A stretch of DNA of 64,000 nucleotides from Terriglobia bacterium (GTDB lineage: Bacteria; Acidobacteriota; Terriglobia; Acidiferrales; UBA7541): assembly GCA_020073605.1 (NCBI GenBank), contig JAIQEW010000015.1:10231-74230 (forward strand). Reading direction: 5' to 3'. A program made the translations under genes and the position numbers. Below the pieces are notes generated by a model. It had not been told where the DNA came from. It saw nothing but the letters and a program-made list of their open reading frames with translations, and ran no database searches. Below are positions 1 to 64,000 of the stretch, piece by piece (within the stretch, counting starts at the first letter, position 1; each line of letters begins with the position of its first letter).

Positions 1-725
1 GCTGGGTCAGCGACGGCAGCCTGGTCGAGAAGCTTCGTGCCGTGAAGGATGCCGGCGAGCTTGCCAAAATGAGCGAGGCTGCCAGACTCATCAGTAAGGT
101 ATTCAGACGGACCCTAGGCTCGATCAAGCCCGGCATAACCGAACTTGAGCTGGCGGCGAAGATCGAATACGGGATTAAGCATCTGGGGGGAGAGGGGTCA
201 TCGTTTGAGACGATCGTTGCGTCGGGCCCACGATCGGCCTGGGCGCACGCCCGGCCTACCTCCAAACCACTAAGGAAAAGGGAGTTGGTGGTCCTCGACC
301 AGGGTGCTATACTTTGCGGTTACTGTAGCGATATGACTCGCACCGTGTTTGTGGGTCGTGCGACACCGAGGGTTCGGGGCCTGTACGAGGCGGTCCTGGA
401 CGCTCAGCAGGCGGCGAAAGCCGTCATCCGGCCGGGAATCACCGCTGGCGACGTGGATAGGGCCGCGCGCCAAGTCTTGAAGCGATCGAATCTGGCCCGG
501 TACTTTACGCATAGCACAGGCCACGGGCTTGGCTTGGAAGTCCATGAAATGCCCCGGATTGGCAGGGGTGATCGAACGATTCTTCAGGAAGGTATGGTTC
601 TGACGGTGGAACCGGGCGTCTACCTCGAAGGTCTTGGGGGCATCCGCATCGAGGACGACGTCGTTGTAACGGCGAGGGGCGCCGTCGATTTGACTGACGC
701 TCCGCGCGAATTTCTCGAACTCTAA
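1..725 (+). CDS. M24-family Xaa-Pro aminopeptidase/dipeptidase, C-terminal part (5' end outside window)
   Basis: The frame is open from base 3 (..LRAVKDAGEL..). Metal-ligand motifs HSTGHGLGLEVHE and GGIRIEDDV match the pita-bread M24B fold. Confidence 0.85.
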   Translation, partial: WVSDGSLVEKLRAVKDAGELAKMSEAARLISKVFRRTLGSIKPGITELELAAKIEYGIKHLGGEGSSFETIVASGPRSAWAHARPTSKPLRKRELVVLDQGAILCGYCSDMTRTVFVGRATPRVRGLYEAVLDAQQAAKAVIRPGITAGDVDRAARQVLKRSNLARYFTHSTGHGLGLEVHEMPRIGRGDRTILQEGMVLTVEPGVYLEGLGGIRIEDDVVVTARGAVDLTDAPREFLEL

Positions 726-1247
726 ATGGCGAAAAAACCCAAGTCATCGGCAGGTGCAGGGACAGACGTTCGCGGTGTGGACCTCTCGGAAGTCGAACGC
801 CTCTTGGCGTTCATGCAGACGCATGGGCTCGAGGAGTTCGAATACCAGCGCGCAGGCGTCCACATCCGGCTGAAGAGAGCCTCTGCGCAGGCCGGCGGTG
901 TCCGTCCGGCGCCCCCTGCGGAGCACGCCGCAGCAGTGGCTCACGCAGCGGCTGCGGGAGTCCGGGAGCACGCCCCAGAGGCAGCGGAGGCCGCCGACGT
1001 GCACGTGGTTAAGTCCCCGATCGTGGGTACTTTCTACGCTGCACCGAGCCCCAATGCCGAACCCTTTGTCACCCTGGGTGCGAAAGTCGCGGCGGGTCAG
1101 GTGCTCTGCATCATCGAAGCGATGAAGTTGATGAATGAGATCGAATCGGACGTGGCGGGCGAAGTCGTGCGGATTTTCGCCGAAAATGGCAAGCCCGTTG
1201 AATACGGCGAGGCGCTCTTCGGCATTCGCACACAAGGGAAGAAGTAG
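726..1247 (+). CDS. accB: Acetyl-CoA carboxylase biotin carboxyl carrier protein
   Basis: Biotinyl-lysine motif [12 protein letters not shown], an Ala/Pro-rich linker, and a position directly upstream of accC. Confidence 0.9.
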
Positions 1248-1318
1248 GCCCCCACGCCGTCCCGTATGAACGAGAATTCCCGGCCGTCCGCGCTCCATGC
1301 GGCTCGTGCTCCGAGGCT

Positions 1319-2668
1319 ATGTTCCGGAAAATCCTGATCGCGAATCGCGGCGAGATCGCCCTGCGCGTCTTGTCCGCCTGCAAAGAACTCGGAATCCCCA
1401 CCGTCGCCGTCTATTCGGAGGCGGATCGCCACGCCCTGCACGTCCGGTTCGCGGATGAGGCCATCTGCATCGGCCCTCCCCGCAGCAGCGAGAGCTACCT
1501 GAACATTCCCCAGGTAATCAGTGCCGCGGAAATCGCCAATGTGGACGCCATCCACCCCGGCTACGGATTCCTGTCGGAAAACGCCAATTTTGCCGAGGTA
1601 TGCGAGGCCTCGCACATCACCTTTATCGGGCCGTCTCCGGCGATGATCCGCATGATGGGCGAGAAGGATCGCGCGCGGGCCGAAATGGCCGCCGCCGGTC
1701 TCCCGGTGATCCCCGGCAGCGACGGAGTTGTAGCCGATGAAGCAGCGGCGAAGGCGGTTGCGGCTGAAATCGGACTTCCGCTGATGATCAAGGCAGCCGA
1801 AGGGGGCGGAGGGCGCGGCATGCGCATGGTGCGCACGAAGCGCGAGCTCGTCCCGGCGTTTCACACCGCTCGAGCCGAAGCCGAACAGGCCTTCGGCAGT
1901 CCGAATGTGTACATGGAGAGGCTGATCGAGCGGCCCCGGCACATCGAGTTCCAGGTACTGGGCGACAAGCACGGCAACATGGTTCACCTAGGCGAGCGCG
2001 AATGTTCACTCCAGCGCCGCCATCAAAAAGTCCTAGAAGAGTCTCCGTCGCCCGCTGTCGACGCAGCCACTCGCGAGCGCATTGGAAAGCAGGTCGTCGA
2101 AGCCCTGCGTAAAGTGGGCTACTCCAATGCGGGCACGGTCGAGTTCCTGCGCGACGCGTCGGGGAATCTCTACTTTATCGAAATGAACGCTCGAATTCAG
2201 GTGGAGCATCCGGTGACGGAAATGGTGATGATGGTAGACCTCGTGAAGGCGCAGATCCGTATCGCGGCCGGCGAACGCTTGGAGGATGCTATTGGCCCAT
2301 TCCAGCCGCGCGGCCACGCCATCGAATGCCGCATCAACGCCGAGGACCCCGAGACCTTCGTGCCCTCGCCCGGGCGGATCACGGCGTTTCGCGTTCCGGG
2401 CGGGCCGGGGATTCGCGTCGATACCGCCGCATATGCCGATGCCGTCGTTCCGCCGTATTACGACTCCCTGGTCGCCAAGCTCGTGGCTCATGGGCGCGAC
2501 CGCGCGGAAGCCATCGCGCGCATGCACGGCGCTTTGGATGGATTCGTCGTCGAAGGCATCAAGACCACGATCCCGTTGCACAAGCGGATCCTCGCCGAGC
2601 CGGATTTCATCGCCGGGAAATTCGACACACATTTCCTCGAGCATCTCACCGCCACGCACGGGAAGTAG
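1319..2668 (+). CDS. accC: Acetyl-CoA carboxylase biotin carboxylase subunit
   Basis: 449 aa with the N-terminus [14 protein letters not shown]-grasp glycine loop GGGGRGMR, and [14 protein letters not shown]. Confidence 0.95.
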
Positions 2669-2706
2669 TATCCTGTCGCCCGGGTTCATTCATCGTTAGC
2701 GTTCCA

Positions 2707-3354
2707 ATGGGGAGATTCGACTTGTTCCCGGCTCTTTACGCAATCCTCGACCCTGCACTGGCGCGCTCTCCGCTAGTGTCCTTGGCGGAAGCCCTTGCCG
2801 GCGCAGGCGTGCAATTGATTCAGCTCCGCGACAAATCCTCGAACGCCCGCCAGCTCCACTCTGAAGCGAGGGATTTAGCAGCGGCTCTCTCGTCCCGCGG
2901 GGTGCGAGTGATCGTGAACGACCGTCCCGACGTCGCCGCGATCGTCGGCGCCGGCGGCGTCCACGTCGGCCAGGAAGATTTGCCGGTTGAGGAAGCGCGC
3001 AAGATCTGCCGGCCGCCGCTCTGGGTGGGTGTTTCGACACACAATATCGAGCAATTGCGCGAGGCCGTTCGCACTTCGGCGGATTATATTGCCGTGGGGC
3101 CTATCTTCCCGACGGCCACAAAAGAGAATCCCGATCCAGTGGTCGGCACCGATCTTCTGCGCGAGGCGCGCCGTATGACGAGCAAGCCGCTCGTCGCCAT
3201 CGGCGGCATCACGCTCGGCCGCGCCGAAGAGGTATTTCGCTCCGGAGCGGACTCGGTCGCCGTGATCGGAGATCTTCTATCGGCTCCCGATCCGGCGGGT
3301 CGTGCGCGCGAGTATCTGGCCGTCGCCGCTCGCGTGCTCCCGGCGCGCACCTGA
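2707..3354 (+). CDS. thiE: Thiamine-phosphate synthase
   Basis: Start taken at ATG 2707 (MGRFDLFPALYAILD). Motifs GVHVGQEDLP and AVGPIFPT are present. The longer ORF from 2326 is an Arg-rich overlap with accC. Confidence 0.85.
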   Translation: MGRFDLFPALYAILDPALARSPLVSLAEALAGAGVQLIQLRDKSSNARQLHSEARDLAAALSSRGVRVIVNDRPDVAAIVGAGGVHVGQEDLPVEEARKICRPPLWVGVSTHNIEQLREAVRTSADYIAVGPIFPTATKENPDPVVGTDLLREARRMTSKPLVAIGGITLGRAEEVFRSGADSVAVIGDLLSAPDPAGRAREYLAVAARVLPART

Positions 3355-3364
3355 AAGCAGGAAA

Positions 3365-4903
3365 ATGGCAGAACGCGTCCAGAAAATCGGATCGGCGGCC
3401 ACCGGCTCTTCCGGTGAGCTGGTGAAGGGCCTCGGCCTGTTCGATTCCACGATGATCGTCGTTGGGTCGATGATCGGGTCGGGGATCTTCATCGTCTCGG
3501 CGGACATTTCCCACCAAGTGCAGAGTCCCGGCTTGCTGCTCGTCGTCTGGCTCGCCTCGGGGCTCATGACGCTCATCGGCGCGCTTAGCTTCGGCGAGCT
3601 GTCGGCGGCGATGCCTCATGCCGGCGGCCAGTATGTGTATCTCCGCGAATCGCTCGGCGAGGTCTGGGGATTTCTGTATGGCTGGACCATGCTCACGGTC
3701 ATTCAAACGGCCACCATCGCCGCGGTGGCCATCGCGTTCGCCAAGTTCACGGGCGTGCTTGCGCCGGGGATTTCTGCGTCACACTGGATCTGGAAAATTG
3801 GCACGCTGGGTCCGTGGAAACTCTGGTTCGGCGAGCTTGGCCCTTACAACGTGGGCCTGAATCGCCAGAGTCTCGTCGCGATTCTCTCCATTGTTTTTCT
3901 CACGTGGGTGAATACGCGAGGCCTGCGTCTCGGCAAAATCGTGCAGAACGTATTCACCGTTGCAAAGACCGCCTCGCTCGCCGGGCTAGTGGTGCTCGGC
4001 TTCTTGTTCTCCACAGCCATCGCCCGCAGCGGGAATTTCACGGGCTTTTGGCGCAACGCGGGATGGTCGGTGATGCATCCGTATCCGCCGGACGGCCCGA
4101 CGTGGATGGTTGGCACGCTCACCCTGGTCGGCGTGGCGATGGTCGGCTCGCTCTTCGCCATGGACGCGTGGAACAGCGTCACGTTCACCGCCGCCGAGGT
4201 GAAGAATCCAAATCGCAACTTACCTCTTTCGCTCGCCCTCGGCTCGGGAATCGTCATTCTGCTCTACACGCTCGCGAACCTTGCCTATCTCCGAGTCTTG
4301 CCGCTATCTGGCGAGGCTCACGGCGCCACGGCGCTCGCTCGGGGTATCGAGTTCGCTTCCGAAGGCCGCGTGGCCACCGCGCTTGCCGAGGTGATCTTCG
4401 GTCCCGCGGGCGCGATTGTGATGGCGCTTGCGATTCTCGTCTCTACGTTTGGCTGCAACAACGGCCTGATCCTTTCCGGTGCTCGCATCTATTACGCGAT
4501 GGCGAAAGACGGCCTCTTTTTCCGCTCCGTGGGCACGGTAAATCGGAACCACGTTCCCGCGGTGGCGCTCGTAGCCCAGTGCGTGTGGGCTTCGGCTCTC
4601 TGCCTCTCCGGCACCTACGGGCAATTGCTCGATTTCCTTATTTTCGCGCAGGTGCTTTTCTACATCCTCACCCTCCTCGGTCTTTTCGTGCTCCGCGTAA
4701 AGCGTCCGGGGATGGAGCGCCCCTATCGCTGCTTCGGTTATCCATTCTTGCCGGCTCTCTACCTCGTCATGGCTGCCTTCCTAGAAATCCAGTTATTGCG
4801 GTATAAACCACAGTACACTTGGCCCGGTCTGATCATCGTTGTGCTCGGTCTGCCGGTGTACGTGCTCTGGAAGTGGGCAGGGAAGTCGCCTGCCAAGACG
4901 TAA
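3365..4903 (+). CDS. APC-superfamily amino acid permease
   Basis: About 12 hydrophobic segments. N-terminal motif GLFDSTMIVVGSMIGSGIF. Start chosen at MAERVQK (ATG 3365). Confidence 0.85.
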   Translation: MAERVQKIGSAATGSSGELVKGLGLFDSTMIVVGSMIGSGIFIVSADISHQVQSPGLLLVVWLASGLMTLIGALSFGELSAAMPHAGGQYVYLRESLGEVWGFLYGWTMLTVIQTATIAAVAIAFAKFTGVLAPGISASHWIWKIGTLGPWKLWFGELGPYNVGLNRQSLVAILSIVFLTWVNTRGLRLGKIVQNVFTVAKTASLAGLVVLGFLFSTAIARSGNFTGFWRNAGWSVMHPYPPDGPTWMVGTLTLVGVAMVGSLFAMDAWNSVTFTAAEVKNPNRNLPLSLALGSGIVILLYTLANLAYLRVLPLSGEAHGATALARGIEFASEGRVATALAEVIFGPAGAIVMALAILVSTFGCNNGLILSGARIYYAMAKDGLFFRSVGTVNRNHVPAVALVAQCVWASALCLSGTYGQLLDFLIFAQVLFYILTLLGLFVLRVKRPGMERPYRCFGYPFLPALYLVMAAFLEIQLLRYKPQYTWPGLIIVVLGLPVYVLWKWAGKSPAKT

Positions 4904-4955
4904 CGGCAGACTGCCTGTGGCATTGCCGGCTCCAATCTTGGGAGGAAAAGCCTGA

Positions 4956-6497
4956 ATGGGCAATCAACTGTTTGCCACGAAGCCGTTGAACCGAATCATG
5001 GCGGAAGCGGAGGACGTGGGCGAAGCGTCGTTGCGCCGGGCACTGGGACCGATCAACCTGGTCACGCTCGGCATCGGAGCGATCATCGGCGCCGGCATCT
5101 TCGTGCTGACGGGCCACGCCGCGGCGCAAAGCGCGGGTCCGGCCATCGTGGTGTCGTTCGTGCTTTCCGGCATCATCTGCGCGTTCGCCGGCCTCTGCTA
5201 TGCGGAATTTGCATCGCTCATCCCGATCGCCGGCTCGGCCTACACGTACGGATACGCGACCCTCGGAGAAATTTTCGCCTGGATCATCGGCTGGGACCTG
5301 ATTCTCGAGTACGCGTTTGGCGCGGCGACGGTCGCCTCGGGCTGGAGCGGCTACTTTGTCAGCCTGCTCGACGATCTTGGACTGCACATCAATCCCAAGT
5401 GGATCACGACGCCTGGAACTCAGATGGTTTTCTACAAGGGCCACTGGTCGGAGCTCGACGCCGTCCAGCAGACGCTCTCTGCCGCTGGCGTCAATGCCGC
5501 GGCGCTTCCACACGCCGTCGGAGCCTTCAATCTGGTCGCGTTTCTCGCCATCGCCGTCGTCACTTTCATACTGATCGTCGGCATTCAGGAATCGGCCAAT
5601 TTCAATTCCGCGATCGTGATCGTGAAAGTCGCCATCGTGGGGATCTTCATCGCCATCGCGGGTGCCTTTGTCCTGCACCATCCATCGCTCGCCGCCTCGA
5701 ATTGGACTCCCTTCATCCCGGCGAACACGGGAAAGTTCGGAGACTTTGGCCTATCAGGGGTCGCCCGCGGCGCGGCCGTGATCTTTTTCGCGTACATCGG
5801 CTTCGATGCGGTCTCGACGGCCGCACAGGAGGCCAAGAATCCCCAGAAGGACATGCCGATCGGCATCATCGGATCCCTCGTGATCTGCACGGTTCTGTAC
5901 ATTTTGGTCTCGGGTCTTCTGACGGCCATGGTTCCTTACAGGGACCTGAACGTATCCGCTCCCGTCGCCGTTGCCATCGACGCCACCGGCGTGCGCTGGG
6001 GCAGCCTGCTCGTGAAGGCGGGTGCCGTGGCTGGACTGGGCAGCGTCATGCTCGTGATGTTGCTCGGCCAGTCGCGCGTGTTCTATTCGATGTCCCGCGA
6101 CGGGCTCTTGCCCAAGTGGGCGGGAGCGATTCATTCCCGGTTTCGCACCCCTTGGATTTCCTCGATCGTCGTCGGAGTCTGCGTCGCCATCTTCGCGTCG
6201 TTCATCCCGATCGGCGACCTCGCGGTCCTGGTGAACATAGGGACTTTGCTGGCGTTCGTCATAGTCTGCGCCGGCGTGTGGATCTTGCGGTGGAAGCGGC
6301 CCGAGCTTCCACGGCCGTTTAAGACGCCGCTGGTGCCGCTCGTGCCGATTCTGGGGATTCTCACGTCGCTTGCCGCCATGCTCAGCCTTCCCGCGAAAAC
6401 ATGGTGGAGGCTGTTCATCTGGCTCGCGATTGGTCTCGTCGTGTACGCCTTCTACGGCCGGACGCACAGCAAGGTGCGGAACTCGGCTCCCCGGTAA
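4956..6497 (+). CDS. APC-superfamily amino acid permease (cationic amino acid transporter-like)
   Basis: 513 aa polytopic protein with LVTLGIGAIIGAGIFVLTG and FAYIGFDAVSTAAQEAKNPQKDMP, typical of the CAT/YhdG subfamily. Confidence 0.85.
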   Translation: MGNQLFATKPLNRIMAEAEDVGEASLRRALGPINLVTLGIGAIIGAGIFVLTGHAAAQSAGPAIVVSFVLSGIICAFAGLCYAEFASLIPIAGSAYTYGYATLGEIFAWIIGWDLILEYAFGAATVASGWSGYFVSLLDDLGLHINPKWITTPGTQMVFYKGHWSELDAVQQTLSAAGVNAAALPHAVGAFNLVAFLAIAVVTFILIVGIQESANFNSAIVIVKVAIVGIFIAIAGAFVLHHPSLAASNWTPFIPANTGKFGDFGLSGVARGAAVIFFAYIGFDAVSTAAQEAKNPQKDMPIGIIGSLVICTVLYILVSGLLTAMVPYRDLNVSAPVAVAIDATGVRWGSLLVKAGAVAGLGSVMLVMLLGQSRVFYSMSRDGLLPKWAGAIHSRFRTPWISSIVVGVCVAIFASFIPIGDLAVLVNIGTLLAFVIVCAGVWILRWKRPELPRPFKTPLVPLVPILGILTSLAAMLSLPAKTWWRLFIWLAIGLVVYAFYGRTHSKVRNSAPR

Positions 6498-6527
6498 CGT
6501 TCCGTGACATAATCCCGGCTTCCGGCT

Positions 6528-8522
6528 ATGAGCCACTTCTCGCCTCGCCGATTTGTGCTATTTCTGCGGCGAACCTCGCCGATGGACCGAATCGCCCTGG
6601 CGATTCTCGCCGTGTATGTTGCGTACCGGATTGCCCGGTCTGCGGGTGCAGTCTTGCCGTTCTCCACCTTGGTCGGACTTCTCGGTTTTGCCGCGCTTGC
6701 CTATTTTGTCGTCCGGTTGGTTCCCTGGTTTCGAATGCGGGTTCTCTGGAGCCTGCGTAACCGCCTGATCGCGGCGTACGTTTTCATGGCCGTCGTCCCG
6801 GTCATGCTGCTGATGATCATGATTGGGCTCGGGTTCTATCTCTTCTATCTGCAACTCGGCGCGCACCTCCTGCAGGACGCGGTTCAAGCGCATGTCAATA
6901 CGATCCGCGCCGATGCGGATACGATCGCGGGAGCGATTGAACGCGAGACGGCTCCGTCTGCCACCCCGGTCGGCCCCGGCGTGCTCAACAGTTCCACTAT
7001 CGCGGGCTTGGTTTCCGGCGAGCAAGCCAATTGGCCGGGCCTCACCGTGTCCGTGAATCGCGGACAGCCCCTTTTGGCGACATCGGGCGGGCAGCGCTAC
7101 GCGGGCCTCGTGGAGTATCAGGGCAGGCTTTCGTTTGTTTCCGCGCAGCGCCGGAGCGTTCCCGCCGGCCCCTTTACGGTGCTCGTGATTGCGCCCCTAA
7201 CCCCCGCCCTCCTCGATGAATTTCCTGAGGTGCTTGGACCCATCCAGTTGATCCTGATGGAGCCCGCCGGGGGCTCGACCACTGGAAGGCTTGCCCTGGA
7301 TATCGACGGACACCTTTACGCGACGGGCGAGCAAATTGCCAGCACTCGCCGCAGTTTGCCTCCTCCCACCAGCTGGCTCGATGTGCGCTTTCAGGGCGGC
7401 TCCACGTTTAAGGTGTTCCACGTCGAACCTGGAAAGGACGAGCCCGAGGCGCCCGTGCTGGCCTCTTTCTGGGTGCGTCCGCTGACGATCAACGGGAATC
7501 TCTTCAAATCCGTCGGGGCGCTCGGCCCGTATCTCATTGTCGGCATCATCGTCGCGGCGGCAATATTTCTGGTGCTGGAAGTGGCGGTGCTGGCCACAGG
7601 TTGGTTGCTGACGCGCACCATCACCCGCTCGATTGCGGATCTCTATGACGGCACGTTGCACGTCCGCCGCGGCGATTTCAGCCACCGCGTCCGCGTGACG
7701 CAACGCGACCAGCTCGGCGCGCTCGGCGAATCGTTCAACGAGATGACCAGCTCCATCTCCGAACTGATCGAGGAGCAGCGGGAGAGGCAGCGCCTTGAAA
7801 ACGAAGTCTCGATCGCGCGCGAAGTCCAGCAGCAGCTTTTTCCGCATACTCTGCCGTCGGTTCCAGGCCTGGAGCTTGGCGCCATCTGCCGGCCCGCGCG
7901 GGTCGTCAGCGGCGATTACTACGACTTCATCTCCCTCGGCCCCACGCGCGTCGGCATCGCTCTGGCCGACATCAGCGGGAAGGGAATTTTCGCCTCGCTC
8001 CTGATGGCCAGCCTCCAGGCGGCTCTCCGCAGCGCGGCCACGCTGGATGCGCAAAGTGGCACGGCCGAGATCGTCTCGCGCGTGAACCGGCATCTCTTCA
8101 GCAACACGAGCGACGACCGCTATGCGACGCTTTTCTACGCGGTCTATGATTCGCGCGAAAAGACGCTCACGTACACCAACGCCGGCCATCTTCCTCCATT
8201 CTTTCTCACGGACGGCCGCGTCGAAAAGCTCGATCAGGGTGGGACGGTGGTCGGCCTCTTTGACGACGCGCGCTACGCTGAATGTACTCGTAAGGTTGAG
8301 CCCGGGAGTCTCCTGGTGGCTTTCAGCGACGGTCTTACCGAGCCCGAGAGTGTCTACGGTGAGGAATTCGGGATCGAGAGGCTGAAGGCGGAAGTCGTGC
8401 GCCGGCGCGGCGCGCAGGCCACGCAGCTTGCCGAAGGCCTGATCGCCGCGACGGAGCAGTGGGCCGGCACCCCCGAGCAGGCCGACGACGTCACCGTTGT
8501 CGTGGCCCGGATGGGTCTGTAG
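6528..8522 (+). CDS. Membrane sensor PP2C-type (SpoIIE/RsbU-like) serine phosphatase with HAMP domain
   Basis: N-terminal TM helices and a periplasmic-like loop. HAMP segment (..RSIADLYDGTLHVRRGDFSHRV..LGESFNEMT..). PP2C motifs VSGDYYDF, DISGKG and TDGLTE. Confidence 0.8.
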   Translation: MSHFSPRRFVLFLRRTSPMDRIALAILAVYVAYRIARSAGAVLPFSTLVGLLGFAALAYFVVRLVPWFRMRVLWSLRNRLIAAYVFMAVVPVMLLMIMIGLGFYLFYLQLGAHLLQDAVQAHVNTIRADADTIAGAIERETAPSATPVGPGVLNSSTIAGLVSGEQANWPGLTVSVNRGQPLLATSGGQRYAGLVEYQGRLSFVSAQRRSVPAGPFTVLVIAPLTPALLDEFPEVLGPIQLILMEPAGGSTTGRLALDIDGHLYATGEQIASTRRSLPPPTSWLDVRFQGGSTFKVFHVEPGKDEPEAPVLASFWVRPLTINGNLFKSVGALGPYLIVGIIVAAAIFLVLEVAVLATGWLLTRTITRSIADLYDGTLHVRRGDFSHRVRVTQRDQLGALGESFNEMTSSISELIEEQRERQRLENEVSIAREVQQQLFPHTLPSVPGLELGAICRPARVVSGDYYDFISLGPTRVGIALADISGKGIFASLLMASLQAALRSAATLDAQSGTAEIVSRVNRHLFSNTSDDRYATLFYAVYDSREKTLTYTNAGHLPPFFLTDGRVEKLDQGGTVVGLFDDARYAECTRKVEPGSLLVAFSDGLTEPESVYGEEFGIERLKAEVVRRRGAQATQLAEGLIAATEQWAGTPEQADDVTVVVARMGL

Positions 8523-8584
8523 AGGGATGCGGGAGTTATACTGGCTCGATGTCGAGAGTCCAGCGAGGCCGTGAATCGTAAGCC

Positions 8585-10177
8585 ATGAAAATTCTGACCG
8601 CCGCCGAAATGAGAGAAGTGGACCGGCTCTCCACCGAGCGCCATGGGGTTCCGAGCTTGGACCTCATGGAAAACGCCGGCAGGAGCGTCGCGGAGTTCAT
8701 CCATTCACGATTCCCCGATTTTGCGCGGCGCCACATCGTGGTCATCTGTGGCAAGGGCAACAACGGCGGGGACGGCTTCGTCGTCGCGCGCCACCTGCTG
8801 AAAATGGGCGCGAAGCCATCGCTCTATCTCATCGGTGATGCGCAGGAAGTGAAAGGCGACGCTGCAACGAATCTGAAGCGGTGGAAGAATGCCTCCGGTA
8901 AGACCCATGTGATTCGGGAGCAGAGCGAGTGGCAAGCCGCGAAGGGAACTTTTGCCACCGCCGATATCGTGGTGGACGCGCTGCTCGGCACGGGTGTTCG
9001 CGGTCCTGTCGAAGGCCTTCTCGGCGAAGTTATCGACGACGTGAATCGCGTCGGGCGCCCGGTGCGCTCGGTGGTCATTGCAGTGGACATTCCTTCCGGC
9101 CTGCCCGCGGATTCAGGTGCCATCCAGGGCGCGGTGGTTCAAGCCGACTACACGGTCACGTTCACGGCCCCGAAGCCGGGCATGGTTTCCGGAGACGGCG
9201 CACCGCGCTGCGGCCAGATTGTCGTTCGGGAGATTGGGTCGCCTCCCGAGTTGATCGAAGAGATCGGGAAGGGCACGCTGCGGTGGCTGGATGCAGGAGA
9301 GGTCGGCGTCTTCGGCATGCCGCGCGAGTCGGAAGGGCACAAGGGTGACTACGGCCATGTCCTGATCGTCGCGGGCTCCGTCGGAAAGAGCGGAGCGGCG
9401 GTCCTCGCCTCGTGGGCCGCCATTCGTGCGGGAGCTGGACTTGTGACGGTGGCTACGCCCGCCCCGGTGCTTCCCATGATCGCGGCTCACACTCCGGAAG
9501 TGATGACCGAGCCGCTGCCTGCCACCGACTCTGGCAGCATTTCGTTCGGCGGCCTCGATCAAACCAAGTTTGAAGCCACTTTAAAAGGGAAGCGCGTCCT
9601 CGCCATGGGTCCGGGCCTCTCGACACACAACGACACGCAGCGATTCGTCCGCGCCGTGGTTGGCAAGCGGCTGGTCCCTATCATTCTGGACGCGGATGGA
9701 TTGAACGCTTTTGCCGGGCGCGCCCGGGATTTGAAGCACGCCACCGATGTCATTTGCGTGACGCCCCACCCGGGCGAAATGGCGCGCCTCCTCGAATGCA
9801 CATCGAGGGAGGTGCAAGCTCGGCGCGTCGAGCTTGCGCGCAGGGCCGCCACGGATTGGAACGCGATTGTCATTCTGAAGGGCCATGGGACCGTCATCGC
9901 TGCGCCGGACGGAAATGCGTTCGTCAACTCCACCGGCAATGCCGGGATGGCCACTGGAGGTACCGGGGACGTCCTCACCGGCATCCTCGCCGCGGTCACG
10001 GCGCAGTTTGGGGTGACGCCCTGGTGGCGAGTCCTCGCCTTCGGCGTGTACCTTCACGGCCTCGCCGGCGACATTGCCTATGCCGATAGCGGCGGGGCGC
10101 CGCTGATGGCCTCCGATTTGATTTACGCCATTCCCCGCGCCTACCAGCAATTCTATGCCGCGTGCAGCCGTGCCTAG
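8585..10177 (+). CDS. nnr: Bifunctional NAD(P)H-hydrate epimerase / ADP-dependent dehydratase
   Basis: YjeF N-terminal domain (MKILTAAEMREVD.., CGKGNNGGDG) fused to a carbohydrate-kinase-like C-terminal domain (GDYGHVLIVAGS.., GTGDVLTGI). Confidence 0.9.
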   Translation: MKILTAAEMREVDRLSTERHGVPSLDLMENAGRSVAEFIHSRFPDFARRHIVVICGKGNNGGDGFVVARHLLKMGAKPSLYLIGDAQEVKGDAATNLKRWKNASGKTHVIREQSEWQAAKGTFATADIVVDALLGTGVRGPVEGLLGEVIDDVNRVGRPVRSVVIAVDIPSGLPADSGAIQGAVVQADYTVTFTAPKPGMVSGDGAPRCGQIVVREIGSPPELIEEIGKGTLRWLDAGEVGVFGMPRESEGHKGDYGHVLIVAGSVGKSGAAVLASWAAIRAGAGLVTVATPAPVLPMIAAHTPEVMTEPLPATDSGSISFGGLDQTKFEATLKGKRVLAMGPGLSTHNDTQRFVRAVVGKRLVPIILDADGLNAFAGRARDLKHATDVICVTPHPGEMARLLECTSREVQARRVELARRAATDWNAIVILKGHGTVIAAPDGNAFVNSTGNAGMATGGTGDVLTGILAAVTAQFGVTPWWRVLAFGVYLHGLAGDIAYADSGGAPLMASDLIYAIPRAYQQFYAACSRA

Positions 10178-10619
10178 GCGCGAGATCGTCACACACTCCT
10201 CGGAAGAAACGATCCAGCTTGGGCGTGAAATCGGTGCGCAGTTGAAGCCCCCTGCGTTGATCCTGTTGTCAGGCGATCTCGGGGCAGGGAAGACGACGCT
10301 CACGAAGGGAATCGCGACCGGCTTGGGCGCCGCCGCGGAAGAGGATGTGACCAGCCCCACCTTCACGCTCGTACACAAGTACGACGGCAGCACTCGCGTC
10401 TACCACGTGGATCTCTATCGCATAGGGGACATCCACGATCTCGAAACGCTCGGCCTCGAGGACGTTTTCGCGGAAAAGGCCGTGGTCATCGTCGAGTGGC
10501 CCGAAAAGTTTGCGATTCGCACGGATTGGCCCATCGTGAACATCCACCTCGAACACGTCTCCGAAGATATCCGCCGGATCTCCATCGACGACCCGGCGGA
10601 GGTTCTATCCTCGAGCTGA
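10155..10619 (+). CDS. tsaE: tRNA t6A biosynthesis ATPase TsaE
   Basis: 154 aa with P-loop GDLGAGKTTLTKG and the YHVDLYR motif. Overlaps the nnr stop. Confidence 0.85.
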   Translation: MPRAAVPRREIVTHSSEETIQLGREIGAQLKPPALILLSGDLGAGKTTLTKGIATGLGAAAEEDVTSPTFTLVHKYDGSTRVYHVDLYRIGDIHDLETLGLEDVFAEKAVVIVEWPEKFAIRTDWPIVNIHLEHVSEDIRRISIDDPAEVLSSS

Positions 10620-10667
10620 AATTGAATTGTCCGATGTAACAGGTTGCTGAAAAAGTCCCTGCGTGCG

Positions 10668-10730
10668 GAAGGGCGGGGTTTTAACCCCGCCGTAACCCAC
10701 GTGCGTTCTTCAGGGGTTTCAACCCCTGAA
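10668..10730. repeat. REP-like double hairpin (GGGCGGGG-loop-CCCCGCC plus TCAGGGG-loop-CCCCTGA) between convergent tsaE and fabI
   Basis: Perfect inverted repeats were read directly at 10671-10691 and 10710-10729. The element may also act as a bidirectional terminator. Confidence 0.7.
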
Positions 10731-10797
10731 GTCCGGCGTTGAGTGTTTCAGCACCCTGGTAAGGCCGGGCAAAGCGAAGCGCCAGCTGCCGCTCCCG

Positions 10798-11565
10798 CTA
10801 CCCCATAATGTGAAACCCGGCGTCCACGTAGATGACGTTCCCGGTGACGCCGCGCCCGAGGTCGCTTCCGAGGAACACGGCGGTGTCGGCCACTTCGGCG
10901 ATGTCGGTATTTCGCCGGAGCGGCGCATGCTGCGCGGCGAAGTCGAGCAGTTTCGAAAAATCCTTGATGCCCCGTGCGGAGATGGTCTTGATGGCGCCCG
11001 CCGAAATCGCGTTGACGCGAATTTTGTTCGGCCCCAGTTCGCTGGCCAGATATCTCATTTCGGCTTCGAGCGCCGCCTTGGCCACGCCCATCATATTGTA
11101 GCCGGGCACCACGCGCGTCGATCCGAGGTAGGTCATCGTCATGATCGCGCCGCCATCGGTCATCAGTGGCGAAAGCGCTTTGGCGATGGCGACGAGGGAA
11201 TAGGCGCTCACGTCGAGCGCGAACTGGAACCCGTCCCGCGAAGTGTTCGCGAACGGCTGATTCAAGTCTTCGTGTTTTGCGGCCGCCAGGCTGTGGACCA
11301 CGACGTCGAGCTTGCGTCCTTGCGCCTGGAGCGCTTCGGCCAGTTTGTCAATATCCGCCTGTTGCTGAACCTCGCAAGGGAACAGCCCCGAGGCCCCCAG
11401 TGTCTGCCCGAGTTCTTCGACCGTGGGCTTGGCGCGTTCGTTTTGATAGGTGAGCAGCAGGGTCGCGCCCTCGCGCACAAACGCCTGTGCGATCGCGTAC
11501 GCGATGCTCCATTTGTTCCACACGCCGAGAACGATGGCCGTCTTGCCTTCCATTAGTTTTGACAT
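10798..11565 (-). CDS. fabI: Enoyl-ACP reductase (NADH), FabI
   Basis: SDR fold with N-terminus MSKLMEGKTAIVLGVWNKWSIAYAIA, the Y..M....K active-site region (YNMMGVAKAALE) and SAGAIKT. Confidence 0.9.
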   Translation of the reverse strand: MSKLMEGKTAIVLGVWNKWSIAYAIAQAFVREGATLLLTYQNERAKPTVEELGQTLGASGLFPCEVQQQADIDKLAEALQAQGRKLDVVVHSLAAAKHEDLNQPFANTSRDGFQFALDVSAYSLVAIAKALSPLMTDGGAIMTMTYLGSTRVVPGYNMMGVAKAALEAEMRYLASELGPNKIRVNAISAGAIKTISARGIKDFSKLLDFAAQHAPLRRNTDIAEVADTAVFLGSDLGRGVTGNVIYVDAGFHIMG

Positions 11566-11614
11566 GGCTCGACATTGTACCCACAATTCCGCGATTCAGC
11601 TTCATCTTCCGTAT

Positions 11615-11971
11615 TCACCGCGACGCCATCCAGTGAATGATCTCGCGGACGAGATCGGCCACATACGGCCACAGCAGAACAACGATCGTGATGCTGGCTG
11701 CCACAACCCGCGACGGAGTCACAAGTCCCTCGACGATTCCGCCCTGCCGGTGGCGCGCACAGAAGCCGCCCTCGAGCGCCCTTCGACCGCACCGTTCCCC
11801 CGCATCTCCCAGATAGAGGCACGGCCCGTGGTCCTCACGGGAGTGCACGGAGGGACTCTCGAGCGCTACCTCTGCGGCCTCCCCGCCGACTTCGACATGC
11901 TCAAAACCCCCGGCGTCGAGCAGATGCCGGCCGCCCGCGGTTCCCGCAGTAACGCTTACGTTCCGGTCCAT
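11615..11971 (-). CDS. Hypothetical small Cys-containing protein with C-terminal hydrophobic helix
   Basis: 118-aa ORF with G/C-rich third codon positions, a CLYLGDAGERCG..FCARH segment and a C-terminal TM-like VVAASITIVVLLWPYV. No family was recognised. Confidence 0.35.
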   Translation of the reverse strand: MDRNVSVTAGTAGGRHLLDAGGFEHVEVGGEAAEVALESPSVHSREDHGPCLYLGDAGERCGRRALEGGFCARHRQGGIVEGLVTPSRVVAASITIVVLLWPYVADLVREIIHWMASR

Positions 11972-12027
11972 TGCACCGACCTTTTTGTCTCGGCTACAGT
12001 GGAAGCTTATCTACTCGCGAATACTTG

Positions 12028-14547
12028 ATGTCCGAAACTCACATTGCGCCGACGCCCGCCCATCCGTCCCGGATGAGGCTCGAGCCATATTCCGCCGAAA
12101 TCCGTCTGGCGAATCTGGCGCTCGGCATCGACAACATCCATTATGACGTTTTTCTCAGCCCGCGATTCGTCGAATTCGCCCGGAAGTATCTCCTCGAATT
12201 GGTCCGGCAGGCCATCAACATCAACCTCCTCTACGGCAAGGAAAAGGACCGCAAGCAATCGGGAGCGCCCGAACATTCTGCTTTCCGGAAGCTGCTCACG
12301 GAAGTCCTGCAAGAGTCGCTCACGCGCGCGAAATTCCAGCAATCGATCGAAACCGACGTTCTCCACCGGCTCGCCCTCCTGAAATTCATCAGCCAGGAGA
12401 CGGGAAACCAGTTTGCGAGCATCTTGGTCGAGTGCAAGGACTGGATACGCTCGCGCGGCGAGCTTTTCGAACACAGCGAGCAGGCTCACGTGATGCGTTC
12501 GAAGATCGCCGAAGTGCAGGCCGATCGCAAGAACGTGATCCGCCAGGCGGGCGAGACGCTCTGCCGGATCTGGCGCGAGGTCGAGGAAGGCACGCTTGCA
12601 AAGACGCGGCGCGCTCTTTTCGGCGACGAGTTTCCGGACACCTACCAGCTCCTGCAAAACCGTTTCCTCTTCGTCGAGGGCGGCAACGACGACCATTTTT
12701 TCCTCGAGCACTATGTCCTGCTGGGCAACTTCGTCAACGACCCGGACCGCTTCGAGACCTTCGACGCGATTCTCCTCGATTTCGTCCGCGATTACGTGCT
12801 GGCAGGCGACAACTCCGAGGAGCTCGCAAAAGCCCGAAAAACGCACGAACGCTTGCTCGAGCAGGCGCGGCTTCTGCGCAACGAGCTGGCCCATGTCGAG
12901 GAGGAACTGGAAGAGTTGGGTTCGCGTGCAGCGGACAGCGACCGCTCATTCCCTTCGTTCTTTAAGCGCAAGCCGATTGCCTCGACTGACTCGAAAGGAG
13001 AGCTTGACGACGTCCGCCGGAAGGCCGCCTCGCTCGAAAAGAATCTCGAGGAACTCGACCCCCAGATCGTCGCGGCCAAGCAGCGCATGGAGTTCCTCAC
13101 GGAGGAGCTACAGAGCCGCCTTGGTGACTACCTCAATCAGCCGGCGAACGCCCGCCGTCTATTCGCGCTTCGTACTGATTCGGACGGCAGGTCGCTCGCG
13201 GGAGACGGCTCCGGGGAAGGGGATTCCGGCCTGGAAACCCGGGCGCATCTGCTCGAGGAATGGGTTCACCGGCTTGAGGAGCGCGACCTGTTATTTCACG
13301 TTCTCGCGAGCTACGAAATGCGCAAAATCTCCGCCGAATATTGCCCGCCCGTCCACCTGCAACAGTTGAAGAAGTCCCTTGTGTTCCGCGACGAAGCGAA
13401 ACGCGTGGCGCAGATCCTGGAAAAGTTTCCGGCGCGCAAAGTGTCGATGAAGAAGCTCGAAGAGTCTTCCCGCGCGATCCGACGCCGCACCACGGACGAA
13501 ACCCTGGCCGTTGGCCTCCAATTCGCGGAAGACCTGATGCGCCTGCGCCGCGACCGCCGCAACTACCAGCAGGTCGCCGCGTGGTTCGAGCGCATCAACC
13601 TGGTCCACTCCGAGCGCGCTCGGGAGCTCTCCCGCGTCAATAAGAGCCTCTACGAGTTCCTGCACCCGGATGAAGGCCGTCCGGCAGACGACCCGGTGAT
13701 CAACCACGTGGTCATCAAGGCGGATGTTCGCGGCTCCACCGGGATCACGAAAGACCTCCTTGGCCGCGGTATGAACCCCGCTTCGCATTTCAGCATGAAC
13801 CTGCACGAGCCGGTGAAGCGCATGCTCGAGCGTTACGGCGCGGCGAAGGTGTTCATCGAAGGCGACGCCATCATCCTGGCCATCTACGAAACGGAATCCA
13901 CGCGCGCCACGCAGAGGGCCGTTGCGCGAGCCTGCGTCCTCGCGCGGGAAATACTGGCGGTCACGGCCGCCTACAACGTTCGCGCGAAGACCAGCGATCT
14001 GCCTCCGCTTGAGCTGGGCGTAGGCGTCGCGTTTCAGGATTCCGCGCCGTCGCTCTGGATGGACGCCGATTCGAAGATCATGATTTCGCGCGCGCTCAAT
14101 CTCTCCGACCGCCTCTCAAGCTGCTCGAAAATGGCGAAGCGCCTGTTCCAGACCAACCCGGCGCCCTTCAACGTCTACCTTCTCCAAACCTTGATGGAGG
14201 ACGTGGGCGCTGACGAAGGCGAGGAGCTGCTGGTCCGCTACAATCTCAACGGAATCGAGCTCAACGAGGAAGGATTTCAGAAGCTCAGCGCGGAGATTTC
14301 GCTCGCGCCCTTGGGGGGCAATTTCCCGTTGCCGTGGGGCAAGGAGCGCGTGCAGCTCTTTTTCGGGGAGGTTCCCCTGGGGGAATCGCTCGAGCCGATC
14401 GTGATCCGCAAGGGCTACGTTCGCCAGCTATTGCCCGGCGGAAAGATCGGTGCGCAAGGCAACCGCGCCTACTACGAAGTTTGCACGGACGTGAAACTCC
14501 TCGATCTAGCTCGCAAGAAAGTCTCCACATCTTCTCCAAAGACTTGA
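12028..14547 (+). CDS. Large cytoplasmic protein with a class III nucleotidyl-cyclase-like (CHD) domain after a long helical N-terminal region
   Basis: Start taken at ATG 12028 (MSETHIAP). The residues VIKADVRGSTGITKDL .. KVFIEGDAIILAIYE .. LELGVGVAFQD .. ISRALNLSDRL follow the FADIxGFT / GDxxMAxF / RIGIHxG / VNxAxRL cyclase pattern. Confidence 0.6.
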   Translation: MSETHIAPTPAHPSRMRLEPYSAEIRLANLALGIDNIHYDVFLSPRFVEFARKYLLELVRQAININLLYGKEKDRKQSGAPEHSAFRKLLTEVLQESLTRAKFQQSIETDVLHRLALLKFISQETGNQFASILVECKDWIRSRGELFEHSEQAHVMRSKIAEVQADRKNVIRQAGETLCRIWREVEEGTLAKTRRALFGDEFPDTYQLLQNRFLFVEGGNDDHFFLEHYVLLGNFVNDPDRFETFDAILLDFVRDYVLAGDNSEELAKARKTHERLLEQARLLRNELAHVEEELEELGSRAADSDRSFPSFFKRKPIASTDSKGELDDVRRKAASLEKNLEELDPQIVAAKQRMEFLTEELQSRLGDYLNQPANARRLFALRTDSDGRSLAGDGSGEGDSGLETRAHLLEEWVHRLEERDLLFHVLASYEMRKISAEYCPPVHLQQLKKSLVFRDEAKRVAQILEKFPARKVSMKKLEESSRAIRRRTTDETLAVGLQFAEDLMRLRRDRRNYQQVAAWFERINLVHSERARELSRVNKSLYEFLHPDEGRPADDPVINHVVIKADVRGSTGITKDLLGRGMNPASHFSMNLHEPVKRMLERYGAAKVFIEGDAIILAIYETESTRATQRAVARACVLAREILAVTAAYNVRAKTSDLPPLELGVGVAFQDSAPSLWMDADSKIMISRALNLSDRLSSCSKMAKRLFQTNPAPFNVYLLQTLMEDVGADEGEELLVRYNLNGIELNEEGFQKLSAEISLAPLGGNFPLPWGKERVQLFFGEVPLGESLEPIVIRKGYVRQLLPGGKIGAQGNRAYYEVCTDVKLLDLARKKVSTSSPKT

Positions 14548-14646
14548 CGCCGATTGTCGCGCGGTCTTTCGCTCGTCCCCAACTCGTCAAGAAAAGTTGA
14601 CCGCGCTCCGGCTACAGGCTTGCAACATCCTGCTATACTTTGCGAC

Positions 14647-14745
14647 GGAGGCGAAAGGAGTCCGGTGACTTTCGTGGCCTTCAAAGCCATGGATCCTGTC
14701 CTTTGCGGCCAGGATGGTGGGTTCGACTCCCACACGCTTCCGCCA
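14647..14745 (+). tRNA. selC: tRNA-Sec (anticodon UCA)
   Basis: 99 nt. It has an 8-bp acceptor (GGAGGCGA / ACGCTTCC, one G-U pair and a terminal mismatch) and a 6-bp D stem with a 4-nt loop (GGAGTC-CGGT-GACTTT). The anticodon loop CTTCAAA carries TCA at 14681-14683. A long variable arm, T arm GTGGG-TTCGACT-CCCAC, discriminator G and encoded CCA complete the fold. The layout parallels E. coli selC. A TATACT -10-like hexamer ends 7 nt upstream. Confidence 0.85.
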
Positions 14746-14843
14746 TATCCTTTTGATCTGACGGAAGTTGCAGAAAAACGAGGCAGCAGAAGGCAGCAAT
14801 AGGGGATTTTGGCTCTCGTTCTTATGCTACCTCGCCCAGCGGC

Positions 14844-16223
14844 ATGGACGGTAGTCACCGAGATTACCCCCTTCGCGGGGTTACCTTGCTGAATAGACTA
14901 AAGCTGCGGACGCGCCAGCTTCGTGAAATATGGAAGCCCGTCGGTTTGATACTCACAGCTTGGTGGGTCTGGCGAACCGCGAAAAATTTCCGAAGCCAAA
15001 CCGGGCCTTTCGATAACCTTATCATCGCGTGCCTGGCTCTGGCTTTGGCGATCCTCTATACGGTTCCTATCAAATCAGTTCAGCTTTTCGCTAAGCGGAT
15101 CGTCGCCTTCCTAGTTGACCTTGCACTTCTGGCCGTATTTACAGTGGGCGTTACGCATCTCCTATTCCAAGGCGATGTTGTGGAACCCAGTGCTGTCGTC
15201 TCTATGGTCATCGTGTGGATTTGGTTTCTTCTATTCGTGTTAGTGGACTGGCGAATCAGAGGAACACCGGGCCAGTTGATGCTTGGCCTTCGACTCAGAA
15301 CGGTTGGCCAAGGAAGCAGCGGTTTCACCAAGTGTCTGGCTCGAAACCTTCTGACATTTGTTGTTCCTATTGTCTTAGCAGGACGGCTCCTAATTGCGCC
15401 ATTCCCATATCCGAAATTGGGAATCATTCTACGGTTATGCGCTGGATATGCTGGACTATCTGTAGTTCCGCTCTCCATAGTCTTCACGGGCGGTCAGACG
15501 CTCCCGGATTTGTTATTGGGCATGTCAGTGTTGCCCCGGCGAGCGGCCTTGAACGAGTACGCTTCTCGGTTGAATAAGAAGCGATGGGTCTTTCTGATTC
15601 TAGCTTCGCTTGTGACTGGATTCATCCTGGCTTATTCCACCTACCTTCAATCAGAATTGGCACGAAGGCCGCCCGTACCCCCGCTGTCCCAGACCTCCCA
15701 ATCCGACTCGGGAGCTTCGGCCTGGTTGTGGCCTCGGTTGCAGGCGGGCATTTACAGTCCGGACTCTTACGTGCAAGACGTCGAAGTGTTCTCGGTGTCC
15801 GGTGATCTGCGTTCAGACATTCGCGAGGCCCTTGAGTCCACGCCATGCTCTGGTACTTCTAAGCTGCAAGGGAACGCCTTGCTCGTAGAAGCTCAGGTTT
15901 GGATTCTAACCCCAGCCACTTTCAAGGGCGTCCTTTATAAGAACTTAGGAGATACCATCAGTGCACAGGTGCCCGCGAGTAAGAGGCCGGCCTTTCTCCT
16001 GTTCGACCTCACCACTAAGCAGGGGTTCGGGGCCTTCACCTTTACTACCGCGGAAAGCTCCGCACTCTGCATCTCGGAGTCCGAAGGCAGGCCTGTCGAC
16101 GCACTTGTGATGACGGGGGAATCACTTCGCGCAAGGGAATCGGTAGGCGAGTTGAGCGCCTTGGCTGTCGGCAATCTGAAAGTTTACTCGGACTTAGAAA
16201 GGCTCCCAATCTGGTCTCGATAG
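14844..16223 (+). CDS. RDD-domain-like polytopic membrane protein with uncharacterised C-terminal domain
   Basis: 459 aa. KRIVAFLVDLALL .. RGTPGQLMLGLRL resembles the RDD family signature. It has several TM helices and lower GC than its flanks. Confidence 0.55.
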   Translation: MDGSHRDYPLRGVTLLNRLKLRTRQLREIWKPVGLILTAWWVWRTAKNFRSQTGPFDNLIIACLALALAILYTVPIKSVQLFAKRIVAFLVDLALLAVFTVGVTHLLFQGDVVEPSAVVSMVIVWIWFLLFVLVDWRIRGTPGQLMLGLRLRTVGQGSSGFTKCLARNLLTFVVPIVLAGRLLIAPFPYPKLGIILRLCAGYAGLSVVPLSIVFTGGQTLPDLLLGMSVLPRRAALNEYASRLNKKRWVFLILASLVTGFILAYSTYLQSELARRPPVPPLSQTSQSDSGASAWLWPRLQAGIYSPDSYVQDVEVFSVSGDLRSDIREALESTPCSGTSKLQGNALLVEAQVWILTPATFKGVLYKNLGDTISAQVPASKRPAFLLFDLTTKQGFGAFTFTTAESSALCISESEGRPVDALVMTGESLRARESVGELSALAVGNLKVYSDLERLPIWSR

Positions 16224-16321
16224 GAGGCAAACCAATCGGAATTTTGTTCCCATCGCTCCAGCTGGCTGGCGCGTGTGAGATGCAACGCCGCTGAGCCACA
16301 GGTTCTGTGGATTCAGTTCTT

Positions 16322-16347
16322 GATTCGACTCCCACACGCTTCCACCA
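16322..16347 (+). repeat. Orphan copy of the tRNA-Sec 3' end (attR-like)
   Basis: GATTCGACTCCCACACGCTTCCACCA versus the tRNA's GGTTCGACTCCCACACGCTTCCGCCA. The upstream bases cannot form a T stem, so this is not a functional tRNA. Confidence 0.8.
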
Positions 16348-16413
16348 CTTTCTCTGTCCGTCCCGCCTTGCTGTTTCCGGGCGCTGCTTTGGGATATAGT
16401 TCACTCTTGGCGC

Positions 16414-16575
16414 ATGCCCCGCAAAAAGAAATCCCGCTGGAAGGTCCCCAAAGAAGCTCGCCGCCGCGCGCGCCTCGGTATTGGCATGCCTCCCACCGAG
16501 CGCACCATCCCCAATAAGCGCGACAAGCCACCGAAGCACAAGAAGACGCTCTCGAAGTTGCTCGAAGAAGTATGA
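16414..16575 (+). CDS. Possible 53-aa Lys/Arg-rich small protein (below ORF-track cutoff)
   Basis: ATG..TGA ORF read by hand: MPRKKKSRWKVPKEARRRARLGIGMPPTERTIPNKRDKPPKHKKTLSKLLEEV. It lies in an otherwise empty 360-nt gap. Confidence 0.3.
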   Translation: MPRKKKSRWKVPKEARRRARLGIGMPPTERTIPNKRDKPPKHKKTLSKLLEEV

Positions 16576-16585
16576 CCGGACGAAC

Positions 16586-17857
16586 TTAGTGGATGTTCCG
16601 CGTCTTCCGGCCGACGTAATCCATCAGCAGGTATTGTCCCAGCGTGTAGGGTGTCGTGAAGTAGGCTTTGCCGCGGCACAATTCGGTGATCTTCTGCACG
16701 AAATTGACGAGGCTGTAATCGCTCGCCAGCATGAACGTGTTGATCAGGATCCCGGCGCGCTTGCACTTTGCGACTTCTTCCATCGTCTGCGTCACCACCA
16801 GCGGGTCGAGTCCGAATGCGTTCTTGTAAATCCGCCCGTCCTCCAGCGTCAGCGCCGATGGCTTGCCGTCCGTGATCATCACGATCTGCCGCATGTCCTT
16901 CTTCTGGCGGCTCAGGATCCGCTGCGCTAGGCGCAGGCCCTCGCGCGTATTCGTGTAGTACGGCCCCACCTGCACGCGCGCCAGCTTTCCAAGCGGGATC
17001 TCCTCCGCGCTGTCATGGAATAGCACGCAGTGGAGCGAATCGCCGGGGTATTGCGTGCGAATCAGGTGCGAAAGCGCCAGCGCCACGCGTTTCGCCGGCG
17101 TGAATCGGTCTTCGCCGTAGAGAATCATGCTGTGGCTGCAATCGAGCATCAGAACGGTCGCGCAGGAGCTTTGGTACTCGCACTGGTGAACCATCAGGTC
17201 CGGGTAGTCGAGCTCGATCGGGATGCCCGCCCCGTTGCGCTGCACGGCGTTGAAGAGCGTCCCGCTGATGTCCATGTTGAGCGTGTCGCCGAATTCGTAG
17301 GGCTTGGAACTGCCGCCCGATTCGACGCCCGTCGCGAGGTCGCGCGTATCGTGCCTCCCGAAGCTGCTCTTTCCGAGCGAGGCGAGCAAATCCTTCAGCG
17401 TCTTGAACCCGAGGAAATCGAGCGCCTTGTCCGTGATCTCGAATCGCGCCTCCACGTTCGGCTGGTCGCGCCCGATCTGCCCGCCCGGCGTCTGGGAGGG
17501 CGGGGCGGTCACCTGCGCCGACTGTTGCTGCGTGATGTAGCCTTCCTGCTCCATCCGCTCGATGATCTGGTCGATCAGGTTGCGCAGCTCCTGGTTTTGA
17601 TTCATGTCCGGGTTCTGGCGCATCTGCTCGAGCAATTCGGGAGGGATCAGGTCGCCTTCCTGGAGGGCGCGCAGGATCGCCTGCCGGAGCTGCTCCATGT
17701 GCTGCTCGCGCGAGCGCTCCATGTCCAGCTCGTAGAAGCCGTATTGCGATTCGAAGCCGCTTTGCAGGAAGAAATCGGAAAGCCGGTCCATCAGGTCTTG
17801 CAGGTCGATGTCGTCGGCCGCTCCGGGCAGGTATCGCGAATACTTTGTGTATTTCAC
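16586..17857 (-). CDS. von Willebrand factor A (VWA) domain protein, partner of upstream AAA+ ATPase
   Basis: 423 aa. The C-terminal VWA fold has MIDAS-like [10 protein letters not shown] and MITDGKPSA. The acidic N-terminal half is helical. Confidence 0.8.
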
Positions 17858-17957
17858 GGCTGTTCTCTGCGCCTAACACGCAATCCTGTCATTCCGAGGA
17901 GTCCCGGCCCGTTCTTGGCCGCGGCGACGAGGAATCTGCTTTTGGTTCTCACGCTCA

Positions 17958-19445
17958 TCAGTTGAATTGCCGCCGCGGCATCCGGCCCGATGGCTCCCGC
18001 GGTTCGCGCGGCTCGGGAGTCTTGCGCGCCTCGCCGAAGAATCCGCGCTCCTCGCTCCGGTTGATCCGCTTGTGCGCCCACAGCCCCTCGAGGATGAACT
18101 CCGCTGCGCTCGTCTGAATCGCAGCATCATCCTTCGAGCGCACTCCCAGCGCCTCCAGATGCTCGAACAGCCCCTGAATCTTCTTGAGCTGCCCGAGCAG
18201 TTCGGCGCTCGAAGCGTTTGCAGGCACTTTCAGCTCGCCGCCCATCTCGAACCACTGCACCACAGGCTGAAAGTTTACGTCCTTGAAGTATTTCGTGAAC
18301 GTCTTGCCCACGGCCGCACGAATCAGCTCGCGCGCGATGTTTTCGGCTCCGCGCATTTCGCCTTCGTATTCGAGCTCGAATTTCCCCGTCATCGCGGGGA
18401 TCGCGGCATAGACATCCGCCACGCGCGCCACCACTGCGGAGTCATGGTTCCGCACCGCCCGCTGCTCGGCGCTGCTCAACACGTTTTCGAGCGTACTGAT
18501 CGGCAGCCGCTGGCTCACGCCCGACCGCCGGTCCACCCGCTTGTCGTCTCGCGCCTGAAACGCCACTTCTTCCACGATTTCGCGGATGTAATCCGGCACC
18601 TGCACGCGCCGCTTGCCTTCGCGGTTCGTCCACGATTCCTGCGCGGTGATGGACATTCCCTCGGCTACAGTCGCCGGATAGTGCGTGCGAATCTCGGAGC
18701 CGACGCGGTCCTTGAGCGGCGTGATGATCTTCCCGCGCGCCGTGTAATCCTCGGGATTCGCGGTGAAGACGAGCAATACGTCGAGCGCCATCCGCACGGG
18801 GTATCCCTTAATCTGGACGTCGCCTTCCTGCATGATATTGAAGAGGCCGACCTGAATTTTTCCCGCGAGGTCGGGCAGCTCGTTGATGGCGAAAATCCCG
18901 CGATTTGCGCGCGGAAGTAGGCCGTAGTGAATGGTCAGTTCGTCGGAAAGATTCTTTCCTCCGCGCGCGGCCTTGATCGGGTCCACGTCGCCGATCATGT
19001 CGGCGATCGTCACGTCCGGCGTGGCGAGCTTTTCCACGTACCTGTGGTCGCGCGTAAGCCACGCGATCGGTGTGGCGTCGCCCTCCGCGGCCACGCGTTC
19101 GCGGCAAGCGCGGCATATCGGGCGGTAGGGGTTGTCGTTGATCTCGCAGCCCGCGATCACGGGAATCTGGGGATCGAGAAAGGCCACCAGCCCGCGAAGA
19201 ATCCGCGACTTCGCCTGCCCGCGCAGCCCGAGCAAAATGAAGTGATGCCGCGAGAGCACGGCATTCGTGATCTGCGGGATTACCGTGTCGTCGTAGCCGT
19301 GCACGCCGGGGAAGAGCGGCTCGCCTTGCTCCATCTTCTGCAAAATATTCTCGCGCAGCTCCTGGCGGACCGTCCGCTGCGCCACCTTATCTTCCGACCA
19401 CGGGCTCCGGCGGAGCTCGCCCAGATTCTTCGGTTGTGGACTCAT
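17958..19445 (-). CDS. ChlI/MoxR-like AAA+ ATPase (magnesium-chelatase-like family)
   Basis: 495 aa with variant Walker A GLRGQAKS, Walker B-like GIFAINELPDL, and VFTANPEDYT..IITPLKDR. Confidence 0.8.
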   Translation of the reverse strand: MSPQPKNLGELRRSPWSEDKVAQRTVRQELRENILQKMEQGEPLFPGVHGYDDTVIPQITNAVLSRHHFILLGLRGQAKSRILRGLVAFLDPQIPVIAGCEINDNPYRPICRACRERVAAEGDATPIAWLTRDHRYVEKLATPDVTIADMIGDVDPIKAARGGKNLSDELTIHYGLLPRANRGIFAINELPDLAGKIQVGLFNIMQEGDVQIKGYPVRMALDVLLVFTANPEDYTARGKIITPLKDRVGSEIRTHYPATVAEGMSITAQESWTNREGKRRVQVPDYIREIVEEVAFQARDDKRVDRRSGVSQRLPISTLENVLSSAEQRAVRNHDSAVVARVADVYAAIPAMTGKFELEYEGEMRGAENIARELIRAAVGKTFTKYFKDVNFQPVVQWFEMGGELKVPANASSAELLGQLKKIQGLFEHLEALGVRSKDDAAIQTSAAEFILEGLWAHKRINRSEERGFFGEARKTPEPREPREPSGRMPRRQFN

Positions 19446-19606
19446 TCGGTCACCGATTCCTTAGAAAAACGCCGCGGCTCGTTTCGACCCGCGGTTCGAC
19501 CTCATTATAGTGGAACGCAGCGTGCGCGCATACTTTGGATTGGCGCGCCTCGCGGCGGGTTGCCACGCGCCCCCTTGCCCTCAGTGATGAATGGGAGCGC
19601 ACTGCA

Positions 19607-20230
19607 TCAGTTCAAAGCGTGGCCGTTCCCGCCGGCTCGCTTGCGAGCCCGCTGGCGTTCGGCCAGTTTCGGCAAAAACGACTCGATCCAGCGAAAAACC
19701 GTTTCGCGGCGGTCGCCCTCCGAGCGCATTTCGAGCAGCGATTGTCTTTTCTCAAGTTCCATTGGCAACAGCGCGGCCATTCGGTATGAGAGGATGGCCG
19801 CATCGTTTGGTGCGGCGTCGCTCCACGGCCGCCCGAAAAGAAGCCCATGGCATTTGTCAAAGCTCTCGACCAGCAGAGACTCCTTTTCAGCGTCGGTGCG
19901 GAAGGGACCGTCAGCAACGTACTCGACGTTCCCCTCGTAGTATTCCTTTTCATCGAGCAGTTCTTTCAACTGAAACACCGCGCGGCCTTCGGTCAGGATG
20001 TCCGTCCGGCCGTCGGCGTACTCCTTCATCTTCTGGGTGACTTCGGCCGTGCAGCCGACCGTGGCGACGGCGCCATTCGACGCGAGGATCATCCCAAACT
20101 CGAGCCGCTCGTCGAGGCACTTCGCAATCATGATTTTGTAGCGCGGCTCAAAGATGTGCAGGGGAAGCTGCGCGCCCGGAAGAAGCACGACGTCGAGCGG
20201 AAAGAGCGGTATTCGGTTAGGTCGCGTCAT
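19607..20230 (-). CDS. Lon protease N-terminal (LON substrate-binding) domain protein
   Basis: The N-terminus IPLFPLDVVLLPGAQLPLHIFEPRYKIM is the canonical LON-N signature. At 207 aa it has no ATPase or protease domain. Confidence 0.85.
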   Translation of the reverse strand: MTRPNRIPLFPLDVVLLPGAQLPLHIFEPRYKIMIAKCLDERLEFGMILASNGAVATVGCTAEVTQKMKEYADGRTDILTEGRAVFQLKELLDEKEYYEGNVEYVADGPFRTDAEKESLLVESFDKCHGLLFGRPWSDAAPNDAAILSYRMAALLPMELEKRQSLLEMRSEGDRRETVFRWIESFLPKLAERQRARKRAGGNGHALN

Positions 20231-20257
20231 GTGCGCCGGCGTCAGAGCCGGCCACGG

Positions 20258-20581
20258 CTATCGCAGCAGCTCCAGGGCTGCCTGCATTTCATCCCGCGCG
20301 TGCATGTCGCCCGCCTTTTGCGCGACGACGATGCCGTCCGAGAGCAGCTTTCGCGCCTCTTCAATCCGCCCGAGGCGCGCCAGCAGCTGGCCGAACTGGA
20401 AGTATCCCGCCGAATACCCGGGGTTGGTTTCGAGGAGTTTGTGAAAGTGGCCGGTGGCGGCGGAATCATCCCCCAGCTTGATGCATTCGAGCGCAAGGCC
20501 GTATCGCGCAAATGCGTCGCCGGGTTTCTGGGCGACGAATTGCTCGAGGAGTTCGCGGCGCGATTTCTGCGTCTGTGTCAT
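20258..20581 (-). CDS. Small tetratricopeptide-repeat protein
   Basis: Start taken at MTQTQKSRRELLEQF (107 aa). TPR-like helices are ARYGLALECIKLGDDSAATGHFHKLLETNPGYSAGYFQFGQLL. The upstream part of the 191-aa ORF is Arg/Pro-rich. Confidence 0.6.
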   Translation of the reverse strand: MTQTQKSRRELLEQFVAQKPGDAFARYGLALECIKLGDDSAATGHFHKLLETNPGYSAGYFQFGQLLARLGRIEEARKLLSDGIVVAQKAGDMHARDEMQAALELLR

Positions 20582-20622
20582 GAAGTGAGGCTCGTTAGTA
20601 TAGCGGGAGCGCGGCTGCGGAG

Positions 20623-22017
20623 CTAGGACGCCGCAAGAGCCCGGCCTTTTAGGTGCGCGTGTACCGCGTGGGCGGTTTGGAATCCCTGCTCGACGCATTT
20701 TGGGATCGATGGCCCCTGGAGGTAGTTGCTCGAAAAGAATAGACCCGGAATTTCGCGTTCCGCGTCCCGAATGGCGCGGACGACGTGCCCGTGCCCCAGG
20801 TTGTACTGCGGCAGAGCCTTCGGATGTTTCCATACCGCCGAGACAATCGGCGATCCCGTCACTTCCAGAATGTGCTCGTTTTCCTGCTGCACGATCGCCG
20901 CAATTTCCTTTTCCGTCTTGTCCATAATCTCGGGGTCGGTCACGCCTCCGGCGAAACTCGTGATGGTGAACTGTCCATCGCGGGCGCGCTCAGGGAAGAG
21001 CGACGAATTCCACACGGTTCCGAGCGTGTGATACTTCTCGCTGCGCGGGATGAGTACCCCGAAGCCATCGAGCTCGGCGCTAAGCTGATGCGTGTAGTAT
21101 CCCGACGCGACCACAGCCACTGCGGCGTATGCGATCCCTGAAAGAGACGCAGCCAGCGGCGATGAAATCTGCGCCACGAGGTGCGAAGCCGTATACGCTG
21201 GTGTCGCCAGCACGAGGGCTCGCGCGGACACGGTTTCCTGCCGGCCGCCTTGGGTCATGCGGATTTCGTAGCGCGGGCCGCTGGTAGTCTGCACGCGCGT
21301 TACGGCATCTGCATGCACGCCTCCTCGAACGTTCTGGCCGACGTGCGTGGCAAGGGCCCGCGTCAGCGTCGCCATTCCTCCCCGGAATGAGCACAGCCGG
21401 GGTGGCCCGCTGGTCGTTCCCTTTGGCGGCCGGGATTTCATCGCGCCGCGCAGAATGCTTCCGTATTCTCGCTCCCATTCCTCGAGCGAGGGAAACGCCG
21501 CGCGCAGGCTCAGCTTCTCGGGATCTCCCGCATAGACTCCGGAAACGAACGGCGCCACCAAGTATTCGAGAATCTCGTGCCCAAACTTCCGCCGTACGAA
21601 GTCCGCAACCGATTCTTCTTCGCTCGGCGGTTTTGTCTTCCGGAAGGCCTCGGAGACAACTTTCCATCGCGAGCCCACTCCCAGCAGGGAACTGGAAACA
21701 ATCGCTTGCGGCGACATCGGCACCTTCTGTAGCTGTCCGTGCCGAAGGATGTACCGCGGAGCGCGCGGATCGGCCATGCACAGATCCGCTTCGATCCCCA
21801 ATTCGCGGACCAGGTCGAGCATCGCGTCGGTGCCCTGAAAACTCTGTGGACCTGTCTCGAAGAGAAATCCGTCCTGCGTGCTCGTGCCGATCAGCCCGCC
21901 CACCGAGTCCGCGGCTTCGAGCAGCGTCACCGGCGATCCGAGCTGTTGGAGCCGGAAAGCGCACGCGAGGCCCGAAATCCCCCCGCCGATGACGACGACT
22001 TGTTGTGGATCGGCCAT
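20623..22017 (-). CDS. hemY: FAD-dependent protoporphyrinogen/coproporphyrinogen oxidase (HemY family)
   Basis: Start at MADPQQVVVIGGGISGLACAF (dinucleotide-binding GxGxxG). About 464 aa. Sits in the hem cluster. Confidence 0.85.
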   Translation of the reverse strand: MADPQQVVVIGGGISGLACAFRLQQLGSPVTLLEAADSVGGLIGTSTQDGFLFETGPQSFQGTDAMLDLVRELGIEADLCMADPRAPRYILRHGQLQKVPMSPQAIVSSSLLGVGSRWKVVSEAFRKTKPPSEEESVADFVRRKFGHEILEYLVAPFVSGVYAGDPEKLSLRAAFPSLEEWEREYGSILRGAMKSRPPKGTTSGPPRLCSFRGGMATLTRALATHVGQNVRGGVHADAVTRVQTTSGPRYEIRMTQGGRQETVSARALVLATPAYTASHLVAQISSPLAASLSGIAYAAVAVVASGYYTHQLSAELDGFGVLIPRSEKYHTLGTVWNSSLFPERARDGQFTITSFAGGVTDPEIMDKTEKEIAAIVQQENEHILEVTGSPIVSAVWKHPKALPQYNLGHGHVVRAIRDAEREIPGLFFSSNYLQGPSIPKCVEQGFQTAHAVHAHLKGRALAAS

Positions 22018-22031
22018 GTCCGTGTGGCTGG

Positions 22032-23444
22032 CTAGAGCGTCTTTGAAAACAACGGCTTCTCGGCCATGCGCTGCTCTTCGAGATAGCGATCGAACACCAT
22101 GGCCACGTTGCGTATGAAAATGCGCCCGAGCGGCATGACGCAAATCTCGTCCGCGGAGAGCGCCACCAGGCCGTCTTCAGCCGCTTCGTCGAGGCGCGCA
22201 ATTTCCTTGGAAAAATATTCGTCGAACGAAATCGAAAACTCGCGCTCTACCTCTCGCTTCGGAATCACCGTGTGGCACAGCAGCCGCCCGATCACCGCGC
22301 GGCGGATCAGGTCGTCGGCGGAGAGCCGGTAGCCGCGCATGGTGGCGAGCCCGCGCTCCGTCACCGCCGTTTCGTATGCGGGCACTTCGCGCCGGTTCTG
22401 CGCGTACGCCTCCCCGATCGAACTGATCGCGCTCACGCCCATCCCATAAAGGTCGGCGCCCGCCTTGGTCGTGTATCCCTGAAAGTTCCGGTGCAGAGTG
22501 CGGTTCTGCTGCGCCGTCGCAAGCTCGTCGCCCGGCCGCGCGAAGTGGTCCATCCCGATGTAGAGGTACCCGGCCTCGAGAAACTTTTCCAGCCCCGCGC
22601 GAAAAACTTGCAGCTTTACGCGGCCCTCCGGCAAATGCTTCGCAAACGAGCCCTGCTGTTTTCGCAGCCAGGGCACGTGCGCGTAGCTGAACATGGCCAC
22701 GCGATCGGGAGCGAGTTTCAGCACTCGATCGATCGTCGCGCGAAAAGTGTCCGCCGTCTGGTACGGCAAGCCGTAGATCAGGTCCACGCTGATGCTCTGA
22801 AAACCCAGGTCGCGCGCCGCGACGATCAGATCGCGCGTCATCTCGTACGGCTGCACCCGGTGGATCGCCTTCTGCACTTGCGGCTCGAAATCCTGGATTC
22901 CCATGCTCAGGCGGTTGAATCCGAGCCGGCGCAGGGATTCGAGGTGCGCGCTGCTCGTCACCCGCGGATCGACTTCGATCCCAATCTCGGCATCCGGCGC
23001 GAATGAATACCGCTCGCGCGTGTATCCGAAGAGGTCCTCCATTTGCGCGGGCGTCAGGTATGTCGGCGTGCCGCCGCCCCAGTGAAATTGAATCACCGGC
23101 CGTGTCCGCGCGACCATCTGCGCAACGTGGTCGATCTCTTTCTTCAGCGCGGAGAGGTAGGGAGTGAGTACGCTCTTGTCCTTCTGGATCGATACGTTGC
23201 AGGCGCAGAACAGGCACAGGCTCTCGCAGAAGGGAAGGTGCATGTAGAGCGAGAGCGGCGTTTTCCGCTCGTCGGCCCGGGCGAAGTGCTCTTCGAGGTC
23301 CCCTGGCCCGAAATCGTCCTTCCACACGGGCGCGGTCGGGTAGCTCGTGTAGCGCGGCCCCGGCCGGTTGTACTTCTCGAGCAGTTCCTCGGAGACCGAG
23401 CCGATCTCGATCTTGTTGCTCGCTGTTGTCTTCAGTTCGCTCAT
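22032..23444 (-). CDS. hemN: Oxygen-independent coproporphyrinogen III oxidase (radical SAM)
   Basis: 470 aa with RYTSYPTA, the radical-SAM cluster CESLCLFCAC and GGGTPTYL. Confidence 0.92.
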   Translation of the reverse strand: MSELKTTASNKIEIGSVSEELLEKYNRPGPRYTSYPTAPVWKDDFGPGDLEEHFARADERKTPLSLYMHLPFCESLCLFCACNVSIQKDKSVLTPYLSALKKEIDHVAQMVARTRPVIQFHWGGGTPTYLTPAQMEDLFGYTRERYSFAPDAEIGIEVDPRVTSSAHLESLRRLGFNRLSMGIQDFEPQVQKAIHRVQPYEMTRDLIVAARDLGFQSISVDLIYGLPYQTADTFRATIDRVLKLAPDRVAMFSYAHVPWLRKQQGSFAKHLPEGRVKLQVFRAGLEKFLEAGYLYIGMDHFARPGDELATAQQNRTLHRNFQGYTTKAGADLYGMGVSAISSIGEAYAQNRREVPAYETAVTERGLATMRGYRLSADDLIRRAVIGRLLCHTVIPKREVEREFSISFDEYFSKEIARLDEAAEDGLVALSADEICVMPLGRIFIRNVAMVFDRYLEEQRMAEKPLFSKTL

Positions 23445-24517
23445 GGGCGCGCAGACACCATCGCCGTCTGCCCGGCTTCGACAAACGCTCTCGCGTTCTC
23501 CACGGGCGTTGTCGGCAAAATCCCGTGGCCAAGGTTCAGTATATGCCCGGCGCCGCCTGTTTTCTCGATCGCTTCCCGCGCCGCCCGGCGAATTCCGGCC
23601 TGGTCACCGAGTAGTACGGAAGGGTCCACGTTTCCCTGGAGAGCCACTTTGTTGCCGAGCTTGCGTCGCGCCTCCGCGAGGTCTGTCTTCCAATCGACGC
23701 TCAGCACATCCGCGCCCGACTTCGCCATTCCGTCCAGGTGCTGCGCCGAGCCTTTCGCAAACAAAATCTTAGGCACGCCGTTTTCGCCCAGCGCGTGCAA
23801 AACCATTTGCGTTGCGGGCAGCTCAAACGCGTCGTACTCCTCCCGCGTAAGCTCCCCCGCCCACGTGTCGAACAATTGCACCACACTCGCTCCCGCGGCG
23901 ATCTGCGACTTTAGATATTCCGCCGTCGCCTGCGCGATCCGCTCGAGCAGTTCGCGCACGGTCTGGGGCTCGTCTCGCAGCATTCGCTTGGCGCGGGAAA
24001 TGTCTCCGCGCGTCTGTCCTTCAATCATATAGCAGGCGAGTGTCCACGGCGCCGCCGCGAATCCGATCACTGGCACATCAGGACCCGCCTCTTTGCAAAT
24101 CGCGCGGATCGCGTCGCCGACGAATCGCGTCTCCCGCTCGGGATCGAAATCTCGCAGCCGCCCGACCGCCCCCGCGTCGCGCACGGGATTCGAAAGCACG
24201 GGCCCGGAATCGGGCACCGCAAGAGGCAATCCCATGGCCTCGGCCACGATCAGGATATCGGAAAAGACGATGATGGCATCCACGCCCAGCACGCGATACG
24301 GCTGGATCGATACCTCGGCTGCCAGCTCCGGGGTCTTGCAGATTTCGAGAAACGAATGCCGCGCTCGCACGGCCTGATATTCGGGCAGGTAGCGCCCCGC
24401 CTGGCGCATGATCCACACCGGAACGCGCTCGGTCGGCTGGAACCGGCAGGCGCGCAGGAAGAGGTCTCTTTTGTTTTCGTCGCTCTGCCTCATTGGATAT
24501 GGACGTTCTTCGATCAT
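23441..24517 (-). CDS. hemE: Uroporphyrinogen decarboxylase
   Basis: VPVWIMRQAGRYLPEY signature. The alternative start M9 is at 24493. There is a 4-nt overlap with hemN. Confidence 0.92.
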   Translation of the reverse strand: MIEERPYPMRQSDENKRDLFLRACRFQPTERVPVWIMRQAGRYLPEYQAVRARHSFLEICKTPELAAEVSIQPYRVLGVDAIIVFSDILIVAEAMGLPLAVPDSGPVLSNPVRDAGAVGRLRDFDPERETRFVGDAIRAICKEAGPDVPVIGFAAAPWTLACYMIEGQTRGDISRAKRMLRDEPQTVRELLERIAQATAEYLKSQIAAGASVVQLFDTWAGELTREEYDAFELPATQMVLHALGENGVPKILFAKGSAQHLDGMAKSGADVLSVDWKTDLAEARRKLGNKVALQGNVDPSVLLGDQAGIRRAAREAIEKTGGAGHILNLGHGILPTTPVENARAFVEAGQTAMVSARP

Positions 24518-24677
24518 AATAGCAGATGCCCGCGAGCCTCGCAGCGAAGCACTCTGTCATTCCGAGGGCTGCGTAGTTGGCGGCTCGAGGAATCTGCTCT
24601 TCTCTGATGGCGTACCTGCGCGCGCCGCGTTCCCCTTACACACCCATTCGGCGCTATAATCCTTTGCGGTTTCCTCC

Positions 24678-25493
24678 ATGCTCAATCATATGAGCTACTT
24701 GAGTCTCGCGCTGTACGCCGCGTGCTTCATCTGCTACGCGCGGGTGCTCTACGTCCCGAATCTCTGGCTGGGGCGCTTGGCCACACTCCTCATGGCGGGA
24801 GGGATCCTGTTTCATTACTTCGCCCTTCTCGATCGATCCCAGGGAACGCATACGATCCCCTACGACGATCTTTACGGCTCGATGTCGCTTTTCGCGTGGC
24901 TTCTGGGCGTCACATATCTCGGCCTTGAAATCCTTCATCGCCAGCGATCCGTGGGGGCGTTTGTGTCGCTCCTGCTTGTCGTCTGGATGGCCCTGCTGGG
25001 CGTGCTTGCCCCGCACACGATTCCGGCGCCTCCCCGCGCCCAGGGGCCGCTCTTCGCGCTTCACATTGCGCTCAACACGTGGGCCTACTCGGCCTTCGCC
25101 CTGTCGTTCGTCTTGAGCCTCGTCTATCTCATGCAAGACAGGATCCTGCGTTCGCACCACGCTGGGACGGCCTTCTGGCGCTTTCCTGCGCTGGATGTTC
25201 TCGACCGCATGTCTCGCAGCAGCGTGTTCGTGGGGCTTGCGGCCCTGGCCGTGGGTGTCACGAGCGGCTTCATATGGGCGCACCGCCTGACCGGGTCGTA
25301 TCCCTGGAGCGATCCCAAAGTGGTTGTTACGATGGTGATTCTGGTTGTGTACATTGGATACCTGGTGCTTTCGCGCACCGTCCGCTGGCGCGGCTCCCGT
25401 GCCGCTCTGGTCTGCGCTGTGAATTTCGCGGTTGTGCTGTTCAGCTACACGTTTGTAAATTGGTATTTCACCAGGTTTCACCGCTTCTTCTGA
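24678..25493 (+). CDS. Cytochrome c assembly (CcsA/HemX-like) membrane protein
   Basis: 271-aa polytopic protein with a Trp-rich segment (GFIWAHRLTGSYPWSDPK). It sits directly before hemA, as B. subtilis hemX does, with a stop/start overlap TGATG. Confidence 0.75.
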   Translation: MLNHMSYLSLALYAACFICYARVLYVPNLWLGRLATLLMAGGILFHYFALLDRSQGTHTIPYDDLYGSMSLFAWLLGVTYLGLEILHRQRSVGAFVSLLLVVWMALLGVLAPHTIPAPPRAQGPLFALHIALNTWAYSAFALSFVLSLVYLMQDRILRSHHAGTAFWRFPALDVLDRMSRSSVFVGLAALAVGVTSGFIWAHRLTGSYPWSDPKVVVTMVILVVYIGYLVLSRTVRWRGSRAALVCAVNFAVVLFSYTFVNWYFTRFHRFF

Positions 25494-26863
25494 TGGGCAC
25501 CGCCTCCAAACCGAAAAGCTCGCCGGCCGGCGCCGGTCCGGTCCACTCCGGGACGCGCATCCAGATCGCTCTGATCGGGTGCAGTCATCGCACGGCTCCC
25601 GTTGAGCTTCGCGAGCGCGTTGCGTTCACTGCCGAACAGGCGGTGGAAGCCGCCCGCGAACTTCGCCGCCAGGGCATTCTCGAGGAAGCCGTCGTCCTCT
25701 CCACCTGCAATCGCAGCGAGCTCTATGGCGTACGAAGCGATGCCGGCTCGGAAATCACCGAGGCGATGGAGGAATTCCTCACTACCTTTCACGGAATCTC
25801 GCGTGCTGAGCTGGAAGGACGCACGTATCGCTGGCTCGATACGGATGCCGTCCGCCATCTTTTCCGCGTCGCTTCAGGGCTCGATTCGATGCTCCTCGGC
25901 GAAGCCGAAATCCTGGGCCAGCTCCGCACCGCTTACGGACAGGCGCTCGAGCACGGCGCCACCGGCCCCGTTCTCAATCGCGCTTTTCAGGGCGCGCTGG
26001 AAGTAGGGAAGCGGGTTCGCGCGGAAACCGAAGTCGGAGCACGGCCGATGTCGGTCGCTTTCGCGGGCGTCAAGCTGGCGGAGCGCGTCTTCGGCAATCT
26101 GAAGGGCCGCTCCGCCTTGATCGTCGGCGCCGGAGCCGTCGCCGAGCAGGTCATCGAGCACCTCCGCAATCGCGGCATCGGCAGTCTGCGCGTCGTGAAT
26201 CGATCGCACGACCGCGCCACCGAGCTTGCCGCGCGCATGGGCGGCGAAGCGGTCGCCTGGGAGTCACTCGAACAGGTGCTCGGCGCGCCCGACATTATTG
26301 TCACGTCTGTAGCGAATGCCGGGCCCGTCCTCACGCGCGCCATGCTCGAGCGCGCTCTAGCCGTTCGAGGCGGCCGGCCGATTTTCGTCGTCGATCTGGG
26401 AGTTCCGCGCAACGTGGCTCCGGAAGCGGCGGGCCTGTACAACTTTTATCTCTACAACGTCGATGACCTCGGCGAGATCGTCGAGCAGAATAAGCGCGCC
26501 CGCGAAGCTGAAATCCCGCGCGCCGAAGCCCTCGTCACCGAGCACATCGCGAAGTTTCACTCCTGGCGCGCCGCGCTTGAAGCGGGATCGGTTGTCGATG
26601 ACCTTCGCGGGCGCTTCCGCGAGCAGCGGGAAGCCCTCCTGCGCGAACGCCTCGCCGGAATGCAAAACGTCTCGCCCGAAGAGCGCGAGCGCCTGGCCGC
26701 CATCACCGAGGAATTGGTCGAGCGTCTCCTGGAAGAGCCTGCCCAGAAGATTCGCCAGGGTGGCACGATGCGCGGCCGCCTCGGCGCCATCGACGCCGTC
26801 CGCCACCTCTTCGGTCTAGACACTTCGAAGGCAAAAGGTTCCGGGAGCGAGGATTCGGAGTGA
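25493..26863 (+). CDS. hemA: Glutamyl-tRNA reductase
   Basis: Start at ATG 25493 (MGTASKP..IALIGCSHRTAPVELRE). Motifs LSTCNRSELY and GAGAVAE (NADPH site). The long 25079 ORF start overlaps the previous gene out of frame. Confidence 0.92.
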   Translation: MGTASKPKSSPAGAGPVHSGTRIQIALIGCSHRTAPVELRERVAFTAEQAVEAARELRRQGILEEAVVLSTCNRSELYGVRSDAGSEITEAMEEFLTTFHGISRAELEGRTYRWLDTDAVRHLFRVASGLDSMLLGEAEILGQLRTAYGQALEHGATGPVLNRAFQGALEVGKRVRAETEVGARPMSVAFAGVKLAERVFGNLKGRSALIVGAGAVAEQVIEHLRNRGIGSLRVVNRSHDRATELAARMGGEAVAWESLEQVLGAPDIIVTSVANAGPVLTRAMLERALAVRGGRPIFVVDLGVPRNVAPEAAGLYNFYLYNVDDLGEIVEQNKRAREAEIPRAEALVTEHIAKFHSWRAALEAGSVVDDLRGRFREQREALLRERLAGMQNVSPEERERLAAITEELVERLLEEPAQKIRQGGTMRGRLGAIDAVRHLFGLDTSKAKGSGSEDSE

Positions 26864-27807
26864 CGCGGCTGCGCATCGGGACGCGCGGCAGTTCGCTCGC
26901 TCTCTGGCAAGCCAACCACATCGCCGCCCGCCTGGCGGAACTCCACGGCATCGAAACGGAAATCATCCGTATCCGTACTTCCGGCGATCGCCTTCAGTCC
27001 GTGCCGGTCGCTCAAGTCAACGAGCAGATCGGTCCGGAATCAGGAATGAAGGGCATCTTCATCAAGGAAATCGAAGACGCGCTGCTTGCGAACACCGTGG
27101 ACCTCGCCGTCCACAGCATGAAGGATATTCCCACGGAGATTCCTCGCGGCCTCGCGTTTCCGGCGATCACGCGTCGTGAGGACCCGCGCGATTGCTTGAT
27201 CTCCCGCAGCGGCCGCACTCTGAAAGGGCTGCCGCAGGGCGCGCGCGTCGGCACGAGCAGCTTGCGCCGTCAAGCGCAGCTTCGCCACTATCGGCCGGAT
27301 CTCGAGGCCGTCGATCTGCGCGGCAACGTTGATACGCGCATGAAGAAACTCGACGCCGGCGAATTCGACGCCGTCGTGCTTGCCATCGCGGGACTGAATC
27401 GGTTGGGCGCCACCGCTCGCGTAACGCAGGTCCTGAATGCGGACGTCATGCTTCCCGCCGTCGGCCAGGGCGCCATTGGAATCGAAACGCGCTCCGACGA
27501 TCGCAAAACGTTGGATATGGTCGCCGCTCTCGACGACGCCGAAACGCGCGCCTGCGTCACCGCCGAGCGCGCTCTCCTGCACGAGCTTCAGGGCGGCTGC
27601 CAGGTTCCTCTTGGCGCCTGGGCGCGTCTCGTGGACGGCAACCTGCATCTTGAAGCTGCCGTTTTCTCAGTCGATGGGAAGGAATTCGTTCGCCGAGAGG
27701 AGCGCGGCTCTGCCGGCGATCCCGCCGGGGTAGGGAAGCGCCTTGGCCAGATCCTCATCGAAGCTGGCGCGGACCGAATCCTGCGCCTCGCTGGCCGCGC
27801 TCTGTGA
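26860..27807 (+). CDS. hemC: Hydroxymethylbilane synthase (porphobilinogen deaminase)
   Basis: GTG start overlaps the hemA stop. Motifs LRIGTRGSSLALWQA, HSMKDIP and the cofactor Cys in LQGGCQVPLGA. Confidence 0.92.
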   Translation: MTRLRIGTRGSSLALWQANHIAARLAELHGIETEIIRIRTSGDRLQSVPVAQVNEQIGPESGMKGIFIKEIEDALLANTVDLAVHSMKDIPTEIPRGLAFPAITRREDPRDCLISRSGRTLKGLPQGARVGTSSLRRQAQLRHYRPDLEAVDLRGNVDTRMKKLDAGEFDAVVLAIAGLNRLGATARVTQVLNADVMLPAVGQGAIGIETRSDDRKTLDMVAALDDAETRACVTAERALLHELQGGCQVPLGAWARLVDGNLHLEAAVFSVDGKEFVRREERGSAGDPAGVGKRLGQILIEAGADRILRLAGRAL

Positions 27808-27810
27808 CCT

Positions 27811-28623
27811 ATGTCGATGACGCCAAACCTTCCACTAGTAGGCAAACGCATCGTCGTCACGCGCGCGGCCGAACAGGCCCCTGAACTGGTCCGTGCGCTC
27901 GAATCCCTTGGAGCTCAGGTATTGCTGCTGCCTTTGGTGACCTTCACCCCGCCTGAGGATTGGCGCCCTGTCGATAGTGCACTCGAGCGCATCGCCACGT
28001 TCGACTGGGTTCTATTCACGAGCCAGAATGCGGTACGATTCTTCGCCGGGCGCGCTGCGCAGTTGCATCGTGAAAAGGGATGGCCGCGGCCGCCGAAGAT
28101 TGCCGCCGTGGGACCTGCAACGGCGAGCGCGGCAGAGCGGGAAGGTTTTCAAGTGGACCACACAGCACAAGAACATTCGGGCGAAGGCCTCTCGCGCGAA
28201 CTCTCGGCTTCGCTTGCCGGGCGCAGCGTGCTCCTTCCTCGCAGCGATCGCGCCGACAGCCGCCTGCCGGATGCGCTTCTGAAAATCGGCGCGCAGGTGA
28301 CCGAAGTCATCGCCTACAGAACTGCGCCGCCCAATTCACTCGACTCCAAGATTGTCTCGGCCCTTGCTGCAGGAAGCGTGGATGCAATCGTTTTTGCCAG
28401 TCCTTCGGCATTCCACAATGTGGCTGGTTTGCTTGGCGCAGGCGGAATGAAGAAGCTCTCCGAAAGCGCCCAATTCGCGGCGATTGGTCCGACCACCGCA
28501 AGCGCCATACGCGCCGGCGGCGCGCACGTTGAGATCGAAGCGGAAGAATCCTCGGCGGCAGGCTTGGCGGACGCCATCGCGAAGCACTTCCAGCAACGCT
28601 CGGAAACTGCGAGGCGCGCATGA
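27811..28623 (+). CDS. hemD: Uroporphyrinogen-III synthase
   Basis: 270 aa with a HemD-like two-lobed pattern (RIVVTRA.., [22 protein letters not shown]). Sits between hemC and hemB. Confidence 0.8.
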
Positions 28624-29591
28624 CGTTTCCCGCTCATCGCCCGCGCCGCCTGCGCCGCACCGAAGCTCTCCGAGGCCTCGTCCGCGAAACGCGCATCTCG
28701 ACGGCGGGCCTCGTCTATCCGATGTTTGCCTGCCCCGGCTCGAAGGTCCGCACCGAAGTCAGCTCGATGCCTGGAATTTTCCAGCAGTCGCCCGACCAGA
28801 TCGTCGAAGAGTGCCGCGAAGTCGCTGGCCTCGGTATTCCCGCCGTGATTCTTTTCGGCCTGCCCGAAAAGAAGGACGAGACCGGTTCGGAAGCCGCGTC
28901 GCCGAAGGGCGCCGTGCAGCTCTCGATTCAGGCGATCCGCAAGGCGAAGGTCGATCTGCTCGTCCTTACCGACGTCTGCCTCTGCGAATACACGAGCCAC
29001 GGCCACTGCGGCGTCATCAAAGATGGCGAAGTCCTCAACGATCCGAGCCTCGCGCTCCTGGCCGAAGCCGCGCTTTCGCACGCGCGCGCCGGCGCCGATA
29101 TCGTCGCGCCCTCGGACATGATGGACGGCCGCGTTGCCGCGATTCGCCGCAAGCTCGACGAAAACAAGTTCCAGGATATTGCCATCCTCTCGTACGCTGC
29201 CAAATACTGCTCTGCCTTCTACGGCCCCTTCCGTGAGGCCGCGCAATCCGCGCCGCAGTTCGGTGACCGCCGCAGCTATCAGATGGATCCGGCCAACGCG
29301 CGCGAAGCGCTCCGCGAAGTCGCTCTCGATCTCGAAGAGGGTGCGGACATCATCATGGTCAAGCCTGCGCTTCCGTATCTCGACGTGATCGCCCGCGTCC
29401 GTGATCGCTTCGACGTTCCCGTCGCCGCCTACAACGTCAGCGCCGAATTCTCCATGGTGAAGGCCGCCGCGCAAAAGGGCTGGATCGACGAGCAGCGCAT
29501 CGTCCTCGAAATCATCACCAGCATCCAGCGCGCAGGCGCCTCCGTCATCCTCACCTATCACGCCAAGGACGTCGCCCGCTGGCTGAAATAA
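28620..29591 (+). CDS. hemB: Porphobilinogen synthase (ALA dehydratase)
   Basis: HRPRRLR N-terminus, active-site region [14 protein letters not shown], Schiff-base lysine contexts ([11 protein letters not shown]; SYAAKY). ATGA overlap with hemD. Confidence 0.92.
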
Positions 29592-29598
29592 CGGGTTA

Positions 29599-29680
29599 GG
29601 TGGTAGGGCGGGGATTTATCCCCGCCGTAAACGATGGCGCGCAGCGCCTTCCTATGCGCTGTTCCTCTCGCAGCAAGTTT
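29599..29680 (+). repeat. REP/MITE-like element (GGGCGGGGATTTATCCCCGCC hairpin plus GCGCCTTCCnATGCGC..GCAGCAAGT tail)
   Basis: Same architecture as the reverse-oriented copies at 38321-38408 and 39143-39228. Sits downstream of the hemB stop. Confidence 0.7.
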
Positions 29681-29748
29681 TGGCATTTTGGTTTTGAGTC
29701 TCGACTGTCAACTCTTGACTGTTGACTGTAAACTGTCGGCTGCTCTCG

Positions 29749-31044
29749 ATGCCTAATTCCCGCTCATCCGATCTCTTCGACCGCGCCCAGAAGATTCTCG
29801 TCGGCGGCGTCGACAGCCCCGTCCGCGCGTTTCGTGCGGTCGGCGGCCAGCCTCTCGTCATCGACCGCGCCGCCGGCTCGCGCCTCATCGATGCCGACGG
29901 CCGCGAGTACATCGACTACGTCTGCTCGTGGGGCGCGCTGATCCTCGGCCACGCGCAGCCCGACGTGGTCTCCGCCATCGCCGACCAGGCCCGCCTCGGC
30001 ACGAGCTACGGCATGACCTCGCCGCTCGAAATCGAGCTGGGCGAGCGCATCGCTCGCGCGATTCCCTCGATCGAACGCATCCGCTTCGTCAGCTCCGGCA
30101 CCGAGGCGACGATGTCCGCCATCCGCGCCGCTCGCGCCTTCACGAAGCGCGACCTCATCCTCAAATTCGAGGGCGGCTACCACGGCCACGCCGATAGTTT
30201 CCTCGCCGAAGCAGGCTCGGGCCTCGCGACGCTCGGCATTTCCTCGAGCCCGGGCGTTCCCGAAGCGCTCGCCCGCCTCACTCTCAACGCGCCCTATAAC
30301 GACGCCGCTGCCGTCGAGCGCGTCTTCGCCGAGCATGCCGGCAAGATCGCTGCCATCATCGTTGAGCCGGTTGCCGCCAACATGGGTGTCGTCCCGCCCG
30401 CGCCCGGCTTCCTCGAGTCGCTCCGCAAAATCACACAGCGCGATGGCGCGATCCTCATCTTCGACGAGGTGATCACCGGCTTCCGCCTCACCTACGGCGG
30501 CGCCCAATCGCTGTTCAAAATCCATCCCGACATGACCGTGCTCGGCAAAATCATCGGTGGGGGATTGCCGGTTGCGGCCTACGGCGGACGTCGCGAGATC
30601 ATGGAGTTGATCGCCCCCCTCGGCCCGGTCTATCAGGCGGGGACTCTCTCCGGGAACCCTTTGGCCATGCGCGCCGGCCTGGCGATGCTGACAAAGCTCG
30701 AAGCCCCCGGCTTCTATCCCGAGCTCGATAAGAAAGCCAGAAACCTCGCCGAAGGCCTGCGCACCGCCTTGCGGGAATTCGGCGTCCCTGGACAAGTCAA
30801 CGCCTCCGGCTCATTGCTCACCCTGTTTTTCTCCGCCGAGCCGGTCCGTGACTATTCCGGCGCCAAGAAATCCGACACCGCCCGCTTTGCCGCCTTCTTC
30901 CGCGAGATGCTGGCGCAGGGCGTCCTCCTGCCCCCATCCCAGTTCGAGGCTCTCTTCGTCTCCGCCGCCCACACGGACGACGACATCAGCCGCACCCTCG
31001 CCGCAGCCCGCGCGAGCCTGAAGGCCATCTCCGCACCCAAGTAA
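29749..31044 (+). CDS. hemL: Glutamate-1-semialdehyde 2,1-aminomutase
   Basis: Start at MPNSRSSDLFDRAQKILVGGVDSPVRAF. PLP-lysine context LGKIIGGG. 431 aa. Confidence 0.92.
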   Translation: MPNSRSSDLFDRAQKILVGGVDSPVRAFRAVGGQPLVIDRAAGSRLIDADGREYIDYVCSWGALILGHAQPDVVSAIADQARLGTSYGMTSPLEIELGERIARAIPSIERIRFVSSGTEATMSAIRAARAFTKRDLILKFEGGYHGHADSFLAEAGSGLATLGISSSPGVPEALARLTLNAPYNDAAAVERVFAEHAGKIAAIIVEPVAANMGVVPPAPGFLESLRKITQRDGAILIFDEVITGFRLTYGGAQSLFKIHPDMTVLGKIIGGGLPVAAYGGRREIMELIAPLGPVYQAGTLSGNPLAMRAGLAMLTKLEAPGFYPELDKKARNLAEGLRTALREFGVPGQVNASGSLLTLFFSAEPVRDYSGAKKSDTARFAAFFREMLAQGVLLPPSQFEALFVSAAHTDDDISRTLAAARASLKAISAPK

Positions 31045-31348
31045 GCGATCGAGGGGCAGGGAACTGAGCGATGAGCTGCTGGCTGCCTTAATTAGCTCCT
31101 GCTGCCCCGTCACGATGTCTTCTCACTTCGCCCGAGTCCGTGCCAATCGCAGTCACGTCAGTCTCTGCTTTGCATGGGGACTAAGTGGAAAACGCTTGCC
31201 ACTCGAATAGTACTTGCCCGCCCAAATCAACGTTTCTGGCTCGCCAACACCCTCTGACACACTGAAAATACGCCGGTTACGCAAACCCCAAAATGGTAGT
31301 ACTCATGCACTCCTCGTCGGCGTTAGGCGAAAAGGAGACCCCTCTTCC

Positions 31349-31960
31349 ATGGTCTTGGCAATGGCCGCTCTGCTTTTTCAACTGGCGCCGGCAACACAGG
31401 CGCTGCCCGATGTCGTGCTAAAGCCGCTGACGCCAGCCGCGAAGGCCGCCCCAGCGACTCCCGCTGCGGCCGAGCCGGCCACGAACCGCACGAGCGAGGC
31501 CAAGACCTCTTCGAACGCGGCCTCCTCCAACTCCTACGCCGAGACCGCGTTTGACAGCGCCTCGGCGAACTCGAAAGCCTTCTCGACGGTTCGCCTCCCG
31601 GAGCCGCAGCCTGCAAAGCCCGTGGAGGTCATTCCAGCTTTGGAGATGCCCTCGCGCCGGAACTGGCTGATCCTGTCGGTCGCGCAGCACAGCGCTGCCG
31701 CGTTCGACGCCTACTCCACGCGCCGGGCTATTTCGACCGGAGCGTCGGAAGGCGACCCGATGATGCGTCCCTTCGCCCATTCGCCGGGCATCTACGCCGC
31801 GATTCAGGCCGGCCCCGTGGTTCTCGACTATGTCGGGCGCCGCATGCAGCGCAGCCAGAACAACTTTCTGCGGCACACTTGGTGGCTCCCGCAATCGGTG
31901 AGCACCGGGATTTTCCTTTTCTCTGGCGTTCACAACATGAACGTCGCCAATCGGCACTAG
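31349..31960 (+). CDS. Hypothetical secreted/membrane protein
   Basis: AAGGAG SD lies 11 nt before ATG 31349. Signal-like MVLAMAALLFQLAPATQA, a low-complexity Ala/Pro/Ser region, then a hydrophobic C-terminus. No family was recognised. Confidence 0.5.
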   Translation: MVLAMAALLFQLAPATQALPDVVLKPLTPAAKAAPATPAAAEPATNRTSEAKTSSNAASSNSYAETAFDSASANSKAFSTVRLPEPQPAKPVEVIPALEMPSRRNWLILSVAQHSAAAFDAYSTRRAISTGASEGDPMMRPFAHSPGIYAAIQAGPVVLDYVGRRMQRSQNNFLRHTWWLPQSVSTGIFLFSGVHNMNVANRH

Positions 31961-32010
31961 GTTCGTTTCACCTGTAGTCGCTTCACTCCCTGGCGGGAGC
32001 ATCGTAGTCG

Positions 32011-32047
32011 GACACCCGGGCCTCTCCTCCCGGGTGTCTTTTTGTTT
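32011..32047 (+). terminator. Rho-independent terminator
   Basis: GACACCCGGG-cctctcct-CCCGGGTGTC followed by TTTTTGTTT, about 50 nt after the 31960 stop. Confidence 0.7.
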
Positions 32048-32214
32048 GGCCTCCTCGTCCCTCTCAAAAATCTCAAATTCCTCTTTTCTTCTCAGTGAAA
32101 CCACGTAGAATGTGCGCCTCATTGTTGCAGGCTTCGCTCGATGGGCCTCCCGGCCTTGCGAGAGGCGCTGTTACACACTCTTCGCCGCTTTTCTTGAGAA
32201 GAGGAGCATTCGGG

Positions 32215-35200
32215 GTGGTGGCGGAAGTTCCGGCACAGGCTGTCCAAATTGCCAGGCGCCTATTGCGCGCGTTGGTGCTCGTGTGCGCGGCGCTGTTGTG
32301 GTCCGGTGTTGCCGGTGCGCAAACCACGGGCGCGATTCGCGGCGAGGTGAGGGACCCTTCGGGAGCGGTCGTGCAGGATGCCGTTTTGACCGCCACTCTC
32401 GCCGGCACCGATACCTCGCGCTCGGTTTCGAGCGGACCCGATGGCACCTTCGAGCTCCCCGAACTTCCCGTCGGAAACTATGCACTGGCCGCCGAAGCGC
32501 GCGGCTTCAAGAAATTTGCCGCGCGGGATGTCGCCGTCACAATTGGCCACGTGGCCATCGTGAGCGTCGCTCTCGAAGTCGGTGGATCGACTGAAACGGT
32601 CACCGTGCAGGCCGACGCCGTTCAGGTTGAGTCCACGAGCACCCAGCTCGGCGCGGTGATGTCCGAGACCGCCGTCCGGGAACTCCCGCTCAGCAGCCGC
32701 GACACCTACCAGCTCCTTCAGTTGCAGCCCGGCGTGCAATCGCAGGTGGGCGCGGATCTCTTCTACGGCAGCGACAACGCCGGCGTTGTCTCCGTCAACG
32801 GTGGCCGCGGCCGCTCGAACAATTACATGGTCAACGGCGGCGATGGCAACGACATCTTCGCGAACGGTCCCGCCATCCAGCCTTCGCCCGACGCCATCGA
32901 GCAGTTTCGCGTCATCACGAATACCTTCGACGCCGAATACGGCCGCAACTCCGGCTCCGTCGTCAACGTCGTCACCAAGTCCGGCACCAACAATCTTCAC
33001 GGCGACTTCTACGAATTCTTCCGCAACGACGTGCTCAACACGCGGAGCATCATCGATAAGCTGAACAACCAGAACGCCCCCACGCTTGAATACAAGCAAA
33101 ATCAGTTTGGCGCCACGCTCGGCGCCCCGGTCAAGAAAGACCGGACGTTCATTTTCGGCTCATACGAAGGGAATCGCCTTCGGAAGGGAATCAATGCGGG
33201 CACAGTGCTGTACCCCACTGCGTCCGAGCGCGCGGGAGACTTCAGCGCCACGGGCCCTGCGTTCGTCGGCACGCTCGTCGATGACGCATTTGCGACGCTG
33301 CTCGCGAACCGCACGAGCAATCCCAGCAATCCGGGCCGAACGTGCCAGCAGGCTGTAACGGCCATCGGCGGGCAGCCGATTGCCGCCGGAACGCTTTTCT
33401 CCGCTATCTTTCCGAACAACCGGATTCCCGTCGAATGCTTCGACCCGACCGCAGTCGCGATTTACGATCGGTGGGTCGCGCCTTTCGCCGGATCCTGCGA
33501 CTCGCTGGACAGCTGCAATCTTCCTTCGATCGATGGCCAGCGCGACCGTCGCGACCAGTTCACGATTCGCTTCGATCACAAAATCACCAACTCGCAGCAG
33601 TTCAGCGCCTATTTCTATTTCGAGGACGACGATCGGACCGATCCCTTCTCGACTTTTCAGGGAGCCGGCGCGAACGTTCCCGGATTCGGCGCTCTCTTTA
33701 AGACGCGCACCCAGCAGTGGAACCTCAGCCATACTTGGACCATCGGTTCCGACAGCGTCAACGAATTCCGCTTCAACTATTTTCGCGAAGGCCAGGGCAA
33801 TCTCAACCATCCGCTGAATATTCTGCCCAGCGTTCACGATTCCTGCGGCTCCGCTCTCGTCTCTACGTGCTTCACCGATCCCGCCAACCCGTCGGCCGGA
33901 ATAACGTCTGATATCCCCGGACGCCAGGGCGTGCCAAGCATTCTGATCACCGGCGGATTTTCCATCGGCAACAACAACGAAGGCGAGCTTCCGCAGACCG
34001 GCAACACCTTTCAGTGGACGGACAATTTCACGAAGGCGTTCTCGAAGCACACGGTAAAATTCGGAGGCGACGTTCGCCGCCAGCGTTTCGACCAGTTCCT
34101 CTATTTCGATATCAACGGGTTCTTCACATTCCTGAGCGACTCGAATCTGTGCGTCTCTGGCCCGGCGACAAGTTGCGACGCGCCCTCCACCAACGACGTC
34201 GGGTTCTCGAGCGCCTATCCCGGCTATTTTCTTGGTACCTCCAGCAGCTACACGCAGGGAGCAGCGCAGGGCCAGAACGATCGCAATACGGCCTTGTATC
34301 TCTTCGCGCAGGATAGCTGGAAGCTCAAATCGAACCTCACCCTCAATTACGGCCTGCGCTGGGAGCTGAACACGCCGTACTACGATCGCGGCAATCGCCT
34401 GCAGACATTTCGTCCCGGCCAGGCGACTTCGCAATTCCCGTGCTGGATGTCCCAGGCCAGCGCCGACAGCACGGGGCTTTCGGCAGGGGACTGCGGTCCC
34501 GGCAGCGGCAACGATTCGATCTTCCCGTACGGCCTCGTCTTCCCCGGAGACACAGGAGTGTCGCGCGGTCTCACGAGCACGTACTACAAGGCCTTCGCTC
34601 CGCGCATTGGTCTCGCGTGGAGCCCGTCGCGGACCGATGGCTGGCTGGCGAAGCTCACCGGCGGCCCCGGAAAGTCGAGCATTCGCGCCGGTTACGGCAT
34701 CTTCTACAATCCGATTGAGCAACTCGTCCTCGAGCAATTCAGCGCCGAGCCTCCCTTCGGAGGCAGCGCGTCGCTCACCAACACCCTCTTCAATCTGCCG
34801 TTTCAGTCCCAGTCTGGCGGCAACCCGTTCCCGAATGTCTTCGGAGGGATTATTCACCAGACGCCTGCCACTCCGTGCGCCTCCGATTTTGCGGGTGGTC
34901 CCGCGGGCTGCGTCGATTGGTCTCAATTCCGGCCCATTCTGCTCGCCGGTGAATTCCAGCCTCATCTGCGCTCTCAGTATTCCGAGCAGTACAACCTGAC
35001 GATCGAGCGCCAGTTAACCAAGGACATGCTTTTGCGCGTCGCCTATGTCGGTACGCAAGCGCATCACCTCCTTGCGATCCACGACCTGAATCCCGGAAAC
35101 GCGCAGACGTGTCTCGACCTTCAGGCCGTCTCGGAGTTCTACGCAACGTCCGATCCCGGCCTCAGCGCGACCTACGCCTGCGGCCCGTTCGGCGCGGACA

Positions 35201-36126
35201 ACGCTTACAGTTTGCCGGCCGGCTCGCTTCCTTCCGGCTTCACGGTTCATCTTCCTTACGGTCCCAATTCCTCGGTCGCGGGTGGTCCTGAATCGCCCGC
35301 GATCACGCTCGTCGGCCTCCGCCCGTATTCTTCGCCGATCTGCCAGCCCATCGGTGGCTCGGGCTGTCCGCCCGATGGCGTCCCGGTCTTCAGCAACATC
35401 TTTGCCGAGGACACGATCGCCAACTCGAACTACAACGGATTGCAAGTCTCCGTCGAGCGCAACCTCTCCAAGGGCTTGCTCTTCCAGGCGTCGTACACGT
35501 ACAGCAAGGCAATCGACCAGGGCGCATCGTTTGAGAATGAGCTCAATCCCCTCGACTTCCGGGCCACGCGCGGTCTTTCGCTTGTGGACGCGCGCCACCG
35601 CTTCGTCTTCAGCCCCTACTGGGAGCTTCCCATATCCAAGCTAAGTGGCGCCGCGGGCAAGTTTGCAAACGGCTGGGCCGTCTCCGCCATCATCACCTAC
35701 CAGAGCGGCTTTCCGATCCGCATGCAGACGCAGGACGATCTCGAGCTCCAGAGCAGCTACTTCTTTGAGGACGCCAACACGCCCCAAATCGATGGGCGGG
35801 TTCAGTTCGTCCATCCGAAGACGAGCAATACTTTTCAGTGGTTTGATCCATCCAACATCAGCGACCCGGCCCCGGGCACTTTCGGCAACATGCCGCATTC
35901 GCTCTGCTGTGGCCCGGCGATCAGCAACACGGATTTCTCCATAGAGAAGCACACCGCCATAGGCGAGCGTTGGTCCACGGAATTCCGCGCGGAGTTTTAC
36001 AACCTCTGGAACCATACACAGTTTGCCAATCCCGACGGCAACTTCAGCGACACCACGTTCGGCCAAATTCAGAAGACGCGCGAAGATCCCCGCGTCATCC
36101 AGTTCGCCCTCAAGTTCCTCTTCTGA
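32215..36126 (+). CDS. TonB-dependent outer-membrane receptor with N-terminal carboxypeptidase-regulatory-like domain
   Basis: GTG 32215 lies 8 nt after GAGGAG. Signal peptide ..LVLVCAALLWSGVAGAQ. CarboxypepD_reg segment (IRGEVRDPSGAVVQDA..GTFELPELPVGNY). Plug region (ETVTVQADAVQVEST..). Ends in FALKFLF (terminal Phe). Confidence 0.85.
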   Translation: MVAEVPAQAVQIARRLLRALVLVCAALLWSGVAGAQTTGAIRGEVRDPSGAVVQDAVLTATLAGTDTSRSVSSGPDGTFELPELPVGNYALAAEARGFKKFAARDVAVTIGHVAIVSVALEVGGSTETVTVQADAVQVESTSTQLGAVMSETAVRELPLSSRDTYQLLQLQPGVQSQVGADLFYGSDNAGVVSVNGGRGRSNNYMVNGGDGNDIFANGPAIQPSPDAIEQFRVITNTFDAEYGRNSGSVVNVVTKSGTNNLHGDFYEFFRNDVLNTRSIIDKLNNQNAPTLEYKQNQFGATLGAPVKKDRTFIFGSYEGNRLRKGINAGTVLYPTASERAGDFSATGPAFVGTLVDDAFATLLANRTSNPSNPGRTCQQAVTAIGGQPIAAGTLFSAIFPNNRIPVECFDPTAVAIYDRWVAPFAGSCDSLDSCNLPSIDGQRDRRDQFTIRFDHKITNSQQFSAYFYFEDDDRTDPFSTFQGAGANVPGFGALFKTRTQQWNLSHTWTIGSDSVNEFRFNYFREGQGNLNHPLNILPSVHDSCGSALVSTCFTDPANPSAGITSDIPGRQGVPSILITGGFSIGNNNEGELPQTGNTFQWTDNFTKAFSKHTVKFGGDVRRQRFDQFLYFDINGFFTFLSDSNLCVSGPATSCDAPSTNDVGFSSAYPGYFLGTSSSYTQGAAQGQNDRNTALYLFAQDSWKLKSNLTLNYGLRWELNTPYYDRGNRLQTFRPGQATSQFPCWMSQASADSTGLSAGDCGPGSGNDSIFPYGLVFPGDTGVSRGLTSTYYKAFAPRIGLAWSPSRTDGWLAKLTGGPGKSSIRAGYGIFYNPIEQLVLEQFSAEPPFGGSASLTNTLFNLPFQSQSGGNPFPNVFGGIIHQTPATPCASDFAGGPAGCVDWSQFRPILLAGEFQPHLRSQYSEQYNLTIERQLTKDMLLRVAYVGTQAHHLLAIHDLNPGNAQTCLDLQAVSEFYATSDPGLSATYACGPFGADNAYSLPAGSLPSGFTVHLPYGPNSSVAGGPESPAITLVGLRPYSSPICQPIGGSGCPPDGVPVFSNIFAEDTIANSNYNGLQVSVERNLSKGLLFQASYTYSKAIDQGASFENELNPLDFRATRGLSLVDARHRFVFSPYWELPISKLSGAAGKFANGWAVSAIITYQSGFPIRMQTQDDLELQSSYFFEDANTPQIDGRVQFVHPKTSNTFQWFDPSNISDPAPGTFGNMPHSLCCGPAISNTDFSIEKHTAIGERWSTEFRAEFYNLWNHTQFANPDGNFSDTTFGQIQKTREDPRVIQFALKFLF

Positions 36127-36399
36127 TCGCGTCGTGTATGTCGCTCAGGTCATCCCGATTGGCTGTACCGGAGAGACGTGGGGCCCTATGGTTCTGTCCT
36201 AAGAGAAGTTGTCGCTTGCTGCGGCAGGCACCCGGCTTTGTGGCACAGACACTCCTGTCTGTACCCGGCGCACATGCTTGGCATGATGCCGCCCATCCGC
36301 ACACGGTTTGCTTTCTAGCAGAACTGTCGGCTTTCGGTGCCAGCCGGTCTAGGAACGACGAGAAGGGAACTGCCCTCTCACCGCGCCGCGCAGGATTGC

Positions 36400-36480
36400 G
36401 GTGGAAGGGCGGGGATGAATCCCCGCCGTGAACGGCGGCACGAAGTGCGTAGTATGCATTCCGGGTGCTCGTGCGGAACG
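36400..36480 (+). repeat. REP/MITE-like element, diverged copy (GGGCGGGGATGAATCCCCGCC hairpin)
   Basis: Hairpin at 36407-36427 preceded by GTGGAA, as in the other copies. Intergenic between the TonB receptor and terC. Confidence 0.6.
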
Positions 36481-36655
36481 CTTTCCATTGCGCGCTTCAT
36501 CCGCAGCGTGTTTTCGAATTTCCGGTGCCATTCAATCTCCCAAGGTCGTCGGCCACCATCAACGGCGGACGACCTGAAAGCCCTGGCACTGCACAGTTTC
36601 TGTCGCAGCTTGTAGTTGCGCTGCCTGTTCCCCTCGTCGATGGCGTCGCTAGCGG

Positions 36656-37585
36656 CTAATGTGTTGCCGTTTCATTGCCGGGCCACAGCACCGACGCACC
36701 GATCATCACGGCAACAATCCCGAGGATCGTCCCAAGCGATGCGCCGGTCGATATCGGAATCCAATCGCTCGCCACCATTTTTGCGCCTGTGAACAATAGG
36801 ATCGCCGCCAGCCCCGGCCGGAGAAACCGGAATCGCGGCAGTACGTCTGCCAATCCAAAATACAGCGCACGCAGACCAAGGATGGCAAACACGTTCGACG
36901 AATACGCGATGAAGCTGTCCCGCGTTATGGCCAGCACCGCCGGCACGGAATCGACCGCAAAGACAATGTCCGTTGCCTCCACCGCCACCAGCGCCAGAAA
37001 CAACGGCGTAGCGTTCCATTGCCCTCCTCGGCGCACCCAGAAGCTTTCCCCTTCGTACTGCGTGGTTACCGGGACCGCCATCCGTACCAGCCGCACGAGC
37101 CAGTTGCGCTCCGGCTTCACCATGTGAGCGCTCGGCAGTAGCATCCGCACCGCCGTCAGAAGCAACACGGCCCCGAACACGAACAGCACCCAGTGAAAAC
37201 TGCGCAGCAGCGCAACACCCGCAAACACAAACGCGGCCCGCATCACCAGTGCGCCAACCACTCCGTAGTAAAGCACCTTGTGCTGCGCCTGGGCCGGAAC
37301 GGCCAGGCTCTGGAAGATCAGCAGGAATACGAATATATTGTCCACGCTCAGCGATTTCTCTACCAGGTAGCCGGTGAGAAATTCGAGCCCCGCCTGATGG
37401 CCGCGTGCGTGGTATAGCCACAGGTTGAACAAAAGCGCGACGCTGATCCATGCCGCGCTCTCCGCAATCGCCTCCTTCAGCCCAATCCGGTGAGCCTTGC
37501 GGTGAAACACCCCGAGATCGACGACGATTGCCACCGCAATCGCGACCCCGAAAACGACCCATACGTGGACCGGAGTGCTGAACAT
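36656..37585 (-). CDS. terC: TerC-family integral membrane protein
   Basis: 309 aa with YLVEKSLSVDNIFVFLLIF and ATDIVFAVDSVPAVLAIT, the TerC/Alx signature. GGGGAG SD before the ATG. Confidence 0.88.
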   Translation of the reverse strand: MFSTPVHVWVVFGVAIAVAIVVDLGVFHRKAHRIGLKEAIAESAAWISVALLFNLWLYHARGHQAGLEFLTGYLVEKSLSVDNIFVFLLIFQSLAVPAQAQHKVLYYGVVGALVMRAAFVFAGVALLRSFHWVLFVFGAVLLLTAVRMLLPSAHMVKPERNWLVRLVRMAVPVTTQYEGESFWVRRGGQWNATPLFLALVAVEATDIVFAVDSVPAVLAITRDSFIAYSSNVFAILGLRALYFGLADVLPRFRFLRPGLAAILLFTGAKMVASDWIPISTGASLGTILGIVAVMIGASVLWPGNETATH

Positions 37586-37689
37586 TCGCCGCGAACTCCC
37601 CTACGCCTCGGCCAGTCTAGCTAGCAGGTTGCCGAAACGCCAAGCACTCATCGCCACCCCCAGTATCTCGTGTAACACAAACATAATAT

Positions 37690-38859
37690 TCATTTGGGGA
37701 ACGCAAGTGGGAAGTGTTCAGCATGAGCATCCGGGATGCATGCCGCGCACTTTGCGCGGGCAGGAAGGAGGAACCGGGAACAAGGAGGATGAGGACCTAG
37801 CGGATTGTGCGCGGGCGAGTTGCACGTCAGCGGCGGCGCGCTAATGGTGGCGGCGTAGCCTCCTGCTGCGCCGACGCCCGCGCCGACGACGAACCACATC
37901 GTATTGCGGCGCAAGCGTCGCCAGAAGCTGCCGCCCTTTGCGGCGGTGATGGCAGCGTCGCGTTCACGAATGAGCGCGACGATCTTCGCGGCGTCGTCGG
38001 ACTTGTCCTGGCGCGCGGCGGCGAGCTGCGCCTGGCAGGCGCGGCAATCCTGGACGAAATCGTAGAGGGGCTTCAGGTCGCCGGCGGGAATTTGCGCGGA
38101 ACAGTTGTTGGGTGGGTCGCACGAAGGAGGCACGGCCACTTGCTGCGAGAGATTCTGCGCACTGGAAGGCGCTTCGCGTCGTCCTTCTATTTTGGGTCCA
38201 AAGGTCCGCCCCCCTGAAGAAAGGCCCTCGCGGCTGGCAAGCCTTTCTGCGTCAAGGCGAGCCTGAGCGGCGTGAATTTGGGCAGAGCAGTCGTCAGGCG
38301 GACTGCACGAAGGAGGCACGAGTACTTGCTGCAAAAGAACCTGCGCATCGGAAGGCGCTATCGCGCCGGCATTCTTGGCGGGGATAAATCCCCGCCCTTC
38401 CACTGTGGAAGGGGATTCGCGCCAGTCGATCCGGCTTCCTGAAGAAGAGGCCTCAGGGCCGGCGACGTTTCCTTCGTCAGGGCGAGCCTGAGCGACATGG
38501 CTCGCAGCGGAGGTTTCCTGGAGGGTACTTCCCTTCTCCGAGCGGGTCGCGGCGGATGGGGCGGTGCTCGCAAGCGTGATCGGTTGCGGGAGCGGGAGAT
38601 ATTTTGGGAGGTCGCGCACGATTTGGGCGGGCGTCTGCGCGGCGCGCTTGAGCTTTTCGATTTGCGCGAGCGTCACGTCGAGAGTGGTCTGGCGGGAGCG
38701 CTCGCGAGAGTCGGCGGCGTCAATGAGCTGCTTCTGCGCGGCAAGCGTGGACGCGAGGCGCACCTGTTCGTCGCGGGACGCGAGCCATGCGTGAGCCGCC
38801 AGCGCGGCGACGAGCAGCGCTGCGGAGAATGCGGCGATTTCGAGTGTGCGGCGAGTCAT
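37690..38859 (-). CDS. Hypothetical bitopic protein (N-terminal TM, coiled coil, CxxC, C-terminal TM) containing an internal repeat-derived duplication
   Basis: 389-aa ORF. TM helix IAAFSAALLVAALAAHAWL, helical region, DFVQDCRACQAQL, and a second TM helix MWFVVGAGVGAAGGYAA. The middle part is encoded by tandem REP-bearing DNA, so gene integrity is uncertain. Confidence 0.45.
   Translation of the reverse strand: MTRRTLEIAAFSAALLVAALAAHAWLASRDEQVRLASTLAAQKQLIDAADSRERSRQTTLDVTLAQIEKLKRAAQTPAQIVRDLPKYLPLPQPITLASTAPSAATRSEKGSTLQETSAASHVAQARPDEGNVAGPEASSSGSRIDWRESPSTVEGRGFIPAKNAGAIAPSDAQVLLQQVLVPPSCSPPDDCSAQIHAAQARLDAERLASREGLSSGGRTFGPKIEGRREAPSSAQNLSQQVAVPPSCDPPNNCSAQIPAGDLKPLYDFVQDCRACQAQLAAARQDKSDDAAKIVALIRERDAAITAAKGGSFWRRLRRNTMWFVVGAGVGAAGGYAATISAPPLTCNSPAHNPLGPHPPCSRFLLPARAKCAACIPDAHAEHFPLAFPK
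38119..38500. repeat. Two diverged tandem copies (about 190-225 bp each) carrying REP modules, inside the 389-aa ORF
   Basis: Anchors GCACGAAGGAGGCACG (38119 / 38305), CCTGAAGA (38213 / 38438) and GGCGAGCCTGAGCG (38256 / 38481). The second copy carries GGCGGGGATAAATCCCCGCCC at 38377-38397. Confidence 0.7.
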
Positions 38860-38903
38860 GGAGGCAGTGGTCCTTTGTCCGCCAAAGCGGACTCACGGCA
38901 AGC

Positions 38904-38965
38904 GAGTGGCTAGTGACTAGAGGTCAATGATTCGTGACTGGTGACTGGTAATTGGTGACTTGTGG
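38904..38965. repeat. Heptad-periodic GTGRYTN tract
   Basis: GTGGCTA GTGACTA .. GTGACTG GTGACTG GTAATTG GTGACTT GTGGCCA, lying 45 nt 5' of the minus-strand start at 38859. Confidence 0.75.
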
Positions 38966-39110
38966 CCAAGTCCCGCCCTTCAAGGCAGCGTGTGTCGCGG
39001 AACGCGAACAGAAGACTTGCTGCGACAGGGACAGCGCAAGGGAAAGCGCTCTGCGTGACCCACGAATGTGGGAGCTGAATACCCGACCCCCATGGGGCGC
39101 GGGCGTTTGC

Positions 39111-39352
39111 GATGCAAGTTCCCTGGTGCGGTCAATGCCGAGAGTACTTGCTGCGGGTGATGCTGCGCATCGGAAGGCGCTGTCGCCCAGCATTTTTGGC
39201 GGGGATAAATCCCCGCCCTTCCACCGTTGGTGGAGTGCTACGCGCGTCGCCAATTTTCGCGGAGATGAATCCCCGCTTTCATCGCGTGCGGGACGCCGAA
39301 TGGGCAGCATCGAGCCGGGGGTCGGTGAAGACCACAGCCAGGATTGGCTGTG
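39111..39352. repeat. Cluster of REP/MITE-like modules (AGTTCCCTG..AGTACTTGCTGCG..GCGCATCGGAAGGCGCT plus three hairpins)
   Basis: Hairpins at 39198-39218 (GGCGGGGATAAATCCCCGCCC), 39259-39276 (degenerate) and 39333-39352 (CACAGCC-aggat-GGCTGTG). The ORFs here only translate the repeats. Confidence 0.7.
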
Positions 39353-39390
39353 CTACGAAACCATTCGGGAATAGGCGGCGCGAGCGGAAT

Positions 39391-39588
39391 CTACCGCACA
39401 TCGCGGAAAACCGTGAGATCGCGCAAGGGCGCGAGGCCGAGCGCGCGAGATCGATCTCCCAGGCTCATCCGCCATGGATAAGGGCGGACGAACTGGGAGC
39501 CCTTTCTGCGGTAGCGCGCTCCGGTGCGCCACCACGCGCGGAAGTCGGTGAGCGACCAGATCAATTGTGCTTTCGGACGCGCGTTCAT
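39391..39588 (-). CDS. Possible 65-aa protein translationally coupled to the transglycosylase gene
   Basis: ATGA start/stop overlap with the SLT gene at 39585-39588. Sequence MNARPKAQLIWSLTDFRAWWRTGARYRRKG... No family was recognised. Confidence 0.3.
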   Translation of the reverse strand: MNARPKAQLIWSLTDFRAWWRTGARYRRKGSQFVRPYPWRMSLGDRSRALGLAPLRDLTVFRDVR

Positions 39589-40079
39589 CGGTAGTTCGCG
39601 ATGCGGGCGAGGACTTGCGGTGCGTAGCCAGCGTTCGCGCCGCCGTTCCAGAGCGTGAGGGCGCGCGCAATATCGCTGTCCGCCGAACTGATCTTTGCTG
39701 CGAGAGCAGCACAGCCGATGTCGAGCCCGGCGGGCGGATCGCACAGCGCGCTGAGGAATTTTCCCGTGAAGCCGTGCTCGCGCGCGACCTGTCCCATCAC
39801 CTGCATCAGTCCCCAGGAGATCGAGCGCGCCACTTCCTCGGTCGGAGGGAGGCCGAGCGGCGCGACGTAGTGCACGCGGAAGGCAGGCTCGTAGCGGATC
39901 GCGTGGGTGTCCCAGGAGGATTCCTGCTCGACGACGGCGCAAACGAGCGCGGGATCGAGCGCGTACTTCGTGGCAGCGGCGCGGGCAAGCGCGATCAGAT
40001 CGGCAGGAGGGGACATGGTGGACACGGACCAAGGAAACAAGGAGGCAAGATGCAAAGACGCGGCGCCGCGCGGACACAT
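39585..40079 (-). CDS. Lytic transglycosylase (SLT/lysozyme-like domain), endolysin-like
   Basis: 164 aa with the catalytic context VVEQESSWDTHAIRYEP and WGLMQVMG. No signal peptide is evident. Confidence 0.85.
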   Translation of the reverse strand: MCPRGAASLHLASLFPWSVSTMSPPADLIALARAAATKYALDPALVCAVVEQESSWDTHAIRYEPAFRVHYVAPLGLPPTEEVARSISWGLMQVMGQVAREHGFTGKFLSALCDPPAGLDIGCAALAAKISSADSDIARALTLWNGGANAGYAPQVLARIANYR

Positions 40080-40090
40080 CTGCGATTCAA

Positions 40091-40330
40091 GAGTTCCCTG
40101 CTGTGCGCGATGCCCAGACTACATGCTGCGGGTGATGCTGCGCAGCGGAGGGCGCTCCGCGCCGGTTCGCTTATGTCGGAGCCTTCCGGCACAGGGCGTC
40201 GGGCCGCAACAGTTCCCTGCCGCGCCGTAGGCCCAGAGTACATGCCGCGAGAGAAACAGCGCATTCGAGGGCGCTGCGCGCAGGCTTGTTATGTCGGAGC
40301 TTCCCGACAAACAGCGTCGGGTCCGATTTC
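40091..40330. repeat. Two tandem ~120-bp REP/MITE-like units
   Basis: Units at 40091-40210 and 40211-40330 share AGTTCCCTGC..CCCAGAsTACATGCyGCG..GAGGGCGCT..TTATGTCGGAGCyTCCsGnCA..GCGTCGGG. A further hairpin GGACTCC-ggt-GGAGTCC follows. Confidence 0.75.
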
Positions 40331-40428
40331 AGGACTCCGGTGGAGTCCATCGGACTCCCGAAACCGGAGACGCAAACGACGCGAAAGACGCAGCCCGCAA
40401 GGACTCAGGTGACGCTGCGCGGCGGCGG

Positions 40429-43400
40429 CTATTGAACGATGACGATCAGCTTGGCGTTGTGTGTGGTGCCGTTTGCCGTGGCGCTGACCAGCACGCTGTA
40501 CGTGCCGGCGGGCGCCGGGATTTTCGCTGGAGGAGGTGGTGGCGGCGGACCGACATTCCCGCTGCCCCCGCCACAACCATTGATGAGCAGTAGCAAAGAC
40601 AAGGTGCCGAGTCCGAGCGCCCACTGCAATCTGGCACGAGTGCGAATTGGAGCGCTGCGAAGTGCGAAGAAGATGCTCAGTGCAAACACGACGGCAACAC
40701 CGGCCGGAAACTGGGGCAAGCCTTCCCGCCGGAGCGGAAGGCTCTCGGCCCCCTGGAGAGCATAAGCGTTGATCGTGAGCGAGGCTGTGGTGATGCCGCT
40801 GACCATCGGCGTCGATGGATTCACCGTGCACCCGATGCTCCCGGGTGACGGAACGCAGGTCACTGGAACAGCCATGTTGAAGCCGTCGGCCCCATTCAGA
40901 ATCAGAGAGACGCTGCCCGATTGCCCGGAAGGAATCACGACGCGCGGAACATCGAGTGAGAGAGAGAAGGTGCTGAGATCGACGGTCACCGCGCCAGGGG
41001 CGCTTGTGGACGGATTGTAAACACTATCGCCGCTATAGACAGCCACGACCTGATTGCCTCCACTCGACAGTGCGAGCGCGGGCATGGGGCCCGAAGGGGT
41101 GCCTATGGAAGTTCCCGGGCCGATCTGCACCAGCGAGCCGGGCAAGCCGTAACCGTTCACATAGAAGATTACCGATCCAGTGGGAGCCGGCGGAGTTCCG
41201 GACGAGCCCTGCACAGTGGCCGTGAAGCTGGTGGACTGCGTCCGGGTGATGCTTGTGGGAGAGACCGAAAGCGTGATCGTCGACGCCGCTCGGGTGGAAG
41301 GCGTGACCACGATGGGCGTCGGGTACGAGCCAGCCGCCGCGATCCAATTGTTGTCGCCGGCGTAATTCACGCTGAGAGTGAAGGTGCCCGCGGTTGGAAG
41401 ATTCGCGAGTGTGGCTGTCGCAACAGCGTGAGGGAACCCGGCAAAATTGTTGACGGCAACAAGCGGCGCGGTGACCGTGGTGCCTCCGAGCGTCACGCTC
41501 ACGTTTCCCGTGGGCGGCGTGCCGAACCCGGTCCCGAGCACGACGTCCATCGTGAGATTGCCGCCGACCGGGACGGATGTTTCCAGCTGAGGAAAGTAGA
41601 GCTGCGGGTCCCCTTTCGCGATTGTGAACGTGAAGGGACCAACCGCGGAGGGCTGATAGCTCACATCGCCGGAATAGCTGAGCGTGATCGCATGCGTGCC
41701 GACGGACAGCGTGGTGGGAGAATATCCGGCAACGCCCTGACTGTTGATGGGCACCTTCTGCGAGTTGGTGCCATCCGCGAAGGTCACGGAGCCCGTGCCG
41801 AGACCGAAGAGTCCCTCACCGTTCATGCCATAGGGCTCGGCGGTAAATATCCATCGTCCACCGTAAGTTCCCTGGTCGCCCGTGTTGATCACGTTGCCCT
41901 GGGGTCCGTACGCGACAAACCAGATGGAGCTCGACTCAGGAGTAACCGTCACATTTACAGGAGCGGACGCGCTTGGGCCGAAATTGCCGTCGCCGTAGTA
42001 TCGCGCGCTGACCTGATACGTTCCGCCGGGAAAGAAACCGACTTGTTCACTGGCCGTTCCACTGGCAAGGGGGATGGATTCGTTCCATTGGAATGGCATA
42101 CCGCTCGTGGTGGTGATACCGACGTCGCCCGTCGGCGTGCCGGAGCCGGACGATCCCGCGACGTTGGCGGTGAAATTGACGAGTGTGCCGTGAACGAATG
42201 ACGTCGGCGACAAGGAGAGCGTGGTTGTGGTGGAAAGGAACGAGGTCTTGTTCCAATTCGTGACGAGCGCGTTCGCATCCACCGAGCCGAGGCCGCTGGC
42301 AAGATCGTAGCCCGGCCCCGCGGGATATTTTTGCAGGGAAAAAAGACCATCGCCATTCGTGTCGAGCGAGCAATCCGGACTTCCCTGCTGACAAGGGACG
42401 TTGTTCGTGCCCGTCGTGATGTCATGAAAGACGGCCGGGAATTGCCGGGCGAGCGCGTAGAGAGTGAAATCGGCCTGGCCCTGGCGTCCGAATCTCTGGT
42501 TGACCAGCGCCATAAGTCCCGCCATCGCGGGGGCCGACGCAGAGGTGCCTCCGACGAGGAGAATTTGCGGCTGGCCGCCGGACGGAGTCGAACAATTCCC
42601 CTGGGCGGCGCAGATCGCATAGGCGCTTGAATTCTCGCCTGCCGCGGCGAACAGGGACACATCCGGCAGATCGCGGACTCCGTCGTTCGGCACTCCGGGA
42701 GCCGTCTGCCATATTGGCTTTGGGTATCCGGAGAGGCAAACCGTTTGGCCCGCAGACTGCGAGCAACTGCTGGCGCCACCGCCGCCGCCGAGGATTGATG
42801 AGCCGAGGCCGCTGAATATGTTCAGTCCGAAAGGCCCGTCCCAAGGTTGTTCGGGGAGAGACGCTTTCAAGGATCCGTTGCTCGCATCGTTGGTCTGGTT
42901 CCAGAAAGGCGTTGCGCTGGAGGGGCCGGAAGCATAGCCCGGGTAGAAGAAGTCGGTGCCACCCACCGCTACGTTCCAGGGCGTGGATGCCGTGCCGTTG
43001 ACGGCCAGGCCTTGAGTGGCGACCGGGCTGCCATCGAAATCGCAGCCGCCAGAGCCGCTATCACCCGTGGAGACAACCACCGTCTGCCCCTGCGCGGCGG
43101 CTTCCTCCCAGAGTCTGTTCCACAGAAAGTTGTTGTTGGCGCCGAGCTGCGCTTCGCAGCCTCCAAAGCTCAAGCTGAGAACGGATGCCTGGTTATCCTC
43201 CACGGCCCGGGCAGCGGACAGCATGATCGGATCCTCTATCTGGCTGCCGTCGGAGATGTAGAGGTTCACCGTGGCGTTGGGCGCCACAGCGCCGCTGAGC
43301 TCCACGTCGAGATACGCTTCGAGGTCGGAGCTGGGCAGCGGCTCGATGCCCGGATCGTTGCCATCGATGACAATTTGAGTCGGATTGGCGGGAAGGCCGA

Positions 43401-44250
43401 AGAGTTGGCGGTACGTGTTGACCAGGCTCACATCGATATTCGACTCGCCGATGATGCCGATGGTCTGGCCGGAGCCATTCACTCCCGCCGCGTACAGCGG
43501 AGTGACGTCGTACTGCGTGGCGAAATCCTCCGGAGCAAGCGCGAAGAAGTTCGAGATGCCGCCCGGTAGCGTGAATAGAGGAGTGGCTTTGTTCGCGGAG
43601 CGGGAATACCAGGCTTGCCCCAAGGATTGAACGTAGGGTTTCAGGCGGAAATTGCTGATTGGAGCAACGCCGCGAACGAGAGGAGCGAGAGCTTCCGGAA
43701 TCGTCAGCTCGGTGGCGTTCGCGTAGCGAGTTTCGCCCTTGATGCTGTACTGGTGAATCTCGGAGTGGAAGGCCTCCCGGACGTTTGCAGCCGTCCCGGA
43801 AAATTCGATGAGGCTCTTGCCGTTTCTCGTCGCAGCCACGCGGAAACCGTGGGAAGCGAGCCAGTTGGCAGCGGCCTGAACATCGGAATCGGCGGGTCCA
43901 AACTGCTCGCCGTATTGCGCCGGAGTAAGCCACTGGTGATAGGAGGCCGTGCCGGGGCTGTGGACGTCAGACAGGAATTGGCGGAGAGCCGCCTCGCGTT
44001 CCGGCGGGCGGTTGAGCATCAAGAGCATGCGATTCGCCGCGAACGAATCGGGGACGGCGCCCTGATCGGAGCCGGCTCGTGCGAGCGGGTGCACGGTGCC
44101 GCGGAGCGTGACCGTTTTCGATTCGTCGATGGCCTGCGTGACGAGCTGGCGCGGAGGATTCTGCGCCGCAGTCGTCCAAGGCAGCATCAGGACTGCCGGC
44201 AGCAGACAGAGAAAAGACGCGCGCGAAGAAAATCCTGGCACTGGCTTCAT
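40429..44250 (-). CDS. Secreted sedolisin (peptidase S53) with pro-kumamolisin activation domain, multiple Ig-like repeats and a C-terminal TM/lipobox-like module
   Basis: Signal peptide ..LLPAVLMLPWTTAAQ. Propeptide-like N-terminus (..YHQWLTPAQYGEQFGPADSDVQAAANWLASHGF). Catalytic Ser context GGTSASAPAMAGLMAL. Long Thr/Ser/Gly-rich beta repeats. Confidence 0.8.
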   Translation of the reverse strand: MKPVPGFSSRASFLCLLPAVLMLPWTTAAQNPPRQLVTQAIDESKTVTLRGTVHPLARAGSDQGAVPDSFAANRMLLMLNRPPEREAALRQFLSDVHSPGTASYHQWLTPAQYGEQFGPADSDVQAAANWLASHGFRVAATRNGKSLIEFSGTAANVREAFHSEIHQYSIKGETRYANATELTIPEALAPLVRGVAPISNFRLKPYVQSLGQAWYSRSANKATPLFTLPGGISNFFALAPEDFATQYDVTPLYAAGVNGSGQTIGIIGESNIDVSLVNTYRQLFGLPANPTQIVIDGNDPGIEPLPSSDLEAYLDVELSGAVAPNATVNLYISDGSQIEDPIMLSAARAVEDNQASVLSLSFGGCEAQLGANNNFLWNRLWEEAAAQGQTVVVSTGDSGSGGCDFDGSPVATQGLAVNGTASTPWNVAVGGTDFFYPGYASGPSSATPFWNQTNDASNGSLKASLPEQPWDGPFGLNIFSGLGSSILGGGGGASSCSQSAGQTVCLSGYPKPIWQTAPGVPNDGVRDLPDVSLFAAAGENSSAYAICAAQGNCSTPSGGQPQILLVGGTSASAPAMAGLMALVNQRFGRQGQADFTLYALARQFPAVFHDITTGTNNVPCQQGSPDCSLDTNGDGLFSLQKYPAGPGYDLASGLGSVDANALVTNWNKTSFLSTTTTLSLSPTSFVHGTLVNFTANVAGSSGSGTPTGDVGITTTSGMPFQWNESIPLASGTASEQVGFFPGGTYQVSARYYGDGNFGPSASAPVNVTVTPESSSIWFVAYGPQGNVINTGDQGTYGGRWIFTAEPYGMNGEGLFGLGTGSVTFADGTNSQKVPINSQGVAGYSPTTLSVGTHAITLSYSGDVSYQPSAVGPFTFTIAKGDPQLYFPQLETSVPVGGNLTMDVVLGTGFGTPPTGNVSVTLGGTTVTAPLVAVNNFAGFPHAVATATLANLPTAGTFTLSVNYAGDNNWIAAAGSYPTPIVVTPSTRAASTITLSVSPTSITRTQSTSFTATVQGSSGTPPAPTGSVIFYVNGYGLPGSLVQIGPGTSIGTPSGPMPALALSSGGNQVVAVYSGDSVYNPSTSAPGAVTVDLSTFSLSLDVPRVVIPSGQSGSVSLILNGADGFNMAVPVTCVPSPGSIGCTVNPSTPMVSGITTASLTINAYALQGAESLPLRREGLPQFPAGVAVVFALSIFFALRSAPIRTRARLQWALGLGTLSLLLLINGCGGGSGNVGPPPPPPPAKIPAPAGTYSVLVSATANGTTHNAKLIVIVQ

Positions 44251-44457
44251 CGACGGAGCCTCACAGCATCAGCGATCGCAATGCGGGAGGCAATGGTTCG
44301 CGCGAGGTTGAGGTCTAGCGAGCTGAGCAACCAGCGCCTCTGGGACGGCGAGTAATATAGAACTGAGTACTTGCGAAGTAAACAACAAAACCAGTGGAGG
44401 CTCTTCGGTAGGTGCGATCATTCCGGCGGGGGTGCGCGTTCAGGTATACTCGCGCGC

Positions 44458-44874
44458 ATGCCTGATAATGCCTCGGGCAGCGACCTTTTCTCGTTTGACC
44501 GGGCGCAGCGAGCGCCCTCCGTGCCCTACCCTGCCCAGCCGTACGCTCCCTATGCCGACGCGTGGAAGGAATTCGACAAGCTGCAAAAAGCCGTGCGCGG
44601 CCAGGGCCCGCTTCGGTGGATTCACTGGGTGTTTGACATGGTGGTGTTCGGCGGCGGAGCGTTTGGACTTCACCTGCTGAAAGGACACAAGCTCATCATT
44701 GGTTACAGTATCGGTGCGCTCATAGTTGCCGAGATCTATTCGTACTTCAGCCGGAGAGAACGATTCCTTCACTGGCAGTGCCCGCGCTGCCGCAGCGAAT
44801 GGCCCGGCACGAAAACCGAAAAAGATACCAGGTGCAAGTTCTGTCACCTCCAACTCCATCAGATGGCGCCGTAA
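44458..44874 (+). CDS. Hypothetical membrane protein with C-terminal zinc-ribbon (CPRC..CKFC)
   Basis: Start at MPDNASGSDLF. Two hydrophobic helices, then WQCPRCRSEWPGTKTEKDTRCKFCH. TATACT lies 8 nt before the ATG, so the transcript may be leaderless. Confidence 0.5.
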   Translation: MPDNASGSDLFSFDRAQRAPSVPYPAQPYAPYADAWKEFDKLQKAVRGQGPLRWIHWVFDMVVFGGGAFGLHLLKGHKLIIGYSIGALIVAEIYSYFSRRERFLHWQCPRCRSEWPGTKTEKDTRCKFCHLQLHQMAP

Positions 44875-44984
44875 TTCGCTCTGATGAGATTGGCAATGGG
44901 CGACTTTCTTGCGGGCGCGGGCTTGCCTTTGTGGCGGCTCGAAGCCTGGATGTGGAAGCAGGAATCGTGGGAATCGTTCTTGGG

Positions 44985-45554
44985 TCAGGAGTGGCGGTTA
45001 ATCTGGAACAGCAGAGCGTTCAGCTTTGTGGCTAGCTTTCGATATGCACGCTCTTGCTCCGAGATTTGGTCCTGGGTATACACCTTGAATGGGAAACCTC
45101 CACCCGTGGCGGCGCCTTTGTAGTCCAAATAGGCGTCAGTGATGTTGTCGAAGCCCCTGATAAGTGGGGAACACTGACTCATTCCGAGTGCTGATTCCAC
45201 GTGCCCAATTCCGTTTGCCACGCGACGAAGAGCGGAGAGAATGGTCTTCTTATCGCTCTTGTTGATGCGTGACGCGTCGTGGCAGCTAATTAGTGCCTCG
45301 CGGGACGACTTGAGCTCTACCAGAACATCCCGTAGATCACTGATGAGTAGGTCCTTTTCAGCTCGCAGATTACTTGCCTTCTCCTGAAAATACTGGGTTA
45401 CAAAGAGTGCGATAAAGACATTGACCGCTAGTATCCCGAGCTCTACCGGCTTGATCTCGAGATCAAGATGAAAGCCGAACAAACAGTAGTACGCACTGAG
45501 CACAATGGCGCAAAACGTAGCAACTATGAGCAGCGCAACCCAGACGGCTTTCAT
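44985..45554 (-). CDS. Two-TM membrane protein with helical cytoplasmic tail (candidate effector of the cassette)
   Basis: 189 aa. TM1 AVWVALLIVATFCAIVLSAYYCLFGF and TM2 LGILAVNVFIALFVTQYF. ATGA overlap with the upstream gene. A/T-richer codon usage. Confidence 0.6.
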   Translation of the reverse strand: MKAVWVALLIVATFCAIVLSAYYCLFGFHLDLEIKPVELGILAVNVFIALFVTQYFQEKASNLRAEKDLLISDLRDVLVELKSSREALISCHDASRINKSDKKTILSALRRVANGIGHVESALGMSQCSPLIRGFDNITDAYLDYKGAATGGGFPFKVYTQDQISEQERAYRKLATKLNALLFQINRHS

Positions 45555-45871
45555 TTCTTGCGGGCTTCCTTAATGTATTTGGTGATTTCCTGCACGAGAT
45601 ACGGCTCGTCTTCGCACTTGAAGGTTAGGGTGTCGAGGATCTTCGACGCTTCGTACTCGCGTGCAAGGCCTCCAAATGCAGCTTCGAGGAATGAAGTGGC
45701 ATAGCCTTCTGTCCCGTCCAGATCAATATTGAGCTTCTGCCCTGCGGCGACCGACTCGACAAATTGTGGTCTCAGCAAAGTCTCCAAGAACTCCTCCCCG
45801 GAGAAGTCGCCTTCCTCTCTTGATCTCGGTCCCGGTGTCTGCGAAAAGTCGCGCGCTACGGAAATTGCCAT
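45551..45871 (-). CDS. DUF4325-like (STAS-like) small protein
   Basis: 106 aa. ARDFSQTPGPRSREEGDFSGEEF .. KLNIDLDGTEGYATSFLEAAFGGL matches my recollection of the DUF4325 pattern. AAAGGA SD lies 8 nt upstream. Confidence 0.6.
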   Translation of the reverse strand: MAISVARDFSQTPGPRSREEGDFSGEEFLETLLRPQFVESVAAGQKLNIDLDGTEGYATSFLEAAFGGLAREYEASKILDTLTFKCEDEPYLVQEITKYIKEARKK

Positions 45872-45883
45872 TGTGAGTCCTTT

Positions 45884-46951
45884 CTACTGACTCTCCCAGT
45901 ACAGAAGAGTCCCGGCGAATTCAGTGGGGAGCACTCTGAAATCCCCGGTCGTAAGGTTCGCGTATACGTCATTTGCGATGATGACCAAAGAAAGTATTCT
46001 GCCTTCTTGAAAGAGGCGATAAATCGCCGGGATACCTTTACCCCGATAGGCCACGCCCGTACTAGATTCTACTTTGCCTTCAAGAATGTCTCTCAGAATT
46101 CTTGTGTTACTCGTCACGCCAGCGAGTCGATAGAGGTGTCGCATTGCGCCTATCTTTATGCTTCGGAAGATCCCCACGCCCACATCCAGAAACGTGTAAC
46201 ACACTCTCCCGGTTAGCTTATCGGCGTACACGGTTGCCCACCAAGTCTTGGTGCCCGCATGCTGTTTCCCAGCATGGTTGTGGGTATTAGACATACTTTC
46301 AATTAGCACTCGATACGTGCTGAAATGATGCCTCGGGGCCCCATAGTTTGCCTCCGTGCCAATGTGAATTAGGTCTCGCGCAACCGTTGGCTCCACTTTC
46401 TTGCTTTGCTTCTGGAGGATTCTGCCTCTGGTACATGGTGGTAGCGGATTAACACTCCGTGCGTAGTCGAAAAATCCAGACTGCATCAGCATCTCAGTCG
46501 CGGCAAAGTCATTCGGCACGTTGCCCCTTACTCGGGTTTCGGGCATTCCGCGTATGGTCGCGACCAACGCCGCAACCGCGTCGGACGTCATCGCGGTAAT
46601 ACCACTAAGGTCAAATGCCAGATTGCTCTTTTCGCCAAGAAACTTGACCTGACGAAGGAATGCGGTCACTTCCTCGGGGTTTCTGACGAGGGAGAACACA
46701 TTGGGAGCAGTGACGGTTACAAACTTTGGCCCCTCGTGTTTTCGTCGTTTTATTCGCTCGGCTTGAAGTGCTCGCTTCTTAACCCTGTGCCGCTGCCTCT
46801 TGCGCAGCTCATCTTCTTGTCTGTGCCTTAGGTAGTTCTTCCATTTGTTGGTCGAATACAGTTTTTTCGACATTGTGGGCGAGAAGCGCCCCAAAGTGTA
46901 AACCGATTCATCATAGCGGACAAGATAACGGTGTTGCAGGCGGTAGAACAC
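45884..46951 (-). CDS. STAS-like domain fused to a GHKL (HATPase_c, SpoIIAB/RsbW-like) ATPase/kinase, with Lys/Arg-rich N-terminus
   Basis: N-box ESMSNTHNHA, G1 FLDVGVGIF, G2-like YRGKGIP. Upstream STAS-like NLAFDLSGITAMTSDAVAALVATI..ATEMLMQSGFFDY. Start is either GTG 46951 or ATG 46873. Confidence 0.6.
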   Translation of the reverse strand: MFYRLQHRYLVRYDESVYTLGRFSPTMSKKLYSTNKWKNYLRHRQEDELRKRQRHRVKKRALQAERIKRRKHEGPKFVTVTAPNVFSLVRNPEEVTAFLRQVKFLGEKSNLAFDLSGITAMTSDAVAALVATIRGMPETRVRGNVPNDFAATEMLMQSGFFDYARSVNPLPPCTRGRILQKQSKKVEPTVARDLIHIGTEANYGAPRHHFSTYRVLIESMSNTHNHAGKQHAGTKTWWATVYADKLTGRVCYTFLDVGVGIFRSIKIGAMRHLYRLAGVTSNTRILRDILEGKVESSTGVAYRGKGIPAIYRLFQEGRILSLVIIANDVYANLTTGDFRVLPTEFAGTLLYWESQ

Positions 46952-46953
46952 AC

Positions 46954-47208
46954 CTAATCGCGCGAGCGATGGCTGAGGTCGAGCCAGCGGATGGGAGGGA
47001 GCGGCTTGCGGTCAATTCCCTGCTCTTCGCAGAGCTTTTCCAGGCGCTCGTAGATGTGGGGCAAGTGGTTCGTCGCCATGTCGTGGACGAATGTGCGTGT
47101 GATCTCGTCGTTGCGAATTCGGCGATAGAGCCAGCGCAGAAACACGACGAGCTGCACGGCGGCGCTCAACGCAACAGCTGGCCAGTAGGAATCAAGGAGT
47201 GTGTGCAT
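46954..47208 (-). CDS. Hypothetical 84-aa single-TM protein
   Basis: MHTLLDSYWPAVALSAAVQLVVFLRWLY.. Its stop lies 2 nt before the GTG of the next gene. Its GC resembles the flanks rather than the cassette. Confidence 0.4.
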   Translation of the reverse strand: MHTLLDSYWPAVALSAAVQLVVFLRWLYRRIRNDEITRTFVHDMATNHLPHIYERLEKLCEEQGIDRKPLPPIRWLDLSHRSRD

Positions 47209-47334
47209 GGCAGGGGGTGGCGAGCGTCCGCCTTCGCGATTCTTCTGCTTCGGCGGATCATGCCCTTTGAACAAAGAAAAGCAGATCCCTCGTCGGCCAG
47301 GAGCAGGCCTCCGTCGGGATGACAACAAAAGAGG

Positions 47335-47886
47335 CTAGCCGAACAAAGAGGCGATGCCGGCGCCGATGCCAAACAGGCCGCCGAGTCCGCTGCCCGAACT
47401 GCCGGACGCGCGCTGGCGCACGCCGAGCAGCTCCGCGGGGACGCCCATCGCGCGGCCGAGCAGATTCGTGTCGATGCCGTACGTCTGCCCGAGCGCGTTG
47501 AGGCCGGCGAGCTGCTCCTGCAATTGGCGGTTCGCGAACGAGATCTGATTCTGCTGCGTTTGGCTGGCGTCGGTCTGCGCCTGCTCGCGGCCAAGTTGCG
47601 CGAGCACGTCGCCGTACCCGGCGGTGTTGTTGGTGGCGGCCAGGCGATTCGCGGCGCGCTGGCGAAGCGCGTCGAACGCGGTGTTGGCGGCGCCGAGCGA
47701 CTGCTGCGTGATCGCGGACCGTTGCTGTGGCGTGTAGCCCTGGCTGGTCAGCAGGCTCTGGATCGTCGGCATCAGCAGCGAGCGGTCCTTCAGGCCCTGT
47801 AGATTCGATTGCGAGATGAGCTGGTTCTGAAGCGCAAGTTGCTGGTCGGTGAGCTGGCGTGTGTGGCTTTGTGCTGCGCGGGACAT
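47335..47886 (-). CDS. Gln-rich hypothetical protein with C-terminal glycine-zipper tail (phage internal/virion-like)
   Basis: 183 aa, low-complexity Q/L/A-rich, ending GSSGSGLGGLFGIGAGIASLFG. Confidence 0.5.
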   Translation of the reverse strand: MSRAAQSHTRQLTDQQLALQNQLISQSNLQGLKDRSLLMPTIQSLLTSQGYTPQQRSAITQQSLGAANTAFDALRQRAANRLAATNNTAGYGDVLAQLGREQAQTDASQTQQNQISFANRQLQEQLAGLNALGQTYGIDTNLLGRAMGVPAELLGVRQRASGSSGSGLGGLFGIGAGIASLFG

Positions 47887-47960
47887 GGGATGTCTCCTTG
47901 GCGCGTCTTTTGCGGGCGCGAAATATGTGAGCTAGTCGAAGTGGTCGATGAGTGCGGAAA

Positions 47961-48035
47961 GTGGCTAGTGATTAGTGACTAGAGAAAGACGCACACGCTC
48001 GGTTCTAGCCACTCGCCACTAATCACTCGCCACTG
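47961..48035. repeat. Inverted pair of heptad GTGRYTN tracts
   Basis: GTGGCTAGTGATTAGTGACTAG (47961-47982) faces CTAGCCACTCGCCACTAATCACTCGCCACTG (48005-48035). The right arm supplies the last codons and the stop of the 48023-48496 gene. Confidence 0.75.
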
Positions 48036-48496
48036 CTTTTTAATCTTCTGCAATACGGTATCCAGGCGTCGTCGCGGACCCAGCCGAGAGCTTCCAATCG
48101 GCGGCCGAAGCGTTTCGCGATCGGCGGAGGGAGCCAGGCGTGCGCGTCGTCGAGGCCGCGCGCGAGCAGGTCTTGTTCGCCGGCGCGATGCAGCGCGAGC
48201 AGGCGCGCATAGCGCTCGCGCGGCTTCCCCGCCCCGGGATCGGCGAGCAGATACATCTCGCACGTGAGTCGCGCGAGCGAGGCCATCACGGCGCGGCCGT
48301 CGTCATCTTCGACGACGAGCTTCGAAACGAAAATCGGGTCGGAGAGGTCCGGGAACGCGTAGTCGAAGCCCTGTCGCGCGTGCATGCGGCGCAGCGCGTC
48401 GAGATCGGCGGGCGTGTATTCGCGGACGAGCAAGTGTGGATCGTCACCCCTCGGCTCATCCGCCAAAAAGCTGGCGGATTCGCTCGGGATGATCAT
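48023..48496 (-). CDS. GNAT-like N-acetyltransferase (tentative)
   Basis: 157 aa. The size and the pattern VREYTPADLDALRRMH.. / ..RRLEALGW resemble GNAT proteins, but no strong motif was read. Confidence 0.45.
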   Translation of the reverse strand: MIIPSESASFLADEPRGDDPHLLVREYTPADLDALRRMHARQGFDYAFPDLSDPIFVSKLVVEDDDGRAVMASLARLTCEMYLLADPGAGKPRERYARLLALHRAGEQDLLARGLDDAHAWLPPPIAKRFGRRLEALGWVRDDAWIPYCRRLKSSGE

Positions 48497-48509
48497 CCTC
48501 GTCGGATGA

Positions 48510-48929
48510 TCAGAAGACTTGATGGCGGAGGAGCGGGTGGACGCGCGCGACGGCTTCGGCGGCGTCGAAGGTGGTTGCGCCGGGGGCGACGCCGTGCGGG
48601 GCGAGCGCGGACTGAGCGGCGTCCGAAATCGGTTTCTGCGCGAGCGGGTGCGGCAGCGCCTCGAATGCAGGCTCGTCCTCGAGCGAGAGGTGGACGCCTT
48701 CGTCCGCCTCGATGAGGACGAGGATTGGCGTAGCGTCGCGCTGATCCGCGTCGTCGGCCGTAGGGGCGGGTTTCAAACCCGCCCCTACGGATTCGTGGCG
48801 AGTAGTGGCATCAGGCGCATCCGCATCGACGGCCCGCGAGTCGAGGACGATGAAATGCGAATTCGCGAAGCGCGCGGCGTGGCGCTGCCAGTCGCCGAGC
48901 GTCGTCATGTAGTAGCGCTTCCCTGTCAT
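48510..48929 (-). CDS. Hypothetical protein carrying an in-frame REP hairpin insertion
   Basis: 139 aa. ATGA overlap with the upstream CMD gene. The residues ESVGAGLKPAPTADD are encoded by the palindrome at 48760-48788. Confidence 0.5.
   Translation of the reverse strand: MTGKRYYMTTLGDWQRHAARFANSHFIVLDSRAVDADAPDATTRHESVGAGLKPAPTADDADQRDATPILVLIEADEGVHLSLEDEPAFEALPHPLAQKPISDAAQSALAPHGVAPGATTFDAAEAVARVHPLLRHQVF
48760..48788. repeat. REP hairpin GTAGGGGCGGGT-ttcaa-ACCCGCCCCTAC
   Basis: Perfect 12-bp inverted repeat read directly. It lies inside a CDS. Confidence 0.85.
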
Positions 48930-49315
48930 TTGAATTGCTCGTCGATGGGAACCTGGTAGCCGGCGGCGAGGCGATTCGTCTCGTTGGCCATGCCGACGAC
49001 GGCCATCAGTTCGTGGAACATGGCGTCGGTCATGCCCTTCTTACGGGCCGCGGCGGTGTGCGACGCGATGCAGTAGCCGCACTGGTTCGTCACACTGACG
49101 GCGACGTAGATCATTTCCTTCAGCAGCGGATCGAGCGCGCCAGGCGCCATGATCTGCTTGATCGATTCCCACGTGCGCATCAGCGACGCGGGATCATTGG
49201 TCAGCGCCTTCCAGAAATTGTTGATCCAGTCGACCTGGCGCGTCCGCATGATGTCGTCGTAGACGGCGCGCACCTCGGGACTGGCGTCCTTGTATTCGAT
49301 CATTCCAGCGGCCAT
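48926..49315 (-). CDS. Carboxymuconolactone decarboxylase (AhpD-like) family protein
   Basis: 129 aa with CGYCIASH (the CxxC..H motif of the AhpD/CMD fold). Confidence 0.85.
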   Translation of the reverse strand: MAAGMIEYKDASPEVRAVYDDIMRTRQVDWINNFWKALTNDPASLMRTWESIKQIMAPGALDPLLKEMIYVAVSVTNQCGYCIASHTAAARKKGMTDAMFHELMAVVGMANETNRLAAGYQVPIDEQFK

Positions 49316-49397
49316 GCTCGTTCTCCTCGCGGCGATTCCGTTGCAGACAGGAATACGCCTTCAGCGAGAATAGCAGAGCGCAGCGTGACCCCGTCGT

Positions 49398-49459
49398 TGT
49401 AGGGGCGGGTCCCGATAGGATCGGGACGCAAGAGACGCGTTTGAAACCCGCCCCTACGG
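49398..49459. repeat. REP hairpin of the same family with a nested hairpin inserted in its loop
   Basis: TGTAGGGGCGGGT [CCCGATAGGATCGGGAC GCAAGAGACGCGT] TTGAAACCCGCCCCTACGG. Confidence 0.8.
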
Positions 49460-49590
49460 CGGACAATTCGGCTTCGCCAGTCGGACGACAAACCGCACGC
49501 CACAAAACGGATTGCCGTCGCGTGCGATTTGCGAGAATCTGTGCAGCGCGGATTCAAAACCTCATACGCTGGAAGCGGACGGGAGGAGCC

Positions 49591-50331
49591 ATGGTCGAAA
49601 AAGAGATCGAGATCAAAATGGCCGATGGAACGTGCGACGCGGTTCTCTATCAATCCGAGGACGGGCGCCGGAGGCCGGGCGCGATTCATCTGCCGGATAT
49701 CGTCAGCATTCGGCCGTCGCATCGCGAGATGGCGCGGCGACTGGCGGACGTGGGCTACACCGTGCTGTTGCCGAATCCCTTCTATCGCACGGCGCGCTCG
49801 CCTGTGTACGACTTCGAGCCTAACTTTCCGGACGAGCGCACGATGAAGCGCATGGGCGAACTCGCCGGTCCGCTGACGCCGGAGGCGATGGAGCGCGACG
49901 CGGGGAGCTACGTCAATTTTCTCGCGACGCAAAAGTCGGTGAGCGACGCCGCGATCGGCGTGGTCGGCTACTGCTTCACGGGCGCGATGGCGCTGCGCAC
50001 CGCGGCGGCGCGGCCGGACCGAATCGGCGCGGCGGCGTCATTCCACGGCGGCGGGCTGGTCACCGACGGGCCGACAAGCCCGCATCTCGTCCTGCCGCGC
50101 GTGAAGTGCCGCGTCTATTTCGGGCACGCGGTGAACGACCAGTTCATGCCGCAGCCGGCGATCGACACGCTCAATGCCGCGCTCAATGCCTGGGGCGGAA
50201 AGTACGAAAGCGAAATGTACGAAGGCGCGCTGCACAGTTGGACCGTGCCCGACAGCCCCGTCTACAACAAGCCGCAAGCCGAGCGCGCGTTTGTGAAGCT
50301 CAAAGAGGTCTTCGCCGCCACGCTGAAATAG
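49591..50331 (+). CDS. Dienelactone hydrolase family protein
   Basis: GGGAGGAG SD before ATG 49591. Nucleophile elbow GYCFTG. C-terminal ..YEGALHSW.. (His). 246 aa. Confidence 0.85.
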   Translation: MVEKEIEIKMADGTCDAVLYQSEDGRRRPGAIHLPDIVSIRPSHREMARRLADVGYTVLLPNPFYRTARSPVYDFEPNFPDERTMKRMGELAGPLTPEAMERDAGSYVNFLATQKSVSDAAIGVVGYCFTGAMALRTAAARPDRIGAAASFHGGGLVTDGPTSPHLVLPRVKCRVYFGHAVNDQFMPQPAIDTLNAALNAWGGKYESEMYEGALHSWTVPDSPVYNKPQAERAFVKLKEVFAATLK

Positions 50332-50427
50332 GGGCGCGAGGATAGGCTGGGGTAATTTCCTTGCTTGTCTCGGTTGGAAGTCGGCCTCGTCTACTTGCCG
50401 ACATACTGAGAACGTCCGCGGCAGGCA

Positions 50428-51024
50428 TCAACGTGCCCCCGGCGGCGAATAGACGCCGGCAGCCTCCTGCCAGAGCAGCAAGATTTTGTCTGGAGCGCTG
50501 GGAAGCGGCTGATACCGATAGGACGTGCCTTCCTGCGTATACCACCGACGCCACTGGAGAATGATTTCTTGCTGCGCATCCAGTGGCGCGAAATAGGTTC
50601 TCCCGCGCGAAGGCCATATGGCAAAGAAGGTGACGCACTTGGGACTTTTGAAATAGAGCCAGTAACGCCGATTGTCCTCCTCCCGGGAGCGCCCAAATTT
50701 CCACTGAGTGGTCGCACAGAAGTCCTTGGCGCCCGTAATAAACCGCAGCACCTGAATGCACGAAATCACATGTACTGTCGCGGGGATGTTCTCGATTTCC
50801 TTGGCGCGCTCGGGATGGGCAATCGCGTGCAGCTCGGCGACCAACGCTCCCGCCGATTCCACAGGGGTTTTCGCTAGTTCTTGGGCGTCTGCAAAATCGT
50901 CGTTCTGGGCCTCTCCTAGACGCTGCACGCGTCGCTGAATGGCATCGCTGAGGGTCGCCGGGCGCGACTGCGCCTGAAGAGCAGCAGTCACGACGAGCAC
51001 GGCCAGCAACCCGTGAGTACACAC
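50428..51024 (-). CDS. Hypothetical secreted protein (possible immunity-like partner)
   Basis: GTG 51024 gives the signal peptide (M)CTHGLLAVLVVTAALQAQS and avoids overlap with the upstream gene. A/T-richer. No family was recognised. Confidence 0.4.
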   Translation of the reverse strand: MCTHGLLAVLVVTAALQAQSRPATLSDAIQRRVQRLGEAQNDDFADAQELAKTPVESAGALVAELHAIAHPERAKEIENIPATVHVISCIQVLRFITGAKDFCATTQWKFGRSREEDNRRYWLYFKSPKCVTFFAIWPSRGRTYFAPLDAQQEIILQWRRWYTQEGTSYRYQPLPSAPDKILLLWQEAAGVYSPPGAR

Positions 51025-51034
51025 GCGCTCTATT

Positions 51035-51685
51035 CTAGTGATCGTAGATGTCAATGTACGTGCGTGTCCCTTTCGGAACATCCCCTCCTCCCACATTCAC
51101 GAATGGACCGTAGCTCCGAACCGGGGCACCCTTCTGGCCGAAACGAGCATCCTTTGGCGGCCGCTGTGGTCCCACTCCCGCCTGACGGATGAAGAAATAG
51201 TGTCCGGGCATCGACCCGTTGCTCTTCTCAGCTGCATCCAGGTTATCGTTCCACACCGAGGTTTCGATTGATCCGGCGTTCTTCCCTGGCCTCGCGTGCC
51301 GCACGTTGCCGTTCCGCTCGGATATGTCCATTATATTCCGCCGGGCTTCCCTGAGTTGATCCAGAGATTGCCTATCCCACTTCGAGCGATCATACGGCCC
51401 GGCGTGCTTGACGCTTGGGGACTTTTGCGGAGTCAGCCCTGCGGTTTCCGCGTACCCAACGCTTGCCTTCCCCTCAATGGTTCCGTGGTGGGCAGGGCGG
51501 ATTCGACCGGGATGCGCGGCGCTGGTGGGCGCCGCCGCTTTCCCGGATTGCGGTTGCGGAGTCGGCTGCTGTTCCAATTCGGGATACTCTTCCGACCAAA
51601 CGCGGTTCGCGCTTGCGATGCGGGCGCGCTCGAGTCCGCGACCGAACAACGGGTTTGCGTAAAACCTACTGTTGATCCAAGGCAT
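51035..51685 (-). CDS. Hypothetical protein downstream of the Hint-domain gene
   Basis: GAAGGGGA SD lies 6-7 nt before the ATG. 216 aa with no signal peptide and no family recognised. Confidence 0.5.
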   Translation of the reverse strand: MPWINSRFYANPLFGRGLERARIASANRVWSEEYPELEQQPTPQPQSGKAAAPTSAAHPGRIRPAHHGTIEGKASVGYAETAGLTPQKSPSVKHAGPYDRSKWDRQSLDQLREARRNIMDISERNGNVRHARPGKNAGSIETSVWNDNLDAAEKSNGSMPGHYFFIRQAGVGPQRPPKDARFGQKGAPVRSYGPFVNVGGGDVPKGTRTYIDIYDH

Positions 51686-51760
51686 CGCGATCCCCTTCTT
51701 TCAGAAACTCTGCTAAGCAATCGGCCTACCAAGCCGGCGCCGTCGAACGACAGAATGAGA

Positions 51761-52777
51761 TTACGAACTGAACGTGTAATTGTGCGTCAGGATGGAGGCG
51801 GCGTGGCGGCCGGCGAAGAATTGGTGCGATGGCTCGCAACTCACGGTGACTTTTCTCCCAAGCTCCCCGCTTTCGGTGATTACCTCGATTTTACGGAGCG
51901 TGACGCGGCCAAATCGGCCCACTAAGACGTCGCACATGCAGAGGCGCTCGGCGCGCATCGGCGAGCCGTCGGCGAGCGTGAAGATGTGGTGCGGCGTCAC
52001 GTCGAGCGACTCCGCGTTCGAAAAGTGAAGGCGGATGAACGTGTCCGCGTCGCGGACCTCGAGGCGCACGATGCGCGTCCACGCTTCCCCGCCCGCGGCC
52101 GAGGGGCAGCGCAGGTGTTCGCCCACCTTGCACGTTTCGATTTCAACCGTGCCCCGCTCCTTGGTGAGCACGATCGTCCCAGCGCGCAGGCAGCTTCCGC
52201 TGCCGCCGCCCGAGCCGCCGCCTGTGCCGCTGGTGGTGGTCGCGGCGACCATCGCGCCCTGCGAGAGCGGGACGCGCCCCTGAAGCGACTGCTGCTGCGC
52301 GGCGAGATTCGTCTTCGCGGTCTGCGCGTTTGCGGGAGAGCCAGCGCCGCCCGCCACCCACGCGAGCGCCGCAGCGACGTCGTCCCAGTAAGGATAGAAA
52401 TAGTAGGTGGTGCCCGGCGTGAGGCCGGTGACGATCACGGAGCCGTTAGGGACCGCCGTGGCGGTGCCGTCGGCGCGATAGATCGAGAGGCCGGACCAGG
52501 TCCACGTGAGGCTCGTCGTGGTGGAGGCGTAGGTGAACGCGCCGGACCACGTCGGCGGCACGGAGCCTTTCATCAGCACGCCCGATTTCGTCGGATCGAT
52601 CTTCCCTGCCGTGAGGGCGGCGCTGGCAACGCGCGCGAATTGCTCGCCGTCGGTGATCTGGTGGTCGAGGCTCCAGCCCTGGTTCGGGCCCAGCGACGCG
52701 CCGACGAGGCGCTTCAGCGTTTCATAGAGCTGCGGGTTCGTTTTGCGCAGCGCTTCGATTTGAGGGATGGTGAGCAT
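51761..52777 (-). CDS. Phage tail-fibre-like protein with C-terminal Hint/bacterial-intein-like (BIL) domain
   Basis: 338 aa. After a Gly/Ser linker (TSGTGGGSGGGSGS) the Hint module starts at Cys196 (CLRAGTIVLT) and ends ASILTHN, with only YTFSS following. The N-terminal half is a beta-rich FN3-like region (TGLTPGTTYYFYPYWD). Confidence 0.6.
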   Translation of the reverse strand: MLTIPQIEALRKTNPQLYETLKRLVGASLGPNQGWSLDHQITDGEQFARVASAALTAGKIDPTKSGVLMKGSVPPTWSGAFTYASTTTSLTWTWSGLSIYRADGTATAVPNGSVIVTGLTPGTTYYFYPYWDDVAAALAWVAGGAGSPANAQTAKTNLAAQQQSLQGRVPLSQGAMVAATTTSGTGGGSGGGSGSCLRAGTIVLTKERGTVEIETCKVGEHLRCPSAAGGEAWTRIVRLEVRDADTFIRLHFSNAESLDVTPHHIFTLADGSPMRAERLCMCDVLVGRFGRVTLRKIEVITESGELGRKVTVSCEPSHQFFAGRHAASILTHNYTFSS

Positions 52778-52788
52778 TTTCGATTGGC

Positions 52789-52824
52789 CACGGAGACACA
52801 GAGGAAGTGACTAGTGGCCCGTGG
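52789..52824. repeat. Short composite of CACAGAG-type and GTGACTA-type motifs
   Basis: CACGGAGACACAGAGGAAGTGACTAGTGGCCCGTGG lies immediately 5' of the Hint gene start (52777). Confidence 0.5.
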
Positions 52825-53243
52825 GATGCGACGACACCCGGTGTTGTAGGGGCCCAGTCCGCCGCGGCGGACGCCCGGTGCGGAATCATCGAGCGCAAAA
52901 CCATGTGCGCGATTGCGGCACACCGGGTTTAGGTTTCGTGCGCGAATGCGTGAGCAAAGGCAACCGCACAGCGGCGGCATATGGCAACGGTGTTGCCGAG
53001 CATGTTTGCCGGGCGTAGCAGTGCTACGCCCCTACGAAGACAATTCAACGGCGGCAACAGGAGCAGCCAATCACGCACTTGTTCGTGCGGACGAGAAAAG
53101 AGAAACGGTTAACGGGGCTTTACTTGCGAGGAGATTTCGCGGTCCGGTAGTGGTTCATTTTGCGAGATGTCAAATCGTGATAGCGATAGGCACAGAAATG
53201 CATGCCCATGCCACCGACGTATCTTCCGCAATGGAGCCAAACA

Positions 53244-53459
53244 TTACCAGCTAAAGTGCTCGTTGGATGAAACCTGCTGGGCATCGCGAATCAAGATAAA
53301 CCGCACATGATCCCCGCAATCGTCACATTCTGGGAACGTTTTCTCATATAAGCACGTCACTTCATGCTCTTGCGCGTGGTGAGGATCATGAACTACCTTG
53401 TAGATTCCTGAATGGGGTACCTTCTCTCCGGATTTGAATTCATCTCCAATATGATCCAT
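53244..53459 (-). CDS. YjzC-like small protein (tentative)
   Basis: 71 aa. FKSGEKVPHSGIYKVVHD..FPECDDCGDHVRF resembles the YjzC pattern (F.pGEkaP.sG.Y .. fP). AGGAGGGG SD. A/T-richer region. Confidence 0.45.
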   Translation of the reverse strand: MDHIGDEFKSGEKVPHSGIYKVVHDPHHAQEHEVTCLYEKTFPECDDCGDHVRFILIRDAQQVSSNEHFSW

Positions 53460-53535
53460 TTTCCCCTCCTGTTACTCGAATGCCGCAATACATGCCGCAC
53501 CGATTGGAGAATGCCGCCGTAGTTGCGGCTGAGGC

Positions 53536-53568
53536 AAAATAGAAGGCGGCCCGGGAGCTGGGGCCGCC
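53536..53568 (-). terminator. Terminator-like hairpin within the 5' leader of the YjzC-like gene
   Basis: On the minus strand: GGCGGCCC-cagctccc-GGGCCGCC followed by TTCTATTTT. It lies about 85 nt upstream of the ATG at 53459. Confidence 0.4.
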
Positions 53569-53733
53569 CTTGGTCCTACGTGTCTCTTAAGGAAGGTCGC
53601 CTCAACGGTCAGGCCTTACGTTGGCGGAGCGTTTGGGGTCGGCGTTATTTCTGCCGGTGTCCCCTGTTGCTCGCTTCCGTTGAGTACTCCCTCCCTCCTT
53701 GCCACGTTCCTATTCTTCTTTCCAAAGGCTGGA

Positions 53734-53771
53734 TGTGATCCGCGTCACATGCAGCTGTGATCCGCGTCACA
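53734..53771. promoter_or_regulatory. Two identical CRP/FNR-type palindromes TGTGATCCGCGTCACA
   Basis: Exact 16-bp palindromes at 53734-53749 and 53756-53771, centres 22 bp apart, in a 630-nt intergenic region between divergent small genes. Confidence 0.5.
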
Positions 53772-54087
53772 ATCCGCCGGAGCCGCCGGCTGGAGGAAGG
53801 GCCATGGATTGTTGCTTCCCTACGCCAACTCTTGATAAACGCACTGACCGGTTGAGCCGACACGACTAATCGGGCAGACGCTGGCGTCTTGGCACTGTGA
53901 GCATGGTCACAAGCACGGGTGAGCCCCCTCACCGCCTCAATTGCGTATTAGAGCTACACAAAGCTGTCGAAGGTCCGATTCCATGACGCCGGAGCGCAAT
54001 TCTCACGAACTTGGGGGGGCGACCCATCCGAAGGCAAGCCCGGGTAGTTTCATAGCTCGGTTTTCTTCCGAAGAGGGGAATCATTTC

Positions 54088-54402
54088 ATGAGACACGAGC
54101 CGAAAGAAGTGGTTGATCGCGTGATGCGCGAGTACAACGAAAATCAGGAACACATTAACAGATTGGCGGTCGAACTCTCGAGAATAGGGAGAAGGCTTAT
54201 CGACTTAGGCGAAGCGCTGGCGGGGAACCCAGAGGGCGTACACTTAACTGCTGGAGGCGTCGATATTAAGTATTCGAGTGATCTTGACGTCGCTAAATTG
54301 GCATCGCTAACGAACGATTACAGAAACGCGCTGCAAACCAGAGCGCATCTGGAAGACCAGCTTAGACAGCTTGGTATTCCGCCCCCTCGGGACACATACT
54401 GA
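54088..54402 (+). CDS. Hypothetical 104-aa helical protein
   Basis: GAGGGG SD lies 9 nt before ATG 54088. Predicted coiled-coil-like (..INRLAVELSRIGRRLIDLGEALAG..). A/T-richer. No family was recognised. Confidence 0.4.
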   Translation: MRHEPKEVVDRVMREYNENQEHINRLAVELSRIGRRLIDLGEALAGNPEGVHLTAGGVDIKYSSDLDVAKLASLTNDYRNALQTRAHLEDQLRQLGIPPPRDTY

Positions 54403-54684
54403 GCGAAGCGATTCCTTCCTTGTTCCAAACATGATCTGCTCCCACTTCCAACGCTGACGGATGCGGATCAGGCTGCGTTATTAGATGACACCTCTTCATT
54501 CCGCCAAGTGCTTGAGAGCGGGAAGTCCGACCGGCGCCGTAATCTGCCAGGGAATACATGAAAGCGGCGCATAGTGCGGCGGTAGCAGGGCAGCAGAAGG
54601 GATTCACGGGCTAAGTGCCCGATTAACGCGCGCTGACCGGGCAAGTGCCCGCTGATCCCCGCTGGGTTCTTTCAAACTGACCCA

Positions 54685-55578
54685 CTACCCGCGGTCGAGG
54701 ACGGCGCGGAAGAGCGCGATGTGCGCGGCCGTGCTGCCGCAGCACGCGCCGACGATTCTGGCGCCCGCATCGAGCAGGCCTTTCACGCCAGCCGCCATTT
54801 CTTCGGGAGGCTGCTTGTAAACCCATTGGCCTTCCTCGAGGACAGGTTTCCCTGCATTCGGCATGGCCATGAGAGGCAGGTTGCACGCCTTGCGGTAGCG
54901 CGTGAGGATCCGCGCCATCCATTCGATGTCCACGCCCGTGCCGCAGTTCGTGGCGGCCACGTGCGCGCCCGACGCCTGCATGAATTCGGCCGCTTTTTCC
55001 GGCGTGACGCCCATCATCGTGCGGGCGTCGAGGCCGTTGCGCGTGATGTCAAACGCCACCGAGGCGATAATGCAGGGCGTGCCCGCCTCGCGCGTCGCTT
55101 CGATTGCCGCGCCAAGCTCTTCGAGCGAAGTCTGCGTCTCGATGATGATGGCGTCCGCGCCCGCGCCTGCCAGCGCTGCCGCCTGCTGACGAAAAGCAGC
55201 GCGCGCCTCCTCCACCGTGACGGTGCCGAAGGGTTTCAATAGTCCGCCGAACGGGCCCATGTCGCCCAGGACGTACCCCGGGCGACCGCCGAAAGCGCGG
55301 CGGGCGATTTCGACGCCGGCACGGTTGATCGCATCCGCGCTATCGGCCAGGCCGTGGCGTTTCAAATTGATCGCAGAGGCGCCGAAAGTCTGCGTGATCA
55401 GGCAGTCGGAGCCGGCCTCGACGTAGCTCTTGTGGATGGCGAGGACGCGGTCCGGGTGTGTGAGATTCCAGTGCTCGCCGCAACCGCCCAGCTCGAGGCC
55501 CGCAGCCTGCAACTGCGTGCCCATGGCGCCATCGCCGAGCAAGGGGCGTTCCGCAAGCGCTTCGAGCAGGCTTTTCAT
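54685..55578 (-). CDS. Homocysteine S-methyltransferase domain protein (MetH N-terminal-like, stand-alone)
   Basis: LLGDGAMGTQL, ITQTFGA, and C-terminal Zn-ligand Cys pair GACCGST. Start at MKSLLEAL (55578), alternatively 55596. The longer ORF N-terminus only translates a heptad repeat. Confidence 0.85.
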   Translation of the reverse strand: MKSLLEALAERPLLGDGAMGTQLQAAGLELGGCGEHWNLTHPDRVLAIHKSYVEAGSDCLITQTFGASAINLKRHGLADSADAINRAGVEIARRAFGGRPGYVLGDMGPFGGLLKPFGTVTVEEARAAFRQQAAALAGAGADAIIIETQTSLEELGAAIEATREAGTPCIIASVAFDITRNGLDARTMMGVTPEKAAEFMQASGAHVAATNCGTGVDIEWMARILTRYRKACNLPLMAMPNAGKPVLEEGQWVYKQPPEEMAAGVKGLLDAGARIVGACCGSTAAHIALFRAVLDRG

Positions 55579-55644
55579 ATCGCTTCCATGAATCATTCTA
55601 CCGTACGAGTCATGGAAACGAGTTGCGGGACGAACATAGGGACC

Positions 55645-55698
55645 GGTGACTGGTGATTTGTGATTAGCGAGTAGTGACTCGTAACCTGTAACTCGTGG
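55645..55698. repeat. Heptad-periodic GTGRYTN tract
   Basis: GTGACTG GTGATTT GTGATTA GCGAGTA GTGACTC GTAACCT GTAACTC GTGGCGG, 5' of the methyltransferase gene. Confidence 0.75.
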
Positions 55699-55883
55699 CG
55701 GGTACGGCACTGAATGGCGATGTTGAGAACCAATGTGCATGACGAAGTGGAAATCTGATGTCTTCTAGAGTGGCATACTTTCGTCATCCACTTTGTGCCA
55801 CATTTGGACACTCGTTACTACTTAGCGCTACTTTGTGCTACGATATGTCTTTGTTGTTCTTATTGTTGTGGTGGGAGAACCAC

Positions 55884-56150
55884 ATGGCACGACGTAGAAA
55901 GCTATCGACAACTGTATCCCCGGAAGGATACTCCTTTCTTCGCGGTCTGGTCCGTGCGGGCAAGGCAAGCAACCTTGCTCAGGCAATCGACTTGGTACTC
56001 GAGGAATTTCGACGTATCGAGAATCGGCGCAGGCTCGAGCGGGCCACAGCTGAGTATTACGAGAAAGCATCGCAAGAAGCGATTGACGAGGAGAACCATC
56101 TCGCGGCTGCGTTCTCTGCTACCGCGAGCGAAATAGAGATCGATGGCTAA
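55884..56150 (+). CDS. Ribbon-helix-helix (CopG-like) antitoxin
   Basis: 88 aa. MARRRKLSTTVSPEGYSFLRGLV.. (beta strand plus helices). 8-nt overlap with the toxin gene. GGGAG SD. Confidence 0.65.
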   Translation: MARRRKLSTTVSPEGYSFLRGLVRAGKASNLAQAIDLVLEEFRRIENRRRLERATAEYYEKASQEAIDEENHLAAAFSATASEIEIDG

Positions 56151-56508
56151 CCCTGCACCGCGCCGCGGAGAAATATGGATTGCCAACACGGGTGATCCCC
56201 CGCGGAGGCATTGGGTTGTAATCGTGTCTGTCGATACTCGCAATCAAAGCCCGCGCGCCGAGTCAGTATTGGCGGTCCCCTTCGGTAGCAAGCCCGCGGG
56301 TGCACCGACGATCATTGCATTTGAGCCCGGCGAAACTGGCCTGCCGGGTCCGTCGTACCTGCGGGGCGAACTGATTCAACCCCTTTTGAAATCACGCCTC
56401 GTCGAGCGACTCAATCGTCCTTTGTCAGATCGCCGAATGCGTGAGGTATGCCTGGCGATCCGGCGCTCCTTCGATCCGGATGCCCCTGCCGACAATCCTC
56501 GAATCTAG
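56143..56508 (+). CDS. PemK/MazF-family type II toxin (endoribonuclease)
   Basis: 121 aa. RRGEIWIANTGDPPRRHWVVIVSVD .. VLAVPFGSKP fits the MazF/PemK SH3-like barrel pattern. Confidence 0.75.
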   Translation: MANPAPRRGEIWIANTGDPPRRHWVVIVSVDTRNQSPRAESVLAVPFGSKPAGAPTIIAFEPGETGLPGPSYLRGELIQPLLKSRLVERLNRPLSDRRMREVCLAIRRSFDPDAPADNPRI

Positions 56509-58889
56509 TTCGTACCCCTCACAAGGGCGAAGGGATCGGGCTTGGCCCAGGGGGCGAGCTTGGTGAGCGAGAACCAGGAGCCGACGGCGTTGGTCCCGAG
56601 CTGGTACGAGACGCGCTCGGCGAGCACGTTGGTGAACTGCTCCATGTCGCGCGAGGCAGGCGCGCCGAGCGTCCACGAGCCAAGTGACTGGACCACCACG
56701 CTGCCCGGTGAAAGCGCCGCCAGCGCGAGCGAGCCCGCTCCCTGCACGTAGGCCGTGAGATAGCCGAAGAGATTTCTCCCGCTGAAGCCCGTGGCCGCGA
56801 GAAACGCGGTCGAATAGAACGAATTGATCGCCGCGCCGTCATCTGCATGTGCGCCGGGCGTGAGCGCGTAAACCTTCCCGCTTGAATTATTCGACCCGAG
56901 AAAGACCTGCGCGACCCCCGTGGGCCGCTCGATCAGCGCGCACGAATTTGCGGAAATCATCCAAGGCGCCCATTTCCGCGAGCGCTCCGGCGCGGTGAGC
57001 ATGGCGACGAGCGGGTCGCCGAATCCTTCGGTGTAGTCGAGCATGAGGATCTGGTTCGGCTGTGTCGCGCTGCCCATCGGCACGCCCACCAGAATGCGTT
57101 TGTGCTGCGTATCCACCTGCACCCAGATGAGCTGGCCGTACTGCCAGTTGATCGCGTCCCACGTGGGCTGAATTTCCTGGGAAATCTTCACAGGCTCGCT
57201 GCCGTCGAAGAGGTAGAGTCCCGAGCGACTGGCGATCACGACCCATTCCTCGCCGTACCCGACGCCGCGCGGCGAAGGCGTGCCGACGCTGTTGGACACT
57301 TCCTCGACCTGCCACAGCGCCGGCTCGTTGACGCCGTCGGTGGCCGTCACATACATGCTGCGTTCCTTGACGAAGTAGAGGTTGTTGCGCAGCTTGAACG
57401 CGGCGCGAATTCCCTGCCCGTTGTTTTCGGCGATGCTCATGATTCCGGTGACGCCGTCGTAGGCCTCGGGCTTTTCCGTGCCGGACGCGCGCACCAGTGA
57501 AGGATCCTGCGGCGCGCTGGTGACGAAGATTTCGATGTTGTCGATGGCGAAGTATTCGCCGCTCGGCGCGGGAATGCCGTCCACGTAGACGCGCAGGATG
57601 AGGTCGGACGGCAGGGACGTCTGCGGCGTGAAGAGCTGCGCGGTGAATTCCTGGTAGCTGGTGGTGGTCTGCGCGATCGTGACGGACATGCCCGCGCCGA
57701 GCAGCCCGACCGTCGGGCTGTAGGCATTGACGCGCAGCGTGCCGGCCGAAATATTCCCGGAGTGCTTCACGCGAGCGCGCACGGAGTAGCCCGTGTTTTT
57801 CACCATCAGAGGATTTCCCGCTGCGTCCGTGATGGCGCTTTGATAGATCATGCCGCGCGCGGCGGTGGCGCCGTCGGCCGTCATACGGTACGCGTCGCCC
57901 CAGATCGCGTCGACCGGGTCGCGGCTGCCGCCCGCGCCGAACGTCAGATCGAGCTGCCAGCCGAGCGGGCGTCCGCTGCCCGATGCGTCCCAGCCGCCGT
58001 CGAAGGTGAGGTTGCGCCAGTTGTCCATGTTGGCGCGCTCGCCCCACCAGAAAAGTCGCTCGGCGTAATCGACCACGCCGAGCTGTTCCTGAAGCTCGAT
58101 CTGGCTGAAAAGATAATCCACGCTCGCGCCGGAGAGCAGAATCGCATCCGTGAAATCGACGGTGAGCGACGTGGTGGTGTTGTCGTTGATCGCCATCGTC
58201 GCGGGCACGTGATAGAAGCTCGCGCCGCCCGACGCCGTGAACGCGAGCAGGCGCTGCACCACGTTCGACGGGCCGGTGGGAATATTCGTCACGCTCACTT
58301 TCTTGGTGCCCGCGGCGGTCCACGAAACCGGCGGCGATGGCGCGGTCCAGTAGCCCTGCCGCGTGACGAATACGACCACGCACTGATGCACGCCCGGCGA
58401 AATGTTTCCACTGGGCGTGTCGGCGACGGATGGTCCTTCGGCGGGGCCGATCTGGCTGACGCGATCGTAGTTTACGTCGTCGTACTGCCGCGGCAGGTCC
58501 TGGCCGGTGAGGCCGTCGCCGATCGCCATGTACTCGCGGCCGAAATGCGTGGTCGAGGTGAAATATAGATTTGGCTGCGAGGCGCCCGCGAGCAAAAGCG
58601 AAAGCGTGCCGGGCGTGATTTCCTTGTAGAGATTTCCGAAGGAATCGAGCGCGAGCAGGTGCGGGACGAGATTGGGCGTGATGTAGCTCTTCATCCCGTT
58701 GATCTTCGGCGCGCCGGCGAGCACCGGGAATTGCGAGACGAGGCCGGGGCGCGTGCGGACTCCTCCCGGGAAGAAATCGACGTCGCCGAGATTGGGCGAC
58801 ATCCCGGGCGGCACGTCGGAGGGGTCGAGGAGCGTGACCCATGTGCCGAAGGTGGTCAGCGGTAGAGGCGAAAAGGTTTCGATGGACAT
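56505..58889 (-). CDS. Large phage-like virion/tail structural protein (family not identified)
   Basis: 794 aa, beta-rich, no signal peptide. The alternative 692-aa frame is Arg-rich noise. It sits among other phage-like genes and is bounded by repeat tracts. Confidence 0.55.
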   Translation of the reverse strand: MSIETFSPLPLTTFGTWVTLLDPSDVPPGMSPNLGDVDFFPGGVRTRPGLVSQFPVLAGAPKINGMKSYITPNLVPHLLALDSFGNLYKEITPGTLSLLLAGASQPNLYFTSTTHFGREYMAIGDGLTGQDLPRQYDDVNYDRVSQIGPAEGPSVADTPSGNISPGVHQCVVVFVTRQGYWTAPSPPVSWTAAGTKKVSVTNIPTGPSNVVQRLLAFTASGGASFYHVPATMAINDNTTTSLTVDFTDAILLSGASVDYLFSQIELQEQLGVVDYAERLFWWGERANMDNWRNLTFDGGWDASGSGRPLGWQLDLTFGAGGSRDPVDAIWGDAYRMTADGATAARGMIYQSAITDAAGNPLMVKNTGYSVRARVKHSGNISAGTLRVNAYSPTVGLLGAGMSVTIAQTTTSYQEFTAQLFTPQTSLPSDLILRVYVDGIPAPSGEYFAIDNIEIFVTSAPQDPSLVRASGTEKPEAYDGVTGIMSIAENNGQGIRAAFKLRNNLYFVKERSMYVTATDGVNEPALWQVEEVSNSVGTPSPRGVGYGEEWVVIASRSGLYLFDGSEPVKISQEIQPTWDAINWQYGQLIWVQVDTQHKRILVGVPMGSATQPNQILMLDYTEGFGDPLVAMLTAPERSRKWAPWMISANSCALIERPTGVAQVFLGSNNSSGKVYALTPGAHADDGAAINSFYSTAFLAATGFSGRNLFGYLTAYVQGAGSLALAALSPGSVVVQSLGSWTLGAPASRDMEQFTNVLAERVSYQLGTNAVGSWFSLTKLAPWAKPDPFALVRGTN

Positions 58890-58892
58890 GGG

Positions 58893-58962
58893 AGTGACCA
58901 GTGGCTAGTGAGGAGTGGCTGGTGAAGAACGTGATTCGTGACTTGTGATTCGTGACTCGTGG
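58893..58962. repeat. Heptad-periodic GTGRYTN tract (longest copy, 10 heptads)
   Basis: GTGACCA GTGGCTA GTGAGGA GTGGCTG GTGAAGA ac GTGATTC GTGACTT GTGATTC GTGACTC GTGGCAC, starting 4 nt 5' of the 58889 start codon. Confidence 0.8.
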
Positions 58963-58997
58963 CACCCAGTCGGCGACGCAAGCGGGGTCTCAGCGCG

Positions 58998-59095
58998 CTC
59001 TGTGGAACTCTGTGTTCTCCGTGGTGAGCGCTTTTGGGGCCTCGGCACAGAAGATGAAACACAGAGGTCACAGAGGACGCACAGAGGCCACGGAG
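58998..59095. repeat. CTCTGTG/CACAGAG palindromic REP-like element
   Basis: Left arm CTCTGTGGAACTCTGTGTTCTCCGTGGTGAGC and right arm GAAACACAGAGGTCACAGAGGACGCACAGAGGCCACGGAG. A near-identical element lies at 63857-63951. Confidence 0.8.
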
Positions 59096-59130
59096 AAGTG
59101 TGGCGTGTGGCTGGCGACTGGCATGGGTTT

Positions 59131-59158
59131 GCACTAGCCACTAATCACTCGTTACTGC
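59131..59158. repeat. Heptad tract, opposite orientation
   Basis: GCACTAGCCACTAATCACTCGTTACTGC overlaps the stop of the 117-aa gene. Confidence 0.65.
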
Positions 59159-59505
59159 ATTTTCTTGAATATTCCGTAGAACGTGATCGTGTCGGAGGTG
59201 ATCGCGCTGGGATACGCGCCCGAGGCAAGCTCCGGGAATGCGCCGGCGCTGCCGCCCTGCTGGAAGATTTTCACCTTGCCGTTCGAGAGCGAGGAGCCGG
59301 GAATGAACACGTAGTCGTAGCCGGCGAGGCCGTCCATCCAGGCGGTGCCTTGAATGGGCGCTTGCGTGGCGGCGATGAGCGGAAATTGCGAGAGATCGAG
59401 CGTGTCGCCGCTGGTCGAGTAGTTCCCCGACGCGGCGGCGGTGCCGGTCACGTGGATGCGCTTGCCGTCGTCCCACGTGTCGACGAGTGTGAATGTGAGT
59501 GCCAT
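59152..59505 (-). CDS. Small phage-like structural protein (family not identified)
   Basis: 117 aa, beta-rich (MALTFTLVDTWDDGKRIHVTGTAAASGNY..), flanked by repeat tracts on both sides. Confidence 0.5.
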   Translation of the reverse strand: MALTFTLVDTWDDGKRIHVTGTAAASGNYSTSGDTLDLSQFPLIAATQAPIQGTAWMDGLAGYDYVFIPGSSLSNGKVKIFQQGGSAGAFPELASGAYPSAITSDTITFYGIFKKMQ

Positions 59506-59523
59506 GGTTCCTCCGGAGAAGGC

Positions 59524-59558
59524 AGTGGCTTGTGACTAGTGATTCGTGAGTAGTGGTC
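59524..59558. repeat. Heptad tract (left arm of an inverted pair around the 59685-60071 gene)
   Basis: GTGGCTT GTGACTA GTGATTC GTGAGTA GTGGTCC. Confidence 0.75.
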
Positions 59559-59684
59559 CCGAAAATTCTTGAGTGGCGAGCCTGCCCGCCGAAGCGCTTG
59601 GGCGTAGGCGGGTGGCGCCGGGATGGTTGTTTTTTGGGGGAAAAGGCGTACCATCGGCCCACGTTCGGCGCCGAGGGGGTACGG

Positions 59685-60071
59685 ATGCCGATAATTACGA
59701 AAGTCGATCACGAACGCCGCGAGGTCCAGGCGATCGCGGTGGGGCCGGTCAGTTACGCCGATGTGGAAGAGCACATCGTGCAGCAGCGGCGCCTGGACAG
59801 CGTGTCCTACCGCGAATTCCTCGATGGCCGGGGCGCCGGGCTCAGCCTCAGTCCCGCCGAAGTCCGCCGCATCGTGGAGCTGCTGCGAGAAATGAGCCGG
59901 GAGGCGCCGCTCGGCCGCACGGCCGTGCTCGTCCCGTCGGATTACGCGTTCGGAATGGTCCGCATGCTCGAGATGCTTCTCGAGGAGGTCTTCGAATTGA
60001 GACCCTTCCGTGACGAGCAGGAAGCCCGCGCGTGGCTGGAAGGAAACGCGGCCAAAGGTCAAGCCACGTAA
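59685..60071 (+). CDS. Hypothetical 128-aa protein (possibly STAS/SpoIIAA-like fold)
   Basis: GAGGGGG SD before ATG 59685. The pattern ..AVGPVSYADVEEHI..LDGRGAGLSLSPAEVRRIV..RTAVLVPSDYAFGMVRM..ARAWL is reminiscent of small STAS-like regulators. This is a weak call. Confidence 0.45.
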   Translation: MPIITKVDHERREVQAIAVGPVSYADVEEHIVQQRRLDSVSYREFLDGRGAGLSLSPAEVRRIVELLREMSREAPLGRTAVLVPSDYAFGMVRMLEMLLEEVFELRPFRDEQEARAWLEGNAAKGQAT

Positions 60072-60082
60072 GCCGCGGGGCC

Positions 60083-60119
60083 GGTCACCAATCACTAGTC
60101 ACTACTCACCACTCACTGG
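60083..60119. repeat. Heptad tract (right arm, inverted)
   Basis: GGTCACCAATCACTAGTCACTACTCACCACTCACTGG. Its reverse complement shares GTGACTAGTGATTsGTGA with 59524-59558. Confidence 0.75.
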
Positions 60120-60202
60120 TATGATTGGCGGCTTGCGACGCAACCCGAACGCCTGCTTGTGAATCCAAAGCGTCGAATCCTTACCCAAAGAGGGGGAGCT
60201 TG

Positions 60203-62029
60203 GTGCGGCGACTGCTGGTTGTCTGTGGTGTGACGGTGCTGATCTACGCGGCGTTTGCCGCGGCCCCCCGAAATCCCGCGGGCACGGCCTCGGCCGCGAG
60301 CACAGGCAGCTTTCAGGTGATCGCGCCCGATCCGCCGGGCTGTCCTATGGGCCCGGCCGTCACCTTCTGCAACCGGTTTCCCGGCACCACCAGCGATCCT
60401 CTGCTGTTCACGGTCCTCATCGAAACCGCGGTTAACAATCCCACCGTGACATTCGCGGCTGTCCCCGGACTTGCGGCGAACTTCGCCGCAAACGATTTCT
60501 CCATTACCAACAACACCTGTACGGGGAGCCTCCCGGGGGGCTCGACGTGCGCCTTCGATGTCCTCTTCTCGCCGACGACAACCGGCCTGCGGGAAGCGGC
60601 GGTTACGTTCAATGGCAAGCAACTGATCAACGTCGCCGGGACCGGCGCGACGTTCGTGCTCGTACGTCCCACGTCGGCTCCGAACTGCTCGCAGCCGAAC
60701 CCGTCGGACAACGCGTTCATGTACTGTCAGGAGGCGGTCGGCGCCACGAGCGCGACACAAACGTTTACGGTGATGACCAGCAGCGCGGTCACTGGCCTCA
60801 ACATCACGTTCGCGGCCGTTCCGGGGTTGTCGTCCGAATTCAACGCTGTGGATTTCACGATCGAGAGCACGACGTGCACCGGCACACTGGCGGCGAACGG
60901 GAGTTGCACGGTCGATGTGGCGTTCACGCCGACGACGGCCGGGCTCCGCTCCACGGTGCTGACGGCGACCGATTCCGCGAGCGATACGGCGACGATCTAT
61001 CTTGCGGGTCACACGAATACAGGCCTTTTGTTTACGTTGCCGATTTCGGCTACCTGCTCATTTGGGAACTTTGAGTTCTGCAACGAGCCGGTCGGCGGCA
61101 ACTCGGCCGCGACCACGTTCACGCTGACGAACATTTCCGGCGCACAGCTCAGCGGCGTCACGGCACCTATGACTTCGGCCGCCAAGGATTTCACCGTGAC
61201 GGGGACAAATTGCGTGTCTGTACTGGCAGCGAGCGCGACGTGCACGATCAGCGTGGAGTTCACGCCGCAGGCTGCGGGGCTGCGCCAGGATACGCTCACC
61301 GTCACCGACGCGCAGGGCGATATCGGCGCCGCGAACCTCGCCGGGACCGGGGACAACTTCAGCCTTCAGATCGTGCCGGGCCAGACGCCCGAGCTCACGG
61401 TGATTCCCGGAGGGACGGCGACGTTCATGGCTCAGGCGAGTGCCGACAGCGTTTTCGGCCAGAACGGCGAGAAGATCGCGCTGGTGTGCCCGAAGAATCT
61501 GCCGAAATTCGCGACGTGCGCGTTCAATCCGTGCCCGGTGAGCGTCACCCCCGGCACCGCGACGCCGTTCAGCGTCGTGATCGTGACGGCGTCCGCCAAG
61601 ACGCCCGCGCCACCGGTGGCCAGCGCGTGCCCGGGCACTTCGTCCGCGAATGCCGCGCCCGGAGGATTCGATGCGCCGCGCGGGCCACGCCTCGTGTTTC
61701 AGGTCGCGCCGCAGACCGCGCCGCGCGCGCTGCGATTCCCTGCCCCGTTCGTTTTCTACCTCGTGTTGCTCGCGACTCTTGCCGCGATGGCGATCGTGCT
61801 TTTCGGTGCACGCGTGTCATCACGCAGGCGCGTGCCGCTTGTTTTCGGGATCGCAGGCCTTGCCGCGGCGATTCTGCTCGGATGCGGCGGCCACGGCAAC
61901 GCCATTTCGACCGCCACGCCGACGGGCGTTACCACAATGACGATTCTCGCGAACGCGACCGATTCCAGCGGCAATCCGATCAACGCTTCCCGCGCGTTTC
62001 AGATCACCCTCGACGTTGTAGCGAAGTGA
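60203..62029 (+). CDS. Choice-of-anchor D-type repeat surface protein with C-terminal TM/lipobox-like module
   Basis: GTG 60203 (or TTG 60200) after GAGGGGGAG. Signal-like RRLLVVCGVTVLIYAAFAAAP. Five or more repeats of ..F..N.C.G.L..GSTC...V.F.P...GLR...L.. typical of choice-of-anchor D / ASH-like domains. Confidence 0.7.
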   Translation: MRRLLVVCGVTVLIYAAFAAAPRNPAGTASAASTGSFQVIAPDPPGCPMGPAVTFCNRFPGTTSDPLLFTVLIETAVNNPTVTFAAVPGLAANFAANDFSITNNTCTGSLPGGSTCAFDVLFSPTTTGLREAAVTFNGKQLINVAGTGATFVLVRPTSAPNCSQPNPSDNAFMYCQEAVGATSATQTFTVMTSSAVTGLNITFAAVPGLSSEFNAVDFTIESTTCTGTLAANGSCTVDVAFTPTTAGLRSTVLTATDSASDTATIYLAGHTNTGLLFTLPISATCSFGNFEFCNEPVGGNSAATTFTLTNISGAQLSGVTAPMTSAAKDFTVTGTNCVSVLAASATCTISVEFTPQAAGLRQDTLTVTDAQGDIGAANLAGTGDNFSLQIVPGQTPELTVIPGGTATFMAQASADSVFGQNGEKIALVCPKNLPKFATCAFNPCPVSVTPGTATPFSVVIVTASAKTPAPPVASACPGTSSANAAPGGFDAPRGPRLVFQVAPQTAPRALRFPAPFVFYLVLLATLAAMAIVLFGARVSSRRRVPLVFGIAGLAAAILLGCGGHGNAISTATPTGVTTMTILANATDSSGNPINASRAFQITLDVVAK

Positions 62030-62047
62030 CGAGGTGAGGACTCAAAC

Positions 62048-62743
62048 GTGAGCGTTCGCATTTGCGCGTTGACCGTTGCGCTGGCTCTAGCCGGTGCCTA
62101 CCAAGGACGGCCGACGGCCGAATCTGCCACGCCGGCATTCGTGCAAGGAATCGTGTCAAATGAAGTCGGCGCACGAATCGCAGGGGCCGAGCTCCAATTT
62201 GCAACCGAGGACAACAGAATTGTCGCCCAGACGTGGTCAAACGGCACTTACGACGCCAAGCTGCCGCCTGGTGTTTACGCGGTTCGAGTGATGCATTCGG
62301 GCTTCTGCGAGGGACGCCGGGGTAGTTTCTCTGCACGGGCAGGCGCTGAGATTCGTCTCGATTTCGGGTTATTGCGTTGCGGTTCGGATGACTATCGCGT
62401 CGGAGTTGGAGGGACGCTCATCAACCGTTTAGGGTATGACTCCGAGGAATTGGCAACACCCACGGTCGACGGCTTGAAGCCGCTGGTTCTGTTTGGAGAA
62501 CGCAAGGAAAGCGACGGCACTGTTCACTATTCAAGTCTCGTTCTCTTGGACCGGCAGTACCCGGTCGTTTACACGTATGACTTGTTGACGATCAAGGCGC
62601 CGTATCTCACGTACTCGCCAAAAGATCATTCCATTGACGGAAACGGTGGCGTGGTCTGGCAAGACGGCAGTTCGACACAAAACGGTTCGCGCATCAAGGT
62701 CACATTCCGCAACGATGTCCCTGAGATCAATCTGACGAAGTAA
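62048..62743 (+). CDS. Secreted protein with carboxypeptidase-regulatory-like domain
   Basis: GTG start. Signal peptide MSVRICALTVALALAGAY. GIVSNEVGARIAGAELQF..NGTYDAKLPPGVYAVRV is CarboxypepD_reg-like. Confidence 0.6.
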   Translation: MSVRICALTVALALAGAYQGRPTAESATPAFVQGIVSNEVGARIAGAELQFATEDNRIVAQTWSNGTYDAKLPPGVYAVRVMHSGFCEGRRGSFSARAGAEIRLDFGLLRCGSDDYRVGVGGTLINRLGYDSEELATPTVDGLKPLVLFGERKESDGTVHYSSLVLLDRQYPVVYTYDLLTIKAPYLTYSPKDHSIDGNGGVVWQDGSSTQNGSRIKVTFRNDVPEINLTK

Positions 62744-62764
62744 GCGCGCCGTTCCTTCTCTCCA

Positions 62765-63481
62765 CTATAGATAAACCACTCGCCGATGATGGCCGTAGGG
62801 CATGCGGCGGCGGCCCTTGGTCTGTTCCGGGCGCACGTAGCGCTCGATCAGATTCTCGACCGCCATCTGCGCCGTGCCAAGCAAATCTTGCGCCAGAGCC
62901 CGCGCGCCGCGAGAACGCGCAGCCAGCGCCGCGGTCGCGAATCCCAGCGGGTCCGTGGCAGCGCGAATCTGCACGGGATCGGTGCCGAGCGTGAGCAGCG
63001 GCAGGATTTTCTCGTAGCGGATGCGGACGGTAATCGATTGTGTGGCGCCGATCAGGCTGATTTTGTCCTCGCGCCATTCCCACAAGCGCAGGTAGGTGCT
63101 CGGCTGGAGATTGAGCATCGCGCCGCCGCTGGTGAATTTCTCCATCGGGACGAAGACGTCGGTGGTGTTCGCCGTGGCGCGCTCCCACAGCATGTGCGGC
63201 GCGAGGCAGTCGGTGGGAAGCTGCGGGCTCGACGTGTCGCTGATCTCTGTGGGCGTGACGCCGCTCGTGGGGTCGGGATCGAGCTGGAGGTCCTGCTGCT
63301 CGGCCAGGACACTGACGCCGTTTTCGGCGAGCTCGCGCTGCAAGCCGCGGTAGGCGGAATTGAGCAGCGGCATCAGTAGCGCGTCGGTGAAGACCGATCC
63401 CGCCGTGTCGTTGACCAGCGCGCGCGCCAGGTTCAGCGCGTCTTCCGCCTGCGAGTACGCCGTTGTGGGGACGACGGGCAT
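62765..63481 (-). CDS. Phage-like virion protein (adaptor/connector-like, family not identified)
   Basis: 238 aa. The N-terminal helical AEDALNLARALVNDTAGSVFTDALLMPLLNSAYRGLQREL is reminiscent of phage head-tail or adaptor proteins. This is a weak call. Confidence 0.5.
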   Translation of the reverse strand: MPVVPTTAYSQAEDALNLARALVNDTAGSVFTDALLMPLLNSAYRGLQRELAENGVSVLAEQQDLQLDPDPTSGVTPTEISDTSSPQLPTDCLAPHMLWERATANTTDVFVPMEKFTSGGAMLNLQPSTYLRLWEWREDKISLIGATQSITVRIRYEKILPLLTLGTDPVQIRAATDPLGFATAALAARSRGARALAQDLLGTAQMAVENLIERYVRPEQTKGRRRMPYGHHRRVVYL

Positions 63482-63618
63482 GGGAGCCTCCGGTTGGCTT
63501 GAGTACAGGTGGCGCGATAGTGCTGCTCAGTGCGGTTTCGGACTAGGGGTGAGGTGCGAGGGTTGAGGAGCGAAACTCAGCGCGCGATCCTCTCATCCCT
63601 CGTCCCTCACGCCTTGCC

Positions 63619-63837
63619 CTATTGGGGTATCGGTGACTGGCGAAGATAGAGCGCGACGCCGAGGACGGCGCTGATCGCGGCGCTCGCACCGCCGATCGTC
63701 AGCGTGTGCGACATTCCCGCCGCCAGATTGAAATGGTTCGGGTCGATGCCGATGGCGGCAAAGCCTGTGACGATTCCGTTCGCGCCGCCGGAAACCGCCG
63801 CGGCGGCGACGCCTTTGATCCATATGCGTATGTCCAT
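63619..63837 (-). CDS. Small two-TM Gly/Ala-rich membrane protein (holin-like)
   Basis: 72 aa. IKGVAAAAVSGGANGIVTGFAAIGI and TIGGASAAISAVLGVALYL. Confidence 0.4.
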   Translation of the reverse strand: MDIRIWIKGVAAAAVSGGANGIVTGFAAIGIDPNHFNLAAGMSHTLTIGGASAAISAVLGVALYLRQSPIPQ

Positions 63838-63856
63838 GGGAACCCTCGGAAGTTTT

Positions 63857-63951
63857 CTCCGTGACCTCTGTGGAACTTTGTGTTCTCTGTGGTGAGCCTG
63901 TGGAAATGATGAAACACAGAGGTCACAGAGAAGGCACAGAGATCACAGAGG
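63857..63951. repeat. CTCTGTG/CACAGAG palindromic REP-like element (second copy)
   Basis: CTCCGTGACCTCTGTGGAACTTTGTGTTCTCTGTGGTGAGC .. GAAACACAGAGGTCACAGAGAAGGCACAGAGATCACAGAGG, directly 5' of the 63837 start. Confidence 0.8.
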
Positions 63952-64000
63952 GCCGCGTTTTCGGTTTGGTTTCAGCACATCTAGATCAATTCGCCGGCAA

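Follow-up and report, generated by a model that had tools for sequence, protein, structure and literature searches.

A three-gene operon in a Terriglobia genome resembles the VapKSC kinase–antitoxin–toxin system but has a predicted membrane effector

The 64,000-nt stretch of a Terriglobia bacterium genome analyzed here (contig JAIQEW010000015.1; hereafter the window) contains a horizontally acquired three-gene operon, which looks like a membrane-effector sibling of VapKSC. The genes, designated K, S, and T in the order of the operon, encode a STAS-GHKL kinase, a STAS protein predicted to be both kinase substrate and antitoxin-like inhibitor, and a small protein predicted to be an inner-membrane effector. 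With moderate confidence, K-S-T is read as a self-contained, horizontally mobile conflict module built on the kinase-substrate core of VapKSC, in which phosphorylation releases a membrane effector. VapKSC comprises the STAS-GHKL kinase VapK, the DUF4325 antitoxin VapS, and the PIN toxin VapC. Experiments have demonstrated how it works and that it acts against phages (Chambers et al., EMBO J 2026, PMC13373217). In CapK-CapS, a transcriptional switch that precedes CBASS, Bub, or Thoeris operons, the kinase phosphorylates a conserved serine residue of the STAS partner directly downstream (PMC13373217). In both CapKS and VapKSC, the only relatives characterized so far, it is the STAS protein and not the kinase that binds the output, which is released upon phosphorylation, and both kinases sense ssDNA with a stacking aromatic residue (W68 in CapK, F54 in VapK; PMC13373217). 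The first-pass annotation of this DNA had recognized no named system in the cassette. The closely related systems VapKSC and CapKS are now named (PMC13373217), but the triad departs from VapKSC in its effector and is therefore no exact match to it.

K, S, T, and the ORF upstream of them are all located on the minus strand. As initially described, three co-directional open reading frames are present: T (44985-45554, 189 aa), S (45551-45871, 106 aa, ATG at 45871), and a K reading frame covering 45884-46951 (355 aa). However, the GTG start codon assigned to the latter at 46951 is an extension made by the ORF caller. Because all 85 homologues begin at the conserved MSKKLYST start, gene K is placed at 45884-46873 (ATG at 46873) and encodes 329 aa. 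The junctions within the unit were read correctly. Genes K and S are separated by a 12-nt gap with the sequence AAAGGA ahead of the ATG at 45871, and S and T share an ATGA stop/start overlap at 45551-45554. The TAG-2 nt-GTG junction reported in front of the extended K frame is also found in the sequence, but the ORF on its upstream side (46954-47208; 84 aa, or 124 aa if counted from a TTG start) does not belong to the unit, and the four-ORF span proposed at first had to be given up. Homologues of this ORF are absent from 70 related triad loci, which rules it out as a fourth component. It did not match any entry of Pfam, PADLOC, NCBIfam, or PHROG, and its GC content of 60% is host-like. The unit consists of three genes, K-S-T, and not four. 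A scan for promoters and terminators revealed nothing exceeding shuffle expectation.

The description of the cassette as A/T-richer is borne out by its base composition (51.8% GC vs. a window mean of 61.8%, sd 2.5). With the lowest GC content among 1243 same-length sliding windows, the triad stands out as the part of the window whose composition is most foreign. A GC content below that of the flanks was also observed in 51 out of 53 loci (mean −7.5 points). The phage-like genes noted earlier in the right flank are weakly supported: a single 794-aa ORF hits a virion structural protein in PHROG (E=2e-9), whereas the five other right-flank ORFs tested gave no match. Designation of the window as a clear prophage is not supported. 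Transfer RNA genes, att-like direct repeats, and integrase genes were looked for as signs of insertion at the edges of the island, and none was found.

Order and strand of K, S, and T are identical in all 62 related loci with enough downstream sequence, which stem from 12 or more phyla; the genes proposed to form a cassette stay together in each of these informative loci. T is always located 3' of S, and the overlap between the coding sequences amounts to 4 nt in 32 of the 62 loci and to 8-38 nt in most of the remaining ones. The translationally coupled pair is S and T, not K and T. The K family comprises approximately 1,100 clusters (50% identity) at E≤1e-30 and approximately 3,400 at E≤1e-3. 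Acidobacteriota, Bacteroidota, Patescibacteria, several proteobacterial groups, Spirochaetota, and others are reached, as are plasmids and isolated temperate phages. Clustering of the neighboring genes revealed no family in more than three of about 65 loci, so that neither a phosphatase nor a sigma factor nor a regulator qualifies as a conserved fourth gene, and a fixed housekeeping context is ruled out as well. Sigma factor and PP2C families are absent from the 25 most frequent families of the 113 nearest neighbors. The earlier remark that the cassette contains no sigma factor and no PP2C phosphatase extends to the related loci, where neither is a conserved partner.

In K, a basic N-terminal helix precedes a STAS domain, which is followed by a GHKL Ser/Thr kinase domain resembling SpoIIAB. 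The fusion of a STAS domain to a SpoIIAB/RsbW-type kinase, first proposed from the letters of the sequence, is supported by the AlphaFold2 model (pLDDT 87.2), whose top six Foldseek matches are all SpoIIAB (E 2e-4 to 1e-2; 2e-4 to 8e-4 for the entries 1th8, 1l0o, and 1til). The kinase domain with its Bergerat fold (residues ~150-329, 45887-46426) contains the N-box E192-A201 (ESMSNTHNHA, 46271-46300) and the motifs G1 (D230-G234, DVGVG, 46172-46186), G2 (R277-G280, RGKG, 46034-46045), and G3 (G321-T322). The first three had been quoted before and are present as described; all four are invariant or at least 95% conserved in 60 sequences from many phyla. The STAS-like domain (residues ~50-140, 46454-46726) matches RsbS (6jhk_B), RsbV (6m37_C), TM1442 (1vc1), and the STAS domain of SLC26A9 with Foldseek probabilities of 0.63-0.90, and a profile search of the PDB gave a sub-threshold match to the STAS protein TM1442 (E=0.6). 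P57, F60, S61, G117, P120, and S132-G133-F134 are invariant in this domain. The phosphosite-equivalent residue 97 is mostly proline across the homologues, and the STAS domain of K is therefore probably not phosphorylated. The N-terminal segment (residues 1-46, 46736-46873) is helical over residues 8-46 in the AlphaFold2 model and strongly basic, with 20 Lys/Arg in the first 50 residues of K and 14-20 in most of the homologues sampled from several phyla. This helix may bind nucleic acids or membranes. Single-sequence PDB matches of K to ribosomal proteins were discarded as a composition bias of the low-complexity basic N-terminus. K did not match any family of Pfam, NCBIfam, or PADLOC; its only match, PHROG phrog_3364, has no annotated function.

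The initial assignment of S to DUF4325 was confirmed in Pfam (PF14213; E=2.2e-12, 47 bits vs. a gathering cut-off of 23). [quoted passage not shown] The candidate phospho-acceptor T59 (45695-45697) is Ser or Thr in 95% of 64 sequences and is followed by the invariant S60 (45692-45694).

For T, the AlphaFold2 model (pLDDT 83.7) displays two transmembrane helices (TM1, residues 2-22, 45489-45551; TM2, residues 36-58, 45381-45449) followed by a four-helix bundle (44994-45380), in agreement with the two N-terminal TM helices and the helical tail described earlier, for which the hydrophobic segments also speak. At least two such segments occur in 55 out of 56 homologues. The charge distribution indicates an N-in/C-in topology with a cytoplasmic bundle and a predicted loop of only ~13 residues outside the membrane. 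Thr T150 (45105-45107), part of an "ATGG.F" motif, sits at the membrane-distal tip of the bundle and is kept in 53 of the 56 homologues. Foldseek searches of PDB and BFVD with T yielded generic helical bundles only, none at E≤1e-3. Nothing significant was found for T in Pfam, PADLOC, PHROG, and NCBIfam, and no toxin, pore, or enzyme domain was recognizable; the protein has no PIN match, and its HMM does not match VapC. In PADLOC-DB v2, K and S had no match at E≤1, and T hit only a spurious pAgo fragment (E=0.013).

The relationship to VapKSC was examined with a VapK sequence recovered from a metagenome (locus L090). In the hhalign comparison, K and VapK align over 225 colinear columns, which cover both the STAS and the GHKL domain (E=8e-4), and the N-box, G1, G2, and G3 of K coincide with their VapK counterparts. 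The K family HMM scores VapK at 23 bits. VapS belongs to DUF4325 as well (PF14213; E=3e-17), is the best PDB match of the S family profile (9z7o_A, E=0.041), and carries its phosphosite S48 at the position aligned with T59 of S. With an identity of only ~20% between K and VapK and hhalign probabilities to VapK and VapS of 20-25%, the similarity is weak and is supported by the colinear alignment, the motifs in common, and the assignment to the same Pfam family. A match to VapS on a Leptotrichia plasmid (L074) covered a DUF4325 gene fragment only and was not useful.

Both systems share the gene order of kinase, STAS protein, and third gene, and the VapS and VapC genes of the metagenomic locus overlap as S and T do. 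In both, STAS and GHKL domains with the same motifs are fused in the kinase, and the gene in the middle encodes a DUF4325 protein of ~110 aa that has a C-terminal helix and a conserved Ser/Thr in a matching position. Both also lack a phosphatase, and their distribution is patchy, mobile, and partly associated with defense islands. They differ in the third protein, which is a cytoplasmic PIN RNase in the case of VapC and a two-TM protein with a four-helix bundle in the triad, and in the N-terminal helix of K, an extra ~46 basic residues absent from VapK. Furthermore, the equivalent of VapK F54 is not conserved. This residue aligns to A94 of K, in a column occupied by T/K/Q/D/L/Y in 60 homologues and mostly non-aromatic; the alignment is uncertain by about one residue, and a shift does not rescue an aromatic residue. 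Since the column of the stacking aromatic is variable in K, the trigger may differ from ssDNA. CapK-CapS resembles the triad in its STAS-GHKL kinase, its adjacent STAS partner, and the same structural relationship to SpoIIAB/SpoIIAA. However, CapK has an N-terminal HTH instead of the single basic helix of K, CapS has a C-terminal wHTH in place of which S has no DNA-binding domain, and the triad is not followed by a conserved downstream operon.

Because of the VapKSC precedent, the trigger-dependent effector release suggested in the first-pass annotation is the best-supported model, with S likely inhibiting the effector until it is phosphorylated. T, the predicted effector, occupies the position of the toxin VapC. 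By analogy, we infer phosphorylation of S by K, binding of T by S, toxicity of T, the trigger, and an anti-phage function. In the unperturbed cell, unphosphorylated S would hold the bundle of T inactive by binding. An infection or DNA-damage cue, probably a nucleic acid recognized in the groove of the STAS and GHKL domains, by the basic N-terminal helix specific to this family, or by both, would switch on K, which would then phosphorylate S at T59. Phospho-S would come off T, and free T would perturb the membrane by depolarization, leakage, or growth arrest, with the result that the infection is aborted or a superinfecting phage is excluded.

A classical SpoIIAB-style partner switch, in which K binds and sequesters the cytoplasmic domain of T much as an anti-sigma factor does with its sigma factor, unphosphorylated S displaces T from K, and K inactivates S by phosphorylation, is unlikely. 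As no phosphatase is present, T would in this case be released when ATP falls or when newly made S outruns K, and the module would serve as an energy or translation-state sensor. Such a mechanism would fit the solved structures closest to the kinase domain of K, which are those of SpoIIAB with SpoIIAA or sigma F, and also the lack of PP2C and sigma factor genes as conserved neighbors. Docking could take place on the basic helix of K and on its fused STAS domain, and T150, exposed at the tip of T, might provide a contact or be phosphorylated as a second site. It is at odds with the binding of the output by the STAS protein in CapKS and VapKSC (PMC13373217) and with the translational coupling, which joins S to T and not K to T. 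The SpoIIAB-SpoIIAA-sigmaF and RsbW-RsbV-sigmaB modules share with the triad the kinase fold, SpoIIAB providing the best PDB matches of K, as well as the fold of the STAS antagonist, including a residue at the start of helix 2 that can be phosphorylated. In contrast to these core developmental or stress regulators, the triad is mobile and accessory, lacks a sigma factor and a PP2C phosphatase, has a kinase fused to its own STAS domain, and has a membrane protein as output.

Somewhat more doubtful is a role of T as sensor or anchor, whose membrane-tethered bundle would report envelope perturbation (phage DNA injection, holin action) to K-S. As output, K would then phosphorylate other proteins of the host or the phage, or its basic helix would bind nucleic acids. 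The best, non-significant fold matches of T are sensor four-helix bundles (ligand-binding domains of Tar, KinB, and PcaY), and T has no catalytic motif. In addition, the fast divergence of T and its replacement by unrelated one-TM proteins in phage AS1 and in a Helicobacter prophage are what one would expect if the protein conferred specificity or acted as a sensor. However, the predicted topology places the bundle in the cytoplasm and leaves only the short loop outside, the third gene of VapKSC encodes a toxin, and the module would be left without an effector.

The genomic contexts of the triad vary between loci. Some flanks carry R-M, Gabija-like, AbiE, or MNT/HepT genes. In one locus (L095), the triad is part of an island with type I R-M, MazE/PIN, TIR-TPR, and Gabija-like genes; AbiEi/AbiEii are located directly 3' of it in three loci, a Leptospira plasmid carries it together with MNT/HepT, and an integrase and an excisionase are also found in its surroundings. 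The 113 nearest neighbors include OLD/GajA-like, methylase, ResIII, caspase, and KAP proteins. Many other triads are located among ordinary metabolic genes (e.g., L093 and L096). As to the proximity to defense genes or prophages raised as a possibility at first, the contexts include defense islands, plasmids, and prophages; the association with defense islands is suggestive.

In IMG/VR, K was found on 14 viral contigs, most of which encode the whole triad. Among these contigs and the isolated temperate phages, the triad adjoins a terminase small-subunit gene in some cases and cI in others. A tblastn search of 50,697 phage records with K of the window gave no match; using S and a viral K homologue as queries, the Marinobacter phage AS1 was found, in which the order is cI, K, S, and a gene for a small TM protein. 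The same cI-K-S-TM layout is tabulated for the Francisella phage KIRK (PMC7924643). The presence on viral contigs and in isolated temperate phages would be in accordance with a benefit to the phage itself, for example, if the module set lysis timing or the lysogeny switch with a holin/antiholin-like T and the chromosomal copies were prophage remnants. We consider this quite improbable, because phage structural or lysis genes are not adjacent at most of the 70 genome loci or in the window, plasmid and defense-island copies exist, and a position downstream of cI is typical of exclusion genes expressed in lysogens and not of lysis cassettes. RexA-RexB of phage lambda is a prophage-encoded, membrane-acting exclusion system. 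The rexAB genes are located directly downstream of cI, like the triad in AS1 and KIRK. The proposed logic of a cytoplasmic sensor gating a membrane protein is also alike, but Rex has no kinase or STAS component, and kinship in sequence or fold is not expected. A housekeeping stress-signaling module of Acidobacteria, with K and S as an orphan partner-switching pair whose target is a distant sigma factor or the PP2C encoded 38 kb away, would suit the classic role of SpoIIAB-like kinases and STAS antagonists as regulators of stress sigma factors but is highly improbable in view of the foreign composition of the triad, its occurrence in 12 or more phyla, plasmids, and phages with unrelated flanks, and the missing co-occurrence with sigma factor or PP2C genes.

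VapKSC and CapKS established the STAS-GHKL kinase and its DUF4325 STAS substrate as a portable unit for sensing and switching in bacterial immunity (PMC13373217). The triad has the same core with an entirely different output, a small inner-membrane protein instead of a nuclease or a promoter. If the mechanism of phosphorylation-dependent effector release is true, kinase-controlled toxin-antitoxin immunity would gain a new class of effectors, and hundreds of "hypothetical" and DUF4325 genes would have a candidate function. The triad would also offer a tractable system, in lysogens of phage AS1 or KIRK or by heterologous expression, for studying the gating of a membrane effector by phosphorylation and the signal of a divergent kinase. 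More tentatively, and with considerable reservation, it could represent a widespread, undescribed class of phosphorylation-gated membrane effectors for prophage exclusion and abortive infection, in which the kinase responds to a cue other than ssDNA (RNA or DNA on the basic helix, or a fall in ATP) and Thr150 is a second, direct phosphorylation switch. Such a kinase-gated membrane channel would be without counterpart among characterized bacterial immune effectors, and the triad would occupy the "rex" niche beside cI in temperate phages from several phyla.

The triad consists of three co-directional minus-strand ORFs (44985-46951), which were called as 189, 106, and 355 aa and encode a two-TM membrane protein (T), a DUF4325 STAS protein (S), and a kinase (K), respectively. 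The stop codon of K and the ATG of S (45871) are separated by a 12-nt spacer containing AAAGGA, and S and T are joined by an ATGA stop/start overlap (45551-45554); both junctions, described in the first-pass annotation, were seen again on reading the DNA. The 355-aa ORF read from a GTG proved to be over-extended. All 85 K homologues found in databases, including a 100% identical entry of 329 aa, start at a conserved MSKKLYST, and the K gene was therefore assigned to 45884-46873 (329 aa). The proposed TAG-2 nt-GTG junction with the upstream ORF is without biological weight. This 84-aa ORF (46954-47208), formerly counted as a possible fourth cassette member, has a host-like GC content (60%) and yielded no family match, and none of 70 related loci carries a homologue of it next to the triad. 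With the exception of the start codon and the fourth ORF, the earlier observation was real. The A/T richness noted for the cassette was borne out by a GC content of 51.8% compared to a window mean of 61.8% (sd 2.5), the lowest value among 1243 equal-length windows. The T product is identical to protein P0086, which NCBI lists under an Acidobacteriia/Terriglobales MAG.

When GTDB was scanned with a single genome for each species, relatives of K were found at 70 loci in Acidobacteriota, Bacteroidota, Patescibacteria, several proteobacterial lineages, Bdellovibrionota, Omnitrophota, Verrucomicrobiota, Fibrobacterota, Spirochaetota, Binatia, and others; one K locus is a short contig binned as Woesearchaeota. 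Searched with iterative local HMMs, all 62 loci that extend far enough downstream showed the order K, S, T on the same strand; in the other eight, the sequence ends inside K or S or shortly after. A 4-nt overlap between the S stop and the T start was found in 32 of the 62 loci, and most others overlap by 8-38 nt. Clustering of 549 flanking ORFs gave no family present in more than three loci, which, together with the constant K-S-T order, means that the conserved unit is exactly three genes in unconserved surroundings. In 51 of 53 loci, the GC content of the triad was below that of its flanks (mean -7.5 points). When 1.84 billion cluster representatives were searched exhaustively with a profile, the K family comprised 3,392 clusters at E<=1e-3 and 1,108 at E<=1e-30, and the weaker tail probably includes VapK/CapK-type relatives. 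Decayed copies were also encountered: K is split in locus L002 (6001-7014), T is split in L029 (7265-7836), and all three genes are decayed or fragmented in L070 (185-1306). No locus with a disruption of S only was seen, and these patterns are anecdotally compatible with S being the one component that cannot be lost alone.

K (329 aa) matched no entry in Pfam, NCBIfam, or PADLOC. A confident AlphaFold2 model (pLDDT 87.2, pTM 0.79), built from a 48-sequence alignment, comprises a long basic helix (residues 8-46) and two alpha/beta domains (residues ~50-140 and ~150-329). The top six Foldseek matches of K in the PDB were structures of the anti-sigma-factor kinase SpoIIAB (E 2.4e-4 to 1.1e-2, target TM 0.60-0.68), and the first domain matched RsbS, RsbV, TM1442, and the STAS domain of SLC26A9 (probabilities 0.63-0.90). 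The Bergerat-fold motifs (E192xxxN196TxxH200A, D230xGxG, R277GxG, and G321T) are invariant or nearly so among 60 homologues from many phyla, and 14-20 Lys/Arg residues are found among the first 50 positions in most sampled homologues. The phosphosite-equivalent position in the STAS domain of K is mostly Pro, which makes S, rather than K itself, the likely substrate.

S (106 aa) belongs to the 'STAS-like' Pfam family DUF4325 (E=2.2e-12, 47 bits, cut-off 23). The column of T59 is occupied by Ser or Thr in 95% of 64 homologues, and the next residue, S60, is invariant. The predicted model of T (189 aa, pLDDT 83.7) contains two TM helices (residues 2-22 and 36-58), the second of which runs on into a four-helix bundle. 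Hydropathy and charge counts over 56 homologues give an N-in/C-in topology and hence indicate a predicted cytoplasmic position of the bundle. The sole nearly invariant residue, T150 (53 of 56 homologues), is part of an 'ATGG.F' motif at the tip that lies farthest from the membrane. Fold searches with T returned generic helical bundles only. The T homologue P0097 carries the JGI label 'archaellum component FlaC', probably a coiled-coil/helical-bundle misannotation. Shorter third genes (148-173 aa) follow more distant K-S pairs on the viral contigs L085 (8045-8491), L088 (7011-7487), and L086 (1260-1781); their products have a single N-terminal hydrophobic segment and keep an 'ATGG(D/T)FE' motif, so that the T family reaches past detection by the T HMM.

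Full-text searching turned up a single study that bears directly on the triad (Chambers et al., EMBO J 2026; PMC13373217), which describes the ssDNA-activated HTH-STAS-GHKL kinase CapK, the STAS-wHTH repressor CapS, and the three-gene vapKSC operon encoding the STAS-GHKL kinase VapK, the antitoxin VapS, and the PIN toxin VapC. [quoted passage not shown] A transmembrane effector variant is absent from that paper. When the S-family profile was compared with the whole PDB, VapS was the best match (9z7o_A, E=0.041), with its S48 aligned to T59 of the window protein. We also recovered a vapKSC operon from the metagenome contig L090 (VapK 3025-3933, VapS 3938-4288, VapC 4288-4899), whose VapS is a DUF4325 protein (E=3e-17) and whose VapC is a PIN protein. 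The K family and VapK are colinear over STAS and GHKL (hhalign E=8e-4; VapK scores 23 bits against the family HMM), and their N, G1, G2, and G3 motifs line up. The K-S core is homologous in both systems. In contrast to VapKSC, the triad has T in the place of the unrelated VapC, K carries the extra basic helix, and VapK F54, which stacks on ssDNA, aligns to a variable, mostly non-aromatic column of K. Since the triad lacks the PIN effector and does not conserve the ssDNA-stacking residue, it was ruled out as VapKSC sensu stricto; by analogy, it probably works like VapKSC.

Defence-type proteins among the 113 nearest neighbours of the triad include three OLD/GajA-like ATPases, C5 and Eco57I-type methylases, ResIII helicases, a Type ISP enzyme, caspase-like proteases, MNT-type nucleotidyltransferases, KAP and HerA NTPases, and an integrase; ordinary genes (Hsp70, MutS, ExoVII, HemD) occur in this set as well. 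For vapKSC, the benchmark figure is 36% of loci within 10 kb of defence genes. At locus L095, a Gabija-like AAA_15/UvrD pair borders the triad on one flank, and type I R-M, MazE/PIN, and TIR-TPR protein genes border it on the opposite flank. AbiEi/AbiEii come next after the triad in L050, L055, and L065, an MNT/HepT pair follows it on the Leptospira interrogans plasmid p4, and an integrase and excisionase adjoin it in L094; the surroundings in L093 and L096 look ordinary. Directly after the AbiEi/AbiEii pair of L050 (Flavobacterium psychrophilum MAG) lies a paralogous GHKL-type gene (9831-11018; 395 aa, E=2e-31 to the K HMM, without basic N-terminus), which may be another kinase-family variant; no separate S/T was seen downstream within the locus.

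K is further encoded on 14 IMG/VR viral contigs, most of which also carry S and T. In the isolated temperate Marinobacter phage AS1, cro is followed by the divergent genes cI (Phage_CI_repr, E=1.4e-7), K (371 aa), S (DUF4325), and the gene for a one-TM protein of 159 aa, and neighbouring genes overlap by 4 nt throughout; K, S, and the third gene are AS1_39-41. The rexAB genes occupy the same position in lambda. A Helicobacter prophage encodes K, S, and a 134-aa one-TM protein. No similarity to T was detectable in the one-TM third genes of phage AS1 and the Helicobacter prophage. For Francisella phage KIRK, a published table gives the order CI repressor, 293-aa protein (best match in phage AS1), DUF4325 protein, TM protein (PMC7924643).

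In the window, the triad neighbours a sedolisin-type protease, an SLT transglycosylase, a dienelactone hydrolase, a CMD-family protein, and unannotated ORFs. Neither tRNA, integrase, nor flanking direct repeats were found as insertion marks at the triad. The sole phage-like signals near the cassette are a 794-aa ORF (56505-58889, minus strand; ~10 kb away) weakly matching a PHROG virion structural protein (E=2e-9) and, on the opposite side (~5 kb), the SLT-type transglycosylase (39585-40079, minus strand) matching endolysin/tail-lysin PHROGs. With one weak virion-protein match, a prophage context was not established here. Convergent with the T 3' end is a 138-aa ORF (44458-44874, plus strand) of intermediate GC content (58.5%), whose product combines a hydrophobic stretch with a zinc-ribbon-like CxxC...CxxC motif at the C-terminus; it matched no family save a non-significant PADLOC PDC-S64 hit (E=0.04) and is not kept beside the triad at other loci. 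A 338-aa protein (51761-52777, minus strand) resembles a Hint/intein-type module in its C-terminal half, by eye only (…GSGSCLRAGT… to …ILTHNYTFSS), with no Pfam match on record and no PHROG match. Just to its right is a third GC dip, where GC content falls to 51-52% in 400-nt windows (about 52.7-54.8 kb; sole long ORF listed, 53941-54402), which may mark another small island. The second-lowest-GC stretch (about 13.9-16.9 kb; about 54-55% versus 62% for the window) contains a tRNA-SeC (anticodon TCA, 14647-14745) and may represent a further acquired segment or no more than the selenocysteine locus.

The first-pass interpretation is supported. The best-supported model carries the VapKSC logic over to the triad. 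S would keep T inactive until a cue switches on K; K would then phosphorylate S at T59, and T would be set free to act on the membrane. The model builds on the domain identities, homologies, motif conservation, synteny, coupling, and contexts observed for the triad, and each functional step is inferred by analogy. Beside it remains a SpoIIAB-style arrangement, in which K would sequester T and S would act as the releaser, and likewise one in which T is a sensor and not an effector. A role benefiting the phage, in lysis or lysogeny, also remains. A housekeeping stress switch is very unlikely in view of the mobility data. The triad is widespread and amenable to experiment, and the searchable literature contains no description of it; after the 2026 CapKS/VapKSC work, it would strike a specialist less as a surprise than as a natural extension.
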